A stretch of 59,588 nucleotides of DNA. It comes from a virus. Its lineage: Duplodnaviria; Caudoviricetes. The stretch spans positions 1 to 59,588 of the IMG/VR virus record IMGVR_UViG_3300035195_000305, one strand, 5' to 3'. The notes beneath the pieces were generated by a model. It saw only the letters and a list, made by a program, of their open reading frames with translations, was not told the origin of the DNA and made no database searches. This document shows, piece after piece, positions 1 through 59,588 of this stretch (position 1 is its first letter; every line of letters starts with the position of its first letter). Both the position numbers and the translations under genes were made by a program.

Positions 1-148
1 GGTTACAGAGGTAAATTTTTTGTGTTTTCTTGGTGTTTTGTTTATGTTTTGGGGGGTTCGTGGGGGTGTTAAGGTGAACCTCTTCACCTCTTAATGATCT
101 TTTTTAGTTCTTTAAGTGGGGGAAGGTGTGCGAGTATTGGGGGAAGGT
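1..148 (+). repeat. Terminal direct repeat, left copy
   Basis: Identical to 59441-59588 except T127 vs G59567. Confidence 0.97.
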
Positions 149-371
149 GTCAAGATCCGGAGACAATAACAACGAACAACGAACGAGAGCAGGGGGGCAG
201 GGGGGCGACTGGTAGAGAGTAAGGGGGCGACCAGTAAAAACGGCAAAAATTCCCCATAAAAAAAATAAAAACGAGAGGGGGGGGGTAAGATTTTGTTTTC
301 GTTTCCTGAGAGGGATGCCGAGCGTATGACCGAGGGGAACCCTCAACCCCCAGACATCTAAAAAAATTTTA

Positions 372-379
372 TATCTTTG
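372..379 (+). promoter_or_regulatory. Bacteroidota sigma70 -7 box TATCTTTG (first rightward promoter)
   Basis: Matches TAnnTTTG; 14 nt before ATG at 394. Confidence 0.7.
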
Positions 380-393
380 TAAAAAATAAAACA

Positions 394-585
394 ATGAAAA
401 CAAAAAAACCATCCATGACAAAATTAGCTGTAAAGGGAGCAAAGAACGCAGCAAAAAATGTTAGAAAAGTTACTAAAATTCAAAAGCTAAATAAAAAAGC
501 AACGACAAACAACAAGACTGGTAAAGTTACTATTGGTAAGACTCCAATAAAACGAATGACAACTATTAAAAAGAAAAAATATTAA
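394..585 (+). CDS. Small Lys-rich hypothetical protein
   Basis: 63-aa ORF after promoter, A-rich leader, very basic. Confidence 0.7.
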   Translation: MKTKKPSMTKLAVKGAKNAAKNVRKVTKIQKLNKKATTNNKTGKVTIGKTPIKRMTTIKKKKY

Positions 586-587
586 TT

Positions 588-818
588 ATGAAAAAAATGA
601 TAAACCCTTTTGAAAAGCCTTCTGGAGCTTCTGACTATGTTGACGGACTTTATGTGAAGGATGGTAGATTAAGAAATGACCGGAGAGACGGAGAGACTGG
701 TATAGCTCAAATGTCTCGTATGAAGACTGCTGCTGATCGTCAGAAAAAAATAAATGAGATCGCTGATGGTATTGAAAGAGCAGAAGATAATAAAAGATTT
801 AGAAATTTAGATTTTTAA
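588..818 (+). CDS. Hypothetical protein
   Basis: 76-aa ORF 2 nt after upstream stop, followed by terminator. Confidence 0.75.
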   Translation: MKKMINPFEKPSGASDYVDGLYVKDGRLRNDRRDGETGIAQMSRMKTAADRQKKINEIADGIERAEDNKRFRNLDF

Positions 819-853
819 AAGACATCCCATTGATGTTCTGTTGTGAGAAAAAG

Positions 854-884
854 GAGGTAAGACATTCAGTCTGCCTCTTTTTTT
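854..884 (+). terminator. Intrinsic terminator
   Basis: GAGGTAAGAC-attca-GTCTGCCTC imperfect stem followed by T7. Confidence 0.7.
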
Positions 885-889
885 ATATC

Positions 890-1090
890 TATATGTTAAT
901 CTTCAACATATTTATGTTATCTTTTTTTTAACTCAACATTTTATAACTTACTGATTTATAATCTATTATATTAAAATATGTTAATATGTTAACTTTAACT
1001 CTATTTTTATTAATAAATAAATAATAATAATAAGAGAATATATATATATATAAATACAAATTTAAAAATAAACATACTGACATATATTAT
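890..1090. other. AT-rich origin-like element A (TATGTT/AACAT repeats around a (TA)n tract)
   Basis: TATGTTAATATGTTAA at 977-992, (TA)n tract, AACAT at 1071, ACATATATTA at 1080; homologous layout at 50717-50910. Confidence 0.5.
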
Positions 1091-1105
1091 CTATATATAT
1101 TTTAT

Positions 1106-1113
1106 TATCTTTG
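1106..1113 (+). promoter_or_regulatory. -7 box TATCTTTG upstream of groEL
   Basis: TAnnTTTG match followed by an AAATT-rich leader. Confidence 0.7.
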
Positions 1114-1145
1114 CATCAAATTAAATTTAATTAAATCACAACAAC

Positions 1146-2795
1146 ATGCAAGATCAAGGGTACATTCCAAAAGACCTGTCATTTGATGACGAGGCAAGAG
1201 AAAAGCTAATATCGGGAATCTCTAAAATTTCAAAAGCAGTTAAGAGTACTCTGGGCCCAAGGGGCAACACAGTTATTATAGAGTCGACTGAACACTTACA
1301 AGGATTAACAATAACTAAGGACGGTGTTACTGTAGCTAAGTCTATTCATCTTGATGATCCTATAGAGAATCTTGCTGTTAGAATGTTAAAGCAAGCTTCT
1401 GAGAAAACCGCTAACGTAGCGGGCGATGGAACAACAACAGCTATTGTGCTTACTGAGGCTTTAGTAAAGGCTGGTCAAAAGTGGATACAGCCACATCACA
1501 ATATATTTGATATTATAAATGGGATACGATATGACTCTGATGTTATTTTAAAGAACATTAAAGAAAGATCTGTTGAGGTTACTGATGATATGTTGGATAG
1601 CATTGCTTCTATATCTGCTAATAATGACAATGACTTAGGTAAAATTATAGCTGAGGCATATAAGAAAGTAGGTAAAGATGGTATAGTTACGGTTGAGAGA
1701 TCTCAAACTGACCAAACTTATTCTGAGGTTACTAATGGTATAAAGATTGATAGAGGATATACCTCTCCAATGTTTATTAATGACCAAAGAAAAGATGAGT
1801 GTATTATGGAGAATGTTAAAGTATTAGTATGTGATACTGAGATTAACAACATACTTCAAATTGAGAATATACTTAAACCGATTATTAATGCTGGAGAAAA
1901 ACTTTTAATTATAGGGAATTGTTCTGGCAATGTAATAAATACATTGGCTGCTAACGTACAGCGTAATGGATTAAAGTTCTGTAATATTTTACCTCCTTCA
2001 TTTGGTTATAAAACTCACGAGCTTATGCAAGATATTTCGTTTGCAACTGGAGCTAAATACTTTTCTGAGAAAACTGGGGATGACTTATCTATTATAACTA
2101 TGGCTGACTTAGGTCATGCTGATAAAATAATGGTAGGCAAATCATCTACTGTTATTGTTAAAGGTGGAAATATTAGCGAAGAAACTAAAGCAAGAGTAGA
2201 AGAGCTTAAAGAGCAGCAAAAAAGTTTAAAGGCTAAACATGAGCGTGACTTTATTAATGAGCGTATAGCGTCTTTAGTTGGAGGGATAGCTTGTATATAT
2301 GTAGGGGCTAATTCTGATATAGAGCAAAAAGAAAAATTCGACAGAGTCGATGACTCTGTCTGTGCAGTGCGTTCCGCACTACAGGAAGGGATAGTTCCTG
2401 GTGGAGGATTGTTATTATATGATTTTGCAAGACACTTTGGATGCAGTTGTGAAGATAACGCTCACGAGATGATAGACGAGGATATAGCCGGAGAGATGAT
2501 GTTAAGAGAGGCTTTAAGAGCACCGCTACAGCAAATACTTGCTAATGCTGGTCTGGATGAAAAAGAAATCATGTCAGAGATATATACGCCAGAGATGTTG
2601 GGTACAGCAGACGAAGAGCCTGAGCAACCAATAAATAATAGGGGTTATGATGTAGTTGGAAAAGAATATGGAGATATGTTTGAGATGGGTATAGTAGATC
2701 CTGCTAAAGTAACTAAAGAAGCATTGTTAAATGCTATTAGTGTTGCTACGACTATACTTACTACTAATGCTATTGTAACGCATAAAAGAGCGTGA
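1146..2795 (+). CDS. groEL: Chaperonin GroEL (Cpn60)
   Basis: TLGPRG, ITKDGVTVAK, GDGTTT, EGIVPGGG and GIVDPAKVT motifs; no C-terminal GGM tail. Confidence 0.98.
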   Translation: MQDQGYIPKDLSFDDEAREKLISGISKISKAVKSTLGPRGNTVIIESTEHLQGLTITKDGVTVAKSIHLDDPIENLAVRMLKQASEKTANVAGDGTTTAIVLTEALVKAGQKWIQPHHNIFDIINGIRYDSDVILKNIKERSVEVTDDMLDSIASISANNDNDLGKIIAEAYKKVGKDGIVTVERSQTDQTYSEVTNGIKIDRGYTSPMFINDQRKDECIMENVKVLVCDTEINNILQIENILKPIINAGEKLLIIGNCSGNVINTLAANVQRNGLKFCNILPPSFGYKTHELMQDISFATGAKYFSEKTGDDLSIITMADLGHADKIMVGKSSTVIVKGGNISEETKARVEELKEQQKSLKAKHERDFINERIASLVGGIACIYVGANSDIEQKEKFDRVDDSVCAVRSALQEGIVPGGGLLLYDFARHFGCSCEDNAHEMIDEDIAGEMMLREALRAPLQQILANAGLDEKEIMSEIYTPEMLGTADEEPEQPINNRGYDVVGKEYGDMFEMGIVDPAKVTKEALLNAISVATTILTTNAIVTHKRA

Positions 2796-2864
2796 AACGG
2801 TTCTTAAGATGGTTATTTAAAACAGAAGAGCCTAATAAAAAACTTTTAGAAAACATAAAACAAT

Positions 2865-3122
2865 ATGAAACCAATAGGAAAATACATCGTAATAAATAAA
2901 ATAAACGAAGAGTTAAAGACAGAGTCTGGACTTTTACTATCAGCTCAAGACGCTTCAGACTTTAGATATCGTAAAGGAGAAGTTGTAAAGGCTGGTACAG
3001 ATGTTAATGTTATTAACGAAGGTGATCTTATTTATTATGATAAGTCAGCAGGACACGAAATGTTAATTGAAGATAATCCTTATACGGTTATTACTGAGAG
3101 AGATGTCGTTGTTGTTTTATAA
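2865..3122 (+). CDS. groES: Co-chaperonin GroES (Cpn10)
   Basis: MKPIGKYIVI...KTESGLLL...GEVVKAG...EGD...ERDVV; adjacent to GroEL. Confidence 0.93.
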   Translation: MKPIGKYIVINKINEELKTESGLLLSAQDASDFRYRKGEVVKAGTDVNVINEGDLIYYDKSAGHEMLIEDNPYTVITERDVVVVL

Positions 3123-3561
3123 ACTGATTCATTTCTATAATCATATTTCTATAAACCTTATCTGTATAAGAAGCATCGTATCTAAATAAAGGGTTAGTCT
3201 TAGGGCTTTCTCCTATCTCTTCTCCATTTAACTTTTTATATATAGTGTTTATCATACGCTTACCTTTATAAGAAAGCTCGTACAAAGCAGCCTCTCCATT
3301 TTCTTTTTTACGCCATATATGAATCCATTCTTGATTTAAAAGTCTGTAAAATCTGGGTTCGTCCCAAGACATACATTCTTCAAATTCTTTAAACTTTGTT
3401 TTATTAAATAGTTGCTCACTATAAAGGAATAAAAGCATCTCTATATCGGGAGTTCCGACTTTGTATTTGGCTTTAGCCCAATACCTTATCACCCTCCAGT
3501 ACTTCATGTAGTCATGAGAGGGTTGAACCCTGTCGTAGTTTTTTCTTACTATATTTGACAT
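3091..3561 (-). CDS. Hypothetical protein, possible winged-helix (MarR-like) DNA-binding protein
   Basis: 156-aa ORF against the block orientation; 'FYRLLNQEWI...LYELSYKGKRMI' resembles a wHTH wing. Confidence 0.55.
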   Translation of the reverse strand: MSNIVRKNYDRVQPSHDYMKYWRVIRYWAKAKYKVGTPDIEMLLFLYSEQLFNKTKFKEFEECMSWDEPRFYRLLNQEWIHIWRKKENGEAALYELSYKGKRMINTIYKKLNGEEIGESPKTNPLFRYDASYTDKVYRNMIIEMNQFIKQQRHLSQ

Positions 3562-3574
3562 TCAATTAAATTTG

Positions 3575-3582
3575 TATCTTTG
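3575..3582 (+). promoter_or_regulatory. -7 box TATCTTTG
   Basis: TAnnTTTG in a 43-bp divergent intergenic gap. Confidence 0.65.
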
Positions 3583-3604
3583 CAAGAACAAAACTAATAA
3601 AATT

Positions 3605-3916
3605 ATGCCAACTGTAACTCTGCCTAACGGTAAAAAAAGAACATTCGCTTACAATGCGGTAGGAAAAGCTCAAGCATCTTCTTACGCTAATATGAATGGA
3701 GGGAAACTAAAAATGAACCCTAATTATGGAGATGAAAAATCAACCGAGACTGGAACTAAAATGAAAGTAGAAAAGAAACAAAAGATTGATTTCGATACTA
3801 CTGATAAAAATAAGGGGCCTAAAGGTCCATCAGCAGAACTTCAAAAAGCACAAATGGTTGGCTCATTAGGTAGTATGGTGGGACAGGCAATAGGTGCTTT
3901 AGGGGGAAAAAAATAA
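3605..3916 (+). CDS. Basic hypothetical protein with C-terminal glycine-zipper-like segment
   Basis: ATG at 3605 preferred over TTG at 3572, which overlaps the promoter; ends MVGSLGSMVGQAIGALGGKK. Confidence 0.7.
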   Translation: MPTVTLPNGKKRTFAYNAVGKAQASSYANMNGGKLKMNPNYGDEKSTETGTKMKVEKKQKIDFDTTDKNKGPKGPSAELQKAQMVGSLGSMVGQAIGALGGKK

Positions 3917-3921
3917 TAATT

Positions 3922-4686
3922 ATGGCAAAGAAAACAAAAACATTAGGGGTATCAGTTAAACTTTCTGACAAGACTAAGGATGCGATTAACAAATTTAATG
4001 CAATAAAAGCAAGCAATAAAGTCAATAAAGATTTAAGTATTTCTACGAAAAAAGGAACTCCTAATAATGAGCCCGGGGGAGATGATACAAAGAAGAATAG
4101 TCCTGGAGGAAATAAAAAAAGAGTTAAAGCAAACACTCCTCCTTCTGTTGATATGGAGAGATACCAGAAAAAACAAGGAAGGAAAGCAAGAATAAATAAA
4201 AGAAAGCTCAAGAAAGACATTAAAGAAGATAAGAAGTTTATTAAAAAACTAAGTAAAAATTCAAGTAAAACAGCTAAGACTGCAGCTATTGTTGAAAAAA
4301 GAAACGAAAGAACAAAAAAGAGAGGAGAGAAGACTGCAGCCAGAATGGAGAAAAAGGCTCAAAAAAATACTGGCAAGTTATTTAAGTTAAAAGAAAGAAT
4401 TAAAAATGCTTCCCCTGAAGACAAGGAAAAATTAAAAAATACTTTAAAAAATCTAACTACCAAAGGAGCGAACATACAGGAAAAAGCAAAAAAGAAAGCG
4501 AAGCTTGTTGACACAAAAATAGAATACAGATCAACAAGAGCTAAAAGCAGAGCGGAAAAGAGAGCCTCAGGAACACAGTCAAGATATGACAAAGGAAATG
4601 CTCGAAGAAAGAAAAACAGACAAAAAGCTTTAGATAGACAAAACTCTGAAGCTGGAGGAATTCGAATTGGAAAAGAATGGAATTAG
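3922..4686 (+). CDS. Highly Lys/Arg-rich low-complexity protein (histone H1-like composition)
   Basis: 254-aa ORF dominated by K/A/R. Confidence 0.75.
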   Translation: MAKKTKTLGVSVKLSDKTKDAINKFNAIKASNKVNKDLSISTKKGTPNNEPGGDDTKKNSPGGNKKRVKANTPPSVDMERYQKKQGRKARINKRKLKKDIKEDKKFIKKLSKNSSKTAKTAAIVEKRNERTKKRGEKTAARMEKKAQKNTGKLFKLKERIKNASPEDKEKLKNTLKNLTTKGANIQEKAKKKAKLVDTKIEYRSTRAKSRAEKRASGTQSRYDKGNARRKKNRQKALDRQNSEAGGIRIGKEWN

Positions 4687-4701
4687 ATAAATAAATATTA
4701 T

Positions 4702-4709
4702 TATCTTTG
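4702..4709 (+). promoter_or_regulatory. -7 box TATCTTTG
   Basis: TAnnTTTG in intergenic gap. Confidence 0.65.
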
Positions 4710-4734
4710 TAAATAAATAAACAAATAAATTATT

Positions 4735-4953
4735 ATGTACGGAAAATCAAAAAAACAAGGTTACAACTCAAGACTTGATGAGTCATTGGGAGCTAAGAAC
4801 GGAAAGAAATCTCAATCTATGAAATCAAGAAGAGACGAATCTAAAGCAATGTCTAAAAAAGATTACGGTCATGCGTATGGTGGAGATCACAATATGTCTT
4901 ACGAATGTATCAACAACGTAAAGAAAAAGATCGGATCTGCAATACGTAAGTAA
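4735..4953 (+). CDS. Small basic hypothetical protein
   Basis: 72 aa; TAATG coupling to next gene. Confidence 0.75.
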   Translation: MYGKSKKQGYNSRLDESLGAKNGKKSQSMKSRRDESKAMSKKDYGHAYGGDHNMSYECINNVKKKIGSAIRK

Positions 4954-5153
4954 TGGCTGGTAGAACTAAAAAGAAAAAATTTCCAGCGATTAAAAAATCA
5001 AACGAAGGAGATTTTACCAAGTGGGCAATGAATAACGGATTCAAAGATGCGTGTAGTGGAGCCTCTGCTGTAATGAAGAATACTAAAGAGTATTCTCCTA
5101 AAGTGGTAAAGATGGCTAACTACGCTAACAACTTTGGATGTAAAGCAAAATAA
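4953..5153 (+). CDS. Small basic hypothetical protein
   Basis: 66 aa; translationally coupled. Confidence 0.75.
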   Translation: MAGRTKKKKFPAIKKSNEGDFTKWAMNNGFKDACSGASAVMKNTKEYSPKVVKMANYANNFGCKAK

Positions 5154-5154
5154 A

Positions 5155-5253
5155 ATGATTAAAGCAATTAAATGTAAGTGGAATTGGTTATTAAGTATGT
5201 TATTATTTAGTGCAGAAGAATGCCCTTATAAAACATGTACTTGTAAAAAATAA
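5155..5253 (+). CDS. 32-aa Cys-containing peptide (not in ORF track)
   Basis: MIKAIKCKWNWLLSMLLFSAEECPYKTCTCKK fills the gap exactly between neighbours. Confidence 0.55.
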   Translation: MIKAIKCKWNWLLSMLLFSAEECPYKTCTCKK

Positions 5254-5255
5254 TT

Positions 5256-5435
5256 ATGAAAAGAACTCCAGTAAGTCAAATTAAATCAAGAGGATTCGGA
5301 GATAGTATAGAAAAATTTACTAAATCAACAGGAATAAAAAAAGTAGTTGATACTGTAGCTAAGGCAACAGGAAAGGACTGCGGATGTGGAAAACGAAGAG
5401 ACGCTTTAAATAGAGCGTTTCCTTATAATAAATAA
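5256..5435 (+). CDS. 59-aa phage protein with CGC motif (not in ORF track)
   Basis: MKRTPVSQIKSRGFGDSIEKFTKSTGIKKVVDTVAKATGKDCGCGKRRDALNRAFPYNK; fills gap; pattern I recall from other Bacteroidota-type phages. Confidence 0.75.
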   Translation: MKRTPVSQIKSRGFGDSIEKFTKSTGIKKVVDTVAKATGKDCGCGKRRDALNRAFPYNK

Positions 5436-5441
5436 AAAAAA

Positions 5442-5957
5442 ATGGCATATCAAAAACTACAAGTAAGTCTTAGCTTACCAATAATACCAAGTGACTCTGT
5501 TAGAATACCTAATCCAGATACATTAGTAACTTCAAACACAGACGGAAACGGGGCAGTTTCAGGAACTTTTTCTTCAGCTGCATCTACTTTTATAACAGAT
5601 AGAGTTATACCAGGGGCAATCATATACGCTACAACTAAAGCTTATGAAGTTTTATCTGTAGATAGTGAAACATCTTTAACCGTAACTGTTGCTGATGGAG
5701 CTTTACCAGCAGGAGCTACAGTGTTTCAAATATATAATGAGGCTACTCCTGGTTGCATTTTATTTGTAGGAATTGCGGGTAATGTTTCTATGCAGTTAGC
5801 CCAGCAAAACGGACAGCAAAAAATTGAGTACTTATTTAAAAATATAGCAGACGCATCTTTTTTACCTACTCAAGTAGTAAGAGTTGGTAGTGGCCTTGGT
5901 ACAGGTGCAGGAGGTCAAGCAACAACTACAGCTGAGAACATTATAGGACTCTGGTAA
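5442..5957 (+). CDS. Putative virion structural/decoration protein
   Basis: 171 aa, Thr/Gly/Ala-rich beta-type composition. Confidence 0.6.
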   Translation: MAYQKLQVSLSLPIIPSDSVRIPNPDTLVTSNTDGNGAVSGTFSSAASTFITDRVIPGAIIYATTKAYEVLSVDSETSLTVTVADGALPAGATVFQIYNEATPGCILFVGIAGNVSMQLAQQNGQQKIEYLFKNIADASFLPTQVVRVGSGLGTGAGGQATTTAENIIGLW

Positions 5958-5958
5958 T

Positions 5959-6744
5959 ATGGCTACAGGAATAGGAGCAGGCATAAGTCCTGTATTTGAT
6001 TTAAAACCTGGAACACCAGCCCCAGCTCCAGCATGTACTACTGATTATTCATTGGCTTTTGATGGCCTTACAGAGTACGGGGATATAACATCTGGAGGGC
6101 CTGTTTTAGGCACAAATGGGTCTGGGAGTTTTACTATTACACTCTGGCTAAAGGCAGTTACAGGAGGTTCTTTTTGGATAATAAATGCTGCTGGAGCTAC
6201 TGGTTCTTTGCAAGGAAATTACGCTCTTAGAGTTCTTCCAAATTCGGTTTTAAGTTTTAGAAGTGCAGGTGGTACTGGAGTTTCTGGTAATGTAAACGTA
6301 GGAGGAGTTTCAATATCAAATAATACTTGGGAGTTAGTTTCTTTAGTGATAGATACGCCTAACAAAACTGGTGTATTTTATAATAACATTACTCCTGGAC
6401 CTGTTTCTAATCTGGGACTAAGAGATGTTATATTTGTAGCAAACCCTGATTGGGAGCTTGGAAGATCCTCCGTTGGAGGCTACCTGAAAGGTAATATTTG
6501 TCATTTCGCAATTTGGAATGATGCCCTGACTGCATCTCAGATAGGTGAACTTTATGGCAATACTGGAGCAAAATGTTATGCTTCTGATTTTTCTTTTTCT
6601 TCTAAACTACAAAATTATTACCCTACGTTTAATCCGACAGGAACTTATACAGATCCTTTAACTGATATTGTATCGGGATTAAATATTAAGTTAGTCAATA
6701 TGTCTGCAACTAATGTATCAACTGATCATCCATCACAATTATAA
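5959..6744 (+). CDS. LamG / concanavalin A-like lectin domain protein
   Basis: YSLAFDG...FTITLWLK...GNICHFAIWNDALTASQIGELY pattern of Laminin_G_3. Confidence 0.85.
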   Translation: MATGIGAGISPVFDLKPGTPAPAPACTTDYSLAFDGLTEYGDITSGGPVLGTNGSGSFTITLWLKAVTGGSFWIINAAGATGSLQGNYALRVLPNSVLSFRSAGGTGVSGNVNVGGVSISNNTWELVSLVIDTPNKTGVFYNNITPGPVSNLGLRDVIFVANPDWELGRSSVGGYLKGNICHFAIWNDALTASQIGELYGNTGAKCYASDFSFSSKLQNYYPTFNPTGTYTDPLTDIVSGLNIKLVNMSATNVSTDHPSQL

Positions 6745-6746
6745 TT

Positions 6747-7031
6747 ATGGCAAGAAATTTAAGTTATTTACAAATAAGTCAAGCTAACCTAAGAGTTGGG
6801 TTTGATTTTTCATGGGTATTAGAAGATAGCTGGGACACAGCAAGGTGGAGTAATGATACGTCTACAGCTATAGTTCATTGGGATGGCACTATAAATAGAG
6901 ATATGAGTGCATGGATGACAGCTCAAAGAATTAGACCTACTGATATTAGAACGCAAACACAAGAATTAAATGATGTAGATAATACAAGTAGAAGCGCTTG
7001 GGATAGGCAGCCAGCTCCACCAAGACAATAA
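6747..7031 (+). CDS. Hypothetical protein
   Basis: 94 aa, 2 nt after LamG gene. Confidence 0.7.
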   Translation: MARNLSYLQISQANLRVGFDFSWVLEDSWDTARWSNDTSTAIVHWDGTINRDMSAWMTAQRIRPTDIRTQTQELNDVDNTSRSAWDRQPAPPRQ

Positions 7032-7042
7032 AAAATAAAACT

Positions 7043-7438
7043 ATGCCAGATAATAAAAAAACAAACGCTGTTAAGCTTACTACTGTAGAAAAAAATAAAG
7101 CTCTTATGGCAAAGTATAAGAGGGAAAGAAATAATAAGACTAAAACCAAGAGTTCTAAAAGTAATCGTACTGCACTTAAGAATAAAAAAAGAATGGTTGA
7201 TAAGTGGGGTAATCCTACAAAACACAATAAAGCTACTAATCCTAATTTAGCTCTTGTTAAAAAGACTGGTAATCAAGTATTAGCAGGGAAGGATCCTATT
7301 AGTAAAGTATTCAGTATAGTTGCTGGAGGTGCTTTAACAGGGGGATTGTCTGCTGCAGCAAAAGCAAAAGGATTAATCAAGACTGCTAAAACAATTAAAG
7401 CTGCAGGTAAACTTAAGAAAGCAAACTCATTAGGATAA
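7043..7438 (+). CDS. Basic protein with C-terminal Gly/Ala hydrophobic helix
   Basis: 131 aa; VFSIVAGGALTGGLSAAA. Confidence 0.7.
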   Translation: MPDNKKTNAVKLTTVEKNKALMAKYKRERNNKTKTKSSKSNRTALKNKKRMVDKWGNPTKHNKATNPNLALVKKTGNQVLAGKDPISKVFSIVAGGALTGGLSAAAKAKGLIKTAKTIKAAGKLKKANSLG

Positions 7439-7452
7439 ATTCATATAAAACT

Positions 7453-7710
7453 ATGCCAGCAAACGGAAACAATAAAACTAATAAGAAGCACCGTAATAAG
7501 AATAAGAATAAAAGCAGAGTAAAAAATGCTGCAAAAACTGCTCTTAAATTCGTAAAGCCTCTTGCTAAGGGTGTGTTAAAAAGAGGGTTAGGAGTTGCGG
7601 GATTGGTTTTAGGAGCAACTAAGACAGCAACTGCAGATACAGTTAATACTGTAAAGGATGGGGTTACAACAAACAAGTATACCGGTAAAAAATCTAAGTC
7701 TTTATTCTAA
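7453..7710 (+). CDS. Basic protein with amphipathic Gly-rich helix
   Basis: 85 aa; shares ATAAAACTATGCCAG start context with the 7043 gene. Confidence 0.7.
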   Translation: MPANGNNKTNKKHRNKNKNKSRVKNAAKTALKFVKPLAKGVLKRGLGVAGLVLGATKTATADTVNTVKDGVTTNKYTGKKSKSLF

Positions 7711-7721
7711 AATAAATTTTA

Positions 7722-7729
7722 TATCTTTG
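7722..7729 (+). promoter_or_regulatory. -7 box TATCTTTG upstream of lysis genes
   Basis: TAnnTTTG match. Confidence 0.65.
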
Positions 7730-7807
7730 CGAAATGAATTGGATACAAACATCAACCTCAACAGGAAAAATAGTGTACGTAAAAACATGTACTTATAATT
7801 TAAAAAA

Positions 7808-7963
7808 ATGAATGTAGAAATGAAAGATACGGTAGAAGTAGTAGTTGCCAATGGGGGAGCTTTAGGATTAACATTAATGCAAGCTAACGAAATACTTCAG
7901 TTTGTTTCCCTTTCACTTGCTATAGCATTTACAATTTATAAGTTTATAAAAAAGAAAAAGTAA
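7808..7963 (+). CDS. Putative holin (51 aa, not in ORF track)
   Basis: MNVEMKDTVEVVVANGGALGLTLMQANEILQFVSLSLAIAFTIYKFIKKKK: hydrophobic helices plus basic tail, 2 nt before endolysin. Confidence 0.65.
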   Translation: MNVEMKDTVEVVVANGGALGLTLMQANEILQFVSLSLAIAFTIYKFIKKKK

Positions 7964-7965
7964 TT

Positions 7966-8334
7966 ATGAAATATTTTACCCACAGCGAGTTTGACTCTCC
8001 TGATGAACCTGGTTCAGGGAAAAATATGAGACATGACTTTTTAGAAATGTTAGATTTTGCAAGAGAAGAATCTGGCATACCCTTTAAGATAACATCAGGA
8101 TTCAGAACACAAGCATACAATAAAGATTTAATAAAAAGAGGATATCAAGCAAGTCCTAATAGTGCGCATTTAAAAGGATGTGCTGCTGATATTGCTTGTG
8201 GAAACTCAGCAAAAAGATCTATAATGGTTAGAGCATTAGTTAATGTCGGGTTCACTCGTTTGGGGATTTCAAAGACCTTCATACATGTGGACAACGATCA
8301 GGCTAAATCTGATGCAATTTGGTTATACTCATAA
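7966..8334 (+). CDS. Endolysin, peptidase M15 family
   Basis: FKITSGFR...SAHLKGCAADI...FIHVD Zn-binding motifs. Confidence 0.92.
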   Translation: MKYFTHSEFDSPDEPGSGKNMRHDFLEMLDFAREESGIPFKITSGFRTQAYNKDLIKRGYQASPNSAHLKGCAADIACGNSAKRSIMVRALVNVGFTRLGISKTFIHVDNDQAKSDAIWLYS

Positions 8335-8489
8335 TGGCAAAAAAAGGAAGAACAGGGGAAAAAGTATGTTGGGAATACGGTAAAGGAAAATACTGCGGCA
8401 CACTAATACCAAGTAAAGAAACTAAAACTCACAGATACGCAAGAACAGAAAACGGAAAGATTAAGTCTTTACCTAAAAATAAAAAATAA
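8334..8489 (+). CDS. 51-aa basic protein (not in ORF track)
   Basis: MAKKGRTGEKVCWEYGKGKYCG...; TAATG overlaps at both ends. Confidence 0.7.
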   Translation: MAKKGRTGEKVCWEYGKGKYCGTLIPSKETKTHRYARTENGKIKSLPKNKK

Positions 8490-8617
8490 TGGCTAAGAAA
8501 TTCAAAATACATAATATGTATAGTAAGACTGGAATTAAGAAAGTTGCTAAAACTATGAAAGACCATTTAGCTTTAAAGAAAAAAGGTTACAATCATACTC
8601 CAAAGAAAAAGAAGTAA
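8489..8617 (+). CDS. 42-aa basic protein (not in ORF track)
   Basis: MAKKFKIHNMYSKTGIKKVAKTMKDHLALKKKGYNHTPKKKK; TAATG overlaps at both ends. Confidence 0.7.
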   Translation: MAKKFKIHNMYSKTGIKKVAKTMKDHLALKKKGYNHTPKKKK

Positions 8618-8871
8618 TGGCAACACCCAGAAAAGGAAAGGCAAAGGTGAAGGTAACTGCTTCTGGGAAGAAAGTAAGTTATGGTCAGGCAGGAAAAGCT
8701 AAGGGTGGCGGTCCGAGAGTTAAACCAGGAACGTCAAAAGGAGATGCTTATTGTGCAAGAAGCTATGGAATTAAAATGGGATTACCTATAGGTAAACGAA
8801 ATGATCCTAATACTCCAAACAATTTATCTCGTAAGAGATGGAAATGTGTAGGTAAAAAATCAAGACGATGA
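8617..8871 (+). CDS. Basic phage protein, DUF6321-like
   Basis: GDAYCARSYG...NDPNTPNNLSRKRWKC pattern. Confidence 0.7.
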   Translation: MATPRKGKAKVKVTASGKKVSYGQAGKAKGGGPRVKPGTSKGDAYCARSYGIKMGLPIGKRNDPNTPNNLSRKRWKCVGKKSRR

Positions 8872-9275
8872 TAAAAAATTTATTAGGAGGATTGTTTAGT
8901 AAGGTTGTTGAGAATGCTGAGGGAATATTAGATGAAATCATTACAACAGATGAAGAGCGTGATCAAGCTAAACTTGCTATAAAAAAAATAATGTTGGATG
9001 CCGAAAGAGAGGCTTTCAATAAAGAAGTAGAAGATCGTAAAGACGCAAGATCATTATACAAAGACGATGCTTTCATTCAGAAAATATTAGCTGGTCTATT
9101 TACTATAGCTTATTTTCTACTTACATACACTATGTTTAAATACTTCGTTCTGCACGAAGTTGTTTTATCTGAATATGAGATAGGTTTTATATCTACGGTA
9201 TTTGGAGCAATGTCAGCTAAAGTAAACACTATAGTTGACTTTTTCTTTGGAGGAAGCAGTAAGCAAAACAAATGA
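8868..9275 (+). CDS. Holin-like membrane protein (GTA 3TM holin-like)
   Basis: ILDEIITTDEER...EVEDRKDAR, two TM segments, ends DFFFGGS. Confidence 0.75.
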   Translation: MIKNLLGGLFSKVVENAEGILDEIITTDEERDQAKLAIKKIMLDAEREAFNKEVEDRKDARSLYKDDAFIQKILAGLFTIAYFLLTYTMFKYFVLHEVVLSEYEIGFISTVFGAMSAKVNTIVDFFFGGSSKQNK

Positions 9276-9823
9276 TTAATCAAGAATCATCACAAAGACT
9301 TAAATCTTGGATTTTAAAAAACATAGATTTAATAAGATCTCAGAAACAATCACCAAGAGGACATAAGGGAGTGGTGTTTGGTCTTAGGGATTTACAAAGT
9401 CAAGACTTAAAAGAACTTTTAACCGCTCACTCATTTCCTTATAATGATTTAAAACACATTGAAGAGGAATTAATTAATACTTATAAAATTCCTTCAAAAA
9501 AGTATGCTGAGTCAGGCATAATGATGGTGTATTCTGAAAAAGGATATAAGTGTAAGTGGCACACCGATACTACAGATAATTTAGACGAATACACTACTCG
9601 CTTAAATGTATTGATTAGCAAACCAAAAGAAGGAGGAGAACCAATTATTAAAAAAAATAATGTAAAAGAAATTATTCCAGTAACTAAAAATAAACCCTGG
9701 ATATGTGTGGGGGGAAAATATGAGCATTCTACTGTAAAAACAGAAAGTGATGAGCCTCGAATTTTACTATCATTTGGATACGATGTCAATAAAAAAATAT
9801 TAGAAAATTTAGAATACATATAA
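9272..9823 (+). CDS. 2OG-Fe(II) oxygenase
   Basis: WHTD...RLNVLISKPKEGGEP...EHS...RILLSFG (HxD...H...R). Confidence 0.8.
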   Translation: MINQESSQRLKSWILKNIDLIRSQKQSPRGHKGVVFGLRDLQSQDLKELLTAHSFPYNDLKHIEEELINTYKIPSKKYAESGIMMVYSEKGYKCKWHTDTTDNLDEYTTRLNVLISKPKEGGEPIIKKNNVKEIIPVTKNKPWICVGGKYEHSTVKTESDEPRILLSFGYDVNKKILENLEYI

Positions 9824-9848
9824 TTAAAATGTGTTAGATAACTTTTAT

Positions 9849-9856
9849 TATATTTG
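9849..9856 (+). promoter_or_regulatory. -7 box TATATTTG
   Basis: TAnnTTTG upstream of tail fibre cluster. Confidence 0.6.
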
Positions 9857-9889
9857 CACTAAGAAATAATTAACTAAAATCAAATAAAA

Positions 9890-10138
9890 ATGGAAAACAA
9901 GATTGACGAAAAAACATTAAAGAATTTACAAGAGTTAAATTCACAGTTTAACACTATTAAAACTCAATTAGGAGATTTAGAACTTCAAAAACATGGACTA
10001 TGTTTAAAGGTAGAATCTTTAAGAGGTGAATTCTCAACACTGGAAGCAGAACTTGCAGAAAAGCATGGTAAGAATTCGATTATAAACTTAGAGACAGGAG
10101 AAGTAACTCAAAAAGAAGAAGAAAAAGAAAATGGCTAA
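9890..10138 (+). CDS. Coiled-coil protein (prefoldin-like composition, possible tail-fibre chaperone)
   Basis: 82 aa with heptads; ends INLETGEV. Confidence 0.6.
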   Translation: MENKIDEKTLKNLQELNSQFNTIKTQLGDLELQKHGLCLKVESLRGEFSTLEAELAEKHGKNSIINLETGEVTQKEEEKENG

Positions 10139-10679
10139 AATAAAAGACACCATAACGTATCCTATAAAGAGCGTTGCTAATACCAGAGACATGGTAATCA
10201 TCACTGACGCTTATGATGGGTCTACCAAAAATATGCTTTTAGGTACGGTGTCTGCATTAAACACAGGATTAGTAGGGTTTAAAGAAGTTAGTTTAGAATT
10301 AACTTCAGCACAAGTTTTAGGATTAATTACAACTCCCTTTACAATAGTTCCAGCTTCAGCTGTTGCTAATACCTTTATTGTTCCTGTAAGTATTTTGTTA
10401 ACATTAAATACTGTTACTACTGCTTATGCCTTTAATGGTGCTGATGTTTTTTCAGTTAACTATACAACTCCTACAACAGGAGGGGTATTAGCAAGTTTTA
10501 CAGGATCGTTTTTAAATTCAGTATCACAAACTTCTATAGCAGGGTCTGTAGGAACTCTCGTTACTCTACCTGTTGTTAATCAAGATTTAGTTTTAACTGG
10601 AGTAGGAAATACTGCAAGCGGAACGGGTGATGGTACTTTAAAAGTGACGGTTCAATATACAGAAATGTCAATAATATAA
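10131..10679 (+). CDS. Short tail fibre/appendage protein
   Basis: N-terminus MAKIKDTITYP...DMVIITD paralogous to the next gene's N-terminus. Confidence 0.65.
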   Translation: MAKIKDTITYPIKSVANTRDMVIITDAYDGSTKNMLLGTVSALNTGLVGFKEVSLELTSAQVLGLITTPFTIVPASAVANTFIVPVSILLTLNTVTTAYAFNGADVFSVNYTTPTTGGVLASFTGSFLNSVSQTSIAGSVGTLVTLPVVNQDLVLTGVGNTASGTGDGTLKVTVQYTEMSII

Positions 10680-10690
10680 CAAAATAAGAT

Positions 10691-13600
10691 ATGGCTAAAA
10701 TTGAAAACATCACAGTATATCCTACGGTAACTCCAGCGGATGATGATTTACTAATCGGAACTGACGTTAGTAATAATAATAAAACAGTCACATTTACAGT
10801 TGCTTCTATAGGGGCAGGTGGCCCTGGAATTCTTCAGGGTTTACAGTCAGTATTAGATACAAGTAATTTTGCTACACAAAGTATTGTTTTAACAGGTGGC
10901 CCTGGTCCGAATGGATATATAGATTTAAACCAAATACTACTAACAGGATCAGCAGGTGCTGCTGGTCAAGTTCTTACTTCTGGCGGTGGCGGTGGATTAG
11001 CAACATGGACAACTCCATCTCCAGGTGGCGGTGGAGAAAATATACAGCAAACTTTAGCTATCGGAAACACAACATCATTATCAATGATAATGAATGGTGC
11101 AGGTCAGCAGTTAAGTTTATCTGGGGGCACTGATCTTAACATAGCGGGCGCAGGTTCTAATATAAATGTAGGAGCATCTTCTAATCTTATTTTATCTGAT
11201 ACTTCTACTTTAAACTTTTCAACACTAACAACAATAAGTGATTATTCTGGTAACACAGGGGTGGCTGGACAAATACTATCTATAAATACTGCGGGTACAG
11301 GTGTAGAGTGGGGCACTTTACCTCCTCCTTCTACTCCAAGTTTACAACAAGTTTTAAACGTAGGTAATACAGCTATAGGTATAGGTATAAACCTAACAGC
11401 AGGATCTCCTTTAACTTTAGATGCAACTTCTAATATTGTTTCAAACGGAACTAATACGTTTAATGGAACTAATACTTTTACTTCTAATGTAGATCTTGAT
11501 GGTTGTTTAGAGGATGTAAATGGATCATGTGGAGTAGCTGGTCAAATACTAAGTTCTACTGTATCGGGAGTTCAGTGGGTTAATGCAGCGTCTTCTGTAG
11601 TGCCAACTTTACAAGTAGTATTAACTAATGGAGATACAGCTACTGAAGATATAAACCTTACAGGGAATATTGATCTTACAGGAAGCTTAGTGTTAGGGTC
11701 AAACACAACTATAAGCGCAAACTCTTCGGTTGGTACTCCAGGACAATATTTAACAGCTACAGCAACGGGCGTGGAGTGGACAACTAATGCAGCTGCAAAT
11801 CCTAATTTAGATCAGGTTTTAAGTGCAGGAAATACTTCAACACAAAATATTCTTCTTACAGGTACTGCTAATATAACAACACCAACAATTAGCCCTGGAG
11901 CTATAGCTGTGACCAATGGTACAGGTGGTGCTAATCAGATATTACAATCTAACGCAGGTGTTCTTTCTTGGGTAAATAATACTACTACAGGAATGACGAA
12001 CTTTCAGTTGAGTGCTGACGCTGGTCCTACTCAAACAGTAAATGATAGTGATATAGTTCAATTTCTTGGCGGTACAGGATTAAGCACTGTAACTTCTAAT
12101 ATAGATATTGTTACTGTTAATTTAGATAATACAACGGTAGTTCCAGGATCATATACATATACTGATCTTACTGTAAATGCTCAAGGTCAGATTACATCGG
12201 TTACTTCTAATCCGTCTCCTCCATCAGACACAACTTATGTTTTAGACTCAGTTCAAAATGGAACAGATTCAGATATAAAATTAACATCTTCTATTGGAGT
12301 TGTTGATACAGTAAAATTAGTAGCGGGAACTAATATCACACTTACAGATACGGGTAGTAATATAACAATAGCCGCAGCAGCAGGAGGTACGGGAATGACA
12401 AGCTTTACCGCTGCTGGAGATAGTGGATCTCAAACAATTACAGATGGTAATACTTTAACTATTGCGGGAGGAACGGGTATAGGAACAGCTGCATCTGCGG
12501 TTGATACAGTTACAGTAGGGCTTACTGCTTCAGGGGTTACAGCTGGTAGTTATACCAACACAGATCTTACTGTAGATATATACGGAAGAATAACAGCAGC
12601 TTCTAACGGGGCTTCTGGTGGTGGTGGCGTAACTTCAGTAACATTACAATCAGCAACAACTTCAGTAGGACCTTCTATGACTATAGCTCCAACAACAGGA
12701 GTAGTTTTAGTTACTCCTCACGCTTATAATGGAGGTAGTAACACAGGATTTGTTCCTGTAGGAGGAACATCAGCTAATGTTTTAGGTGGAGACGGAAATT
12801 GGAAAGGATTTATAGCTGGAAATGGAAATATTTCAACAGGCGCTGCAATTTCGGTAGTTGTAAACCCTAATAATATATTACTCTCGTCTCATGTTTATGC
12901 TGGTGGTGGATTTGTAGGGCATGTACCAGGAAATGGTACTGCAGGCACATACTTAGAGGGAGACGGTACATGGTCTACCCCATCTTCTTCATCTTACTCT
13001 TGGAATATAGCAGGTGGTGCTATATCATCAGGAAATGTAACTAATGGAACAATTGTAAAGTTTATTGGTGGTACTGGAATGACAGTAAGTATCGCTAATT
13101 CTTTTGATGTAACTCTTGATACTACTGCGGTTCTTACGGAATCAGTTAGTACAGCAGTTTCTACAGGTACTCCTTTAACCGCTACAATAGCTGCTAATAA
13201 TATTTCACTTGTATCTCATTCTTATGCTGGAGGATCTAATGTAGGGTACGTGCCATTAGGAGGTACAGCTGGTACTGTCCTTGATGGTACTGGAAACTGG
13301 ATTTCTCAAACTGCGGCAGGAGTAACTTCTGTAACAATACAGTCGGGCACGAATTCTACAGGAGCACCTATTTCACAAAATACAACAACAGGCGCTATAA
13401 CATGGACGCCTCATCAATATAATGGAGGGACTAATGTAGGTTATGTTCCTACAGGTTCAGGAGGAACAGCTACCTTATATTTAGACGGATCAGGAAACTG
13501 GAGTGCTCCAACAGGAACATTAACAAGCTTTATATTAGCGGGTAATGCCGGTACATCTACTGTAGATAACGGGGATAACGTTGGTCTTGTAGGAACAAAT

Positions 13601-14581
13601 GCTTCTGGAGGATTAAGTTTTTCGGTATCATCTGCTGGAACAAGTATAGCAATATTAGGAACAATAGTTCCAACTGGCGTAACTCCTGGTTCTTATACTA
13701 ATTCTGATATTACTGTAAATTCTGAAGGTCAAATTACCACTATAAGTAATGGTACGGGAGGAGGAATTACAAATGTACAACTTTCAGCAACAGGAACATC
13801 TACAGGGTTAAATGATTCTTTAGAAGTAAGTATTGTTGGTACTACAGCTTTTCTGACTCCTAATGTATTTGCTGGAGGAGTTAATGTTGGGAATGTTCCA
13901 AGTTCTGCTGCAGTACCAGCTTCAGCAGAAAGAATCCACATGTTAGCAGCTGATGGAACTTGGCAAACAACTGCAGCAACCTCAATGATAAGAGAAAGGT
14001 TCTCTGTAGCAGAGCAAAAGTATCAGGCTAATCAATATTGGGTTGCCAGAAGTCCTGAAAGCGGTGGGTTAGGAACTAATGATGTTAATATAACTCGTTT
14101 TTATCAATTTACAAACTCCTCTCCAGCAACAGCTGCAACCACATGGACTTCATTGCAATACGGTTCTGGTCAGATACTTCAACAGCCAAGCCTGCAATTT
14201 TCAAAACCAGGGACAGAAGAAAATATGATTACCGCAGCAACAGGAATATGTACTTATCACAGTAATGGTGCAACTCAATCAAATCCAATAGCCCATGTTT
14301 TTGAATTATGGCATGTAAATAATTATTGCACACTTACAAACGCTACAAAAGTAGGAGAGTTTAAATTTACCGTTACTGGAGGCCCTATGCCTATTAATGA
14401 TGATGGTGTTATACAATGTCAAGATATGGATTGGGGTGTTGCTACTGACGGACAAAAACTTGATCCAGGAGATGGTCTTATTTTAACTTATAAATTTGAT
14501 CCTCTTGCAAGCGGACAAACCCAAAATAGTGCTGATCTGTGGTTTGATTTAACCATGAAGTATCAGACAGCAATACTTTAA
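10691..14581 (+). CDS. Long tail fibre / receptor-binding protein
   Basis: 1296 aa, Gly/Thr/Ser-rich; repeated LQxVLxxGN, GSYTxxDxTVxxxGxIT and YxGGxxxGxVP...DGxW modules. Confidence 0.85.
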   Translation: MAKIENITVYPTVTPADDDLLIGTDVSNNNKTVTFTVASIGAGGPGILQGLQSVLDTSNFATQSIVLTGGPGPNGYIDLNQILLTGSAGAAGQVLTSGGGGGLATWTTPSPGGGGENIQQTLAIGNTTSLSMIMNGAGQQLSLSGGTDLNIAGAGSNINVGASSNLILSDTSTLNFSTLTTISDYSGNTGVAGQILSINTAGTGVEWGTLPPPSTPSLQQVLNVGNTAIGIGINLTAGSPLTLDATSNIVSNGTNTFNGTNTFTSNVDLDGCLEDVNGSCGVAGQILSSTVSGVQWVNAASSVVPTLQVVLTNGDTATEDINLTGNIDLTGSLVLGSNTTISANSSVGTPGQYLTATATGVEWTTNAAANPNLDQVLSAGNTSTQNILLTGTANITTPTISPGAIAVTNGTGGANQILQSNAGVLSWVNNTTTGMTNFQLSADAGPTQTVNDSDIVQFLGGTGLSTVTSNIDIVTVNLDNTTVVPGSYTYTDLTVNAQGQITSVTSNPSPPSDTTYVLDSVQNGTDSDIKLTSSIGVVDTVKLVAGTNITLTDTGSNITIAAAAGGTGMTSFTAAGDSGSQTITDGNTLTIAGGTGIGTAASAVDTVTVGLTASGVTAGSYTNTDLTVDIYGRITAASNGASGGGGVTSVTLQSATTSVGPSMTIAPTTGVVLVTPHAYNGGSNTGFVPVGGTSANVLGGDGNWKGFIAGNGNISTGAAISVVVNPNNILLSSHVYAGGGFVGHVPGNGTAGTYLEGDGTWSTPSSSSYSWNIAGGAISSGNVTNGTIVKFIGGTGMTVSIANSFDVTLDTTAVLTESVSTAVSTGTPLTATIAANNISLVSHSYAGGSNVGYVPLGGTAGTVLDGTGNWISQTAAGVTSVTIQSGTNSTGAPISQNTTTGAITWTPHQYNGGTNVGYVPTGSGGTATLYLDGSGNWSAPTGTLTSFILAGNAGTSTVDNGDNVGLVGTNASGGLSFSVSSAGTSIAILGTIVPTGVTPGSYTNSDITVNSEGQITTISNGTGGGITNVQLSATGTSTGLNDSLEVSIVGTTAFLTPNVFAGGVNVGNVPSSAAVPASAERIHMLAADGTWQTTAATSMIRERFSVAEQKYQANQYWVARSPESGGLGTNDVNITRFYQFTNSSPATAATTWTSLQYGSGQILQQPSLQFSKPGTEENMITAATGICTYHSNGATQSNPIAHVFELWHVNNYCTLTNATKVGEFKFTVTGGPMPINDDGVIQCQDMDWGVATDGQKLDPGDGLILTYKFDPLASGQTQNSADLWFDLTMKYQTAIL

Positions 14582-14607
14582 AATTAAATAAAATAAAATA
14601 AAATGAA

Positions 14608-14826
14608 ATGGACATTAGAAAAATATCAATCGGCTCAGACTATAAGTCTGGAGCTATGCACTATATAGTAGGTCAAGAAGTATTAGGAGGTTCTCATAAA
14701 ATACATCTTATTCAAGGAGACAGTCTTTCTTATAAAATATGGATTCAAAGAGGTGATGAAATATATATGTGGAAAGAATTTCTCAGTACTCTTCCTATAT
14801 CATTAGAATATAATATAAACTTTTAG
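14608..14826 (+). CDS. Hypothetical protein
   Basis: 72 aa, A-rich leader. Confidence 0.75.
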   Translation: MDIRKISIGSDYKSGAMHYIVGQEVLGGSHKIHLIQGDSLSYKIWIQRGDEIYMWKEFLSTLPISLEYNINF

Positions 14827-15389
14827 TGAGGTCGCCTGACTCTTTTATTGTAACCCCTGTCAATGATAGGCGATACGATAACCTTAAAGAAATATCTGGA
14901 GTAAAATTTATTACCAGTGTTTCTGAGGAAGACCATACAGCCTCTAATCGTTTTGCAACAGTAATAGAAACTCCTATAGGTTATAACGGGCATGTTAAAA
15001 AAGGAGATACGTTATTGGTTCATCATAATGTTTTTAAATTTTATAATGACATGCAAGGTCGTAGAAAAAGCGGCAGGAGTCATTTAAAAGATAATTTGTT
15101 TTTAGTAGATTATGATCAATTTTTTATGTATAAAAATAAAGACAAATGGAAAGCTTGGGGTAAATATTGTTTTATAAAACCTATTGAGTTAGAAGATTCG
15201 TATATTTTTAAAGGAGGAAGTGAAGAGCCTTTGTTTGGTATTGTAAAATATATTAATCAAGAATTGTTAGATTTAGGAGTACAAGAAGGGGATAAAATAT
15301 CTTACACTCCTGACAGCGATTATCCTTTTAATATTGAGGGAGAAAAATTGTACCGAATGTTTACAAACAATATAACTATGACATTATGA
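14826..15389 (+). CDS. Tandem GroES-like domain protein
   Basis: GTG start overlapping upstream stop; two Cpn10-like halves (FIVTP...VKKGDTLL; FIKPI...GIVKY...VQEGDKI...IEGEKLYRM). Confidence 0.6.
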   Translation: MRSPDSFIVTPVNDRRYDNLKEISGVKFITSVSEEDHTASNRFATVIETPIGYNGHVKKGDTLLVHHNVFKFYNDMQGRRKSGRSHLKDNLFLVDYDQFFMYKNKDKWKAWGKYCFIKPIELEDSYIFKGGSEEPLFGIVKYINQELLDLGVQEGDKISYTPDSDYPFNIEGEKLYRMFTNNITMTL

Positions 15390-15967
15390 TACATATTATA
15401 GATAATTTTATAGATAAAGATTTATTTAAAATAGCTGAAAAATATTTAAAAAAAGGAGAGTTTATAAAACATACAGCAGGAGATAAAAATTTTTACATTC
15501 AAGAATCACCCACAACTTTTGACGATTATGTTTTAAGAAAATTAGGAATGATAGAAGGGAAGCCTGTTGAAAATATATTAAGTTTTTTTAGAGTTTCAAA
15601 TGAAGATCTTGATAATAAATGGCGTATACATTCAGATTTAAACATAGATGGTAAAAAACCTGATAGAGCTGCTGTTCTTTATATGTCTAATAGAAAAGTA
15701 GAGGAGCTTCATGGAACAGCTTTTTGGGAGCATGAAGTTTACGGAAAAAATCTTCCTGATCATATAACAGATAAAGAATACAATAGATTAATAGAAGTGG
15801 ACTCTGAAGAATTAGATATGTGGAGATTAGTTTCTGTAGCGGGTTATGAGCAAAACAGATTAGTATCATATCCTGCTAATTATTTTCACAGTAAATATCC
15901 TAATAAATCTTGGAAGGAGGGAAGAGAAGTATATGTTATATTTTATAAATATAAAAACATTAAATGA
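15386..15967 (+). CDS. 2OG-Fe(II) oxygenase-like (DUF6445-like)
   Basis: IIDNF...IHSD...AVLYM...GTAFW...NRLVSY...FHS...R. Confidence 0.8.
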   Translation: MIHIIDNFIDKDLFKIAEKYLKKGEFIKHTAGDKNFYIQESPTTFDDYVLRKLGMIEGKPVENILSFFRVSNEDLDNKWRIHSDLNIDGKKPDRAAVLYMSNRKVEELHGTAFWEHEVYGKNLPDHITDKEYNRLIEVDSEELDMWRLVSVAGYEQNRLVSYPANYFHSKYPNKSWKEGREVYVIFYKYKNIK

Positions 15968-17001
15968 AAAGAATTGCCATTATAGGGGCAGGTAATGCTG
16001 GATGTATAACCGCATTAGAATTATCAAAGACAGAATGTAGTTCTTCTAAAAGTGATATCACTATATATCATGACTCGAATAATTACCCTATAGAAAAAGT
16101 TGGGCAAGGTTCATTGCCTTCTTTTACTGAGCTGTTGTATGATACTTTGAATTTGAATTGGTATGATAAAAATGTTATTGATGGAACTATTAAGATGGGT
16201 ATATTATATAAAGGGTGGGAAAAAAATAAAAAAGAAATTTTTCATTCTTTTGCGATGCATCAAGCTGCAGTACATTTTACTCCCAATAAATTATCTAAAG
16301 CAGTTTTAGAATCTGGGTTATTTAATGTAAAAGAAAAAAACATTAAAAATCCTGAGAGTGAAATAGATGCTGATTTTATATTTGACTGTAGAGGAAAGGG
16401 TAATAGGGATAAAAATAACTATGAGAAAATAAGTAGTCCTATAAATGCTGTGCTTCTTGCTGCCAACTATAAACAAGGAAAAGATAGGGATTTAACATAC
16501 ACCCAAGCAGTGGCTACCCCTAATGGGTGGACATTTGTTATACCCAACAAGGATACTATATCGTATGGATATCTTTATAATAGTAAAATAACATCTACTG
16601 AAGAAGCAAGAGAAGATTTTATGAGTAGGTTTGGTATAGTGAAAATTAATAACGAACTTCCGTTTGAGAATTATGTAGCTAAAAATATGTTTGTAGGAGA
16701 AAGAACTATATTGCAAGGTAATGCGTATGGATTTATAGAGCCTTTAGAGGCAACCTCTCTTAATTTTTATCATCAATTATGTATCGAGGCTAAAAAAACT
16801 ATTTTTAACGGGGTTAATGCCAAAGAAAGTAATAGTAAGGTTAAAGCACTAATGCATAGGATTGAATCGTTTTTATTGTTGCATTATCAATTTGGATCTA
16901 AGTATAATACACCTTTTTGGAAGTATGCAAAAACATTGACTTTTAACTCTACTTTTAGTGCCGATAATTTAAGTGAATTATGGGAAAAAATAGAACCTTA
17001 A
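15964..17001 (+). CDS. Flavin-dependent (tryptophan halogenase-like) oxidoreductase
   Basis: IIGAGNAG FAD motif, GTIKMGI (catalytic Lys position), GWTFVIP, GFIEPLEAT. Confidence 0.85.
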   Translation: MKRIAIIGAGNAGCITALELSKTECSSSKSDITIYHDSNNYPIEKVGQGSLPSFTELLYDTLNLNWYDKNVIDGTIKMGILYKGWEKNKKEIFHSFAMHQAAVHFTPNKLSKAVLESGLFNVKEKNIKNPESEIDADFIFDCRGKGNRDKNNYEKISSPINAVLLAANYKQGKDRDLTYTQAVATPNGWTFVIPNKDTISYGYLYNSKITSTEEAREDFMSRFGIVKINNELPFENYVAKNMFVGERTILQGNAYGFIEPLEATSLNFYHQLCIEAKKTIFNGVNAKESNSKVKALMHRIESFLLLHYQFGSKYNTPFWKYAKTLTFNSTFSADNLSELWEKIEP

Positions 17002-17009
17002 TATAAAAA

Positions 17010-17288
17010 ATGGATAGCAAAGAGATTAAATTAGAAATAATAAAAGCTGGAGAAAAAGCAGTTAGGCAATTAATTAAAGTAGCTAAAGAGGATATTATAA
17101 AATATGAAGCAGAAGATCCTTTAGCCGCAGACAGATTAAAAAATGCAGCAGCTACAAAAAAACTTTGTATTATGGATGCATTTGAAATATTAAAACGTAT
17201 AGAAGAAGAGAGAGCGATGTTGGATGGTAATTTTACCGAAAAGAAAACTAATATTCCTAAAGGATTTGCAGAGTCAAGATCAAAATAA
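17010..17288 (+). CDS. Hypothetical protein, candidate terminase small subunit
   Basis: 92-aa helical protein directly upstream of and overlapping TerL; call is positional only. Confidence 0.5.
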   Translation: MDSKEIKLEIIKAGEKAVRQLIKVAKEDIIKYEAEDPLAADRLKNAAATKKLCIMDAFEILKRIEEERAMLDGNFTEKKTNIPKGFAESRSK

Positions 17289-19512
17289 ATTATATAAAGA
17301 ACTAAAAGGAGTTATCCCTAAATCTGTTTTGTCTAATAAAAACAGAGGCAGGTCTTGGTTGTATGGTTATAATGAAAAATATGACATAGTTGTTATATCT
17401 AAGGACGGTCAAATAGGTAGTGTTATAGAAATAAATGGATTAAAAATAGGCATACCTAAGGCTCCTGAAAAAGTCTTTAAAAGATCAGAAGAAAAAAAAG
17501 ATCAATACTGGCAACCCGCACCTTTAGCTAAAGAGTTAAGCAGAATAAAATCTATATTTCAGTGGCATGAAACTCCTGATAACTTTAAATCTCAATGGGT
17601 AGACTATATAGAAAAAGAATTTGACAGAAGAGAGCAGGGTTTTTGGTTTATGAATAATGGGACTCCTACTTACATAACAGGTACTCATTATATGTATTTG
17701 CAGTGGACAAAAATTGATGTAGGGAATCCTGACTTTAGAGAGGCTAATAGGATTTTTTATATATTTTGGGAAGCCTGCAAAGCTGATAAGAGAAGTTTTG
17801 GTATGTGCTATTTAAAAATAAGGCGTTCAGGATTTTCATTTATGAGTTCATGTGAGGGTGTTAATCAAGCTACTATTACTAAGGACTCAAGAATAGGAAT
17901 ACTATCTAAAAGTGGATCTGATGCTAAAAAAATGTTTACCGACAAAGTAGTTCCTATATCTAATAATTACCCTTTCTTTTTTAAACCCATACAGGATGGT
18001 ATGGATAAACCTAAAACAGAATTAGCATATAGAGTTCCTGCTTCTAAAATTACAAAAAAGAACATGTATCATTTGGCTGACGATGAACTCGAAGGATTAG
18101 ATACTACTATTGACTGGAAAAACACTGGAGACAATAGTTATGATGGTGAAAAATTACAATTATTACTTCATGATGAGAGTGGCAAATGGGAAAAGCCTGA
18201 TAATATTTTAAACAACTGGAGGGTAACTAAAACTTGCTTGAGGTTAGGTAGTAAAGTTATTGGTAAATGCATGATGGGGTCTACTTCTAATGCGTTAGAT
18301 AAAGGTGGTAGAAATTTTAAAGATCTTTATGAAGATTCTTTCCCCTCTAAAAGAAATGCAAATGGTCAAACAAAAAGCGGATTGTATTGTTTATTTGTTC
18401 CTATGGAATGGAATTTTGAAGGATATATTGATAAGTATGGAATGCCTGTATTTAAAACGCCTGTTAAGCCTATTATAGGTATAGATGGTGAAGATATTAA
18501 TATAGGTGCAATAGATTATTGGGAAAATGAAGTGGCTTCTTTAACTCAAGATCCCGATGCTTTAAATGAGTTTTATAGACAATTTCCCAGAACAGAATCT
18601 CATGCGTTTAGAGATGAAAGCAAACAATCTTTATTTAATTTAACAAAAATATATCAACAAGTAGATTATAATGATTCTTTAATTATAGAGCATCATACAA
18701 CACAGGGATCTTTTCAGTGGAAAAATGGAATTAAAGATACTGAAGTAATATGGTCTCCTAATAAAAACGGAAGATTTTTAGTAACATGGACTCCAGGTAA
18801 AGGATTGATGAATAAGGTTATAACAACCAGAGGTATAAAAAAACCAGGGAATGAGCATTTAGGTTCTTTTGGTTGTGATTCTTATGATATATCTGGTGTG
18901 GTTGTGGGTAAAGGATCTAATGGAGCACTACATGGGCTTACAAAATTTAATATGGATAGTGCACCAAGTAATGAGTTTTTTTTAGAATATATAGCTCGGC
19001 CACAAACTGCTGAAATATTTTTTGAAGAAGTATTGATGGCTTGTGTATTTTACGGAATGCCTATACTTTGTGAAAATAATAAACCTCGTTTATTGTATCA
19101 CTTTAAAAACAGAGGGTATAGAGGATATTGTTTAAATCGTCCTGACAAAACATATAATAAATTATCTAAAACAGAAAAAGAATTAGGAGGAATACCTAAC
19201 ACTTCTGAAGACGTAAAACAATCTCATGCTTCAGCAATAGAATCATATATTGAAAAACATGTAGGTATTGATTTATTAGGGGATTACAGGGATCAAGATG
19301 ATATGGGAAGGATGTATTTTCAAAGAACTTTAGAAGACTGGGCTAAGTTTGATATTAGTAATAGAACTAAGTTTGATGCAGCTATTAGTTCAGGATTAGC
19401 TATTATGGCCAACCAAAAACACTTATACACCCCATCTAAAGAAAAATCAAAAATAAGTATTAACTTTGCAAGATATAATAATAAGAATACACTAAGTAAA
19501 ATAATTACATGA
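17224..19512 (+). CDS. terL: Terminase large subunit
   Basis: LKIRRSGFS Walker A, LLLHDESG Walker B, GSTSN, C-terminal nuclease FGCDSYD; start uncertain. Confidence 0.92.
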   Translation: MVILPKRKLIFLKDLQSQDQNKLYKELKGVIPKSVLSNKNRGRSWLYGYNEKYDIVVISKDGQIGSVIEINGLKIGIPKAPEKVFKRSEEKKDQYWQPAPLAKELSRIKSIFQWHETPDNFKSQWVDYIEKEFDRREQGFWFMNNGTPTYITGTHYMYLQWTKIDVGNPDFREANRIFYIFWEACKADKRSFGMCYLKIRRSGFSFMSSCEGVNQATITKDSRIGILSKSGSDAKKMFTDKVVPISNNYPFFFKPIQDGMDKPKTELAYRVPASKITKKNMYHLADDELEGLDTTIDWKNTGDNSYDGEKLQLLLHDESGKWEKPDNILNNWRVTKTCLRLGSKVIGKCMMGSTSNALDKGGRNFKDLYEDSFPSKRNANGQTKSGLYCLFVPMEWNFEGYIDKYGMPVFKTPVKPIIGIDGEDINIGAIDYWENEVASLTQDPDALNEFYRQFPRTESHAFRDESKQSLFNLTKIYQQVDYNDSLIIEHHTTQGSFQWKNGIKDTEVIWSPNKNGRFLVTWTPGKGLMNKVITTRGIKKPGNEHLGSFGCDSYDISGVVVGKGSNGALHGLTKFNMDSAPSNEFFLEYIARPQTAEIFFEEVLMACVFYGMPILCENNKPRLLYHFKNRGYRGYCLNRPDKTYNKLSKTEKELGGIPNTSEDVKQSHASAIESYIEKHVGIDLLGDYRDQDDMGRMYFQRTLEDWAKFDISNRTKFDAAISSGLAIMANQKHLYTPSKEKSKISINFARYNNKNTLSKIIT

Positions 19513-21944
19513 AAGCAGTCACTATAAATATACAATCAGCTGCCTTCCCAGATCAATTTGTGTCCGATGCAGATAAAAAGAAAAAAACTTTTGGATTACA
19601 GGTAGGTCAAGCAATACAATATGAGTGGTTTAGAAAGGATGGCATGAATTGTAGATTCTACAATCAGTGGGCAGATTTTAACCGATTAAGGCTGTATGCA
19701 AGAGGAGAGCAATCAGTTGCAAAATATAAAAACGAATTAGCGGTAGACGGAGATTTATCTTACCTTAACTTAGACTGGTCCCCCATTCCTATTATACCTA
19801 AGTTTGTTGATATAGTAGTAAACGGAATGGCTGATAGATTATTTAAAGTGAACTGTCAGGCTCAAGACGCTATGTCTGCAGAAAAGAGAAGTGAATTTCA
19901 AAAAATGATTGAGGTAAATGTAGCTGCTCAAGATTTATTTCATCAAGTTGAAAAAGATTTCCAAATGAATGTTTTTCAAGTAGATCCTAAAACACTTCCT
20001 CAAAGCGATTCTGAAATGGAGTTGTATATGCAGTTAAATTATAAGCCAGGGATAGAGATAGCTAATGAAATAGCTATTAATACAATGCTTGAAGAAAATC
20101 ACTATATTGATATTAGAAAAAGAGTAGATTATGATTTAACAACTATAGGCATAGGTATTAGTAAGCACATGTTTCAAAAAGGAGATGGTATTCGTGTAGA
20201 GTATGTAGACCCTGCAAATGTAGTTTATAGTTATACTGAAGATCCTTACTTTAAAGATTGTTTTTACTGGGGTGAACTTAAAACTGTTCCTATTTCAGAA
20301 GTGTTAAAAATTAATCCAGATTTAACAACAGAAGATTTAGAAGAGATATCTAAATATAGTCAAGCGTGGTATGACTATTATAATACTGCCGCTATTTATG
20401 AGAACAGCATGTTTGCAAGAGACACCTGTACGTTGTTATTTTTTAATTACAAAACAACTAATAGTTTTGTTTATAAGAAAAAACAAACTGCAGAAGGAAC
20501 TTTTAAAACAGTAGAGAAAGATGATCAATTTAACCCTCCTGAAGAAATGATGGAAGAAGGTAATTTTGAAAGAGTAGAAAAAAGAATTGATGTATGGTAT
20601 GACGGGGTCATGGTAATGGGAAGTAATATGTTGCTTAAGTGGGAAATGATGGAGAATATGGTTCGCCCTAATTCTGCTAATCAACACGCTATGTCTAATT
20701 ATGTAGCATGTGCTCCAAGAATGTATAAAGGAATTTTAGATTCTTTAGTTAAAAGAATGATTCCTTTTGCAGATTTAATTCAAATAAGTCATTTAAAATT
20801 ACAACAAGTTGTTTCTAAAGTAGTTCCTGATGGTGTTTTTATTGATGCTGACGGTTTAAGTGAAGTAGATTTAGGAACAGGTAATGCTTATGATCCTTCA
20901 GATGCTTTACGATTATATTTTCAAACAGGTAGTGTGGTAGGGAGAAGTTATACTCAAGATGGAGAATATAATAATGCAAAAGTTCCAATTACTCAATTAA
21001 CATCTAATAGTGGTAGCAGTAAGATGCAAATGCTTATAGGTAATTATAACCACTATTTAGGAATGATAAGACAAGTAACGGGATTAAATGAAGCCAGAGA
21101 TGCCTCTACTCCTGACCCTAACTCTTTAGTAGGTGTTCAGAAATTAGCAGCGTTAAATTCTAATGTAGCTACCAGGCATATTCTTAATTCAAGTTTATAT
21201 ATAACCAGAACTTTAGCCGAAGCTCTTTCAATAAGGACTGCAGATGTGTTAGAATACGCTGATTTTAAAGATGAGTTTGCTATGCAAATTGGTAAATATA
21301 ATTTAGGAATTATAGAGGAAATTAGAAATTTATATTTATATGACTTTGGTGTGTTTATTGAAATGAGTCCTGATGAAGAAGAAAAAGCTCAGTTAGAATC
21401 TAACATTCAAGTGGCATTAAAAATGGGAGGAATTGACTTAGAGGATGCTATTGATATTAGAACTATTAATAATTTAAAAATGGCTAATCAATTATTAAAA
21501 GTTAAACGTAAACAAAGTGCTGCTGAAAAGAAAGAATCAGAAATGCAAAAGCAGGCTATGCAGGGACAGCAACAACAAGCTCTTCAGAAACAAGCGGCTC
21601 AGGCTAAAATGCAACAAAGTCAACAAGAGATGCAGGCGAAAATTCAAATTAAAAAAGCGGAAATTGCTTTTGAAATTGAAAAGCAAACTAACGAGGCTGA
21701 TTTAAAAAGAAGACTAATGGATGTTGAATTTAACTACAACATGCAATTACGAGGCCTGGAGCAACAACAAGTAGACGTTCGGGAAGAAAAGAAAGAAGAA
21801 GGTAAGTCTCAAAGAATAGCTGAGGGTAACACTCAACAATCTAAAATGATTGAGCAAAGAAAAAACAATTTACCAGCTATGAATTTTGAGTCTAATGAAG
21901 ATAGTTTAGATGGGTTTGATTTAGCAGAATTTAATCCCCGATAG
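19509..21944 (+). CDS. Portal protein
   Basis: 811 aa directly after TerL; IIPKFVDIVVNG; Gln-rich coiled-coil C-terminus. Confidence 0.88.
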   Translation: MKAVTINIQSAAFPDQFVSDADKKKKTFGLQVGQAIQYEWFRKDGMNCRFYNQWADFNRLRLYARGEQSVAKYKNELAVDGDLSYLNLDWSPIPIIPKFVDIVVNGMADRLFKVNCQAQDAMSAEKRSEFQKMIEVNVAAQDLFHQVEKDFQMNVFQVDPKTLPQSDSEMELYMQLNYKPGIEIANEIAINTMLEENHYIDIRKRVDYDLTTIGIGISKHMFQKGDGIRVEYVDPANVVYSYTEDPYFKDCFYWGELKTVPISEVLKINPDLTTEDLEEISKYSQAWYDYYNTAAIYENSMFARDTCTLLFFNYKTTNSFVYKKKQTAEGTFKTVEKDDQFNPPEEMMEEGNFERVEKRIDVWYDGVMVMGSNMLLKWEMMENMVRPNSANQHAMSNYVACAPRMYKGILDSLVKRMIPFADLIQISHLKLQQVVSKVVPDGVFIDADGLSEVDLGTGNAYDPSDALRLYFQTGSVVGRSYTQDGEYNNAKVPITQLTSNSGSSKMQMLIGNYNHYLGMIRQVTGLNEARDASTPDPNSLVGVQKLAALNSNVATRHILNSSLYITRTLAEALSIRTADVLEYADFKDEFAMQIGKYNLGIIEEIRNLYLYDFGVFIEMSPDEEEKAQLESNIQVALKMGGIDLEDAIDIRTINNLKMANQLLKVKRKQSAAEKKESEMQKQAMQGQQQQALQKQAAQAKMQQSQQEMQAKIQIKKAEIAFEIEKQTNEADLKRRLMDVEFNYNMQLRGLEQQQVDVREEKKEEGKSQRIAEGNTQQSKMIEQRKNNLPAMNFESNEDSLDGFDLAEFNPR

Positions 21945-21971
21945 TGCTTGAAAAAATAATTAAATAAATAT

Positions 21972-21979
21972 TAACTTTG
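21972..21979 (+). promoter_or_regulatory. -7 box TAACTTTG with CTTG 21 nt upstream
   Basis: TAnnTTTG before scaffold/capsid genes. Confidence 0.7.
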
Positions 21980-22004
21980 CATAAATTAAATTAAATCAAA
22001 TAAA

Positions 22005-23150
22005 ATGGAAGAAAATAAAAATGAAACAATGGAACAGCCAAAGTTCATTGTTAAAGAAGTAACAGGTATTGAACAAAAATCAACTCAAGAAATAGAAAAA
22101 GAATTGCTTGAGAGGCATGAGGAAAAGTTTTCAGATAAAAAAGAGGAAACTGTAATTCCAGCTGCTGAAGAAAAAATAGAGGATTCATCACCTGAAAAAC
22201 CTAATTCTGACGGGTTAAATGATGAAAGTATTATTTCTTATATAAAAGAAAGATATGATAAAGATATATCTTCAGTAGACGAGTTGTTTTCTACAACAAA
22301 AACTAATGAAGAATTACCTGAAGATGTTTCGGCATACTTTAAGTATAAAAAAGAAACTGGACGTGGAATTAATGATTTTGTAAAATTACAACAAAATTAT
22401 GATGACATGGACAGCGATAAGGTGTTGTCTCAATATTATTCTCAAACTGAAGAAGGTTTAGATAGTGAGGATATTAAAGATTTAATGTTAGATAAGTTTG
22501 GTTATGATAAAGATTTAGATGAACCAAGTGATATTAAAAAAATTGAGAGAGCAAAAAAGAAAGAACTTGTAAAAGCTAAAAAGTTTTTTAATGAACAAAA
22601 AGATAAATACAACACTCCTCTTGAGTCAAGCGGGAGTGGATTATCTGACGAGGACAGAGAAAAATTTAACAGCTATAAAAGTTATATAGAAGAATCTACC
22701 AATGCTCAAGATGCACAAAAGAAAAGGTACGATTATTTTTTAGATAAGACCAATCAGGTCTTTAACGATGAATTCAAAGGTTTTGAGTTCTCTGTCGGAG
22801 AAAATAATTTTACGTTTAAACCTGGGGATGCTAATGAACTAAAGAGTAAGCAATCAGACGTTAACACGTTCGTAAACAAATTTATGGACAAGGAGACGGG
22901 TTTGATGAATGATGCTCAAGGATATCATAGAGCAATGTCAGTAGCTATGAATATTGATAAGTTTGCTGAATTTTTCTACAATCAAGGGGTGACTCAGACT
23001 GTAGATAGTGTAAGTAAAAAGTCTAAAAATATTAATATGGATATGCGTAAAACGCCTGTTTCATTAAATAAAAATGGATTACAAATCAAAGCTGTAGGTG
23101 ATACAAGTAGTGGTAGAGGACTCAAAATTAAAAGTATTAAAAAATTATAA
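22005..23150 (+). CDS. Capsid scaffolding protein (putative)
   Basis: Acidic helical 381-aa protein between portal and capsid. Confidence 0.7.
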   Translation: MEENKNETMEQPKFIVKEVTGIEQKSTQEIEKELLERHEEKFSDKKEETVIPAAEEKIEDSSPEKPNSDGLNDESIISYIKERYDKDISSVDELFSTTKTNEELPEDVSAYFKYKKETGRGINDFVKLQQNYDDMDSDKVLSQYYSQTEEGLDSEDIKDLMLDKFGYDKDLDEPSDIKKIERAKKKELVKAKKFFNEQKDKYNTPLESSGSGLSDEDREKFNSYKSYIEESTNAQDAQKKRYDYFLDKTNQVFNDEFKGFEFSVGENNFTFKPGDANELKSKQSDVNTFVNKFMDKETGLMNDAQGYHRAMSVAMNIDKFAEFFYNQGVTQTVDSVSKKSKNINMDMRKTPVSLNKNGLQIKAVGDTSSGRGLKIKSIKKL

Positions 23151-23167
23151 ACTAAAAAATTAAAACA

Positions 23168-24586
23168 ATGCCAGTAAATGCAACACCAGGGTTTGATCTT
23201 CAGCCAAGTGCGGAGAGAGTAGCCCTACCAAGTAATTACATTACCAACTTTGATTTCTTAAATCAGTATCTTCCAGATACATACGAGAAAGAATTTGAAA
23301 GATATGGTAATAGAACAGTAGCTTCATTCTTAAGAATGGTAGGTGCTGAAATGCCTTCCAACTCAGATATGATCAAGTGGGCTGAGCAAGGAAGACTACA
23401 CACTAAATACACTAACGTAACATTAGCAGTAACAGGTGCTACTGTAGGTGTGTTAACTGTAGCAGATGTATTGAATCCAGTAGGATCTAACATTGCAGTA
23501 AGAATAGGTCAAACTATTTTTATATCTGATAACACTCCAGGATCTGTATTACAAAATAAAGCAGTTGTAACAGGCGTAACAGCTACTACAATTACTGTAG
23601 CATTCTACGAAGCTTTATCTGTAGTACCAGCAACTCCAACAACACTAACTGTAATGATTTACGGTTCGGAATTTGCTAAAGGAACTCCAGGAATGGTTGA
23701 TTCATTAGAAGCAAACGATGTGTTCTTTGACAACAAACCAATTATCATTAAAGATACTTACGAAGTAAGTGGTTCTGAAATGGCACAAATTGGATGGGTT
23801 GAAATTTCTACTGAAAATGGTGGATCTGGATACTTATGGTACATGAAGTCTGAGCACGAAACAAGATTAAGATTTGAGGACTACCTTGAAACTGCAATGA
23901 TTGAAGCTGTTCCAGCTGCAACAGGTTCTGGTGCAGAGGCTGCTCTTTCTACTGCAGCTCCTGCAGCTGGTGTGATCAACGCTGGTTCTGAAGGTGTATT
24001 CTTTGTAGTAGGAAACAGAGGAAATGTATGGGGTGGTGGTAACCCAACTACATTAGCTGGTTTCGATACAGTTATTCAAAGACTTGACAGACAAGGAGCT
24101 ATTGAAGAAAATGTTATTTTCTGTAACAGACAATTCTCATTTGATATTGACGATATGTTAGCTGCTCAAAACTCTTACGGAGCGGGTGGTACTTCATACG
24201 GATTATTTGATAATGACGAAGACATGGCTTTAAACTTAGGTTTCACAGGATTCCGTAGAGGATATGACTTCTACAAGTCTGACTGGAAATACTTAAACGA
24301 TGCTACAATGAGAGGTGATATTGTAGGTGGAAACATTAACGGACTTTTAGTTCCTGCTGGTTCTACTTCTGTATATGACCAAGTATTAGGAAAAAACGCT
24401 AAGCGTCCATTCTTACATGTTCGTTATAGAGCTTCTGAAACTGAAGACAGACGTTACAAAACTTGGATTACTGGTTCTGCTGGTGGTGCAAGAACATCTT
24501 CTTTAGATGCTATGCAAGTTAACTTCTTAAGTGAAAGAGCTTGTTGTACTTTAGGGGCAAACAACTTCTTCTTATTTCAAGACTAA
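23168..24586 (+). CDS. Major capsid protein
   Basis: 472 aa; position; strong codon bias; followed by terminator. Confidence 0.88.
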   Translation: MPVNATPGFDLQPSAERVALPSNYITNFDFLNQYLPDTYEKEFERYGNRTVASFLRMVGAEMPSNSDMIKWAEQGRLHTKYTNVTLAVTGATVGVLTVADVLNPVGSNIAVRIGQTIFISDNTPGSVLQNKAVVTGVTATTITVAFYEALSVVPATPTTLTVMIYGSEFAKGTPGMVDSLEANDVFFDNKPIIIKDTYEVSGSEMAQIGWVEISTENGGSGYLWYMKSEHETRLRFEDYLETAMIEAVPAATGSGAEAALSTAAPAAGVINAGSEGVFFVVGNRGNVWGGGNPTTLAGFDTVIQRLDRQGAIEENVIFCNRQFSFDIDDMLAAQNSYGAGGTSYGLFDNDEDMALNLGFTGFRRGYDFYKSDWKYLNDATMRGDIVGGNINGLLVPAGSTSVYDQVLGKNAKRPFLHVRYRASETEDRRYKTWITGSAGGARTSSLDAMQVNFLSERACCTLGANNFFLFQD

Positions 24587-24599
24587 GTAACACTAATTT

Positions 24600-24629
24600 A
24601 GGGGGGGATTAATTTCCTCCCCTTTTTTT
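24600..24629 (+). terminator. Intrinsic terminator
   Basis: AGGGGGGGA-ttaatt-TCCTCCCCT plus T-run. Confidence 0.8.
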
Positions 24630-24651
24630 AACTTTAATTAAATTATATAAA

Positions 24652-25395
24652 ATGAAAACAAAAAAAACACTGGTAGCTAAGAGCTATAAACTAAAAAACA
24701 ACAGAACTCCTTTGGCATATATGCTTTCTTCTCATCACTCTAAAAGAACTAATCTTTTACATTTTGACGAAGATACAGGAGTTAATAGACCACTTCGTTA
24801 TGCAAGAAACCAAAAATCTCCTTTTGAGGATGAGCAAGATGGTAATGCAATAATGGAGCCTATTGTATTTGAGGATGGACTTCTTCATGTTCAAAAAACA
24901 AACCAAGTACTTCAACACTTTCTTTCTTTACATCCTGGTAATGGAAATTTATTTGAAGAAATAAATGACGCAAAAGATGCTGCTGAAGAAATGGAAATGG
25001 AAAACATAATTTTAGACGCTCAACTTTTAGCTCGTGATTTATCTATAGAAAAAATGGCTACTATAGGTAGGGTTCTTATGGGGTCTCAGGTAGATAGCAT
25101 GAGTACAGCTGAATTAAAAAGAGATATATTAGTTTTTTCAAGAAACTATCCTATTGAATTTTTAGATGTTTTAAACGATCCAACTTTACAAGTTCAAGAT
25201 GATGTAGTTATTTTCTTTCAAAAAGGTGTGCTTACTTTAAGAAATAAACAAAGAGACGTGTACTTTAATTTACCTCAAAATAAAAAGAAACTATTAACTG
25301 TTCCTTTTGGGGAAGATCATTATGATATAGTTGCTTCTTACATGCAAAGAGATGAAGGTATAGAGACTTATAAGCTTTTAAAGAAAAGTTTATAA
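24652..25395 (+). CDS. Conserved phage protein downstream of capsid
   Basis: 247-aa ORF; LRYARNQKSPFEDEQ. Confidence 0.8.
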   Translation: MKTKKTLVAKSYKLKNNRTPLAYMLSSHHSKRTNLLHFDEDTGVNRPLRYARNQKSPFEDEQDGNAIMEPIVFEDGLLHVQKTNQVLQHFLSLHPGNGNLFEEINDAKDAAEEMEMENIILDAQLLARDLSIEKMATIGRVLMGSQVDSMSTAELKRDILVFSRNYPIEFLDVLNDPTLQVQDDVVIFFQKGVLTLRNKQRDVYFNLPQNKKKLLTVPFGEDHYDIVASYMQRDEGIETYKLLKKSL

Positions 25396-25418
25396 AAGAA
25401 TATAAGAACAATAAAAGA

Positions 25419-25445
25419 GACACCCTAAAAAGGGTGTTTTTTTTT
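25419..25445 (+). terminator. Intrinsic terminator
   Basis: GACACCCT-aaaa-AGGGTGTT plus T-run. Confidence 0.8.
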
Positions 25446-25448
25446 ATG

Positions 25449-25456
25449 TATATTTG
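25449..25456 (+). promoter_or_regulatory. -7 box TATATTTG
   Basis: TAnnTTTG directly after terminator. Confidence 0.65.
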
Positions 25457-25489
25457 CACTTTATTAACCCATTAAAAACTTTTTATAAA

Positions 25490-25768
25490 ATGGTAAAATT
25501 TCTTAAAATTACGAATGCTCCTATCACTGGTCAGTTGATCAGCCTTGATGGAGTTAAAGCACTTGCTACAGCAACTGCTACAGCAACAACAGTTACAATC
25601 GACTATGTTGATGGTACAACTACTACGGTAACAACTGCGGCACAAGTTGCTCATGATGTTTACACAGCTATCTTAGACGCACAGGAAACAGCTTTAGCTA
25701 CTTCTTGGCAAAAATCTTATTTTGAGATAACTCTACCGAAAGCTGTAACGAGTATTGTAAATGCTTAA
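25490..25768 (+). CDS. Small Thr/Ala-rich structural protein (own transcription unit)
   Basis: ATG at 25490 preferred over TTG at 25454; flanked by promoter and terminator. Confidence 0.7.
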   Translation: MVKFLKITNAPITGQLISLDGVKALATATATATTVTIDYVDGTTTTVTTAAQVAHDVYTAILDAQETALATSWQKSYFEITLPKAVTSIVNA

Positions 25769-25795
25769 TTAGCTTAAGTATATTGGTAAGTAAAG

Positions 25796-25830
25796 AGAGG
25801 TCTACAAAAAAAGTAGACCTCTTTTTTTTT
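25796..25830 (+). terminator. Intrinsic terminator
   Basis: AGAGGTCTAC-A7-GTAGACCTCT perfect 10-bp stem plus T-run. Confidence 0.88.
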
Positions 25831-25832
25831 AC

Positions 25833-25840
25833 TATCTTTG
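25833..25840 (+). promoter_or_regulatory. -7 box TATCTTTG
   Basis: TAnnTTTG after terminator, before tail genes. Confidence 0.7.
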
Positions 25841-25858
25841 TGAAAACATTTAAAGTTT

Positions 25859-26845
25859 ATGGCAGCATCAATAAATGAGGTACGAAATACGGTATTAGCA
25901 ATAGCTAATAAAAATAACTACGGATACATATCTCCTCAAGATTTTAATCTTTATGCTAAACAAGCACAAATGGATATGTTTGAAGATTATTTCTATCAAT
26001 ATAATAATTGGATAACTAAAGAAAATCAAAGAGTTTCGGGCACAGGATATGCTAATATCGTAAAAGGCATAGTAGAAGTTATAGATAGTTTTTCTGCTTC
26101 AGTATTTTTAGGTCAAACGAACGCTAACACTTTTGCATTACCAAACGATTATTATTTAATAAATAAATTATTTTATTATTCTAAGCCTTTGTTTACGGGT
26201 ACAAACACATCTGTAACAGTAGGACAGCTTGATGATGCTGCTGCAGTAGGGTGGACGACTATACCTGTATCAGCTCCAACACCTCCTATTGGGAGTTTAG
26301 TGGTTAACACTACAACTTTAACACAAGCTTTTGTTACTGGAGTTGTAAATGCAAATGCTTTATCTTTAAGTGCTGATATATTTTTAGCAGTAGGAGATAG
26401 TTATGTTATATATTCAAATACAGATATTAAAGAAGTAGAAAGAGTAAACCAAAATAAAATATTTTTACTAACAAGTTCTATGCTAACAGCTCCAACAAAA
26501 ACTTATCCTGCTTATGTATTAGGTGGAGCAAGTTCTAATACCGCTATTGGAACTTTAGGAAATACAGTTACAATTTATCCTACAACTATACTTAATGCGG
26601 GAGATATACAAGCTCAATACATTAGATACCCGGCTGATCCTCAATGGACCTGGCAATTTTTAACAGGAGGCGAGCCTCAGTTTAATCCAGGTGCTGCAGA
26701 TTTTCAAGAGTTTGAATTACCAGATTCTGATGAGCCAAGTTTAGTTGCTAAAATTTGTCAATACATAGGTGTTGAAATTAGAGAAGATATGGTGTATAAA
26801 TTTGGACAAGATGAAGAAACTTTAGATAACCAAGAAACAGCTTAA
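25859..26845 (+). CDS. Head-tail adaptor / tail ring protein (putative)
   Basis: 328 aa; position; ...YIRYPADP...ELP... pattern. Confidence 0.6.
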   Translation: MAASINEVRNTVLAIANKNNYGYISPQDFNLYAKQAQMDMFEDYFYQYNNWITKENQRVSGTGYANIVKGIVEVIDSFSASVFLGQTNANTFALPNDYYLINKLFYYSKPLFTGTNTSVTVGQLDDAAAVGWTTIPVSAPTPPIGSLVVNTTTLTQAFVTGVVNANALSLSADIFLAVGDSYVIYSNTDIKEVERVNQNKIFLLTSSMLTAPTKTYPAYVLGGASSNTAIGTLGNTVTIYPTTILNAGDIQAQYIRYPADPQWTWQFLTGGEPQFNPGAADFQEFELPDSDEPSLVAKICQYIGVEIREDMVYKFGQDEETLDNQETA

Positions 26846-26847
26846 TT

Positions 26848-27783
26848 ATGGCATATATTACAGATTATCAATATTACGAAAACAATATAGTACCTCCAGG
26901 TTCGAGTCCTGAATCTGAAGCAAATTGGGGGTCGTACCAATATATTACTTTAGAAAATATAGTTAATAATTTTATGTTAATGTATCAAGGTAATCATGAA
27001 ATTATTAACAACATAAATAGATATCAAGTTTTATTTCACGCAAAAAGAGGAATTCAAGAATTGAATTATGATGCGATGAAAGAAATAAAAATATTAGAAT
27101 TAGAGGTTTGTGAAGAATTAAGATTTGTTCTCCCTCCCGATTATGTAAATTGGGTAAGAGTTTCTTTAATGGAAGGGGGAATGCTTTTCCCTATGACTGA
27201 AAATATTCAGACTAATTGGAGTGGAGCTTATTTGCAGGATAATGACTGTCGTATTTTATTTGATATAGACGGAAATGTATTGAAGCCAGCTGATTCTTTC
27301 TTTGATATAAAAAGATTAAATGGAACTCAAAAAAACATGTATATGGGTACAGGTCCTTATCATGGTTCATTGGGTTATAATATAGATGGAACTTGGTATT
27401 TTGACTATGCAGTTGGCGGTAGATTTGGAATGAATACAGAAACTGCAAATGTAAATCCTACTTTTAGTATAAATAAAAAAGCAGGTGTAATTAATTTTAA
27501 TTCAGGAATGATGGGTAAATTTGTAGTTTTAGAATACGTATCAGATGGATTAGAAAAAGGAGATGATTCTTTGGTTAGTGTTAATAAATTATTTGAAGAG
27601 TTTATATATGCGTATATAAGGTACTCTATCGTAAACAGTAAGTTTGGAGTTCAAGAATATATAGTTAATAGAGCAAGAAAAGATAAATCTTCTTTATTAA
27701 GAAACGCTAAACTAAGATTAAGTAATATACACCCTGGAAGGCTTTTGCAAAACTTAAGAGGTCAGAATAAATGGATAAAATAG
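26848..27783 (+). CDS. Tail structural (ring) protein
   Basis: 311 aa; LPPDYVNWVRVS...LEYVSDG. Confidence 0.65.
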   Translation: MAYITDYQYYENNIVPPGSSPESEANWGSYQYITLENIVNNFMLMYQGNHEIINNINRYQVLFHAKRGIQELNYDAMKEIKILELEVCEELRFVLPPDYVNWVRVSLMEGGMLFPMTENIQTNWSGAYLQDNDCRILFDIDGNVLKPADSFFDIKRLNGTQKNMYMGTGPYHGSLGYNIDGTWYFDYAVGGRFGMNTETANVNPTFSINKKAGVINFNSGMMGKFVVLEYVSDGLEKGDDSLVSVNKLFEEFIYAYIRYSIVNSKFGVQEYIVNRARKDKSSLLRNAKLRLSNIHPGRLLQNLRGQNKWIK

Positions 27784-27784
27784 A

Positions 27785-30700
27785 ATGGCAGATATTAGAT
27801 CAAATTTTATAGCAGGGAAAATGAATAAAAGCGTTGATGAGCGCTTAGTTCCACTTGGAGAATATGTAGATGCGTTAAATGTTAGATTAGGTTCTACTGA
27901 GTCTACTGAAATAGGTGCTGTAGAAAACTCAAAAGGCAACACTCAATTAACTTTTTTAGCTTACGACAGTAATCCTTTAAATCCTTTATCTACTTCTTGC
28001 ATAGGGGTTTATGAAGACGGAATGGAAGAAACTATATATTGGTTTGTTCATGACTCTGCTAACGCTGCATCTCCTACAGGAAAGTGTGATATGGTAGTTT
28101 CGTTTAATACTAATAGTAATGTAGTTACTTATCATGTGGTTTCAGTGTGGGACGGGGAGCCTGGTAATGTTAACACAACTTTAAATTTTGATCCTAAATT
28201 CTTAGTTACTGGAGTAAGTAAAATTGAAAATCAATTATTTTTTACAGACGATAAAAACCCTCCAAGATATATAAATGTAAAAAGAAATTATGATGATCCA
28301 GCAGCTACAAATGTTCCTGCAGGTTCTGACGGTATACGTGAAGAAGATATAGGTGTGATAGTAAAACCTCCAGGATTTGAGGACTCTACCCTTACATACA
28401 CTCCTTTACCTGTTCCTGATGTAACATTAGAAGATTTTCCAGGTGATGAAAATTATATGGAAACAAGATTTTTATGTTTTGCTTACAGATATAGATATCA
28501 AGATGGTGGTTATAGTGCTACGTCTTTATTTAGTATGCCAGCTTTTCAGCCTGGTTCTTTTAGGTTTAATTTAGATACCTACAATAATGCGGGTATGTTA
28601 AATCGTTTTAATGGCGCTACTATTGGTTTTTCTACAGGATCTAAAAGAGTTGTCCAAATAGACTTGCTTTATAAAGAAAGTGGTAGTAATGTTATTTATG
28701 TAATAGAAAGATACAATAAAAAAGATTTAGGGTGGGCTGATGAAATACAACAAAATTTAACTTTTAGTAATAGTAAAATATTTACAACTTTAGGTTCAGA
28801 TGAATTACTAAGACAATATGATAATGTACCAAGAATCGCTAAAGCTCAAACCATTCAAGGTAATAGATTGATATATGGAAATTATGTAGACGGTTACGAT
28901 ATTGTTAATGAAAACGGTCAAAAAATACCTATAAATTATAGCACTGAGCATATAGTAGAAGAAATAGGCGGTGTAGGGTTAGATGCTCCTATAGCATCTA
29001 ATGGTATTGATTATCAAATCGGACAGCAAGCTGTACCAGGGAAGCCTCCTTCTGTTAGTGTTACTGATTCACAAATGACCTTTGATTTATCAGCATTAGT
29101 CTTACCAATTAACGCAGGATTAACATTGACTTTTGATCTAAATATGCAGTCCGCTCCTAACGCTCAAGTTACTGGTGGTAATCCACAGGCTTACGGTCCT
29201 GATTCAAAACCTTCTTTTCAGCAGCCAAGTCCTTTTAATATAAGCTGGACTTTTACCTGTCCAGTAGCTTATGCTTCTGTAAGTGATCTTGTTAACTCTA
29301 CTGAGTTTCAGACACCTATAGGAACTACTGCTATAGGTAATTATCAACCATTACTTCCTAATGACCTTTCGGGTCAAGGGGGTACGGTAACTGATAAGTT
29401 TAATAATTATGTCAATCCTCCAGCAGGAACTGCTATGGAGATTATAAATAGCTCTATAACTACATCGTGTTCTACAGCGGCTCCAGCGTCAACTGCAGTA
29501 TGTACTATGGAAGGTTTTAATTACACAGCTACAGCAACTGGATTTACTATTCAGTGTCCTGCAGTAAGGTTTTATTCTGAAGACGCTCCTGCTGCTGGAG
29601 ATGTTAGTGAGCAGTTTGAGTTTTTTAGTTTTATAGATTTTAGTAGTACTGTTGGATATCTTTTAACTGCTGATACTTATAGTTTGCATAGTAATAGAGA
29701 TTATGAAACAGGTATTGTTTACATGGATGATTATGGTAGAGCCTCTACAGTATTGGTTGCTAATGATAACACTATTTATGTACCTCCAATTTACTCAAGA
29801 GATAAAAATACATGTAAGGTAACATTATTTAATTTACCTCCTTACTGGGCTTCTAAATATAAATTTGTAATGAAGCCAAGTGAAGGTACTTATTTTACTG
29901 TTTTTTCAAGCTTATACTTTCCAGATTGTAGAGATGCCTCTGTATTTTGGTTTAAGTTAGAGGGAGATAATACTAATATTGTTACTCAAGGAATGAATCT
30001 TGTCGTTAAGGCGGATACTATAGGCCCTGTAAGCACCAATGTAGTGTGTAAGGTTTTAGAAATAAAAGCGTTTAGTAGTGATTCACCTGATTTAGGTGTA
30101 GATGCATGTCAGGATACCAATAATCCAGCCGGATTATATATGTGTATAAAACCAGGGGGGTTTAGCACTGAGATTGCAGATGATGCTGTTATTGCAATTG
30201 GAAATAGAACAGCTAAATCTGATAGTACAAGTTGTAATCTTTCACTTAACTATTCTTTAAACTTTCCTACAGGAGCAAATGCAACCTTACCTTATGATTT
30301 ACCAGCAGGATCAAGTATTAGAGTTAAAATTAATAACTGGAGAGGAAGTAAAGGTAGTAATTGTACATCAAAGCATTATAGGTTTGATCAAGATTTTAAA
30401 GCATCTCAAGATTACCCTAATTTCTTATTATGGTGGTATGGAGATGGTGCTGATTTTACAACTGGAAGTAGTAATGGTGTGACCTGTCAACAATATAAAA
30501 ACTCAGGGGTTCCTTATGCTAATGATGGTTCAGTTGTAGCTGCTTGTTTTAAAACCAGATTATTTGTTTATACTTCAGGTCCTGGCTTGCAGTTTAGAAA
30601 TAGATGTGGAATACCAAGATGTTCAAGTTTTTGGGGAGACAAAAGACCAGGGCATGTTGGTACTTTAATAGAAGTTTTAAGAGGAGGTCAATTAATTATA

Positions 30701-32656
30701 TGGGAAACGGAGCCAGCGGAAGTAGATCCTAATTTATTTTATGATGCTTCACGAATGATGGATATATACACAGACCCTGCAGATGGATTAAGATACCATC
30801 AGTCTCCAGGAGGTGCAAACGATAAAGATCAAGATGCTACTAACAATTTAGAAGTAACATTGCCTTTTGCAAATTGTTATACATTTGGAAACGGGGTAGA
30901 AAGTTTTAGAATTACAGACTCTCCAGGAACCAAGTCGTTTAATATGGGACAAAGAGTATTGGCTGTTTCTAATCAAGACTATAAAGAAGCAAATAGATTT
31001 GCAGGCATGACTTATAGTGGGGTTTATAGTGGAGCTGCTAACTCTAATAATCTTAATGAATTTAATTTAGGATTAGTAAACTATAAAGATTGCGAGACTT
31101 CTTTTGGTCCTATACAGCTTATGTACTCCAGAGAAACAGATATTCTTACTTTGCAAGAAGATAGAATATCTTATGTATTAGCAGGTAAGAATGTTATATC
31201 TGATTCTACAGGAGGCGGAGCAATAGCTTCTGTACCTCAGGTTTTAGGAACTCAGATAGCAAGAATAGAGGAGTATGGTATTAGCTTTAATCCAGAAAGT
31301 TTTGCAGCTTGGGGTTCTGATATGTTTTTTACAGACACTAAAAGAGGGGCTGTTGTAAACTTAAGAGGTACAGAAGCTAATAATGATCAAATACAAATAA
31401 TATCTCAATACGGAATGAGATCATGGTTTAGAGATCAATTTTCAGAACAGCTTATAACACAAAAATTAGGGGGATATGACCCTTATATGAATGAATATGT
31501 TTTAAGTACTAATTTAAAAACTGTTCCATTCCCAGCAGTAGGAACTCCTTGTGGAACAACATTATCACAAAACAATGCAACCAATGTATTAACTTATACG
31601 GTAAATGTAGGAGATGCTGTAGGATCTATAACTATACCTTACACTATAAGTTCAGGTTCAATAAATGTAGACGCTACTTGGAATGGAGTAACAGTTAGTT
31701 CAGGAATTACAGCAGCGAGTGGAACTATAACTGTTAATAAAACTTCAAATACCCCAAATGATATTGAGATGGTAATTACTCCAGTAACATCAAATGGAGC
31801 TTCGGCTGATTATGATATTACAGTAGACTGCCCTCCAACAACAGCACTAACGGTAATCAGAATTGTATTAAGTTCCCCAAGTACAGATGGTCAATTTATT
31901 CATTTTGATTATAACTGGGATGATGGATCTACTATTTCACCATCAGTAAATGATTTGGCTTCTTTAGGATTAATAACTCCTACTGAATATATATCTCAAA
32001 CTGGAAATAGGTCGATAGGGGTATTCCCTTATATAGGTGCTGATATTACAATGAGAGCTTTAAAGCAGGGGTTTGATGATTTTGTTTTTGATAGTGCTCA
32101 AGATAAGTTTAAATATTTATCAAGCAGTACATTGTATGCAAACACTAATACTGACATGCAATCATTATTGGCTGATGTAGATTTAATAAACCTAACTCCT
32201 ATATCAGGTGCCGCAGGATCGGAGCAAGCTTCTATTACTACAACTGCAGTAAACTTCCCATTAACCAATCAATATTTATATTTAGTTTGGGATTTAAGAG
32301 AGACTACGCAAAGTACATTATGCTTCTCTCCTATAGCGACTGGTAGTGCTGCTGATGCTTGTTGCGGATGTGTTCCTTCGTGTGGAATAACATACTTTGG
32401 TCCTGTGCAATCAACACAAGCTTTTGCTTGTCAAACAAACACTAACACTGCTGGTAATCAGCAAGGTTCTTTTAACGGAACAGGATCTATCCCTCAAGTT
32501 GGTGAGATTTGTTTTGCAAACTTAACTTGTGATCCAGCATCATTTATACTTTCAGGATTCTATGTTGTAGATCCAGCTCAACCTTCTGCAGCAAGTCCAA
32601 AACAATGGATTCAAATAGGGGCAAACGGAGCGGTAATAGCAGCAGGATCATGTTAA
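27785..32656 (+). CDS. Tail stabilisation/nozzle protein (P22 gp10-like role)
   Basis: 1623 aa; N-terminal FIAGKMNKSVDERLVPLGEYVDALNVR...GAVENSKGN; NRLIYGNY; EEYGISFNPESF. Confidence 0.75.
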   Translation: MADIRSNFIAGKMNKSVDERLVPLGEYVDALNVRLGSTESTEIGAVENSKGNTQLTFLAYDSNPLNPLSTSCIGVYEDGMEETIYWFVHDSANAASPTGKCDMVVSFNTNSNVVTYHVVSVWDGEPGNVNTTLNFDPKFLVTGVSKIENQLFFTDDKNPPRYINVKRNYDDPAATNVPAGSDGIREEDIGVIVKPPGFEDSTLTYTPLPVPDVTLEDFPGDENYMETRFLCFAYRYRYQDGGYSATSLFSMPAFQPGSFRFNLDTYNNAGMLNRFNGATIGFSTGSKRVVQIDLLYKESGSNVIYVIERYNKKDLGWADEIQQNLTFSNSKIFTTLGSDELLRQYDNVPRIAKAQTIQGNRLIYGNYVDGYDIVNENGQKIPINYSTEHIVEEIGGVGLDAPIASNGIDYQIGQQAVPGKPPSVSVTDSQMTFDLSALVLPINAGLTLTFDLNMQSAPNAQVTGGNPQAYGPDSKPSFQQPSPFNISWTFTCPVAYASVSDLVNSTEFQTPIGTTAIGNYQPLLPNDLSGQGGTVTDKFNNYVNPPAGTAMEIINSSITTSCSTAAPASTAVCTMEGFNYTATATGFTIQCPAVRFYSEDAPAAGDVSEQFEFFSFIDFSSTVGYLLTADTYSLHSNRDYETGIVYMDDYGRASTVLVANDNTIYVPPIYSRDKNTCKVTLFNLPPYWASKYKFVMKPSEGTYFTVFSSLYFPDCRDASVFWFKLEGDNTNIVTQGMNLVVKADTIGPVSTNVVCKVLEIKAFSSDSPDLGVDACQDTNNPAGLYMCIKPGGFSTEIADDAVIAIGNRTAKSDSTSCNLSLNYSLNFPTGANATLPYDLPAGSSIRVKINNWRGSKGSNCTSKHYRFDQDFKASQDYPNFLLWWYGDGADFTTGSSNGVTCQQYKNSGVPYANDGSVVAACFKTRLFVYTSGPGLQFRNRCGIPRCSSFWGDKRPGHVGTLIEVLRGGQLIIWETEPAEVDPNLFYDASRMMDIYTDPADGLRYHQSPGGANDKDQDATNNLEVTLPFANCYTFGNGVESFRITDSPGTKSFNMGQRVLAVSNQDYKEANRFAGMTYSGVYSGAANSNNLNEFNLGLVNYKDCETSFGPIQLMYSRETDILTLQEDRISYVLAGKNVISDSTGGGAIASVPQVLGTQIARIEEYGISFNPESFAAWGSDMFFTDTKRGAVVNLRGTEANNDQIQIISQYGMRSWFRDQFSEQLITQKLGGYDPYMNEYVLSTNLKTVPFPAVGTPCGTTLSQNNATNVLTYTVNVGDAVGSITIPYTISSGSINVDATWNGVTVSSGITAASGTITVNKTSNTPNDIEMVITPVTSNGASADYDITVDCPPTTALTVIRIVLSSPSTDGQFIHFDYNWDDGSTISPSVNDLASLGLITPTEYISQTGNRSIGVFPYIGADITMRALKQGFDDFVFDSAQDKFKYLSSSTLYANTNTDMQSLLADVDLINLTPISGAAGSEQASITTTAVNFPLTNQYLYLVWDLRETTQSTLCFSPIATGSAADACCGCVPSCGITYFGPVQSTQAFACQTNTNTAGNQQGSFNGTGSIPQVGEICFANLTCDPASFILSGFYVVDPAQPSAASPKQWIQIGANGAVIAAGSC

Positions 32657-32669
32657 AAAATTAAATTAT

Positions 32670-33611
32670 ATGGCAACTTTAGGAAATTATTATTATGACG
32701 GAACCAGCTTTGCTTTAGCAACAGGCTTGTTTACAAATTCATCGTTAACCACTGTGGCTCCTGACGGATGGTATAGTCAAGGAGGTATTTATAGGAAAAT
32801 GACAACAGGTGTATTGGGAGCTACTAATACGTGTGCTTCCTGTATAACTTCTTGTGGTTCAACACCAGTGTCTCAAAATGTATTTGCTAAAAGTCTTCTT
32901 ACAGTAGATGTGGGAGCAAGTGTAGGTGCGGTAATAGTAGAATTTACGGTTGGATTAGGCAATAATGCAAGAGCAACTTGGACATATAATGCAATTACAG
33001 CAAGCGAATATTCTTCTCCTAACACTCCAGGAGGAGGTTATCTGCAGGGGTTAATTGGTGATGAGAGCTGTTGTGGGGTTGATAACACTTCAGGAAGTAG
33101 TGGTGTTAATTATACAGGTGCAGAGCAATCTTATAGCGCAGGTACTTGGATTCCTAATGGTAATGTAAGCACATGGGGCCCATATTTAGATCAGTCTTTA
33201 GGGGGTGTAGATTTAGAAACTACTGGTATTGGATGGGGAACAACTATAATGGTAGTTCCTAAAACTTCTGCAGTTTTAAATACTATAGATTTTGTAATAG
33301 ACTCTCCTAATGCAGGAACTTATTCTTGGTCTATGAAAGTTTTATGTCCTGGATATTTACCATCATTTCAAGGAACTCTTGCTTCTCAAGTAGATTGTCC
33401 AGCAGCATGTTTAATAACAACTTCTCCAGATCTTTTTTATCACGCACCCGTATCAGGAACCACTGGATTGCCAGCGGTAAACGATTGGGTTTTTACTGAT
33501 GATAGCGGAGTTACAGTTGTAGCTGATGGTTACTATAGTGTATTTTTTGGAGGAGTATTTTCTTGTATGGAAACTGCAAATGGAGTAATAATTAATATAA
33601 CACCTTGTTAA
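32670..33611 (+). CDS. Putative tail-associated structural protein
   Basis: 313 aa, Gly/Thr-rich with Cys pairs. Confidence 0.65.
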   Translation: MATLGNYYYDGTSFALATGLFTNSSLTTVAPDGWYSQGGIYRKMTTGVLGATNTCASCITSCGSTPVSQNVFAKSLLTVDVGASVGAVIVEFTVGLGNNARATWTYNAITASEYSSPNTPGGGYLQGLIGDESCCGVDNTSGSSGVNYTGAEQSYSAGTWIPNGNVSTWGPYLDQSLGGVDLETTGIGWGTTIMVVPKTSAVLNTIDFVIDSPNAGTYSWSMKVLCPGYLPSFQGTLASQVDCPAACLITTSPDLFYHAPVSGTTGLPAVNDWVFTDDSGVTVVADGYYSVFFGGVFSCMETANGVIINITPC

Positions 33612-33612
33612 T

Positions 33613-34422
33613 ATGCCTTTAGGACCAGCAACATTATCTTACAGTGAAAGCGTAAAAGGATGGCCTTCATTTTATTCTTTTCAGCCAGACTATATGGTTG
33701 GGATGAATAGTTATTTTTATACTTTTAATGGAGGTAATTTATATAGACACAATACCAATGAGATAAGAAACAATTACTATAACACTCAGTTTAATTCTAC
33801 AATAACATCAGTGTTTAATACTGAACCTCAGACTATTAAGTTGTTTAAAACCATGTCTTACGAGAGTGATGACAGATGGAGGTGTACTGAATTATTTACA
33901 GAGTTGGGAACAGGCTCTATGTTGGCTACAGAGTTTGTGCAAAAAGAAAGAGAATGGTTTACTTTTTTAAGAGAAAATGGAGATACTATAAATTGGGCTG
34001 CCCGATCTACTAATGGCGTAGGAACTCTTCCTGCGGCAGGTGGTATAGGTGGGGCTTCTCCAGCTATTACCCTTACTTTTACTTTTGATATAGGGAGTAT
34101 TATTTCTATTGGTGATTATGTGTATGCAGCGACACCAGGTGTTTTTCCAGCACCAGCAGGCCCAGAAGTTTATGCGGGTCAAGTTACTGCGCTAAATAGA
34201 GATACTAATGTGATAACTATTAATGATACAGCTCCAGCTGTTGATGGGGTAACTTTAGGAACAGTGCCTACAAATGGTGACTTTATTATGTTTATGAAAA
34301 ACGCTATAGCAGAGTCTCATGGTGCACGTGGTTATTTTATGCAATATACGCTTGTAAATACTAATACTGCTGCAGTTGAATTGTTTTCAGTAGGGAGTAG
34401 TGTAATGAAAAGTTTTCCATAG
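33613..34422 (+). CDS. Putative tail protein
   Basis: 269 aa; TLSYSESVKGWPSFYSF...RNNYY. Confidence 0.65.
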   Translation: MPLGPATLSYSESVKGWPSFYSFQPDYMVGMNSYFYTFNGGNLYRHNTNEIRNNYYNTQFNSTITSVFNTEPQTIKLFKTMSYESDDRWRCTELFTELGTGSMLATEFVQKEREWFTFLRENGDTINWAARSTNGVGTLPAAGGIGGASPAITLTFTFDIGSIISIGDYVYAATPGVFPAPAGPEVYAGQVTALNRDTNVITINDTAPAVDGVTLGTVPTNGDFIMFMKNAIAESHGARGYFMQYTLVNTNTAAVELFSVGSSVMKSFP

Positions 34423-34429
34423 AATTTAC

Positions 34430-34437
34430 TATCTTTG
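34430..34437 (+). promoter_or_regulatory. -7 box TATCTTTG
   Basis: TAnnTTTG 5 nt before ATG at 34443. Confidence 0.55.
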
Positions 34438-34442
34438 CGATA

Positions 34443-34853
34443 ATGAAATTAAATATATTACCATTAACAGCAGAGGACTACGATAACATTCTGTGTGATT
34501 GGTGGAGAGATTGGAGATGGACACCGCCTTCTAAAGATTTTTTACCAGACAATGGTAAGGGTGGTTTTATTGTTTATGAAGAAGATAAGCCTATATGCGC
34601 TGGTTTTATGTACTTAACTAATTCAAAAGCAGCATGGTGTGATTGGATAATATCTAATAGACATTATAAAGACAGGCAAAACAGAAGAGACGCTTTAGAA
34701 CTTTTAATTAAAACAATTAGTTTGGAAGCAGAAAAAAAGGGAAACAAATATGTTTATGCATTAATAAAAAATAAACCATTGATAGAAGTTTATAAAAACA
34801 ATAATTTTGAGGAAGGCAGTACGTATACTCATGAAATGATTAAAAAAATATAA
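34443..34853 (+). CDS. GNAT-fold acetyltransferase-like protein
   Basis: LTAEDY...GFIVYEEDKPICAGF...LIEVYKNNNF; precedes ejection genes as in many podoviruses. Confidence 0.55.
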   Translation: MKLNILPLTAEDYDNILCDWWRDWRWTPPSKDFLPDNGKGGFIVYEEDKPICAGFMYLTNSKAAWCDWIISNRHYKDRQNRRDALELLIKTISLEAEKKGNKYVYALIKNKPLIEVYKNNNFEEGSTYTHEMIKKI

Positions 34854-34854
34854 T

Positions 34855-35565
34855 ATGGCAGCAGTAACAACAGCAGTAGTAGGAATAGCTTCAGGAGTAG
34901 CAAGTACAGCAATGAGTTTTTCAGCAGCAGCAAAAGCTAAAAGAGAAGGAGAGGCGGCAGCAGCTGAAGCAAAAAAAGCAATGGAAGACGCAAGGAGAAA
35001 AGCAGAAACGGATTTTTACGAGGGGCTTAGTGTTCCTTTAGATGCTTATGATGCTGAGTTTGAAAATAATTTAGCTGTTGCTCAACAAAGCACAGAAGCT
35101 TTACAAGAAGGAGATGCAAGAGCTTTAGCTGCGGGTGTTGGTAGGGTTGGCGCACAAGCTGGTGCACAAGCTCAAGAAACACGTATTGCAATGGGAGAGC
35201 AAATATCTGATCTTCAAGCTACTAAAGCTCAGTCTAAAGATGCGGTAAATCAGCAACTTTTACAGATGGATGTAGCTAATGCTAAAGAACAAAAACAAAT
35301 TGCACGTGAATCAGAAGCTGCAAGAAGTGCTGCTATTGGTCAAGGTATACAGGGTATTGGAAGTACTTTAACTGCAGTTGCTGGAGCGGCCCCATTATTT
35401 GGGGGAGGTGGGGGAGCAGCTCCACCACCAGGGGGTATTAACACAGGTAATCCTTTAGACCCTAATATGATTGGAGGAGCAAATTACACTCGTCCTAAAC
35501 TTTCTTTAAATACTCCAAGTTCTGGGCTAACTTTAGGTGGTGCAAATAATTCAATATTTGGATAA
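34855..35565 (+). CDS. Internal virion / DNA ejection protein
   Basis: Ala/Gly-rich hydrophobic N-terminus, coiled coil, Gly-zipper. Confidence 0.7.
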   Translation: MAAVTTAVVGIASGVASTAMSFSAAAKAKREGEAAAAEAKKAMEDARRKAETDFYEGLSVPLDAYDAEFENNLAVAQQSTEALQEGDARALAAGVGRVGAQAGAQAQETRIAMGEQISDLQATKAQSKDAVNQQLLQMDVANAKEQKQIARESEAARSAAIGQGIQGIGSTLTAVAGAAPLFGGGGGAAPPPGGINTGNPLDPNMIGGANYTRPKLSLNTPSSGLTLGGANNSIFG

Positions 35566-35594
35566 TATTATGATTAAACAAAAAGAAATATAAA

Positions 35595-37568
35595 ATGGCG
35601 GTAGATCCAACTAAAGCAAAACGAGATATAAATTTTGATACGTTTGCTCCTGAAAAAGAAGGAAGTAGAATAAATTGGTTTGAGCAGGCTAATGTAATTA
35701 GTGACGCTGTTACTAAAGCTGCTAATAAACGTCAAAAACGTAAAGATGATATTGACGAAGATACAAAAACAAATTTAGATGCGTTAAATGAGTTAGAGTC
35801 TTTAGATAACAAAACATTAATGGATATGACTATTGACGGGTCTAACGATGCCGCTAATGTTATATATCAAGCTGAACAAGCAATGAAAAGGGGAGAGCTT
35901 AGACCTCAGGACTTTCAAAAACTAAAAAACAATATAAGCTCAGGCTTTACTCAGTTCCAAAAGAACGCTAAATCTTGGGATGAAGATTTTAAAAGATATA
36001 CCGAAAGAATGAATGGTAATCCAGAGTTAGGTCAGTCCAGTTCTTTAGAGCAGTATCTTGGTGAAAGAATGGAGTCATTTGGAAATCTTAAAAACTTACA
36101 GTTAGTTACTAATCCTGAGACGGGTATGTTGGCGTTTGGTAGAATAGACCCTGAGACAGGGGAGTTATTAACAGGTCCAGATGATTTAATTAGCATGAAT
36201 AGAATGACCGCTATTAGTAAGCAAGAGATTAATGAATATGATGTAGGTGAATTTATAGAGCAGGCTTCGGAAGAATTAGGAGCTTTCATTACAGCAGGTA
36301 GCGCATCAACTATGGGTAAGGATGGTGCTGGACCAAGAGCTGTTCTTACAATAGAAGACTTTATGCAAACTCCTGAGGCTGAGAAATATATATCAGAGAA
36401 AGCTGCAGCTGCAATGAGTAGTAATTATGAGATAGGTAGTATTTTAGCAGATAATGGTATTAAAAATGATGACGGAGAATTGTTTAGAGCGGGAGACCAA
36501 AGACAGTTTGATCAGTGGAATATAGATAATCCTGGTAATGAGGATAACAACCCTATTATTGTTATGGGGTATAAAGAGAATGGTGTACAGGTAGAGCCAG
36601 CTCTTACTAAAGCTCAAAGGGAAAAGGCTCAAGGTTTTATGGAGGATTCTTTAAAAGCTAAGTTAGGATATAAAGAAACATTAACAACTAAACAGGTTGT
36701 TCAGCCAAGACAGAAAAGTAATTATGAAATAGTTAAAGGAGATGAGAAAAAAACTTATAGTAACCTTGTAGATGTTGTAGATAGATTAATTAGTGGAGAT
36801 GAAAAAGCATCATCAGCTGCCGCTACAGAGCTTGCTAACTCTATTAATAGCAGAATGTCTAACAATAAAAACTTTAAACCAGTGCAGCTTATAGAAAGAG
36901 TAGGTGATAAGTTTATGGTTACAAAGAAAGGAGACCAGCCTATACCGATTGATGCTGTAGATTCTGAAGGAAATGATTTATCAGGAGATGAAATAGGAAG
37001 TAAGATATGGGATTTAGTTACAGGAGGGGGAGTTTCTTTTTCTGATGCTAAAGGAGATAAAGTATTAGGAGATAGAAATAAAACTGATGCAAGAGGAACA
37101 TTAACTAATGTAGCTCAAATTGAAAATGCAGACTATAATTCTAAGATTAGAATTGACGGTAAAGATGACGATGTGCAGACCTTTGTTGATGATATTACTG
37201 ATATAGGAGCTGGTTGGGATGAAACTGCAGAAGAAGTTGCTCCTCAATATTCAAATATCTTACAAGAGGTATTTAAAACATCTACTACTCCAGGTCTTAT
37301 TGAAGCATTTAAAGGAGAAGACATAAATGTTAAGGCAGACGGTAAGGCTCTTATATTTAAAATTGGAGAAATGACCTTTAAATATCCAAACGATATGGTT
37401 GATTGGAAGTCGACTGAGGATGCGAGTAGTGATAAGTGGGATGGAAGTGAAACTATTTGGCCAGCAATGCAGGATTTTATAGCTGAAGCTATTGCTCAGA
37501 AAAAAACTGGTAAGAAATACAAGAAAGAAACAACTAATGAAGGTGATAATATTTTAGAGGAAGAATAA
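35595..37568 (+). CDS. Internal virion / ejection protein (putative)
   Basis: 657 aa, charged helical, between ejection-type genes. Confidence 0.6.
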   Translation: MAVDPTKAKRDINFDTFAPEKEGSRINWFEQANVISDAVTKAANKRQKRKDDIDEDTKTNLDALNELESLDNKTLMDMTIDGSNDAANVIYQAEQAMKRGELRPQDFQKLKNNISSGFTQFQKNAKSWDEDFKRYTERMNGNPELGQSSSLEQYLGERMESFGNLKNLQLVTNPETGMLAFGRIDPETGELLTGPDDLISMNRMTAISKQEINEYDVGEFIEQASEELGAFITAGSASTMGKDGAGPRAVLTIEDFMQTPEAEKYISEKAAAAMSSNYEIGSILADNGIKNDDGELFRAGDQRQFDQWNIDNPGNEDNNPIIVMGYKENGVQVEPALTKAQREKAQGFMEDSLKAKLGYKETLTTKQVVQPRQKSNYEIVKGDEKKTYSNLVDVVDRLISGDEKASSAAATELANSINSRMSNNKNFKPVQLIERVGDKFMVTKKGDQPIPIDAVDSEGNDLSGDEIGSKIWDLVTGGGVSFSDAKGDKVLGDRNKTDARGTLTNVAQIENADYNSKIRIDGKDDDVQTFVDDITDIGAGWDETAEEVAPQYSNILQEVFKTSTTPGLIEAFKGEDINVKADGKALIFKIGEMTFKYPNDMVDWKSTEDASSDKWDGSETIWPAMQDFIAEAIAQKKTGKKYKKETTNEGDNILEEE

Positions 37569-37571
37569 AAC

Positions 37572-40500
37572 ATGGACAAGTTAGAACAAATGTACAATCT
37601 CTATGTAGAGAAAGGATTAATTTCAGAACTTAAAAGTCCATTTGAAAAGTGGTCTAAAGCTAATCCAGAGACGCAAATAAAGCTTTTTGAGTTAGGACAG
37701 AAAAAAGGGCTTTTTGGTGAAAACACCCAGATAGAATCTTTTTCCAACTTATGGAAGGTAAAAAAAAAAGACGATTCTCAGCCTATTGCAGAAGAGGAAG
37801 TTATGGAATCATCTACAGAACAAGTTCAGGATCAAGGTGGATCTTCGGATGTTTCGATATCGGAAAACGTAAGTGATTACGAAACTAAATTATTAGGAGG
37901 CGAGACTGAGACTGAGACTGAAACAGAGACAGAAGTTGTAGAAACTGATCCTGCTCGGTCTCAACAAGAGAGAGTATCAATGCCAGATATTCCTGAAGAC
38001 AACACTATACTTGAAGATGTTGTTGGAAAAAATTATTTAACAAATTTTATTGGAGATATATATCGTGCTGGAAAGCAAGGTTTTGTACAGGGTAATACTT
38101 CAGATGAAGGGTGGGAGCTTATGTATAAAGGAGCTGATTCAAACCCTGAAGATATAATGGAATTTTTACAAGCTCAAGAAGAAATTGCTGCGTTAGGTGA
38201 AAGTGATGAAATGCAAGAATTTAATAGGGTTTATGAAGATGCTGGTGGAGGTGCTTTGGGTTTTTTAAAAGGATTAGCTTATGCTGGACCTTTAAATGTT
38301 GTTGCTCAATTAGGCGCTCAAACTATGATGCAAATGCTTAACACTTCCTCAGCTACTGCGGCAGGAACTGTTGTTGCTGGTGGGGCCGGAGTTGGATCTT
38401 TAGCAGGTGGAGTAGGAGCTATCCCTGGCGCTATTGCTGCATTACCAGCAGCTTATGCGGCTTCAGGAGCTGCATTAGAAACAGGCTTGTCTTTTGCAGA
38501 GTTTTTAAGAGAGGCTGTAGAAGAGAATGGAGATTCATTTGATCAAAAAGGTATATCAAAAGTATTAGCTGATGAGGATAAAATGTTTAAAATCAGAGCC
38601 AAATCAGCAGGTAGAGGGGCTATAATAGGTATTGTAGATAGGTATAGCTTAAAGATGGGTGGTAAAATTATAGCTAATCAAGTTGTTAAGGGGGCAAGCA
38701 AAGGGAAAAGAGCTTTAACAGCTATGGGAGTAGAAGCCGGTGGAGGTGGTGTAGGAGAGACTGTAGCCAGAATAGCGGTAGGTCAAGATTTAGATGCTCG
38801 TGAAATTGGTTTTGAAACTATTGGAGGTACAGGAAAAGCAGGTGTTTCTTATGCTTACGGATCGTTGTTAGCAAGACCAAACTACAAGATAAATAGCGAT
38901 ACTAAAGAAGGTGAGGTAGACGTAAAGACTATGACTGATATGATTTTGAATTCAGATGACAAAGACTTTGCCGCTATGGATATTGAAATAAAGAACGACC
39001 CTACTTTAAAAGATTTAGCTGACAAAAGAAAAAAGAAATTAAAAATACAAAATACTATTTTAAGGGAAGTAGGTGCACAAAATATTCCTAATAAAGAAAC
39101 TTTAGATGAATTAGTAACATTAGAAACAGAGAAGGAAAATTTGGGAGCTCCTACTACAGAGGGTGGTAAAAAAAGATTAAGAGAAATTCAAGATAGAATT
39201 ATAGGTATATACAAGGGAGATATAAATGTTAAAGTTACTCAAACTGATGATGGTCAAGGTAATACGACTACAGAAACTATTGAGGTATCTAAAGAGTATG
39301 CTATAGAAAAATTATTGGAAGAAGGAAACGAAAACCCTACAGAGCAAGATGTTTCTGAGAAGCAAGCCCAACTTATGGAGGAGGGACAAGAAGCTATTAA
39401 TAAACTAAAACAAGAGCAAGATGCCATTCAAGAGTCAAGCCCAGAGAGCGTGGATGTACAAGAACAAACCGAAGTTAGCAGCGAGGTGGGAGATGGAAAC
39501 ACCGAGACAGTTGTTACCGAAGAGAGCGACAGCCAAGAAGGGCCCAGTTCTGAAGAGGTTACGCAAGAGGAAATAAATGAAGAGTCAAGAGACTTAGAAA
39601 CCCTAATAGATGGGGAGCCTACTGTAGTTGAAAACACTGAGGTAGTAGAAGAGGAGAGCAGACCATTAAAAGAAAAGATAAAAAATATAGTAGATAAAAT
39701 AGCTGATGGTAAAAATGGGTTTGCTAAGAAATGGTTTAACCCTATAGTTATGGAGCGTGCTGGAATAACTAAAGATGAAGATGTTAAGGAATACTATATA
39801 CAAAGTATAGAAAACGGAGAGGTTATAAATGATGCTAATAAAGAGTTTTTAAATAGTGAGTTTGAAAGGTTAGGGATAACTCCTCCTACTACAGAAAACA
39901 CTAATGCTCAAGAGGTAGCAAGAGAGTCTGCTGTTGAGGTTAATAATGAAACAGAAGGATTAAGTATTATAAACTCTAAAACAGGAGAGGCAGTAGAAAT
40001 GAGCGGGGCAAATGTTACAACGCCTAAAATAAATCCTGATGGAACTATAGAAAACAACTCTACTAATTTATTTATTGCAGATGATACAGTGGTAGAGGTA
40101 GACCCTGTCTATGAAAACCAGAAAGCTCAAGAGAAACAAGAGTCATTAATAACAGAGATTGCTAAAAAAGCAGTTAAGTCTATTAAGCAAATACTACCTG
40201 ATGTGCAGGTGGTTTTACATAGAACAGAAGCTGCTTACAATAAAGCTACTAATCAAAATTCACAAGGATCAAAAGGTAAAGGGGGTTCAAGAGGAATGTA
40301 TTCTTCAGGAACTAACACTATACATATTAATATGCCTCATGCAACTACCAGAACTATAGCTCATGAAGTTTTTCATGCGGTAGTAATGAGTAAATTTGAT
40401 GGAGCTAACTTAAAGGCAGTAACTGATAGAATGGTAAAGTCTTTACAGTCCAGCATTAAAGATACCAAAGTAAAAGCAGAGTTAGATGCTTTTGTAAAAA

Positions 40501-43500
40501 AATATACAGGAGATAATAAAAAATTTAGAAGTGAAGAGTATTTAGCTGAGCTAACAGGGATGTTGTCAGAAAATTACACCTCTTTAAATACGGAGGAAAA
40601 AAGTCTTGTTAAAAGATTGCTACAAAAATTAGGTAATATGCTTGGTATTAAGGCAGAGGTTAGTACTCAAGATGAAGTAGTTAACTTATTAAATGTATTG
40701 TCTGGGAAGATAAGAGAAGGAGGAGAGGTTAGTATGCAGGATATAAAAGGACTTCAAGAAGTAGATAAAGTAAATACTGAAGAAAAAATAAAACAGCAGC
40801 AAGAATATGAATCAGCAATGGATGCGCAGAGGGCTGAGGTCGAAAAAAATGATAAACTACCATCCGGAATAAATGCTTGGTTGGCTGATAATTTAGGGAA
40901 GGTACATGTAGCTGATTATAAAAAATATGGAGACCCTAATTATATTGAGAAAGACGGAAGAAAAGGTTTAAATAAATTACTAAGAAAAACTGGAGAACGA
41001 GATGTTGATGTAATAAATGATCCTTTCAATGATGACGGGTTAGCTTATTTAGACCCTGAAGTTATTATAGGTTATTTAGAAGATAGGGCTGCTAATCCTG
41101 GTAAGTATAGTGCTAAAAATTTAGATAAAGCAAGAAAATTAGATAGGTTTCAGAAGTTCACTACGACCCCTAATAAATTAGCTAATTTTTATAAGATGAA
41201 TAAGAAAGGGTTTATAAAGCCTGAAAATGTATATGATTCTAATGATTTAAAACAATGGGCTTCTCGTGTAGGATTGAAAGTGGATGAGTCTCGTGGGGAT
41301 AAAGGAGAAATTACAAGCTACTACCTAAGAGATAGTGATGATAAAATATTTAAACCCTCTAAAGACAGAATGCAGGTGATATTTAATTCTCAGGACTCTG
41401 ATAGTCAAGTAATTAACAAGGCTCGTGAGATGGACTTTAGTGATGCAGCTATTAAGGATTATTTAAAAAGAATAAGAAAGGTTTCAGCTTCAGCTGCAGA
41501 CGCTATGCTTAAGGCTAAAACTGAAAGAGAGATAAGTATACCAGTTGTATTCGGAAATGTAGAGGGAGGAATGAAAGTAGGAGAAGGTATATTTAATGAT
41601 GTAAACACTAAGCTTACAGAGTTTATTACAAAGAATAGCCCTAACAATGCGGAGATAAGAGAGAAAGGTATTTCTTTATTAGAAAAAAATGAAGAGTTTC
41701 AAGCCCAGCCAAAATCAGTTCAGAATGATTTAGTAAGTGGTTTTGATAGATCTTTACAAACAACTGCTAATAGAACGGTTCAAAAGAAAATAAGTTCTAT
41801 TCGTAAAGAAATACGAACAAGAAAAGAAGGTGCTTCCAGTTTAGCAAAAAGTAAAGCAAGGTTAAAACAATTTATAAGAACTCAACTTCCTGTTTCAAAA
41901 AAATATTCTAAGTCAGATATATTAAAGCTAACGAATCTAATAGCTAACGCTTCTGAAAAAACTTTTTTAGCAGACGCAGAAAAAGCTTTGCAAGTTGTAG
42001 AAAAGCAAAGAGGTGTTTTAAAAAAATCATTATTTAAAGATATTTTAAATTTAGTAAACAAGAAGGCTTCTAAAAAAACTACAGATAGTGGTAAGGTTAG
42101 AAGTAAAGGTTTAGATGCTGCTGGTCAGCAATTTTTTAGATCAGTCAAAACTATACTTACTGCCGCTATTAAAGGAGATGTTGATGTGTTGGCTTCTATA
42201 ACTGAAAAGTTAAGAGCGGACAACGTGGAGATAGGTGGGACTGTTATAAATGTAAACGATGCTTTGACTAAAGAATTAAACGGAGAGCAGTTAACTGTAA
42301 AAGAACAAATGTTATTAGAGCAAATTTATGCTTTAGATACTTTTGGTAATATATCTAACATGAGCTTAGAGGATGTTCAATCCTTGTATGATGGTTTTAA
42401 AGATGTCAGAGCAGAGTCAATTAAAAGATTAGCAGTTAAAAGGTTATCAAGAGCAGAAAACCAAAATAAATTAAATGAAGAATCTTCGGCTCAAATTAAA
42501 GAGAACTATCCCTTCTTATATAATCCAGACGGAACATTAAAAGATAAGAATGATTTAGATAGAGATGCCAGTAGTACTTGGAATGATTTTCAAAAACTAA
42601 AAATATGGAAAGGACTACAGACTTTTGTAGACAGATATCCATTTACAACTGGTTTAGGTATATCAGACTTCTTTAGAAATAAAATTGCACACTTAGGTAC
42701 TGTCACTAATATTATGGACAATGTAGCTAAGGGTAATAATTTCTTTAGAGAGAATGTTTATGATAAGCTTAACCTGATGCACACTAAAGCTTTAGAAGGG
42801 GAGAGGGCTATTATAAAGTCTAACGATAAAGGGTTAGGAAAAATTGCCAATACTATAGAGGGAATAACTAAAGGTTATGCTGAGTGGAAAAGTAAAATAC
42901 CAAGAGGGCAAAGAATTATTTATGGTAAATTTAAAGGAGGAGCGAGAGAGAGGTCTCACACTATAGATGAGATGATGCGTATTTATGCTTTAAGTAAAAA
43001 TGATATACAAAAAGGAAAGTTAGAGAAGATGGGTTATGATGCGGAAGTGTTAGACCAGATCACCAGAGAGATAACTCCTTTGGCTACTGAGTTTATAGAT
43101 AAGACTGTAGATTACTTAAGTAATGAATATTTTGAGGAAACAAACTCTACATACCGTCAAGTAAATGACGTAAACTTAGGCTTTGTAGCTAACTACTTTC
43201 CAACACAAAGTATATCTCCTTCTGTGGATGGTTTGATTACTGAGGGCGATTTTAATGGAGTGTTTAATGCTGAGTATGATTCTGCTTTTAAATCACGTAT
43301 TGATAGAGAGTCTGATGTAAAAATAGAAAATTTATTATTTACAAATGTATTAGAGTCTCATATTAAAAGCATGGAAAGATACAAGTCTTATGCTGAGGGC
43401 ACTAAAACTTTAAATAATATATTTAAAAGTGCAGATGTAAATACTTTAGCTCAAGAACTGGGTATAAGAGGATTGATGAAAAATATGGTTAACATGGCTG

Positions 43501-44786
43501 TTAACCCTAACTCAGGACTTAAATTATCTAACACTAAGTTAGATACCTTGCAGCGTAAATTTACTTCATTTGCACTGTCATTTAAGTTTATGCAGATACC
43601 TAAGCAGGCCACTTCATTTATTAATGCTTTTGAAGACTACAACTATAGAGGTGAGGGTAAGACAAGAATACCAGGGATGGACACCTTAGGCTTCATGATG
43701 GATATGGCTAAAATAATAGCAACACTACCTAAGCAGATTAAAAAAGCTCGTAATATTTCAGCTGATTTTTCTGCTCGTTTAGATCAAGGACTGGAGGGTG
43801 ATGTGTATGGATTGGAAAGTGGTAGTAGAGTATTTAAACCATTAAGAGGAAGGTCTAAGGCGGCTAAATTTATACAAGCCCTTAAGACTGGAGCTGCTTC
43901 TCCTACTGTTATAGGAGATGTTATGGGGGTAATGGGATATATGGCTAACTACAATAGAAATATTGCAAATGGAATGTCTAAAGCTGAGGCACTACAGGCT
44001 TTTAATAACTATAATGCTACTCAGCAAAGTCGTAGAAGTACAGATAAAAACATGATGCAGCTTCAAGGAGATGGTTTAACAAGAGCGTTCACTATGTTTG
44101 GCAGCACATTGTTTCTGCAAATGAATAAAGTAATGTCCAGTACTGCTAACATAATGAGGTCTTTAAAAGAAGGAGACATAACGTCTAAACAAGGTCTTAA
44201 AAAGAAAGCAGGAGCTGTAAGAGCCAAAGACATAAGGGCTTTGAGTTTAAATTTTGCTCTTGCTAACATGTTGTTTATTGCTACAGCTAATATTTTTAAA
44301 CTATCTGAAGGAGGGGAGGATGAAGAAGAGGCTATGGAAAAAATCAAAGAGGCCGCTATGGGCTTAACACTTCTTTATCAAGTTCCTTTAATAGGTGGTG
44401 GTGCTGAAGCAGTTGTTAATGCTATTAAGGGGAAAAGAAGTTATAACAATGATGTTGTTAACCCTTACACAAGTGTATTTAGAAAAATAAGCAAAGGATT
44501 TAAAAAAGAAAGTACTTTTGATGCGTTAAGACCAGTGGCTGAAATTGCATTAGGAGCACAATTTGATCCGTTTATTGGTTTATTTAATACTTTAGGCGTG
44601 GAGATAGATGATGCGAGTGAAGAAGAAAACTTATTCAGAATGTTAGGGGTAAGTCCTTCTTATCAGCCTAACTCCGTAAAAAGTGGTTCTAAGAGTAAAG
44701 AGGGTATGGGCCCAAGAGGTGGTAGTCCAAGAGGTGGGTCTAAAAGGAAGAAAGATTCTGGGGGTAGATTGAACCAGCCAAGATAG
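37572..44786 (+). CDS. Giant internal virion (polyvalent-type) protein with zincin metallopeptidase-like domain
   Basis: 2404 aa; Gly/Ala hydrophobic segments; RGMY...IHINM...TIAHEVFHAV...EEYLAE (HExxH + E). Confidence 0.75.
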   Translation: MDKLEQMYNLYVEKGLISELKSPFEKWSKANPETQIKLFELGQKKGLFGENTQIESFSNLWKVKKKDDSQPIAEEEVMESSTEQVQDQGGSSDVSISENVSDYETKLLGGETETETETETEVVETDPARSQQERVSMPDIPEDNTILEDVVGKNYLTNFIGDIYRAGKQGFVQGNTSDEGWELMYKGADSNPEDIMEFLQAQEEIAALGESDEMQEFNRVYEDAGGGALGFLKGLAYAGPLNVVAQLGAQTMMQMLNTSSATAAGTVVAGGAGVGSLAGGVGAIPGAIAALPAAYAASGAALETGLSFAEFLREAVEENGDSFDQKGISKVLADEDKMFKIRAKSAGRGAIIGIVDRYSLKMGGKIIANQVVKGASKGKRALTAMGVEAGGGGVGETVARIAVGQDLDAREIGFETIGGTGKAGVSYAYGSLLARPNYKINSDTKEGEVDVKTMTDMILNSDDKDFAAMDIEIKNDPTLKDLADKRKKKLKIQNTILREVGAQNIPNKETLDELVTLETEKENLGAPTTEGGKKRLREIQDRIIGIYKGDINVKVTQTDDGQGNTTTETIEVSKEYAIEKLLEEGNENPTEQDVSEKQAQLMEEGQEAINKLKQEQDAIQESSPESVDVQEQTEVSSEVGDGNTETVVTEESDSQEGPSSEEVTQEEINEESRDLETLIDGEPTVVENTEVVEEESRPLKEKIKNIVDKIADGKNGFAKKWFNPIVMERAGITKDEDVKEYYIQSIENGEVINDANKEFLNSEFERLGITPPTTENTNAQEVARESAVEVNNETEGLSIINSKTGEAVEMSGANVTTPKINPDGTIENNSTNLFIADDTVVEVDPVYENQKAQEKQESLITEIAKKAVKSIKQILPDVQVVLHRTEAAYNKATNQNSQGSKGKGGSRGMYSSGTNTIHINMPHATTRTIAHEVFHAVVMSKFDGANLKAVTDRMVKSLQSSIKDTKVKAELDAFVKKYTGDNKKFRSEEYLAELTGMLSENYTSLNTEEKSLVKRLLQKLGNMLGIKAEVSTQDEVVNLLNVLSGKIREGGEVSMQDIKGLQEVDKVNTEEKIKQQQEYESAMDAQRAEVEKNDKLPSGINAWLADNLGKVHVADYKKYGDPNYIEKDGRKGLNKLLRKTGERDVDVINDPFNDDGLAYLDPEVIIGYLEDRAANPGKYSAKNLDKARKLDRFQKFTTTPNKLANFYKMNKKGFIKPENVYDSNDLKQWASRVGLKVDESRGDKGEITSYYLRDSDDKIFKPSKDRMQVIFNSQDSDSQVINKAREMDFSDAAIKDYLKRIRKVSASAADAMLKAKTEREISIPVVFGNVEGGMKVGEGIFNDVNTKLTEFITKNSPNNAEIREKGISLLEKNEEFQAQPKSVQNDLVSGFDRSLQTTANRTVQKKISSIRKEIRTRKEGASSLAKSKARLKQFIRTQLPVSKKYSKSDILKLTNLIANASEKTFLADAEKALQVVEKQRGVLKKSLFKDILNLVNKKASKKTTDSGKVRSKGLDAAGQQFFRSVKTILTAAIKGDVDVLASITEKLRADNVEIGGTVINVNDALTKELNGEQLTVKEQMLLEQIYALDTFGNISNMSLEDVQSLYDGFKDVRAESIKRLAVKRLSRAENQNKLNEESSAQIKENYPFLYNPDGTLKDKNDLDRDASSTWNDFQKLKIWKGLQTFVDRYPFTTGLGISDFFRNKIAHLGTVTNIMDNVAKGNNFFRENVYDKLNLMHTKALEGERAIIKSNDKGLGKIANTIEGITKGYAEWKSKIPRGQRIIYGKFKGGARERSHTIDEMMRIYALSKNDIQKGKLEKMGYDAEVLDQITREITPLATEFIDKTVDYLSNEYFEETNSTYRQVNDVNLGFVANYFPTQSISPSVDGLITEGDFNGVFNAEYDSAFKSRIDRESDVKIENLLFTNVLESHIKSMERYKSYAEGTKTLNNIFKSADVNTLAQELGIRGLMKNMVNMAVNPNSGLKLSNTKLDTLQRKFTSFALSFKFMQIPKQATSFINAFEDYNYRGEGKTRIPGMDTLGFMMDMAKIIATLPKQIKKARNISADFSARLDQGLEGDVYGLESGSRVFKPLRGRSKAAKFIQALKTGAASPTVIGDVMGVMGYMANYNRNIANGMSKAEALQAFNNYNATQQSRRSTDKNMMQLQGDGLTRAFTMFGSTLFLQMNKVMSSTANIMRSLKEGDITSKQGLKKKAGAVRAKDIRALSLNFALANMLFIATANIFKLSEGGEDEEEAMEKIKEAAMGLTLLYQVPLIGGGAEAVVNAIKGKRSYNNDVVNPYTSVFRKISKGFKKESTFDALRPVAEIALGAQFDPFIGLFNTLGVEIDDASEEENLFRMLGVSPSYQPNSVKSGSKSKEGMGPRGGSPRGGSKRKKDSGGRLNQPR
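39421..39576 (+). CDS. Overprinted 51-aa basic protein in the +1 frame of the giant gene
   Basis: MPFKSQAQRAWMYKNKPKLAARWEMETPRQLLPKRATAKKGPVLKRLRKRK; A-rich leader; locally raised GC. Confidence 0.7.
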   Translation: MPFKSQAQRAWMYKNKPKLAARWEMETPRQLLPKRATAKKGPVLKRLRKRK

Positions 44787-44806
44787 TAATTAAAAACTAT
44801 AATAAT

Positions 44807-45040
44807 ATGAGAGGTTTTAATGAAGATAAATGTATGAGGCACAGTTATAACTTGTTGTTGGGTAAAAAAACTTTAGATGAATTGATATCTGAAACTGCTG
44901 AATTAGTTCTTATGTTTAATCCTAAGCAAAAGATCATCCCTATGGACTATGATTTGTACGATACTCTTATTGAATATTTTATTCAAACTGAAGAATACGA
45001 AAAGTGTGCTGAGCTTATGAAGGCGAAGGAGTCTCTTTAA
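44807..45040 (+). CDS. Hypothetical protein
   Basis: 77 aa; EEYEKCAEL (UVR-like motif); overlaps convergent gene by 26 nt. Confidence 0.7.
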   Translation: MRGFNEDKCMRHSYNLLLGKKTLDELISETAELVLMFNPKQKIIPMDYDLYDTLIEYFIQTEEYEKCAELMKAKESL

Positions 45041-45218
45041 TTTCTTGATCTATTAGTTCTAATAGCTGAGTGGCAGTGTAGATAGGGAGTTTATCATTGT
45101 AGTTCTGATAGATTTGAGTAAAGTTTTTTTCCTCCCTATCCCACGTCCATAATGAGTTTGCTTTATTTTTAATGTTCTGCTTAAGAACCCACTTAATAGT
45201 TTTATATTTCGTGCTCAT
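45015..45218 (-). CDS. Hypothetical protein
   Basis: 67 aa, last gene of the - block. Confidence 0.65.
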   Translation of the reverse strand: MSTKYKTIKWVLKQNIKNKANSLWTWDREEKNFTQIYQNYNDKLPIYTATQLLELIDQEIKETPSPS

Positions 45219-45585
45219 ATTTTATTTGATCATTGCTATCTCTGTTTCTATTATACTGGTCTACGATAAAGTTTTTGTTATAATTTTTACGCTCTGCTTC
45301 CAGCTTGTAATAAAGAAAAGCTTGAAATCCGTTTAGATGTGAGTCGGTAGGAAAGAAATATTTCCATCCTTTAGACATTCCTTTTGCTATATAATAACAA
45401 AATGCTACCCCTATTTTCCCAGTGTTTTTTTTAAAATTAATTACAGCTGTGTGGTCTGATGTTGGTATAACTTCTTCTACCTCGAAGCTTTCTTTAGAAA
45501 CATTACCTTCTCTGTCTGTCCGGGAAAATCTCTCTGCTATTACTTGGCTAAACTTATGCAGTTCTTTTGCTATTTGTTTATTCAT
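45202..45585 (-). CDS. Hypothetical protein
   Basis: 127 aa, overlapping neighbours. Confidence 0.75.
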   Translation of the reverse strand: MNKQIAKELHKFSQVIAERFSRTDREGNVSKESFEVEEVIPTSDHTAVINFKKNTGKIGVAFCYYIAKGMSKGWKYFFPTDSHLNGFQAFLYYKLEAERKNYNKNFIVDQYNRNRDSNDQIKYEHEI

Positions 45586-45925
45586 TTTTTTTTCTTGTAT
45601 GAGTCACTACTCTATGGCAATTAGCACATCTGATTTCACACTTATCTATTTCTTTTTTTATTGTTTCTATGCTATAAGAATTTCTAACCATATTTGAAAT
45701 ACACATTATTTTTTTTCCTCTTACGTGATCAAAATCTAATACTAATGGATTGGTTTCTCCGCAGTCTATACATTTAGATATGCTTTTAATTGCATCAATA
45801 TATTCTTTAGCTTTTCTTCTTTGACTTTTATTTCTTAAATAAGATCTTTTTTTTATCTTTTTTTTATTAGCCTCATAATGACGTTTAGATGCAGCAGCCT
45901 GATCTTTTTTATCTTTATAAGCCAT
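45578..45925 (-). CDS. HNH endonuclease-like protein
   Basis: CIDCG...LDFDHV...KCEIRCANCHR. Confidence 0.85.
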   Translation of the reverse strand: MAYKDKKDQAAASKRHYEANKKKIKKRSYLRNKSQRRKAKEYIDAIKSISKCIDCGETNPLVLDFDHVRGKKIMCISNMVRNSYSIETIKKEIDKCEIRCANCHRVVTHTRKKNE

Positions 45926-45957
45926 CTCTTTATTAGCGAGGCCAAATAACTATTATA

Positions 45958-46149
45958 CTACACTTCATCAGACATGGAAATTATTAAATCGTTTAATTCT
46001 TTTATTAAATTTTGAGCTTTAACTTTAGCCTCTTCATAATTCCTGTCCATTAAATCTTCATATAAATTATCTCCAAAGTCATGAATAGAGCTACAAACAT
46101 GTTTGATGTGTGTTATTTCTCTGGTATCCTCTGTTGCTACTCCTGGCAT
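45958..46149 (-). CDS. Hypothetical protein
   Basis: 63 aa. Confidence 0.7.
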   Translation of the reverse strand: MPGVATEDTREITHIKHVCSSIHDFGDNLYEDLMDRNYEEAKVKAQNLIKELNDLIISMSDEV

Positions 46150-46571
46150 GGAAACTTAATCGTGTTTTTTATATTTTTTAACTCTTCTTGAACATCTATT
46201 AGGGACAAATTTAACATTTTATTTTGTTCTCGCAAATCATTTAGTTCTTTTTTTAATTGTAATGGCTTGAGTTCTACGTATTCATCAGCTTGACCTTTCC
46301 ATGTAGCCAGTATAAGATGGTAGTCTCTTTTCATTTGAGGATACTGTAACAACATGTAGGGAAATTGTTTTAAAGCATTCATTACGGTAGCATGATTTTT
46401 TCTAAAACATAATCCTATTTTAGGGTAAGTCATTAAGCATTCGTCTCTTAATATTTTATAACATATTGCTCTGGCTTTTATAAACTCTTCTGTTCTGGTT
46501 GTAAGATGAATGTCTATATTGTAATGGGAGTTAACTATGTTTTTTATTGCTATTACTTTTTCTTCGTTCAT
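46137..46571 (-). CDS. DnaA domain IV-like HTH protein with C-terminal coiled coil
   Basis: TRTEEFIKARAICYKILRD...YPKIG...FRKNHATVMNALK. Confidence 0.75.
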   Translation of the reverse strand: MNEEKVIAIKNIVNSHYNIDIHLTTRTEEFIKARAICYKILRDECLMTYPKIGLCFRKNHATVMNALKQFPYMLLQYPQMKRDYHLILATWKGQADEYVELKPLQLKKELNDLREQNKMLNLSLIDVQEELKNIKNTIKFPCQE

Positions 46572-46875
46572 TTAATTTTAAATTTAATAGGTCTAAGTAC
46601 TCATCCATATCTATAAATTTTAAATCTGATAAGATAGGGTTTGAAGAATGGTCTTTTATTATTTCTACTGCAAAAGTAATAGGCTCATTATCATCACTTA
46701 TCACCATGCCTTCCATTACTGTTGACACCAATAAGTTTGGGGTTACCTTGTACTCGTTTTCTTGTATATATTTTGCTATTTTAATACCAGTTCTAATATC
46801 TATATCCTGTAGTGTTTCTACAAAGTCTTCTTCAATATCAAATCCCGCCTCGGTATACTTCGGTTTTGCATCCAT
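46531..46875 (-). CDS. Acidic hypothetical protein
   Basis: 114 aa overlapping neighbours. Confidence 0.65.
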   Translation of the reverse strand: MDAKPKYTEAGFDIEEDFVETLQDIDIRTGIKIAKYIQENEYKVTPNLLVSTVMEGMVISDDNEPITFAVEIIKDHSSNPILSDLKFIDMDEYLDLLNLKLNERRKSNSNKKHS

Positions 46876-47083
46876 GTTTTTCTAATTCTTTTAGTCTATA
46901 TTCTTGTAGCTTGGATAATTTACCTGTTGGTTTCTTTACTTCTGAAAATAATACATCGCAGTTAGGAGGGATCGCAAGGAGATCGGGGATACCATTCTTA
47001 TTAGTCTTTATTAGCTTAAGAACATAGTATCCTTCCGACTCCAGTTGCTTAATCCTTTGCATTTGTATTTGCTGTTCAGTCAC
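46838..47083 (-). CDS. VRR-NUC domain nuclease
   Basis: GIPDLL...FSEVKKPTGKLSKLQ. Confidence 0.88.
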   Translation of the reverse strand: MTEQQIQMQRIKQLESEGYYVLKLIKTNKNGIPDLLAIPPNCDVLFSEVKKPTGKLSKLQEYRLKELEKHGCKTEVYRGGI

Positions 47084-48317
47084 TGGACAAATTTATAAAT
47101 TTTCTTCTAAAGTGAGTAAGCGTGTAATCCTTCTTTTTAACTACAGCTTTATAAATATCTTTTTCTATACCTCCTTTACTAAATATCCAGTATACATCAT
47201 TCTTTAATCTATCTTTAGTTGTCATACGATCTCTTGATTGCCAATAAGATGTGGCACTAAAGTCAATATTATAGTACACCAACGCATTAGCTTTTCGCAA
47301 ACTAATACCTTCTCTTCCACTTACAATTTGAAGTGCTATATTTTTATTAGTGGTATTAAAACAATCTAAGTCCGTACATATTTCATCTCCAAAAACTTCT
47401 TTAATAGCATTTAATTCTTCCTTAAACTTATAAAAGATACCTATCTTAAATCCTTTGAATGTTTTATTTATAAACTCAGCCTTACTTAAGTCCAGTACCA
47501 TAGAGTTTCCGCTCTCAAATTTTATAGTTCCGCTACACATTTGATGAACCTTAGTCATTAGTTTTACTGAGGTATCCGCAAGTATTACTTCACTCTCTCC
47601 TTCTACAACTAAATCTTTTTTTAATTTATTAATTAAATTAATTGTTTCTGGTTTAATATCAACCTCTAAAATATGTTCAGTAGTTTCCACTATGAATCCA
47701 GCTTCTTTTTGGCTAAAGTTGATAGTATAAAGAGACATATCTTCTATTATTTTTTTACTTCCTTTAGAATAGTCGTTAATATAGAGTCCTCCTATTTTTT
47801 TTTGTGATACCTTAACATATTCTTTAGCAAATTTATAGAAGTTTTTATACTGACTAAAAGGGTTGTTGGGTATAAAGTATACTTGATGAAACATTTGAGA
47901 ATACGACTCAGGAGTAGGAGTTCCGCTTAGTAACATAACATAAGGTTTTGATCTCGCTATAATGTTAGATACTTTTTTTGATCTACCGCTTGGTTTTGGA
48001 AATGCTCCCATACCATGAGCCTCATCACATATTACTACGTCCCATCCAGTCTGTTTTACTTTGTGTAATGATTCATAATTAATAACCTGTAACTCAAAGT
48101 CAGGATAAAGCAATTCATAATCATTTTCTATACTGGAAATAGCTTTCTTTTTAGTTATAAATAAAACTTTTTTTATATTTAGGTTTTCACATATACCTAA
48201 GCTTGTTAAGGTTTTACCAGTTCTAACTTCCATTGCTAAATAAAGAAACTTATTCTTTTTTATTATGACTAACCCATTAGATATGATGTCTTTTTGATAG
48301 TCTCTAAACTCTATCAT
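47076..48317 (-). CDS. SNF2-like / superfamily 2 helicase
   Basis: FRDYQ, MEVRTGKT, INYESL, CDEAH, LSGTP, SGREGISL, QSRDR. Confidence 0.88.
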   Translation of the reverse strand: MIEFRDYQKDIISNGLVIIKKNKFLYLAMEVRTGKTLTSLGICENLNIKKVLFITKKKAISSIENDYELLYPDFELQVINYESLHKVKQTGWDVVICDEAHGMGAFPKPSGRSKKVSNIIARSKPYVMLLSGTPTPESYSQMFHQVYFIPNNPFSQYKNFYKFAKEYVKVSQKKIGGLYINDYSKGSKKIIEDMSLYTINFSQKEAGFIVETTEHILEVDIKPETINLINKLKKDLVVEGESEVILADTSVKLMTKVHQMCSGTIKFESGNSMVLDLSKAEFINKTFKGFKIGIFYKFKEELNAIKEVFGDEICTDLDCFNTTNKNIALQIVSGREGISLRKANALVYYNIDFSATSYWQSRDRMTTKDRLKNDVYWIFSKGGIEKDIYKAVVKKKDYTLTHFRRKFINLSSD

Positions 48318-50716
48318 ATATCTATGGATGTTTGCTTTTCTTTCTTTATAAATTCAATCCATTTTCCTATCATATCTCTACCCTCTAAAGGATAGCACTC
48401 ATATTTATACTGAGAAAAAGATGATAGCCATTTTCCAAATCTAACTCTGCTTACAGCCATTCTTGATTTAGGAGCATAATCAGGATATTCATTAGTAAAA
48501 TCAAGATACAAATCATTTATTTTAATTCTATCTCCTGGAACTAACTTAGAGTTTGCACTTCCCCCTATTACTCCACACCACTCAATAAACTCGTGAGATG
48601 TTTCGGCAGAAAATTGTCTTGCTTTTAAGTTAACAAAATCACTTTTTAATAATCCTTTTTCTAAATATAGTTGCAGATTTTTTATCATATAATTATCAAA
48701 TTGACACCAGTCATTATCATCCCACTCTCCAAACATAAGTTTACTAAACTCTACAAGAGGTGTAAACTCTTTGGTATAAAATTGACTTAATTCTAATTCC
48801 CATTTTCTTCTTTCAAAAGAAGATCCTTTTCCTTTTATTGCGTAGTTAGTAGTTATAGCTACTTTAGGAGATTTGCTAAATGGTATTTTTATTGCATCTT
48901 TATTCTTCTTTTCAAGAGTTAATCCTTCAGTTACCACACTAAATAATCTTTCAAAGTCAAAGTGTTTCTTAACATCATCAAAACAAAGTATTTGAGTATC
49001 AGCAGAAACTAATTGATAAGCAAATGATTTTTCAAAGTTAAATGATTTACCATCTATAACAACTAACTTTTTCATGTGAGATAATCCGGTCATAAACAAT
49101 CCTTTTCCAGTACCACCTTCAGGGTTGTCTGATATAACCTCATCATTAAGTATGGTGGCTGGGCAGTAAGATAAATTTTTCCATCCATGTAGTAAATAAC
49201 CTATAGTAGATTCCATTGATTTGGTTCTTTTTTCAGTACCCCCACTAATATTATTGATAAAAGTTTTATAATCACAATCAGTAATTTCACATATATCAAA
49301 CACTCTGTTTATTACATGATCCTTCCAAACATAACCTCCTAAGTCTAAGTAATCAATAGGTATAACCTCATCTTTAGTTATTTTAACTGCACAATTTTTG
49401 TAGTATAAATAAGCAGTGCTTTTATTGTCGGCAATAAAATAAACATTAATAGAAGATAATAAAGTTAAGAACTCCTCTCTAAAATATCTAACTTGATCTG
49501 CAAAGTAATTATAAACTGATATATCATCTATATCTAACAAGTAATTTAAGATAAAATCTTTAATTTCTTTTTCTGAAGTATGGTCTATCAGGTTGTTAGT
49601 TACTTTAACAAATACGTAGTTCTTACTTCCTTCAGGGTTAAACTTGTAAAAACCATTATCTTCTAAAAACTTTTTAAAAGATATATGTACAATCTTTACT
49701 ACTCCCTTTTCTGATTTGCTCCAAAACTTTTGTTTATCCTGTTCTTCCTCCAGCCTCCTAATAACATTATCTATAACGCTGTCCTCTACTTCAGAGCTAT
49801 CTTCTATATGAGATTTTATTTCCCCTTTAGACACGCCCTTTCTTAATTTAGACTTAACCTCATTTACTCTTTCTTCATCTTCATAATATTTAGTTCCAAA
49901 ATTCTGGACTTGTTTATATGCTGAACTAATCGTTCTTTTAATTTCATTTTGAGAAAAGTCTTTACTTACAAAATTATTCATTATGTATTCAGCTAAAGTT
50001 CTATTAACTCCAAAATCATTAAACGCTGAAGCCAGTATATATACATTATTATTTCTCTCTCCACTATTTAATCCATACTTCCTTTCCCACCACTTCATTA
50101 GTATATCTACTATTTTATTTTCATCAGTTATAGGTATAGTTTGTATGTCTTTGTGTTTTACTACCTCTTGATATTCTTGCTCTATAATTTGATTAAAAAT
50201 ACTGGATTGTTCATTAATATGAATTAAAGGATCATAGCTTTCATAACATACTCTTGATATATTTTTACAAGATATATCAAAGTAATCACTATCATAATGA
50301 TGTTGTAATGAATTAAAAAATTGCTTATGAGTTTCCGCCTCAGCTGGTATCTTTACTAATACTTTTAATCCTAATCCGCTGGGTGAAATGAAACATGAAT
50401 ATGTGTATCTATCTTTTGTTATATTTTCTTTTTCTTCCAGTAATTCTTTTTCAGATGGAAAGTTGTCAAAATCCAAACATATAAGACCACTATGCTCAGT
50501 GATAGATGCATCATTTCTTTTTGTAAATTTACCACTAAAACATACTGCTGGTAATGATTGCTTTAATTTATTTCTTATTTCTTTGTCTTTCTCTCCCCTT
50601 ATTGATTTTACTATGTCTTTGGATGCTCCTACTTGAATTCTTTCTAATATCCTTGATACATCTCTATAAAAAGGTTGAGAAGTATCTTTAATGTCTTTAA
50701 ATATGGTTATTTCCAT
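48314..50716 (-). CDS. Primase-helicase (VirE-N/BT4734-like N-terminus, PriCT-like region, SF3-type ATPase)
   Basis: SGLICLDFD, FISPSGLGLK, GERNN, GGTGKG Walker A, FDD Walker B, ITTN. Confidence 0.88.
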   Translation of the reverse strand: MEITIFKDIKDTSQPFYRDVSRILERIQVGASKDIVKSIRGEKDKEIRNKLKQSLPAVCFSGKFTKRNDASITEHSGLICLDFDNFPSEKELLEEKENITKDRYTYSCFISPSGLGLKVLVKIPAEAETHKQFFNSLQHHYDSDYFDISCKNISRVCYESYDPLIHINEQSSIFNQIIEQEYQEVVKHKDIQTIPITDENKIVDILMKWWERKYGLNSGERNNNVYILASAFNDFGVNRTLAEYIMNNFVSKDFSQNEIKRTISSAYKQVQNFGTKYYEDEERVNEVKSKLRKGVSKGEIKSHIEDSSEVEDSVIDNVIRRLEEEQDKQKFWSKSEKGVVKIVHISFKKFLEDNGFYKFNPEGSKNYVFVKVTNNLIDHTSEKEIKDFILNYLLDIDDISVYNYFADQVRYFREEFLTLLSSINVYFIADNKSTAYLYYKNCAVKITKDEVIPIDYLDLGGYVWKDHVINRVFDICEITDCDYKTFINNISGGTEKRTKSMESTIGYLLHGWKNLSYCPATILNDEVISDNPEGGTGKGLFMTGLSHMKKLVVIDGKSFNFEKSFAYQLVSADTQILCFDDVKKHFDFERLFSVVTEGLTLEKKNKDAIKIPFSKSPKVAITTNYAIKGKGSSFERRKWELELSQFYTKEFTPLVEFSKLMFGEWDDNDWCQFDNYMIKNLQLYLEKGLLKSDFVNLKARQFSAETSHEFIEWCGVIGGSANSKLVPGDRIKINDLYLDFTNEYPDYAPKSRMAVSRVRFGKWLSSFSQYKYECYPLEGRDMIGKWIEFIKKEKQTSIDI

Positions 50717-50910
50717 TGTTTATGTTGATTTTATGTTGATTTTATGTCAGTTTTATTTTTACTTTTTATCTAATTACTTCTTATATTCTTTTTATTTATG
50801 TTAATATGTTAATAATATATATATATAAAATAATAAAAGAATATGTATATATTAATATGTTACTAATAGTCTGTTTATAAACCTTAAACTTAACATGTCA
50901 ACATATATTA
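50717..50910. other. AT-rich origin-like element B, upstream of primase-helicase
   Basis: TATGTTGATTT tandem copies, TATGTTAATATGTTAA at 50797-50812, (TA)n, AACAT at 50892, ACATATATTA at 50901. Confidence 0.6.
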
Positions 50911-50914
50911 ATGC

Positions 50915-50940
50915 AAAAGAAAAGGGGCGAGAAGCCCCTC
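50915..50940 (-). terminator. Intrinsic terminator (- strand)
   Basis: Minus strand AGGGGC-ttctc-GCCCCT followed by TTTCTTTT. Confidence 0.75.
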
Positions 50941-50960
50941 TTCATTGCGTTAAACTTAAT

Positions 50961-51215
50961 TTAGAAAGGTAGATCCTCTTCTTTTGGAGTTTCTTTCTTA
51001 GGTTCAGGCTTATAGGTGTCTACTGCTAAGTAATGTGTTTTACCATACTCATCAGCACCATCTTTTTTAGCCGATACATTTAGCTTGATATACTTTTTCC
51101 CGTTGTATTCAAACATGTGTTCTTGAGGTAAGTCTGTTAAACATACGCTACATGAGATTAAGTTCCCATCAAACTTGGAAACTCCGTTTCCTACATAGAT
51201 TTTTTCTTCTGCCAT
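50961..51215 (-). CDS. Single-stranded DNA-binding-like protein
   Basis: 84 aa ending in acidic EEDLPF tail; near annealase and exonuclease. Confidence 0.6.
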   Translation of the reverse strand: MAEEKIYVGNGVSKFDGNLISCSVCLTDLPQEHMFEYNGKKYIKLNVSAKKDGADEYGKTHYLAVDTYKPEPKKETPKEEDLPF

Positions 51216-51218
51216 GAT

Positions 51219-51383
51219 TTAATTTTTATAAATTATTTTTTCCAACTGATTCATTGTAGCCTCCATGAGATTATCCCTTTCGGCTTGAGTATTGAGGTCG
51301 GTTGGAATTTGCAACCACACTACTCTTTCTTTTTTATTAAAGTATTTCTTTAATGATGTAATTTTCAATATCTTCTTTAGCAT
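51219..51383 (-). CDS. 54-aa hypothetical protein (not in ORF track)
   Basis: MLKKILKITSLKKYFNKKERVVWLQIPTDLNTQAERDNLMEATMNQLEKIIYKN fills gap, starts inside exonuclease 3' end. Confidence 0.5.
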   Translation of the reverse strand: MLKKILKITSLKKYFNKKERVVWLQIPTDLNTQAERDNLMEATMNQLEKIIYKN

Positions 51384-52071
51384 CTTTACTATAAAATTTG
51401 TTATACACTTCTATTGCTTTTTCTACTTTTTCCTTACCATTAGATAAGAATGTTTGTGAGGGATGATATATTCCTAACTCCAATGTACTTTTATCTACTA
51501 CATAAAATGCAACTGGCTTATCAAAGAATTGTTGATATAAGTACGCTTGACTATCATAGTTATATTTTCTTGCACTATATTTAAAGTCTTTAATATTTCC
51601 TGTTGTTTTAAGATCTATAATAAAATCTTTGGCAACAATATCAGCTTTACCTTTCCACATCATACCCATAACCTCATGTATTGCTGGTACTTCAAACTTA
51701 TTATCAGTATCATATATGTCCTCAAAAAACTCTAAATTATTTTTCATAACGCTTATAGCCTTATCAATTTCTATTTTCTCTTTTGACAACATCATAAGTG
51801 GGCGTTTATAGTGTAATAATTCCTCTTTGTATTTTTTTGTATTTCTACTGGAGGCATCTATAACCCAAAACTCTACATTATCTATTTTCTCTGGCTCTAA
51901 CATTGCAGTGTGAAAATATCTCCCAACTAACATTGGTTTTGTAAAGTCTTTAGGTTTTCTAAAACTTTTAGGATCATTCAATAGGTTTATAATATCAGAG
52001 TTAGATAAGAAGTTTCTTCCAAACTCTCCATAATAATGATCATCATCTTTTAATTTTTCTAAATCAGTCAT
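51337..52071 (-). CDS. PD-(D/E)XK exonuclease (RecE/DUF3799-like)
   Basis: LSNSDI...GRYFHTAMLEP...KGKAD...IIDLKTT...YDSQAYLY. Confidence 0.88.
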   Translation of the reverse strand: MTDLEKLKDDDHYYGEFGRNFLSNSDIINLLNDPKSFRKPKDFTKPMLVGRYFHTAMLEPEKIDNVEFWVIDASSRNTKKYKEELLHYKRPLMMLSKEKIEIDKAISVMKNNLEFFEDIYDTDNKFEVPAIHEVMGMMWKGKADIVAKDFIIDLKTTGNIKDFKYSARKYNYDSQAYLYQQFFDKPVAFYVVDKSTLELGIYHPSQTFLSNGKEKVEKAIEVYNKFYSKDAKEDIENYIIKEIL

Positions 52072-52073
52072 AT

Positions 52074-52682
52074 CTATTTAATGTGTTTAGATATTTCCTT
52101 TTTTACCAGTGGCTTAATTTTGTATTTAACCTCTAAGTTTTTTACAATTTTAGGTAATCCAAGATCTTTATTGTCCGCTACATATTTCAATACCTTAGTA
52201 AAGTTTTCATCTCCTATATTTAACTCAACATGAGTAGGCTTACTTGGTACTGGAGTTTTACTTACCGGTGTTGATGTATGCACTACTAATGATGTATCTT
52301 CCCCTATCCATAAACTTAAACCTAATCCATGCATAGCTATTGCCTTAGCAGTAGATCTTTGTATTGCAGTATTTACATCCATTGAGGAAACTTTTTCAAT
52401 AGAAATAGAATTATTTCTATAATCCATTACTGGCAAATAATCTATATGTTCCATATCACTAATAGTTATACCTACTTTTACATAAGCAGTTTTACCATCA
52501 GTAAAAAAGTTTAATCCAGTATGTTCACTTTCATATACTTTTCTTTGTGCATTAGGATATTCGTTTTTAATCATACTCCAAGCAGTTGCCCAAGATAGAT
52601 AGCTAAATTTCCCTTTCTTTTCAGTTTTATCCTTTACAGATATGGATGATAAATCCTTAAAGATGTTCTTCTTTTTTTCCAT
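52074..52682 (-). CDS. Sak-like single-strand annealing protein (DUF1071-like)
   Basis: EKKGKFSYLSWATAW...LPVMDYRN...NTAIQRSTAKAIAMHGLGLSLWIGED. Confidence 0.88.
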   Translation of the reverse strand: MEKKKNIFKDLSSISVKDKTEKKGKFSYLSWATAWSMIKNEYPNAQRKVYESEHTGLNFFTDGKTAYVKVGITISDMEHIDYLPVMDYRNNSISIEKVSSMDVNTAIQRSTAKAIAMHGLGLSLWIGEDTSLVVHTSTPVSKTPVPSKPTHVELNIGDENFTKVLKYVADNKDLGLPKIVKNLEVKYKIKPLVKKEISKHIK

Positions 52683-53079
52683 TTGATTTAATTTTATTTA
52701 ATTTAAGTTGTTGTTGTGAATACTTTATTAGTAGCTTATCTCTACTATTTTTTAATTTTTGTATATGCTTATCGTTTTTTCTTGAGTTTACTTCCATCCT
52801 CATTTTATACTCTACAAGATCCAGTTTTCTTTTGCAATTATACATAGATAGCAGAATACATCCTCTTACCCATCCATTAATGTAAAATAGTTCATACTCT
52901 TCCTCACTACATTCTGAGAAATAATCTCCAGATTTATTGCAATTTAATATCTCTATTTTAGATGGGAATTTTTGGAGTTTAGCACCTCTATTTATTATAC
53001 TAAATCCATTTGTAAGTTTATTTTTAATTGCCCCCTGATCCTCTAAAGATTGTGTGTAAATTTCTTCTAAACTATACAC
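52657..53079 (-). CDS. Hypothetical protein
   Basis: 140 aa. Confidence 0.7.
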   Translation of the reverse strand: MYSLEEIYTQSLEDQGAIKNKLTNGFSIINRGAKLQKFPSKIEILNCNKSGDYFSECSEEEYELFYINGWVRGCILLSMYNCKRKLDLVEYKMRMEVNSRKNDKHIQKLKNSRDKLLIKYSQQQLKLNKIKSNGKKEEHL

Positions 53080-53365
53080 CTTGTATGTCAGAAATAAGTT
53101 TTTTAAAATCCTTATCCGTATCTATAAGTGCTTTCGCTTTTTTATATCCATGTATAATTGTAGAATGACAAACGCTATACCCTTGTTCTTCCATAAACCT
53201 TTGTATATATGAAATTCTAATAGGGCGTTCCATACATAAATAGTAAAGCATTTGTCTTGCATCTACTATTTCTCTCTTCTTTGTTCTATCAAACATTTGA
53301 TCTAATGTTAGATGAAACTGGGTGGCAATAGCATTGGCATATTGCTCAAATATATCTTTTTTCAT
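53072..53365 (-). CDS. DnaA domain IV-like HTH protein
   Basis: RTKKREIVDARQMLYYLC...HSTIIHGYKK. Confidence 0.8.
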   Translation of the reverse strand: MKKDIFEQYANAIATQFHLTLDQMFDRTKKREIVDARQMLYYLCMERPIRISYIQRFMEEQGYSVCHSTIIHGYKKAKALIDTDKDFKKLISDIQGV

Positions 53366-53385
53366 ATTTAATTTAATTTAGGTCG

Positions 53386-53417
53386 CTAAGATAATACTTT
53401 AGTATTACTTTACCAAA
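53386..53417 (-). promoter_or_regulatory. Promoter TTTG-N20-TATCTTAG driving the replication module
   Basis: Bacteroidota -33/-7 spacing with one mismatch in the -7 box. Confidence 0.65.
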
Positions 53418-53463
53418 TTATGTTTAACTTATTTTTATTTCTTTTTTTACCCATTTTGGGGAT

Positions 53464-53772
53464 TTATTCCCCATTTTGGGAATTATGTATAGAATAATCA
53501 ATTTTTTTCCACGCATCTTTTTTAATCTGAACTCTATATAATATAAGATATCCAATTAAGTCAAGCATTGTATCCTCTGTTTGATCGTTAATTCCCACTT
53601 GCTTGATTCTGCTTAGCTTATCATCTATCCTCGCCAGTATTCCTTCCTTAGCAGATAGTTTTGAAAATATCTGTGGAGGATCATTTGCAGTATCTCCGTA
53701 TGCCTTGTTCTTTTCCAGTAATAAATCTATTACCTCTTTACCTATTTGTTTTATTAAGTAGTCTGTTTTCAT
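53464..53772 (-). CDS. Nucleotide-modification-associated domain 1 (Nmad1/DUF1599-like)
   Basis: LLEKNKAYGD...ARIDDKLSRI...EDTMLDLIGYLIL. Confidence 0.8.
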   Translation of the reverse strand: MKTDYLIKQIGKEVIDLLLEKNKAYGDTANDPPQIFSKLSAKEGILARIDDKLSRIKQVGINDQTEDTMLDLIGYLILYRVQIKKDAWKKIDYSIHNSQNGE

Positions 53773-53773
53773 A

Positions 53774-53923
53774 TTATTTTGTATATATTATAACCATTTC
53801 TATCTCGCACTCTTCATTAGTGCATTTATGATTTGAAACTATGCCATTACCCTCTTCTCCATAATCCTCAGCATCATGTTCGCCACCCCATAATAATTCT
53901 TTTTCACATTTTGGACATTTCAT
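53774..53923 (-). CDS. 49-aa zinc-ribbon protein (not in ORF track)
   Basis: MKCPKCEKELLWGGEHD...HKCTNEECEIEMVIIYTK fills gap. Confidence 0.75.
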   Translation of the reverse strand: MKCPKCEKELLWGGEHDAEDYGEEGNGIVSNHKCTNEECEIEMVIIYTK

Positions 53924-53927
53924 ATTA

Positions 53928-54125
53928 TTATATTTTTTTAGGTATTTGTAATATCAAAGCTATGTATAAATTTTTATACTCATCATACATCTCATTATAG
54001 AAATCTTCCGCCTCTTCAGTAAAACCCCCATCTCCATCTATATAAGCAAAGCCTCCAAAATTTATTTCAGTTATTTGAGTAGCAAGTTCATCTATAAACT
54101 CCATCTCGTTTGGTTTCATATTCAT
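53928..54125 (-). CDS. Acidic hypothetical protein
   Basis: 65 aa. Confidence 0.7.
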   Translation of the reverse strand: MNMKPNEMEFIDELATQITEINFGGFAYIDGDGGFTEEAEDFYNEMYDEYKNLYIALILQIPKKI

Positions 54126-54130
54126 TTTAT

Positions 54131-54481
54131 TTAATCTATTAAGTTAATTTCACTAATTTGTTCTACATACTCATAAGGATCTCCTATCTCAGAATGTATT
54201 TCTCCATCTTCTCCTAATCCTATACAAAATACTCCTGATGGAATTATACCTCTATCATTATTTACTTTCTCTAACCAATCAACAATCTCTTTACACCAAT
54301 CATCTGACTCGTACCATTTAATATAATCAAATGTATAAAACTTCGTTGTATCTTCTACTATTTTTAGATAATCTCCATCCGGTTTATCTACTGGAAACTT
54401 GTGTTTCCTTAGTATGTTATCAAACTCATCTGATAATTCGCCATTTTTTACTCCAATAATTACTTTACTTCTGTATCCCAT
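54131..54481 (-). CDS. Hypothetical early protein
   Basis: 116 aa; MGYRS...IKWY...IGLGED; starts 23 nt after predicted hammerhead cut. Confidence 0.8.
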   Translation of the reverse strand: MGYRSKVIIGVKNGELSDEFDNILRKHKFPVDKPDGDYLKIVEDTTKFYTFDYIKWYESDDWCKEIVDWLEKVNNDRGIIPSGVFCIGLGEDGEIHSEIGDPYEYVEQISEINLID

Positions 54482-54498
54482 TTTATTTAATTTAAGTT

Positions 54499-54552
54499 TA
54501 TACTGACTACTCCTAAGAGTAGTTTCGACTATTAAAGTCTCATCAGAGTATA
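54499..54552 (-). ncRNA. Type I hammerhead ribozyme HH-A
   Basis: UAUACU CUGAUGA GACU-UUAAU-AGUC GAA ACUACUC-UUAG-GAGUAGU C^AGUAUA: full core and three perfect stems. Confidence 0.93.
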
Positions 54553-54553
54553 T

Positions 54554-54817
54554 TTATAAGTGTCCTCCATATCCATCGGGACATTGAAATCTCCATTCAC
54601 TATCGCTTTCAGACTCATTCATTCCATCATAATCATATACCCCACTTCCAAACTCATATTCTGACTTTTCAAACTTTGCATCCATTTTCGCACCCCATAA
54701 CGACTCGTGATCATTTATCCAATCCATCATGTCATCTTCTTTAATGTTATTAGGTACTTTAATTTCTATTTCAGTAAACTTGTGGTATACTGATCGTTGT
54801 TGTATTTTTACTTTCAT
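54554..54817 (-). CDS. Hypothetical early protein
   Basis: 87 aa; stop 1 nt before hammerhead. Confidence 0.75.
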   Translation of the reverse strand: MKVKIQQRSVYHKFTEIEIKVPNNIKEDDMMDWINDHESLWGAKMDAKFEKSEYEFGSGVYDYDGMNESESDSEWRFQCPDGYGGHL

Positions 54818-54824
54818 AATTATT

Positions 54825-55064
54825 TTATTTATTTTCTACACTACACATTACAACTACACTATCATCTAATTTAGATAGTTCGTTTTCAAATTCTTCTGCC
54901 ATCATTTCAAAGTCATAAGTTATACTACCATCTTCATTTCTTATGTAAGATGTTGTTAATACAATTTGGTTTACTGCAATTTCTCTTTCCATTTTTTTGT
55001 TTTTATTTAATTGATAATCGTGGATATACTTTATCCATTTATTGTATGTTAGTTTTCTATTCAT
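54825..55064 (-). CDS. Hypothetical protein
   Basis: 79 aa; start uncertain. Confidence 0.6.
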   Translation of the reverse strand: MNRKLTYNKWIKYIHDYQLNKNKKMEREIAVNQIVLTTSYIRNEDGSITYDFEMMAEEFENELSKLDDSVVVMCSVENK

Positions 55065-55269
55065 CTCTCGTGTCTTCTAAGTGGTTTTCTCTTTGTATAG
55101 CTATATATTCGTATTCCTCAATATCTTCACAATACTCATTACATTCACTGCATAGTAATTTATCCTCATCATACATTTCACTATACACTTCCTCATATTC
55201 TGATCCACAACACTTGCTTACCATCTCAGTATAGTCGGGTGTTGCTAATTTCCAGTTATCATAATTCAT
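55057..55269 (-). CDS. Small Cys-containing (zinc-binding?) protein
   Basis: SKCCG...CSECNEYC. Confidence 0.7.
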   Translation of the reverse strand: MNYDNWKLATPDYTEMVSKCCGSEYEEVYSEMYDEDKLLCSECNEYCEDIEEYEYIAIQRENHLEDTRDE

Positions 55270-55976
55270 TACGCTATTTCTAATTGATTAGTATCTCTTA
55301 ATTCATCTTTTGCACTTTCTAATGTTTTTCCTAAAAATTCGTTAGAGTAGTCTAAATAATATCCTACTCCATCATCAAAATTAGGGTGCTTGTCAATTAG
55401 TTTTGTAATAGTATAGGTATAATTATCTTTAGTATTTATCTCTTCTATTTCCTCCCAAGATGGCTCATCATAATCACATCTATTTATCTCTTCCCCATCT
55501 TCAAAATCTCTTTCTCCTCCCCATCCAGTCTCTTCTTCAAACCAATAATGGAATGATGGAAAGTCTTTAGCAAACATTTCTATTATATCATCTCCAATAG
55601 TACTCCAAGCTGATGTAAATTTTATTACATCATCATCTATTTCAAAATCATAATCTCCCCATTTTGTATTCCAATTAGTTAAAGCCCATTCATACCAGTT
55701 ATTTGATCCCCACAATTTAATATAGTGTTCGGACATTTTTTTAGTTAGATACTTACTTCTCATAACATCTTTAGTAGCTTGTTTATTTTTTAATTCTTGC
55801 TCCTTATGTTCTTCTTCAGTTATTATTACCATAGGGCTTGAGGTGTTTTCCATTGCTACCGGCATAGGCTTATAGTATCTGCAAATCCCCCCTACTTTTT
55901 CTATTTGCTTTAATATACTTTTTTGTTTTCCAGTGGTATCAGATAATGATATCCCACAATATACGTGATTAGGCAT
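55269..55976 (-). CDS. DUF1281/YubB C-terminal ferredoxin-like domain protein
   Basis: MPNH...PMP...NWYEWALTNWNTKW...FTSAWS...FEEE. Confidence 0.75.
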   Translation of the reverse strand: MPNHVYCGISLSDTTGKQKSILKQIEKVGGICRYYKPMPVAMENTSSPMVIITEEEHKEQELKNKQATKDVMRSKYLTKKMSEHYIKLWGSNNWYEWALTNWNTKWGDYDFEIDDDVIKFTSAWSTIGDDIIEMFAKDFPSFHYWFEEETGWGGERDFEDGEEINRCDYDEPSWEEIEEINTKDNYTYTITKLIDKHPNFDDGVGYYLDYSNEFLGKTLESAKDELRDTNQLEIA

Positions 55977-55997
55977 AATTTAATTTAATTTTAGTTA

Positions 55998-56123
55998 TTA
56001 TTTATTTGATTTAGTGTATATCATCTCATCTAACCATCTCATATACATAAAGTCTTGTTTATTTAATGGCTTTCTTAATTCTATCTTTAAGCATTCTATA
56101 TAAAAGTTAGTGTCTTTTTTCAT
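55998..56123 (-). CDS. 41-aa hypothetical protein (not in ORF track)
   Basis: MKKDTNFYIECLKIELRKPLNKQDFMYMRWLDEMIYTKSNK with AAATAGATATG start context. Confidence 0.6.
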   Translation of the reverse strand: MKKDTNFYIECLKIELRKPLNKQDFMYMRWLDEMIYTKSNK

Positions 56124-56150
56124 ATCTATTTAATTTTATTAATTTCTATT

Positions 56151-56393
56151 TTAAACTCCTTTTGGTAAATATACTTTGCAATTAGGTTCTAATGGTATAT
56201 GGTTTTCATCTAATTCGGTTATTATACTGGTAAATAGTGTTATACTCTCATCACTATCATCCCACACCTCAATGTTATTGAAGATAATATCAAAATCCTC
56301 ATCTTCTCCATTGGTTCTATTTCCTAATAAATGTATATACTTATTTGGGTTTTCTATTTTTTTCAGTTCTGCAATTAAATCTTTTACTATCAT
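56151..56393 (-). CDS. Hypothetical protein
   Basis: 80 aa; MIVKDLIAELKK. Confidence 0.7.
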   Translation of the reverse strand: MIVKDLIAELKKIENPNKYIHLLGNRTNGEDEDFDIIFNNIEVWDDSDESITLFTSIITELDENHIPLEPNCKVYLPKGV

Positions 56394-56395
56394 AT

Positions 56396-56587
56396 CTATT
56401 TATTTTTTTTAGGTTTTACAAAATAAGTTTCAATCCATTCTTTACTTTGCTTTAAATTTTTTTCTTTTTCAGTATACCCACTATATTTAAAGTAGGTATC
56501 TAAATCTATAAGGTTTTCTAAGTAAAGTTTATCTATCAATCTCCTATCATCTATTGTCTTTATTATATTTAATATATCTTCTTTCAT
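56396..56587 (-). CDS. Hypothetical protein
   Basis: 63 aa, flanked by 21-nt junction repeats. Confidence 0.7.
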   Translation of the reverse strand: MKEDILNIIKTIDDRRLIDKLYLENLIDLDTYFKYSGYTEKEKNLKQSKEWIETYFVKPKKNK

Positions 56588-56589
56588 AT

Positions 56590-56778
56590 CTATTTATTTT
56601 TTTTACTGGTATCAAATCCAAGATCTTTTTGTAATTCTAAAGTTCTCTTTTCTAAGTATTCTATATATTCCATAAACACTTTTACATAATACTTTTTATC
56701 AGTTGTTAGTTCCTCAAGAAATCCACTATTAAAATAGTTAAATCCATCATCTACTTTGTCTATTAATTTATCTTTCAT
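56590..56778 (-). CDS. Hypothetical protein
   Basis: 62 aa. Confidence 0.7.
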   Translation of the reverse strand: MKDKLIDKVDDGFNYFNSGFLEELTTDKKYYVKVFMEYIEYLEKRTLELQKDLGFDTSKKNK

Positions 56779-56783
56779 ATTAT

Positions 56784-56930
56784 TTAATTTAATTTTTCAA
56801 ATTCTTTTATTAAGATATTTTCTTCATTATCTGATAACCTCATTAATCCCATTGTATATAAATTTTTTAATTCAAGGAGAGTAGGAGTATATCCAAACTG
56901 CTTAACATATCTTTTTACTATTGCTTTCAT
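56784..56930 (-). CDS. 48-aa hypothetical protein (not in ORF track)
   Basis: MKAIVKRYVKQFGYTPTLLELKNLYTMGLMRLSDNEENILIKEFEKLN fills gap. Confidence 0.7.
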   Translation of the reverse strand: MKAIVKRYVKQFGYTPTLLELKNLYTMGLMRLSDNEENILIKEFEKLN

Positions 56931-56931
56931 A

Positions 56932-57384
56932 TTATTTTATTTTAATTGTATAAAATTCTCCAGTAGGGCTATCGTGGTGGGATATTCTTACTTTATATTC
57001 CCTATCTTTTACTTTTTCTATTTTATAAGTTAAATCACATTCAGGAGCAATTTTATAAAACATATCTTCTCCTCTTCTTAATGTAAATTGTTTATGTCCG
57101 GTTCTATTTCTCCATCCCATATTTCTACCCTCAACAAATACTTCTTCATCTACATATTCCATAAATTCATCATTTAAATCGTATAAGAATTGTTCTTTGT
57201 GTATTTCAAATACATATATATCATTATAAAAATGATCCTCAATTTCATCTTTTGTTATTGTTAAAGGGTCTCTATCCTCATCATTTAAGATACTTACTGC
57301 AAATTCTTGCTTATCTTTTTGAAAGAATTCAATCTCATCCATTAAGAATTGACCCTCATCATATTGTGTTCTCCAGTTTTCCAT
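56932..57384 (-). CDS. Hypothetical early protein
   Basis: 150 aa; MGWRNRTG...SHHDSPTGE. Confidence 0.8.
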   Translation of the reverse strand: MENWRTQYDEGQFLMDEIEFFQKDKQEFAVSILNDEDRDPLTITKDEIEDHFYNDIYVFEIHKEQFLYDLNDEFMEYVDEEVFVEGRNMGWRNRTGHKQFTLRRGEDMFYKIAPECDLTYKIEKVKDREYKVRISHHDSPTGEFYTIKIK

Positions 57385-57419
57385 AATTTTGTTTATTTAA
57401 TTTAATTTAATTTAGGGTG

Positions 57420-57451
57420 CTAAAATAAGTAATACTTTTTAATTACACAAG
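57420..57451 (-). promoter_or_regulatory. Promoter CTTG-N20-TATTTTAG
   Basis: Near-consensus -33/-7 boxes; overlapped by inverted repeat AGTAATACTT/AAGTATTACT. Confidence 0.55.
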
Positions 57452-57480
57452 TATTACTGGTTATTTATTTTTTATTACTT

Positions 57481-57714
57481 TTACATACTTGTTAAGCATT
57501 TAGGACAAAAGGCGTGTAAATCAGTATATTCTATATCTTTTTTACAATTCCAACATTGCTCCTTATGTATAATTGTTGTACCCTCAAGATCTTTTTTTGC
57601 TATCTCTAAATACATTTTATCAATATCATCAATTCCTATATTTATAAATTCATTAATATGGTTTTGGTATACATTCAGTATTCTTACTAAATCTTTCTTT
57701 TTAAAGTCTATCAT
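57481..57714 (-). CDS. Hypothetical protein with C-terminal zinc ribbon
   Basis: CWNC...CPKC. Confidence 0.7.
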   Translation of the reverse strand: MIDFKKKDLVRILNVYQNHINEFINIGIDDIDKMYLEIAKKDLEGTTIIHKEQCWNCKKDIEYTDLHAFCPKCLTSM

Positions 57715-57715
57715 C

Positions 57716-57901
57716 TTATTTAATTTTTATGTTTATCTCAAAATTATCATCTATATCTAATCCAAATACACTATTTATTTCATCTTGTATTAAATCTTGT
57801 ACTTCAAAATTATGCTCATATTCAGATAATAACTTTAAATCTATTAATTTATCTATGCATCTTATTGCAATATCTCTTGTATCATCATAGGTTATCCTCA
57901 T
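57716..57901 (-). CDS. Hypothetical protein
   Basis: Start at MRITYD preferred (1 nt after upstream stop). Confidence 0.65.
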   Translation of the reverse strand: MRITYDDTRDIAIRCIDKLIDLKLLSEYEHNFEVQDLIQDEINSVFGLDIDDNFEINIKIK

Positions 57902-57902
57902 C

Positions 57903-58109
57903 TTATTTAATTTTATAGTATTCAATAAGTAAAGAGTCGTTCTTCACTTGGTATTCGTTATACAATTTATTCATCTCATAATCAATTTTACTTCTTTGGT
58001 GTAATTGCTCATCAGATAGTTTATTCATCATTCCACAACTGGATAAACAAATTAATATCAGTATGCTGAAAATTATTTCAGCTACATTATTTTCTATTTT
58101 ATCTTTCAT
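57903..58109 (-). CDS. Putative lipoprotein
   Basis: Hydrophobic signal IIFSILILICLSS^C lipobox. Confidence 0.7.
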   Translation of the reverse strand: MKDKIENNVAEIIFSILILICLSSCGMMNKLSDEQLHQRSKIDYEMNKLYNEYQVKNDSLLIEYYKIK

Positions 58110-58296
58110 AATTAAAGTATTTTATTGCTTCCGTTAAATTTAAGTAGTATGTTTCCCATCCATCAACAAAACAATTTACTTCCCATTCATTCTCATTCAA
58201 TCTTATTACTTCCTTTGTAGACAATAGCATCCTAACATTTTTATGCTCTCCCATTGTCATACTTAGTAATCTATTTTTTATTTGTTCTTCTTTCAT
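58099..58296 (-). CDS. Hypothetical protein
   Basis: Start at MKEEQ preferred (2 nt after upstream stop). Confidence 0.65.
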   Translation of the reverse strand: MKEEQIKNRLLSMTMGEHKNVRMLLSTKEVIRLNENEWEVNCFVDGWETYYLNLTEAIKYFNYER

Positions 58297-58298
58297 AA

Positions 58299-58571
58299 TT
58301 ATTTCTTTAGATCTTTTTTTCCCTCTATAAATTCTTTTAATATCATCCATTCACTAACTTTTAAATCATCTGTTAGTAGTTGCCCTATTGAAGTGGCAAA
58401 ATCATAACTTATACTTTCATTTGTATTCATTATTTCTCTCCTTAATTTTGGAAAGTGTTCCGACATTATCTCAAAATCTCCATATTCAATATCTTGCTCA
58501 TCTTTCATTTTTACCCTTAAATTTCTCTTTAAGTGGTTTATTTTTTCTGAAATTTCTCTTGCTTTTTGCAT
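58299..58571 (-). CDS. Hypothetical early protein
   Basis: 90 aa; starts 27 nt after predicted hammerhead cut. Confidence 0.75.
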   Translation of the reverse strand: MQKAREISEKINHLKRNLRVKMKDEQDIEYGDFEIMSEHFPKLRREIMNTNESISYDFATSIGQLLTDDLKVSEWMILKEFIEGKKDLKK

Positions 58572-58592
58572 AATATATTTATTTATTTATTT

Positions 58593-58646
58593 GTATTAGA
58601 CTGGAAATTCTTCCAGTTTCGCATATTAAATGCTCATCAGTAATAC
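58593..58646 (-). ncRNA. Type I hammerhead ribozyme HH-B
   Basis: GUAUUA CUGAUGA GCAU-UUAAU-AUGC GAA ACUGGAA-GAAU-UUCCAGU C^UAAUAC: full core and three perfect stems. Confidence 0.93.
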
Positions 58647-58650
58647 TATT

Positions 58651-58866
58651 CTAAAGCCAATATAAGGTCGTTTCTAAATAGTCAGGAATGCACCAGTCGT
58701 TCGCATCCTCCTCGCTGATTTGTCCGGCTTTTTGGTAGTCATCCATCAAATTATTATATTCTTCTCTTCTTGCCGGTCGGTCTGGTATTCCATCTTGTTC
58801 GTATTGTTGTGCGATTAGTGGCAAAATCTCCATTTTAAAATAATTGTTAAATTCTTTTTGTTTCAT
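58651..58866 (-). CDS. Hypothetical early protein
   Basis: 71 aa; DRPARREEYNNLMD...GQISE...W; stop 4 nt before hammerhead. Confidence 0.8.
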   Translation of the reverse strand: MKQKEFNNYFKMEILPLIAQQYEQDGIPDRPARREEYNNLMDDYQKAGQISEEDANDWCIPDYLETTLYWL

Positions 58867-58920
58867 TTTCTTTGGTTTTGTGGGGGGATTTCTCCCCCCT
58901 ATTAATATTAATTTATTTTT

Positions 58921-59304
58921 TTAGTCGTTGTATTTTTGCTGAAGTTTTATGATATGTAAAGCCATAAAATTCCAGTAGTTTTTAAGTACTGCATCTTCCC
59001 AACTTTTTTTAGTCTCCCCCTCTATCTCTTGCAAATCTTTTGCGAGTGCTAAAATATCTACATTATAAAAAGGGATATCTATACAAGATGGTAAACCGGA
59101 CAACCATTCCCCGACTCTTTCCTGATAATTTGGCGTTCTTCTTCTTAAGTTCTCGCAGTCGTACTCCTTAAAAAAGCAGTCTAAAACGAATTGAAATTTT
59201 TGTTTTGAGGTCTTTACGTTTACGTTGTAGCCCTCTCCAGTAATTGCATCAGTTAAAAATGTTTCCATATTTAATAGATATTTTTTTGTGTTTGTTCTTA
59301 ACAT
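58921..59304 (-). CDS. First early gene, hypothetical protein
   Basis: 127 aa; EWLSGLPSCIDIPFYN. Confidence 0.8.
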   Translation of the reverse strand: MLRTNTKKYLLNMETFLTDAITGEGYNVNVKTSKQKFQFVLDCFFKEYDCENLRRRTPNYQERVGEWLSGLPSCIDIPFYNVDILALAKDLQEIEGETKKSWEDAVLKNYWNFMALHIIKLQQKYND

Positions 59305-59346
59305 TTTTTTGTGTATTAAATTATTATTATTTGTTTATTTCTTGGG

Positions 59347-59354
59347 CAAAGATA
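59347..59354 (-). promoter_or_regulatory. -7 box TATCTTTG, first leftward (early) promoter
   Basis: CAAAGATA on + strand, 42 nt upstream of first early ATG. Confidence 0.7.
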
Positions 59355-59440
59355 GTTTAATTCTTTTTAATAATCCTAATAAAAAACAAAGTATTTTTGT
59401 CCCAATATGAAATTAATTTGTAAGTCGTTGTTATTCAGTA

Positions 59441-59588
59441 GGTTACAGAGGTAAATTTTTTGTGTTTTCTTGGTGTTTTGTTTATGTTTTGGGGGGTTCG
59501 TGGGGGTGTTAAGGTGAACCTCTTCACCTCTTAATGATCTTTTTTAGTTCTTTAAGTGGGGGAAGGGGTGCGAGTATTGGGGGAAGGT
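59441..59588 (+). repeat. Terminal direct repeat, right copy
   Basis: 147/148 identity to 1-148. Confidence 0.97.

What the first reader, a model, noticed from the sequence alone, without database searches (positions are those of the whole stretch)
39421..39576. Overprinted gene hidden inside the 2404-aa virion protein
Seen: a 51-aa ORF in the +1 frame (MPFKSQAQRAWMYKNKPKLAARWEMETPRQLLPKRATAKKGPVLKRLRKRK, 17 K/R) with an A-rich leader like the real genes here. The stretch is visibly more G/C-rich, and the host frame reads as an acidic low-complexity linker (DAIQESSPESVDVQEQ...) using codons atypical for this genome. From memory, MPFKSxAQRxWM...PxxAxRWExETP...LP is a small protein family found as stand-alone genes in phages. 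Inference: a real dual-coding region that standard gene callers miss, pairing a very basic peptide with an acidic linker.
Basis: partly seen in the sequence, partly recalled or inferred. Interest (0 to 1): 0.78.

Follow-up and report, generated by a model that had tools for sequence, protein, structure and literature searches.

The report
Small basic gene nested in giant gene
A 51-residue, very basic protein gene really is hidden in the +1 reading frame of a phage's 2404-residue structural gene, it belongs to a large uncharacterised phage family that also occurs as ordinary stand-alone genes, and it is kept by selection in dozens of related phages although annotations omit it.

Summary
The ORF at 39421-39576 (+) encodes the stated 51 aa in frame +1 of the 2404-aa gene, in a G+C-rich stretch whose host-frame codon usage is the most atypical in that gene.

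A profile finds 4263 cluster representatives, nearly always starting at residue 1. Members stand alone in Streptomyces, cyanobacterial and marine phages.

In a sample of 80 viral contigs chosen through a host-protein domain, not the peptide:
- 64 carry the ORF nested in frame +1 with ATG at family position 1.
- 5 have it just after the giant gene's stop.
- 5 complete giants lack it, and one of these keeps a decayed fossil.

Substitutions in the overlap follow the peptide's codon phase, while the flanking domain follows the host's. Nested copies are recoded to remove the roughly five host-frame stops that stand-alone copies carry.

The nested ATG has a real start-site context: an A-run at -14 to -11 and little RNA structure in low-G+C phages, and Shine-Dalgarno-like motifs in high-G+C ones.

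A sister group nests the same gene in the gene between portal and capsid. A cultured Flavobacterium phage has an unannotated copy.

I conclude it is a functional nested gene. Its function is unknown, and de novo "overprinting" of the peptide is unlikely.

The parts
39421..39576 (+). Nested small-protein gene (51 aa plus stop) in frame +1 of the giant gene. Residues 1-28 form the conserved N-terminal helical-hairpin module. Residues 29-51 form a conserved LP motif and a K/R-rich tail.
   Evidence: ORF and translation; family; AF2 model, pLDDT 83.9, helices 6-15 and 17-26; substitution phase
39401..39420 (+). Leader of the nested start. It is A-rich and unstructured, with TAAAA at -15..-11 (39406-39410). 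The TAA at 39406-39408 is also the closing stop of the nested frame upstream.
   Evidence: A at -13 in 39 of 39, -14 in 33, -12 in 32, -11 in 33 unique nested leaders; Baez et al. 2019, section 15: A-run -14..-11 with A-12/A-13 as positive determinants in Flavobacterium johnsoniae
37572..44786 (+). Host gene: a 2404-aa mosaic giant protein, the last gene of the + strand structural block. Its homologue in a cultured relative is annotated 'structural protein'.
37986..39404 (+). Conserved N-terminal domain of the giant protein ('module A', aa 139-611; phrog_32588 region, with a Gly/Ala-rich hydrophobic stretch). It lies just upstream of the overlap and was used as a peptide-independent probe for relatives.
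39420..39578 (+). Host-frame reading of the overlap: an acidic, hydrophilic linker (17 D/E, 0 K/R in 53 codons). It is part of a longer acidic stretch, about aa 581-700.
   Evidence: host-frame pN/pS 1.67
22005..23150 (+). 381-aa gene between portal and major capsid gene. It carries no nested ORF here, but in a sister group its homologues (33-38% identity) host the same family in frame +1, 30-63 codons from their start.

Best explanation
The ORF at 39421-39576 is a functional protein-coding gene nested in frame +1 of the giant structural gene.

Proposed expression: ribosomes start independently at its ATG on the late mRNA that also encodes the giant protein. They are guided by a Bacteroidia-type start context, an A-run at -14..-11 and little secondary structure. 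Relatives that infect Shine-Dalgarno-using hosts carry an SD-like motif instead.

The product is a 51-aa protein: an N-terminal two-helix module (M-P-F-K-S-x-A-Q-R-x-W-M-Y-x-N-x-P-x-x-A-x-x-W-E-x-E-T-P), an LP motif and a polybasic tail.

The same nucleotides, read one base earlier, give the giant protein a hydrophilic acidic linker. That linker's sequence is free to vary as long as it stays open.

Shown here: homology to stand-alone genes, conservation of ORF and ATG, substitution phase, recoding that removes host-frame stops, and start-site features.

Inferred: translation itself.

Function is a weaker inference, about 0.3. The gene sits in or beside genes for the giant structural protein or the gene between portal and capsid, which by its place may be a scaffold. 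The module also caps many unrelated larger phage proteins at residue 1. I therefore think the module is an adaptor or targeting element of virion-internal proteins, and the short form is a polycationic internal or nucleic-acid-binding protein made together with them.
For: (1) Family. tblastn hits all begin at query residue 1 on small stand-alone ORFs:
- Streptomyces phage FlowerPower gp48 (annotated)
- marine phage 023Pt_psg01 (annotated, 39 aa)
- phage C75C1 and Prochlorococcus phage P-RSP2 (unannotated gaps)

A word-indexed search gave 4 hits, E 6e-18 to 9e-7. A profile of 97 members gave 4263 representatives at E<=1e-3 and 796 at E<=1e-10, and the match starts at residue 1-3 in most of the 150 listed.

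(2) Host-selected sample. 80 loci were found through module A, which excludes the overlap. Of these:
- 64 have the ORF nested, all 64 in frame +1 with ATG at family position 1.
- 5 have it 4-10 nt after the giant gene's stop.
- 1 has a host frameshift just upstream.
- 5 contigs end before the site.
- 5 complete giants lack it.

(3) Phase switch. In 44 unique overlaps, differences fall at host codon positions 1/2/3 as 8794/6974/5070. In module A of the same genomes they fall as 91950/70648/140158. Peptide identity is 0.677 against a host-frame identity of 0.526 over the same bases (936 of 946 pairs), and module A identity is 0.522.

In the peptide-selected set of 30 unique overlaps, pN/pS is 0.35 (nested frame), 1.67 (host frame) and 0.84 (third frame).

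(4) Close relatives at about 92% nucleotide identity. The peptide is 50/51 and 51/51 identical. 5 of 6 substitutions in the overlap are at peptide position 3 and none at host position 3. Gene-wide, host position 3 takes 384/577 and 345/589.

(5) Recoding. The host-equivalent frame has 0 stops in 77 of 77 unique nested copies. It has a mean of 5.3 in 41 non-nested copies, none of them stop-free. Phe3 is TTC in 75/75 nested copies and TTT in 24/38 non-nested ones.

(6) Start context.
- Window leader: 60% A, in the top 2.4% of internal out-of-frame ATGs.
- MFE over -30..+30 is -1.9 kcal/mol. Real starts average -2.5. Internal ATGs average -7.5, and 1.7% are as open.
- A-run conserved in 39 unique leaders, matching.
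- SD-like motif in 6 of 6 nested leaders in loci of G+C 0.41-0.62, against 40 of 529 internal out-of-frame ATGs there.

(7) Loss leaves a fossil. L135 keeps an open acidic host linker, while the nested frame is duplicated at its start and broken by stops.
Against: - There is no direct evidence of translation or of the protein. No proteomics, ribosome profiling or RNA data were examined.
- The overlap is not significantly less diverged than other parts of the gene in the two close relatives. 21.5% and 7.2% of 156-nt windows are as conserved, and the phase argument there rests on only 6 substitutions.
- Five complete giant genes lack the ORF, so it is dispensable in some lineages.
- Many loci are near-duplicates: 64 nested loci give 44 unique overlaps.
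- Module A was aligned from peptide-bearing genes, so the 'unbiased' sample may still lean towards the clade that nests the gene.
- The function proposal has no direct support. Fusion partners are diverse (46 of 57 long representatives are singletons; gly-zipper motifs in only 10 of 57). There is no fold or family match. Stand-alone copies also occur outside structural modules.
Confidence: 0.85

Rival explanations
1. Silent fossil. A formerly stand-alone small gene was engulfed when flanking genes fused into the giant ORF. It is no longer expressed, and its frame merely has not decayed yet.
For: Giant proteins are mosaic. The family is mainly stand-alone elsewhere. A decayed copy exists in L135, and 5 complete giants lack the ORF.
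Against: Nested-frame synonymous sites are near saturation (pS 0.67), yet the peptide is kept (pN/pS 0.35). ATG is kept in 64 of 64 nested copies. The peptide is more conserved than the host's own conserved domain (0.677 against 0.522). Start-site signals are conserved and change with host type. Engulfment would also have required removing about 5 host-frame stops.
Confidence: 0.06
2. Frameshift product. The basic sequence is not made on its own. It is added as a C-terminal tail to a truncated giant protein (about 616 aa) by programmed +1 ribosomal frameshifting.
For: The ORF is same-strand and in frame +1, inside a long translated gene. Such tails are known in phage structural genes (general knowledge; review PMC5009743, seen in the search listing only).
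Against: A stop closes the nested frame 4 codons before the ATG in the window and in 22 of 39 unique leaders. ATG sits at family position 1 in 64 of 64 nested copies. Stand-alone homologues and 5 copies placed just after the giant gene begin with the same Met. No slippery motif was looked for systematically.
Confidence: 0.03
3. The gene is real but is a lysis peptide. It would be a disruptin-like cationic peptide that attacks the host envelope late in infection, and nesting in a late gene gives it late timing.
For: Its size and charge resemble phiKT gp28, a 56-aa cationic disruptin (abstract of 10.1101/515445). The Streptomyces phage FlowerPower homologue lies between genes annotated peptidase and holin. 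No lysis genes were recognised among the 20 window ORFs scanned.
Against: The conserved part is a specific two-helix module with invariant M1 P2 S5 Q8 P17, not a generic amphipathic helix. The module heads many larger proteins (57 of 150 listed representatives are 120 aa or longer). It occurs in phages of hosts without an outer membrane. Most contexts are head or virion genes.
Confidence: 0.1
4. Chance ORF produced by the purine-rich composition of an acidic linker.
For: Acidic E/D-rich coding reads as K/R-rich one base out of phase.
Against: There is specific homology to stand-alone genes. The substitution phase follows the nested frame. ATG and stop are conserved.
Confidence: 0.01

Closest known systems
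Embedded two-component spanin genes (lambda Rz/Rz1 type)
   Same: A small phage gene lies wholly inside a larger one in frame +1 and is usually missed by gene callers. Related systems also occur with the small gene overlapping or separate (PMC6139136: abstract and passages; 182 embedded, 228 overlapped, 118 separated of 528).
   Different: - The product has no lipoprotein signal or Cys (sequence).
- The host gene is a giant structural gene or the gene between portal and capsid, not an inner-membrane lysis protein.
- One and the same family is found nested, adjacent and fully stand-alone. That paper reports no spanin family mixing embedded with the other architectures.
- The same small gene is nested in two unrelated host genes.
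ShiLan-type out-of-frame insertion in a phage methylase gene (hidden HNH endonuclease)
   Same: An insert reads through without stops in the host's frame while encoding its own protein in another frame. The host-frame reading is thought to be a tolerated loop (PMC11855218, abstract).
   Different: There is no endonuclease here: no Pfam or PHROG nuclease match, only 51 aa, and no His or Cys. No clean presence/absence boundaries or homing were shown. The insert is conserved vertically across a whole phage group.
phrog_1375 (unknown function) and the unnamed 'MPFKS...' small phage protein family
   Same: The N-terminal module of family members matches phrog_1375 positions 17-60 at E 5e-5 to 0.46. 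It shares motif, length and start at residue 1.
   Different: The window's own peptide gives no PHROG hit at E<=10. The PHROG has no function assigned.
phiKT gp28 disruptin (cationic lysis peptide)
   Same: Small (56 aa against 51 aa), strongly cationic and phage-encoded (abstract of 10.1101/515445).
   Different: No sequence relation was tested. The conserved helical-hairpin module and its use as an N-terminal domain of larger proteins have no counterpart there.

Membership tests
Unnamed 'MPFKS' small basic phage protein family (defined here by alignment A3) | N-terminal motif starting at Met1: M1 P2 (F3 K4) S5 .. Q8 .. P17 .. A20 .. (L32 P33) | tested here: met
   These columns are invariant or at least 90% conserved in 97 sequences with the window peptide as first row. 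Profile hits start at residue 1-3 in most listed representatives.
Unnamed 'MPFKS' small basic phage protein family (defined here by alignment A3) | Significant sequence similarity to independently called stand-alone genes | tested here: met
   E 5.8e-18, 5.7e-10, 6.6e-7 and 9.4e-7 against 5.8 billion proteins. Annotated stand-alone genes exist in FlowerPower and 023Pt_psg01.
Unnamed 'MPFKS' small basic phage protein family (defined here by alignment A3) | Two-helix N-terminal module followed by a basic tail | tested here: met
   AF2 with the 97-sequence alignment gives pLDDT 83.9, helices 6-15 and 17-26, and an extended remainder. This is a prediction only.
phrog_1375 | Match to the PHROG profile | tested here: inconclusive
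   The window peptide has no hit at E<=10. Relatives hit at E 5.4e-5 to 0.46 over profile positions 17-64.
Pfam DUF3008 (PF11450) | Match to the Pfam profile at or above its cut-off | tested here: not met
   No Pfam hit at E<=10 for the peptide and none at E<=1 for 10 relatives. The DUF3008 profile finds nothing in the window at E<=10. The only link is an ESM-Atlas feature score of 0.84, below the tool's own 0.9 line.
Embedded spanin pair (Rz/Rz1 type) | Small gene wholly embedded in another frame of the larger gene | tested here: met
Embedded spanin pair (Rz/Rz1 type) | Embedded product is an outer-membrane lipoprotein (signal peptide with lipobox Cys), and the host is an inner-membrane protein in a lysis cassette | tested here: not met
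   The peptide has no Cys and no hydrophobic N-terminus. The host is the last gene of the structural block, with virion-protein PHROG neighbours.
Out-of-frame homing-endonuclease insertion (ShiLan type) | Hidden ORF encodes an HNH or other homing endonuclease | tested here: not met
   No Pfam, PHROG or NCBIfam nuclease match. The peptide is 51 aa with no His or Cys.
Out-of-frame homing-endonuclease insertion (ShiLan type) | Sharp presence/absence polymorphism at a fixed target site | tested here: inconclusive
   Giants without the ORF (L105, L147, L154, L168) diverge from the others over the whole linker, so no boundaries could be drawn.
Programmed frameshift extension | No independent start, and the nested frame is open back to a slippery site in the host frame | tested here: not met
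   ATG at family position 1 in 64 of 64 nested copies. A stop lies 4 codons upstream in 22 of 39 unique leaders.

The most novel reading that the evidence does not exclude
The small gene and its out-of-phase acidic reading form a portable dual-coding cassette. Its -1-phase translation is a harmless hydrophilic linker, so the gene can be parked inside disordered linkers of unrelated capsid-internal proteins. Here those are the giant structural protein in one phage group and the protein encoded between portal and capsid in a sister group, always in the same frame relation. It can also leave again to sit just downstream. Nesting would tie its synthesis in place and time to the proteins that fill the capsid. 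Its N-terminal two-helix module, which also heads hundreds of unrelated larger phage proteins, would be a general tag that brings cargo into the virion.
Probability: 0.25. Interest if true: 0.85.

Novelty: new variant of a known kind. Interest (0 to 1): 0.72.

Why it matters
Fully nested, out-of-frame genes in double-stranded DNA phages are textbook for spanins and otherwise rarely documented. Gene callers discard them by design.

This case is unusually clean. The nested gene has thousands of ordinary stand-alone relatives to compare with. It is nested in two unrelated host genes. Natural controls exist in near relatives: the gene sits just outside the host gene, or has decayed inside it. A cultured Flavobacterium phage carries an unannotated copy, so the case can be tested at the bench.

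It adds a missing gene to a whole group of marine and freshwater Flavobacteriia phages. It also flags a very large uncharacterised N-terminal module of phage proteins. Finally, it shows how a polybasic gene and an acidic linker can share the same bases at little cost.

Tried and rejected
Searches that found nothing:
- Pfam, PHROGs and NCBIfam on the window peptide gave no hits.
- Pfam on 10 relatives and on 10 long relatives gave only weak or partner-domain hits: NUDIX in one, sub-threshold AAA in one.
- The DUF3008 lead from the ESM Atlas (0.84) was tested with the Pfam profile on the window and rejected.
- A PDB profile search gave two chance-level rows at E 0.16.
- Foldseek against PDB gave nothing at E<=0.001, and VIA-align wide gave nothing at Z>=2. 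A 51-aa two-helix model is a poor query, so this says little.
- blastn of the region and tblastn of the giant's first 616 aa against 50,697 phage records gave no match. The first 616 aa gave none even though a relative, MW202828.1, is in that collection.
- The profile found no family member at E<=0.1 in Cellulophaga phages phi13:2 and phi38:1 or in Tenacibaculum phage Gundel_1.

Analyses that did not settle a question:
- Lower divergence in the overlap in close relatives was seen but is not significant.
- The peptide tree (108 unique 36-aa cores, 37 columns) is mostly unresolved, so one or several origins of nesting cannot be told apart. Well-supported branches force at least 5 changes of the nested-in-giant label. 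One row was a spurious second regex hit on a long branch.
- Ser5 codon family (AGY against TCN) was tried as a marker of common origin. Nested copies are 70 of 72 AGY and stand-alone 19 of 34. This could equally reflect selection for a hydrophilic linker.
- The link of the module to ejection-type proteins through glycine zippers is weak, 10 of 57.
- Source names for 7 family proteins: none recorded.

The genomic contexts of the 4263 representatives therefore could not be read.
- The look-up of sequencing runs and read laying were not run, because RNA coverage would not separate nested from host translation.

Rows left out:
- One search's strict motif pattern classified 69 of the 80 loci L005-L084 and missed 11.
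- One search left out L019 and L083 (short overlaps with neighbouring ORFs only) and the MW202828.1 copy.
- One search left out one nested copy cut short by a contig end.
Full report
OBSERVATION

The window is a whole, about 98% complete, 59,588-bp virus record. The ORF at 39421..39576 (+) is present.

G+C is 0.46-0.47 over 39375-39599, against about 0.3-0.37 in most of the gene. The host frame reads as an acidic stretch, with 17 D/E and no K/R in 53 codons. The codons it uses there are the least typical of any 53-codon window of the giant gene: mean RSCU 1.04, against a gene mean of 1.56, and GC3 0.453 against 0.236.

The 20 bases before the ATG are 60% A. Real gene starts in this genome average 0.56 (n=44). 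Only 2.4% of 635 internal out-of-frame ATGs reach 0.60. All parts of the observation are confirmed.

THE PHAGE AND THE HOST GENE

The + strand block carries, in order:
- terminase (phrog_6681)
- portal (phrog_6547)
- a 381-aa gene
- a capsid-type structural protein
- further 'virion structural protein' PHROGs

The giant gene is the last gene of this block. Helicase-primase genes follow on the other strand.

The terminase is 73% identical to an uncultured podovirus record, MW202828.1. It is 37-45% identical to Flavobacterium 'elemo', Cellulophaga and Tenacibaculum podophages. The likely host is therefore a member of the Flavobacteriia; this is an inference.

The giant protein matches only phrog_32588 (unknown function) over aa 115-603. 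It has an HEVFH motif at aa 931. Relatives are mosaics of shared modules. Its counterpart in the cultured phage elemoA_7-9A is annotated 'structural protein'.

IS THE PEPTIDE FAMILY REAL?

Pfam and PHROGs give nothing for the peptide.

tblastn against 50,697 phage records gave 10 weak hits (E 0.03-0.2). All begin at query residue 1. They fall on small stand-alone ORFs:
- an annotated 72-aa gene of Streptomyces phage FlowerPower
- an annotated 39-aa gene of marine phage 023Pt_psg01
- unannotated gaps in phage C75C1 and Prochlorococcus phage P-RSP2

The 5.8-billion-protein search gave four small proteins at E 6e-18 to 9e-7.

A 97-sequence alignment has M1, P2, S5, Q8 and P17 invariant. F3, K4, A20, L32 and P33 are at least 90% conserved. 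Its profile finds 4263 cluster representatives at E<=1e-3 and 796 at E<=1e-10.

Of the 150 listed representatives, 60 are 70 aa or shorter, 33 are 71-119 aa and 57 are 120 aa or longer. The longer ones carry the module at their N-terminus.

It has no name. The only library model that touches it is phrog_1375, of unknown function, at E 5e-5 to 0.46 for relatives. DUF3008, suggested weakly by the ESM Atlas (0.84), fails a direct test.

IS THE NESTED COPY MAINTAINED?

First sample: loci found through the peptide. 391 of 599 candidate stretches encode a relative, and the 80 best were kept. My motif script classified 69 of these 80.
- 19 lie inside same-strand open frames of more than 1000 codons.
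- 13 lie inside a gene of about 380-410 codons, or a truncated one.
- Others stand alone.
- Four sit directly after a gene of about 1980 codons.

Including the window and MW202828.1, all 34 nested cases are in frame +1 of their host.

This sample is chosen by the peptide, so I drew a second one through the host. I aligned the conserved domain upstream of the overlap (module A, aa 139-611, overlap excluded) and searched with it. 226 of 350 candidates were relatives, and 80 loci were kept. A family HMM run on six-frame translations gave:
- 64 of 80 with the ORF nested in the module-A gene, all 64 in frame +1 with ATG at family position 1
- 5 with it 4-10 nt after the giant gene's stop
- 1 (L153) with a frameshift in the host just upstream
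- 5 contigs that end before the site
- 5 complete giants (2096-2509 codons) without it

One of those five, L135, keeps an open acidic linker. Its nested frame shows a duplicated start of the family motif followed by stops, which is a decayed fossil.

WHICH FRAME IS UNDER SELECTION?

In the 44 unique overlaps of the host-selected sample, over the first 28 codons:
- Pairwise differences fall at host codon positions 1/2/3 as 8794/6974/5070.
- In 263 ungapped codon columns of module A from the same genomes, they fall as 91950/70648/140158.

The usual third-position excess of the host frame disappears in the overlap. It reappears at the peptide's third position.

Peptide identity is 0.677 against 0.526 for the host reading of the same bases (936 of 946 pairs). 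It also exceeds that of module A, 0.522.

In the peptide-selected set (30 unique overlaps), pN/pS is 0.35 in the nested frame, 1.67 in the host frame and 0.84 in the third frame.

Two close relatives are about 92% identical over the giant gene. Their peptides are 50/51 and 51/51 identical. Of 6 substitutions in the overlap, 5 are at the peptide's third position and none at the host's third position. Gene-wide, the host's third position takes 384 of 577 and 345 of 589. With a gene-wide host-position-1 share of 248/1166, my hand calculation gives about 0.002 for 5 or more of 6.

The lower overall divergence of the overlap is not significant by itself. 21.5% and 7.2% of windows are as conserved.

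IS THE HOST FRAME ALSO CONSTRAINED?

Yes, but only to stay open and hydrophilic.
- In 41 unique non-nested copies, the equivalent frame holds on average 5.3 stops, and none is stop-free. In 77 of 77 unique nested copies it holds none.
- Phe3 is TTC in 75 of 75 nested copies, because TTT would create TAA in the host frame. It is TTT in 24 of 38 non-nested ones.
- Pro2 never ends in T in 72 nested copies but does in 14 of 34 stand-alone ones.
- Copies placed just after the giant gene use the A/T-rich codons typical of these genomes.

This is genuine dual coding. The phages with the gene just outside the host gene serve as natural controls.

HOW IS IT EXPRESSED? (inferred)

The window's nested start is as unstructured as real starts. 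MFE over -30..+30 is -1.9 kcal/mol, real starts average -2.5, and internal out-of-frame ATGs average -7.5, with 1.7% as open.

In 39 unique nested leaders, A is found at:
- -13 in 39
- -14 in 33
- -12 in 32
- -11 in 33
- -6 in 31

T is found at -15 in 30.

Baez et al. 2019 (PMC6847099, abstract and section 15 read) report an A-run at -14 to -11. They find A-12, A-13, A-6 and A-3 to be positive determinants of initiation in Flavobacterium johnsoniae, which does not use Shine-Dalgarno pairing.

In six nested loci of G+C 0.41-0.62, the leader instead has a GGAG-type motif, 6 of 6. Among internal out-of-frame ATGs in the same loci the figure is 40 of 529. The start signal changes with the presumed host type, as expected for a real start.

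A stop closes the nested frame 4 codons before the ATG in the window and in 22 of 39 leaders. This argues against a frameshift origin of the product.

A SECOND HOST GENE, AND A CULTURED EXAMPLE

In 13 loci the family is nested, again in frame +1, 30-63 codons into a gene of about 380-410 codons between portal and capsid genes. These hosts are 33-38% identical to the window's own 381-aa ORF 22005-23150, which has no nested ORF. The same small gene is thus nested in two unrelated structural genes in related phages.

MW202828.1 has a divergent two-Cys variant nested at about aa 865 of its 3859-aa giant. The record lists only the giant CDS.

The cultured Flavobacterium phage vB_FspP_elemoA_7-9A has a 42-aa variant at aa 1220 of gp21 (3694 aa), also in frame +1 and unannotated.

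WHAT THE PROTEIN MIGHT DO

AlphaFold2 with the family alignment gives two short helices (6-15, 17-26) and an extended basic tail, pLDDT 83.9. No solved structure or family resembles it.

The module heads many longer proteins with very diverse C-terminal parts. 46 of 57 are singletons by BLAST. One has a NUDIX domain, and 10 have glycine-zipper motifs.

Stand-alone copies mostly lie among head and virion genes, though not always.

My best guess, at about 0.3, is an adaptor or targeting module of virion-internal proteins. The short form would be a polycationic internal or nucleic-acid-binding protein.

A disruptin-like lysis role is a rival, at about 0.1 (phiKT gp28, abstract read).

It is not evidence of binding, and I did not test binding.

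ORIGIN

The family is far wider than the giant gene, so the peptide was probably not born inside it. The acidic linker is more likely the younger reading.

Turning a stand-alone copy into a nested one needs about five stops removed, so a single recoding followed by transfer of the dual-coded stretch between host genes is attractive. The peptide tree is too poorly resolved to test this. It only shows that well-supported branches force several changes of state.

COMPARISON WITH WHAT IS KNOWN

Embedded spanins (Rz/Rz1) are the classical nested +1 genes of phages. They too are missed by gene callers (PMC6139136). The ShiLan out-of-frame HNH insertion is the closest conceptual analogue of a read-through insert with a hidden gene (PMC11855218, abstract). 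This case shares the architecture with both, but not the proteins, the host genes or the biology.

Four literature searches found no report of this nested gene or motif. The library lacks most subscription journals.

VERDICT

It is a new variant of a known kind.

Noticed in passing
L135:11217-11333 (viral contig locus; host frame open, +1 frame broken): Decayed fossil of the nested gene. The first 8-9 codons of the family motif are tandemly duplicated, with Pro2 changed to Leu, and stops follow. The host frame reads a repeated acidic DAVQESSTD.. linker.
   Followed up: partly
L086 (MW202828.1) about 9578-9724 minus strand; L175 (NC_055852.1 54224-54352): A two-cysteine subfamily of the nested peptide (..KACY..NPKWDCKKW..) occurs in the uncultured relative and in the cultured Flavobacterium elemo phages. 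The Cys pair is absent from the window's copy and might bind metal or form a disulfide.
   Followed up: no
window 40362-40376: HEVFH (HExxH zinc-protease-like) motif at aa 931 of the giant protein. The surrounding module (aa about 773-1090) is shared with several other giants, including ones where the small gene is stand-alone.
   Followed up: no
window 38328-38573 (giant protein aa 253-334): Gly/Ala-rich hydrophobic stretch in module A with a weak DUF6861 match (E 8.5e-4, below the cut-off). Similar glycine-zipper stretches occur in 10 of 57 long proteins that carry the family module at their N-terminus.
   Followed up: partly
L153:11500-11650: The host giant frame is interrupted 35 nt before the nested ATG and continues in another frame. 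This is either an assembly indel or a genuinely split giant gene, and near-identical relatives are uninterrupted.
   Followed up: partly
L001:2501-2623 (P-RSP2) and L002:2501-2605 (C75C1): Even stand-alone family members are unannotated in these two public phage records. They sit in gaps between annotated genes.
   Followed up: yes
window 10691-14581 and 35595-37568: Large ORFs of 1296 aa and 657 aa have no PHROG match at E<=1e-5. No tRNA genes were found in the whole window.
   Followed up: no
window 45578-45925 (-): An HNH endonuclease homologue (phrog_2255, E 1.4e-24) lies just downstream of the giant gene on the opposite strand.
   Followed up: no
L079:6001-7017; P0077; P0015: The family module sits at residue 1 of much larger proteins: 338 aa of unknown function, a 505-aa NUDIX-domain protein, and a 296-aa protein with a P-loop-like region.
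   Followed up: partly
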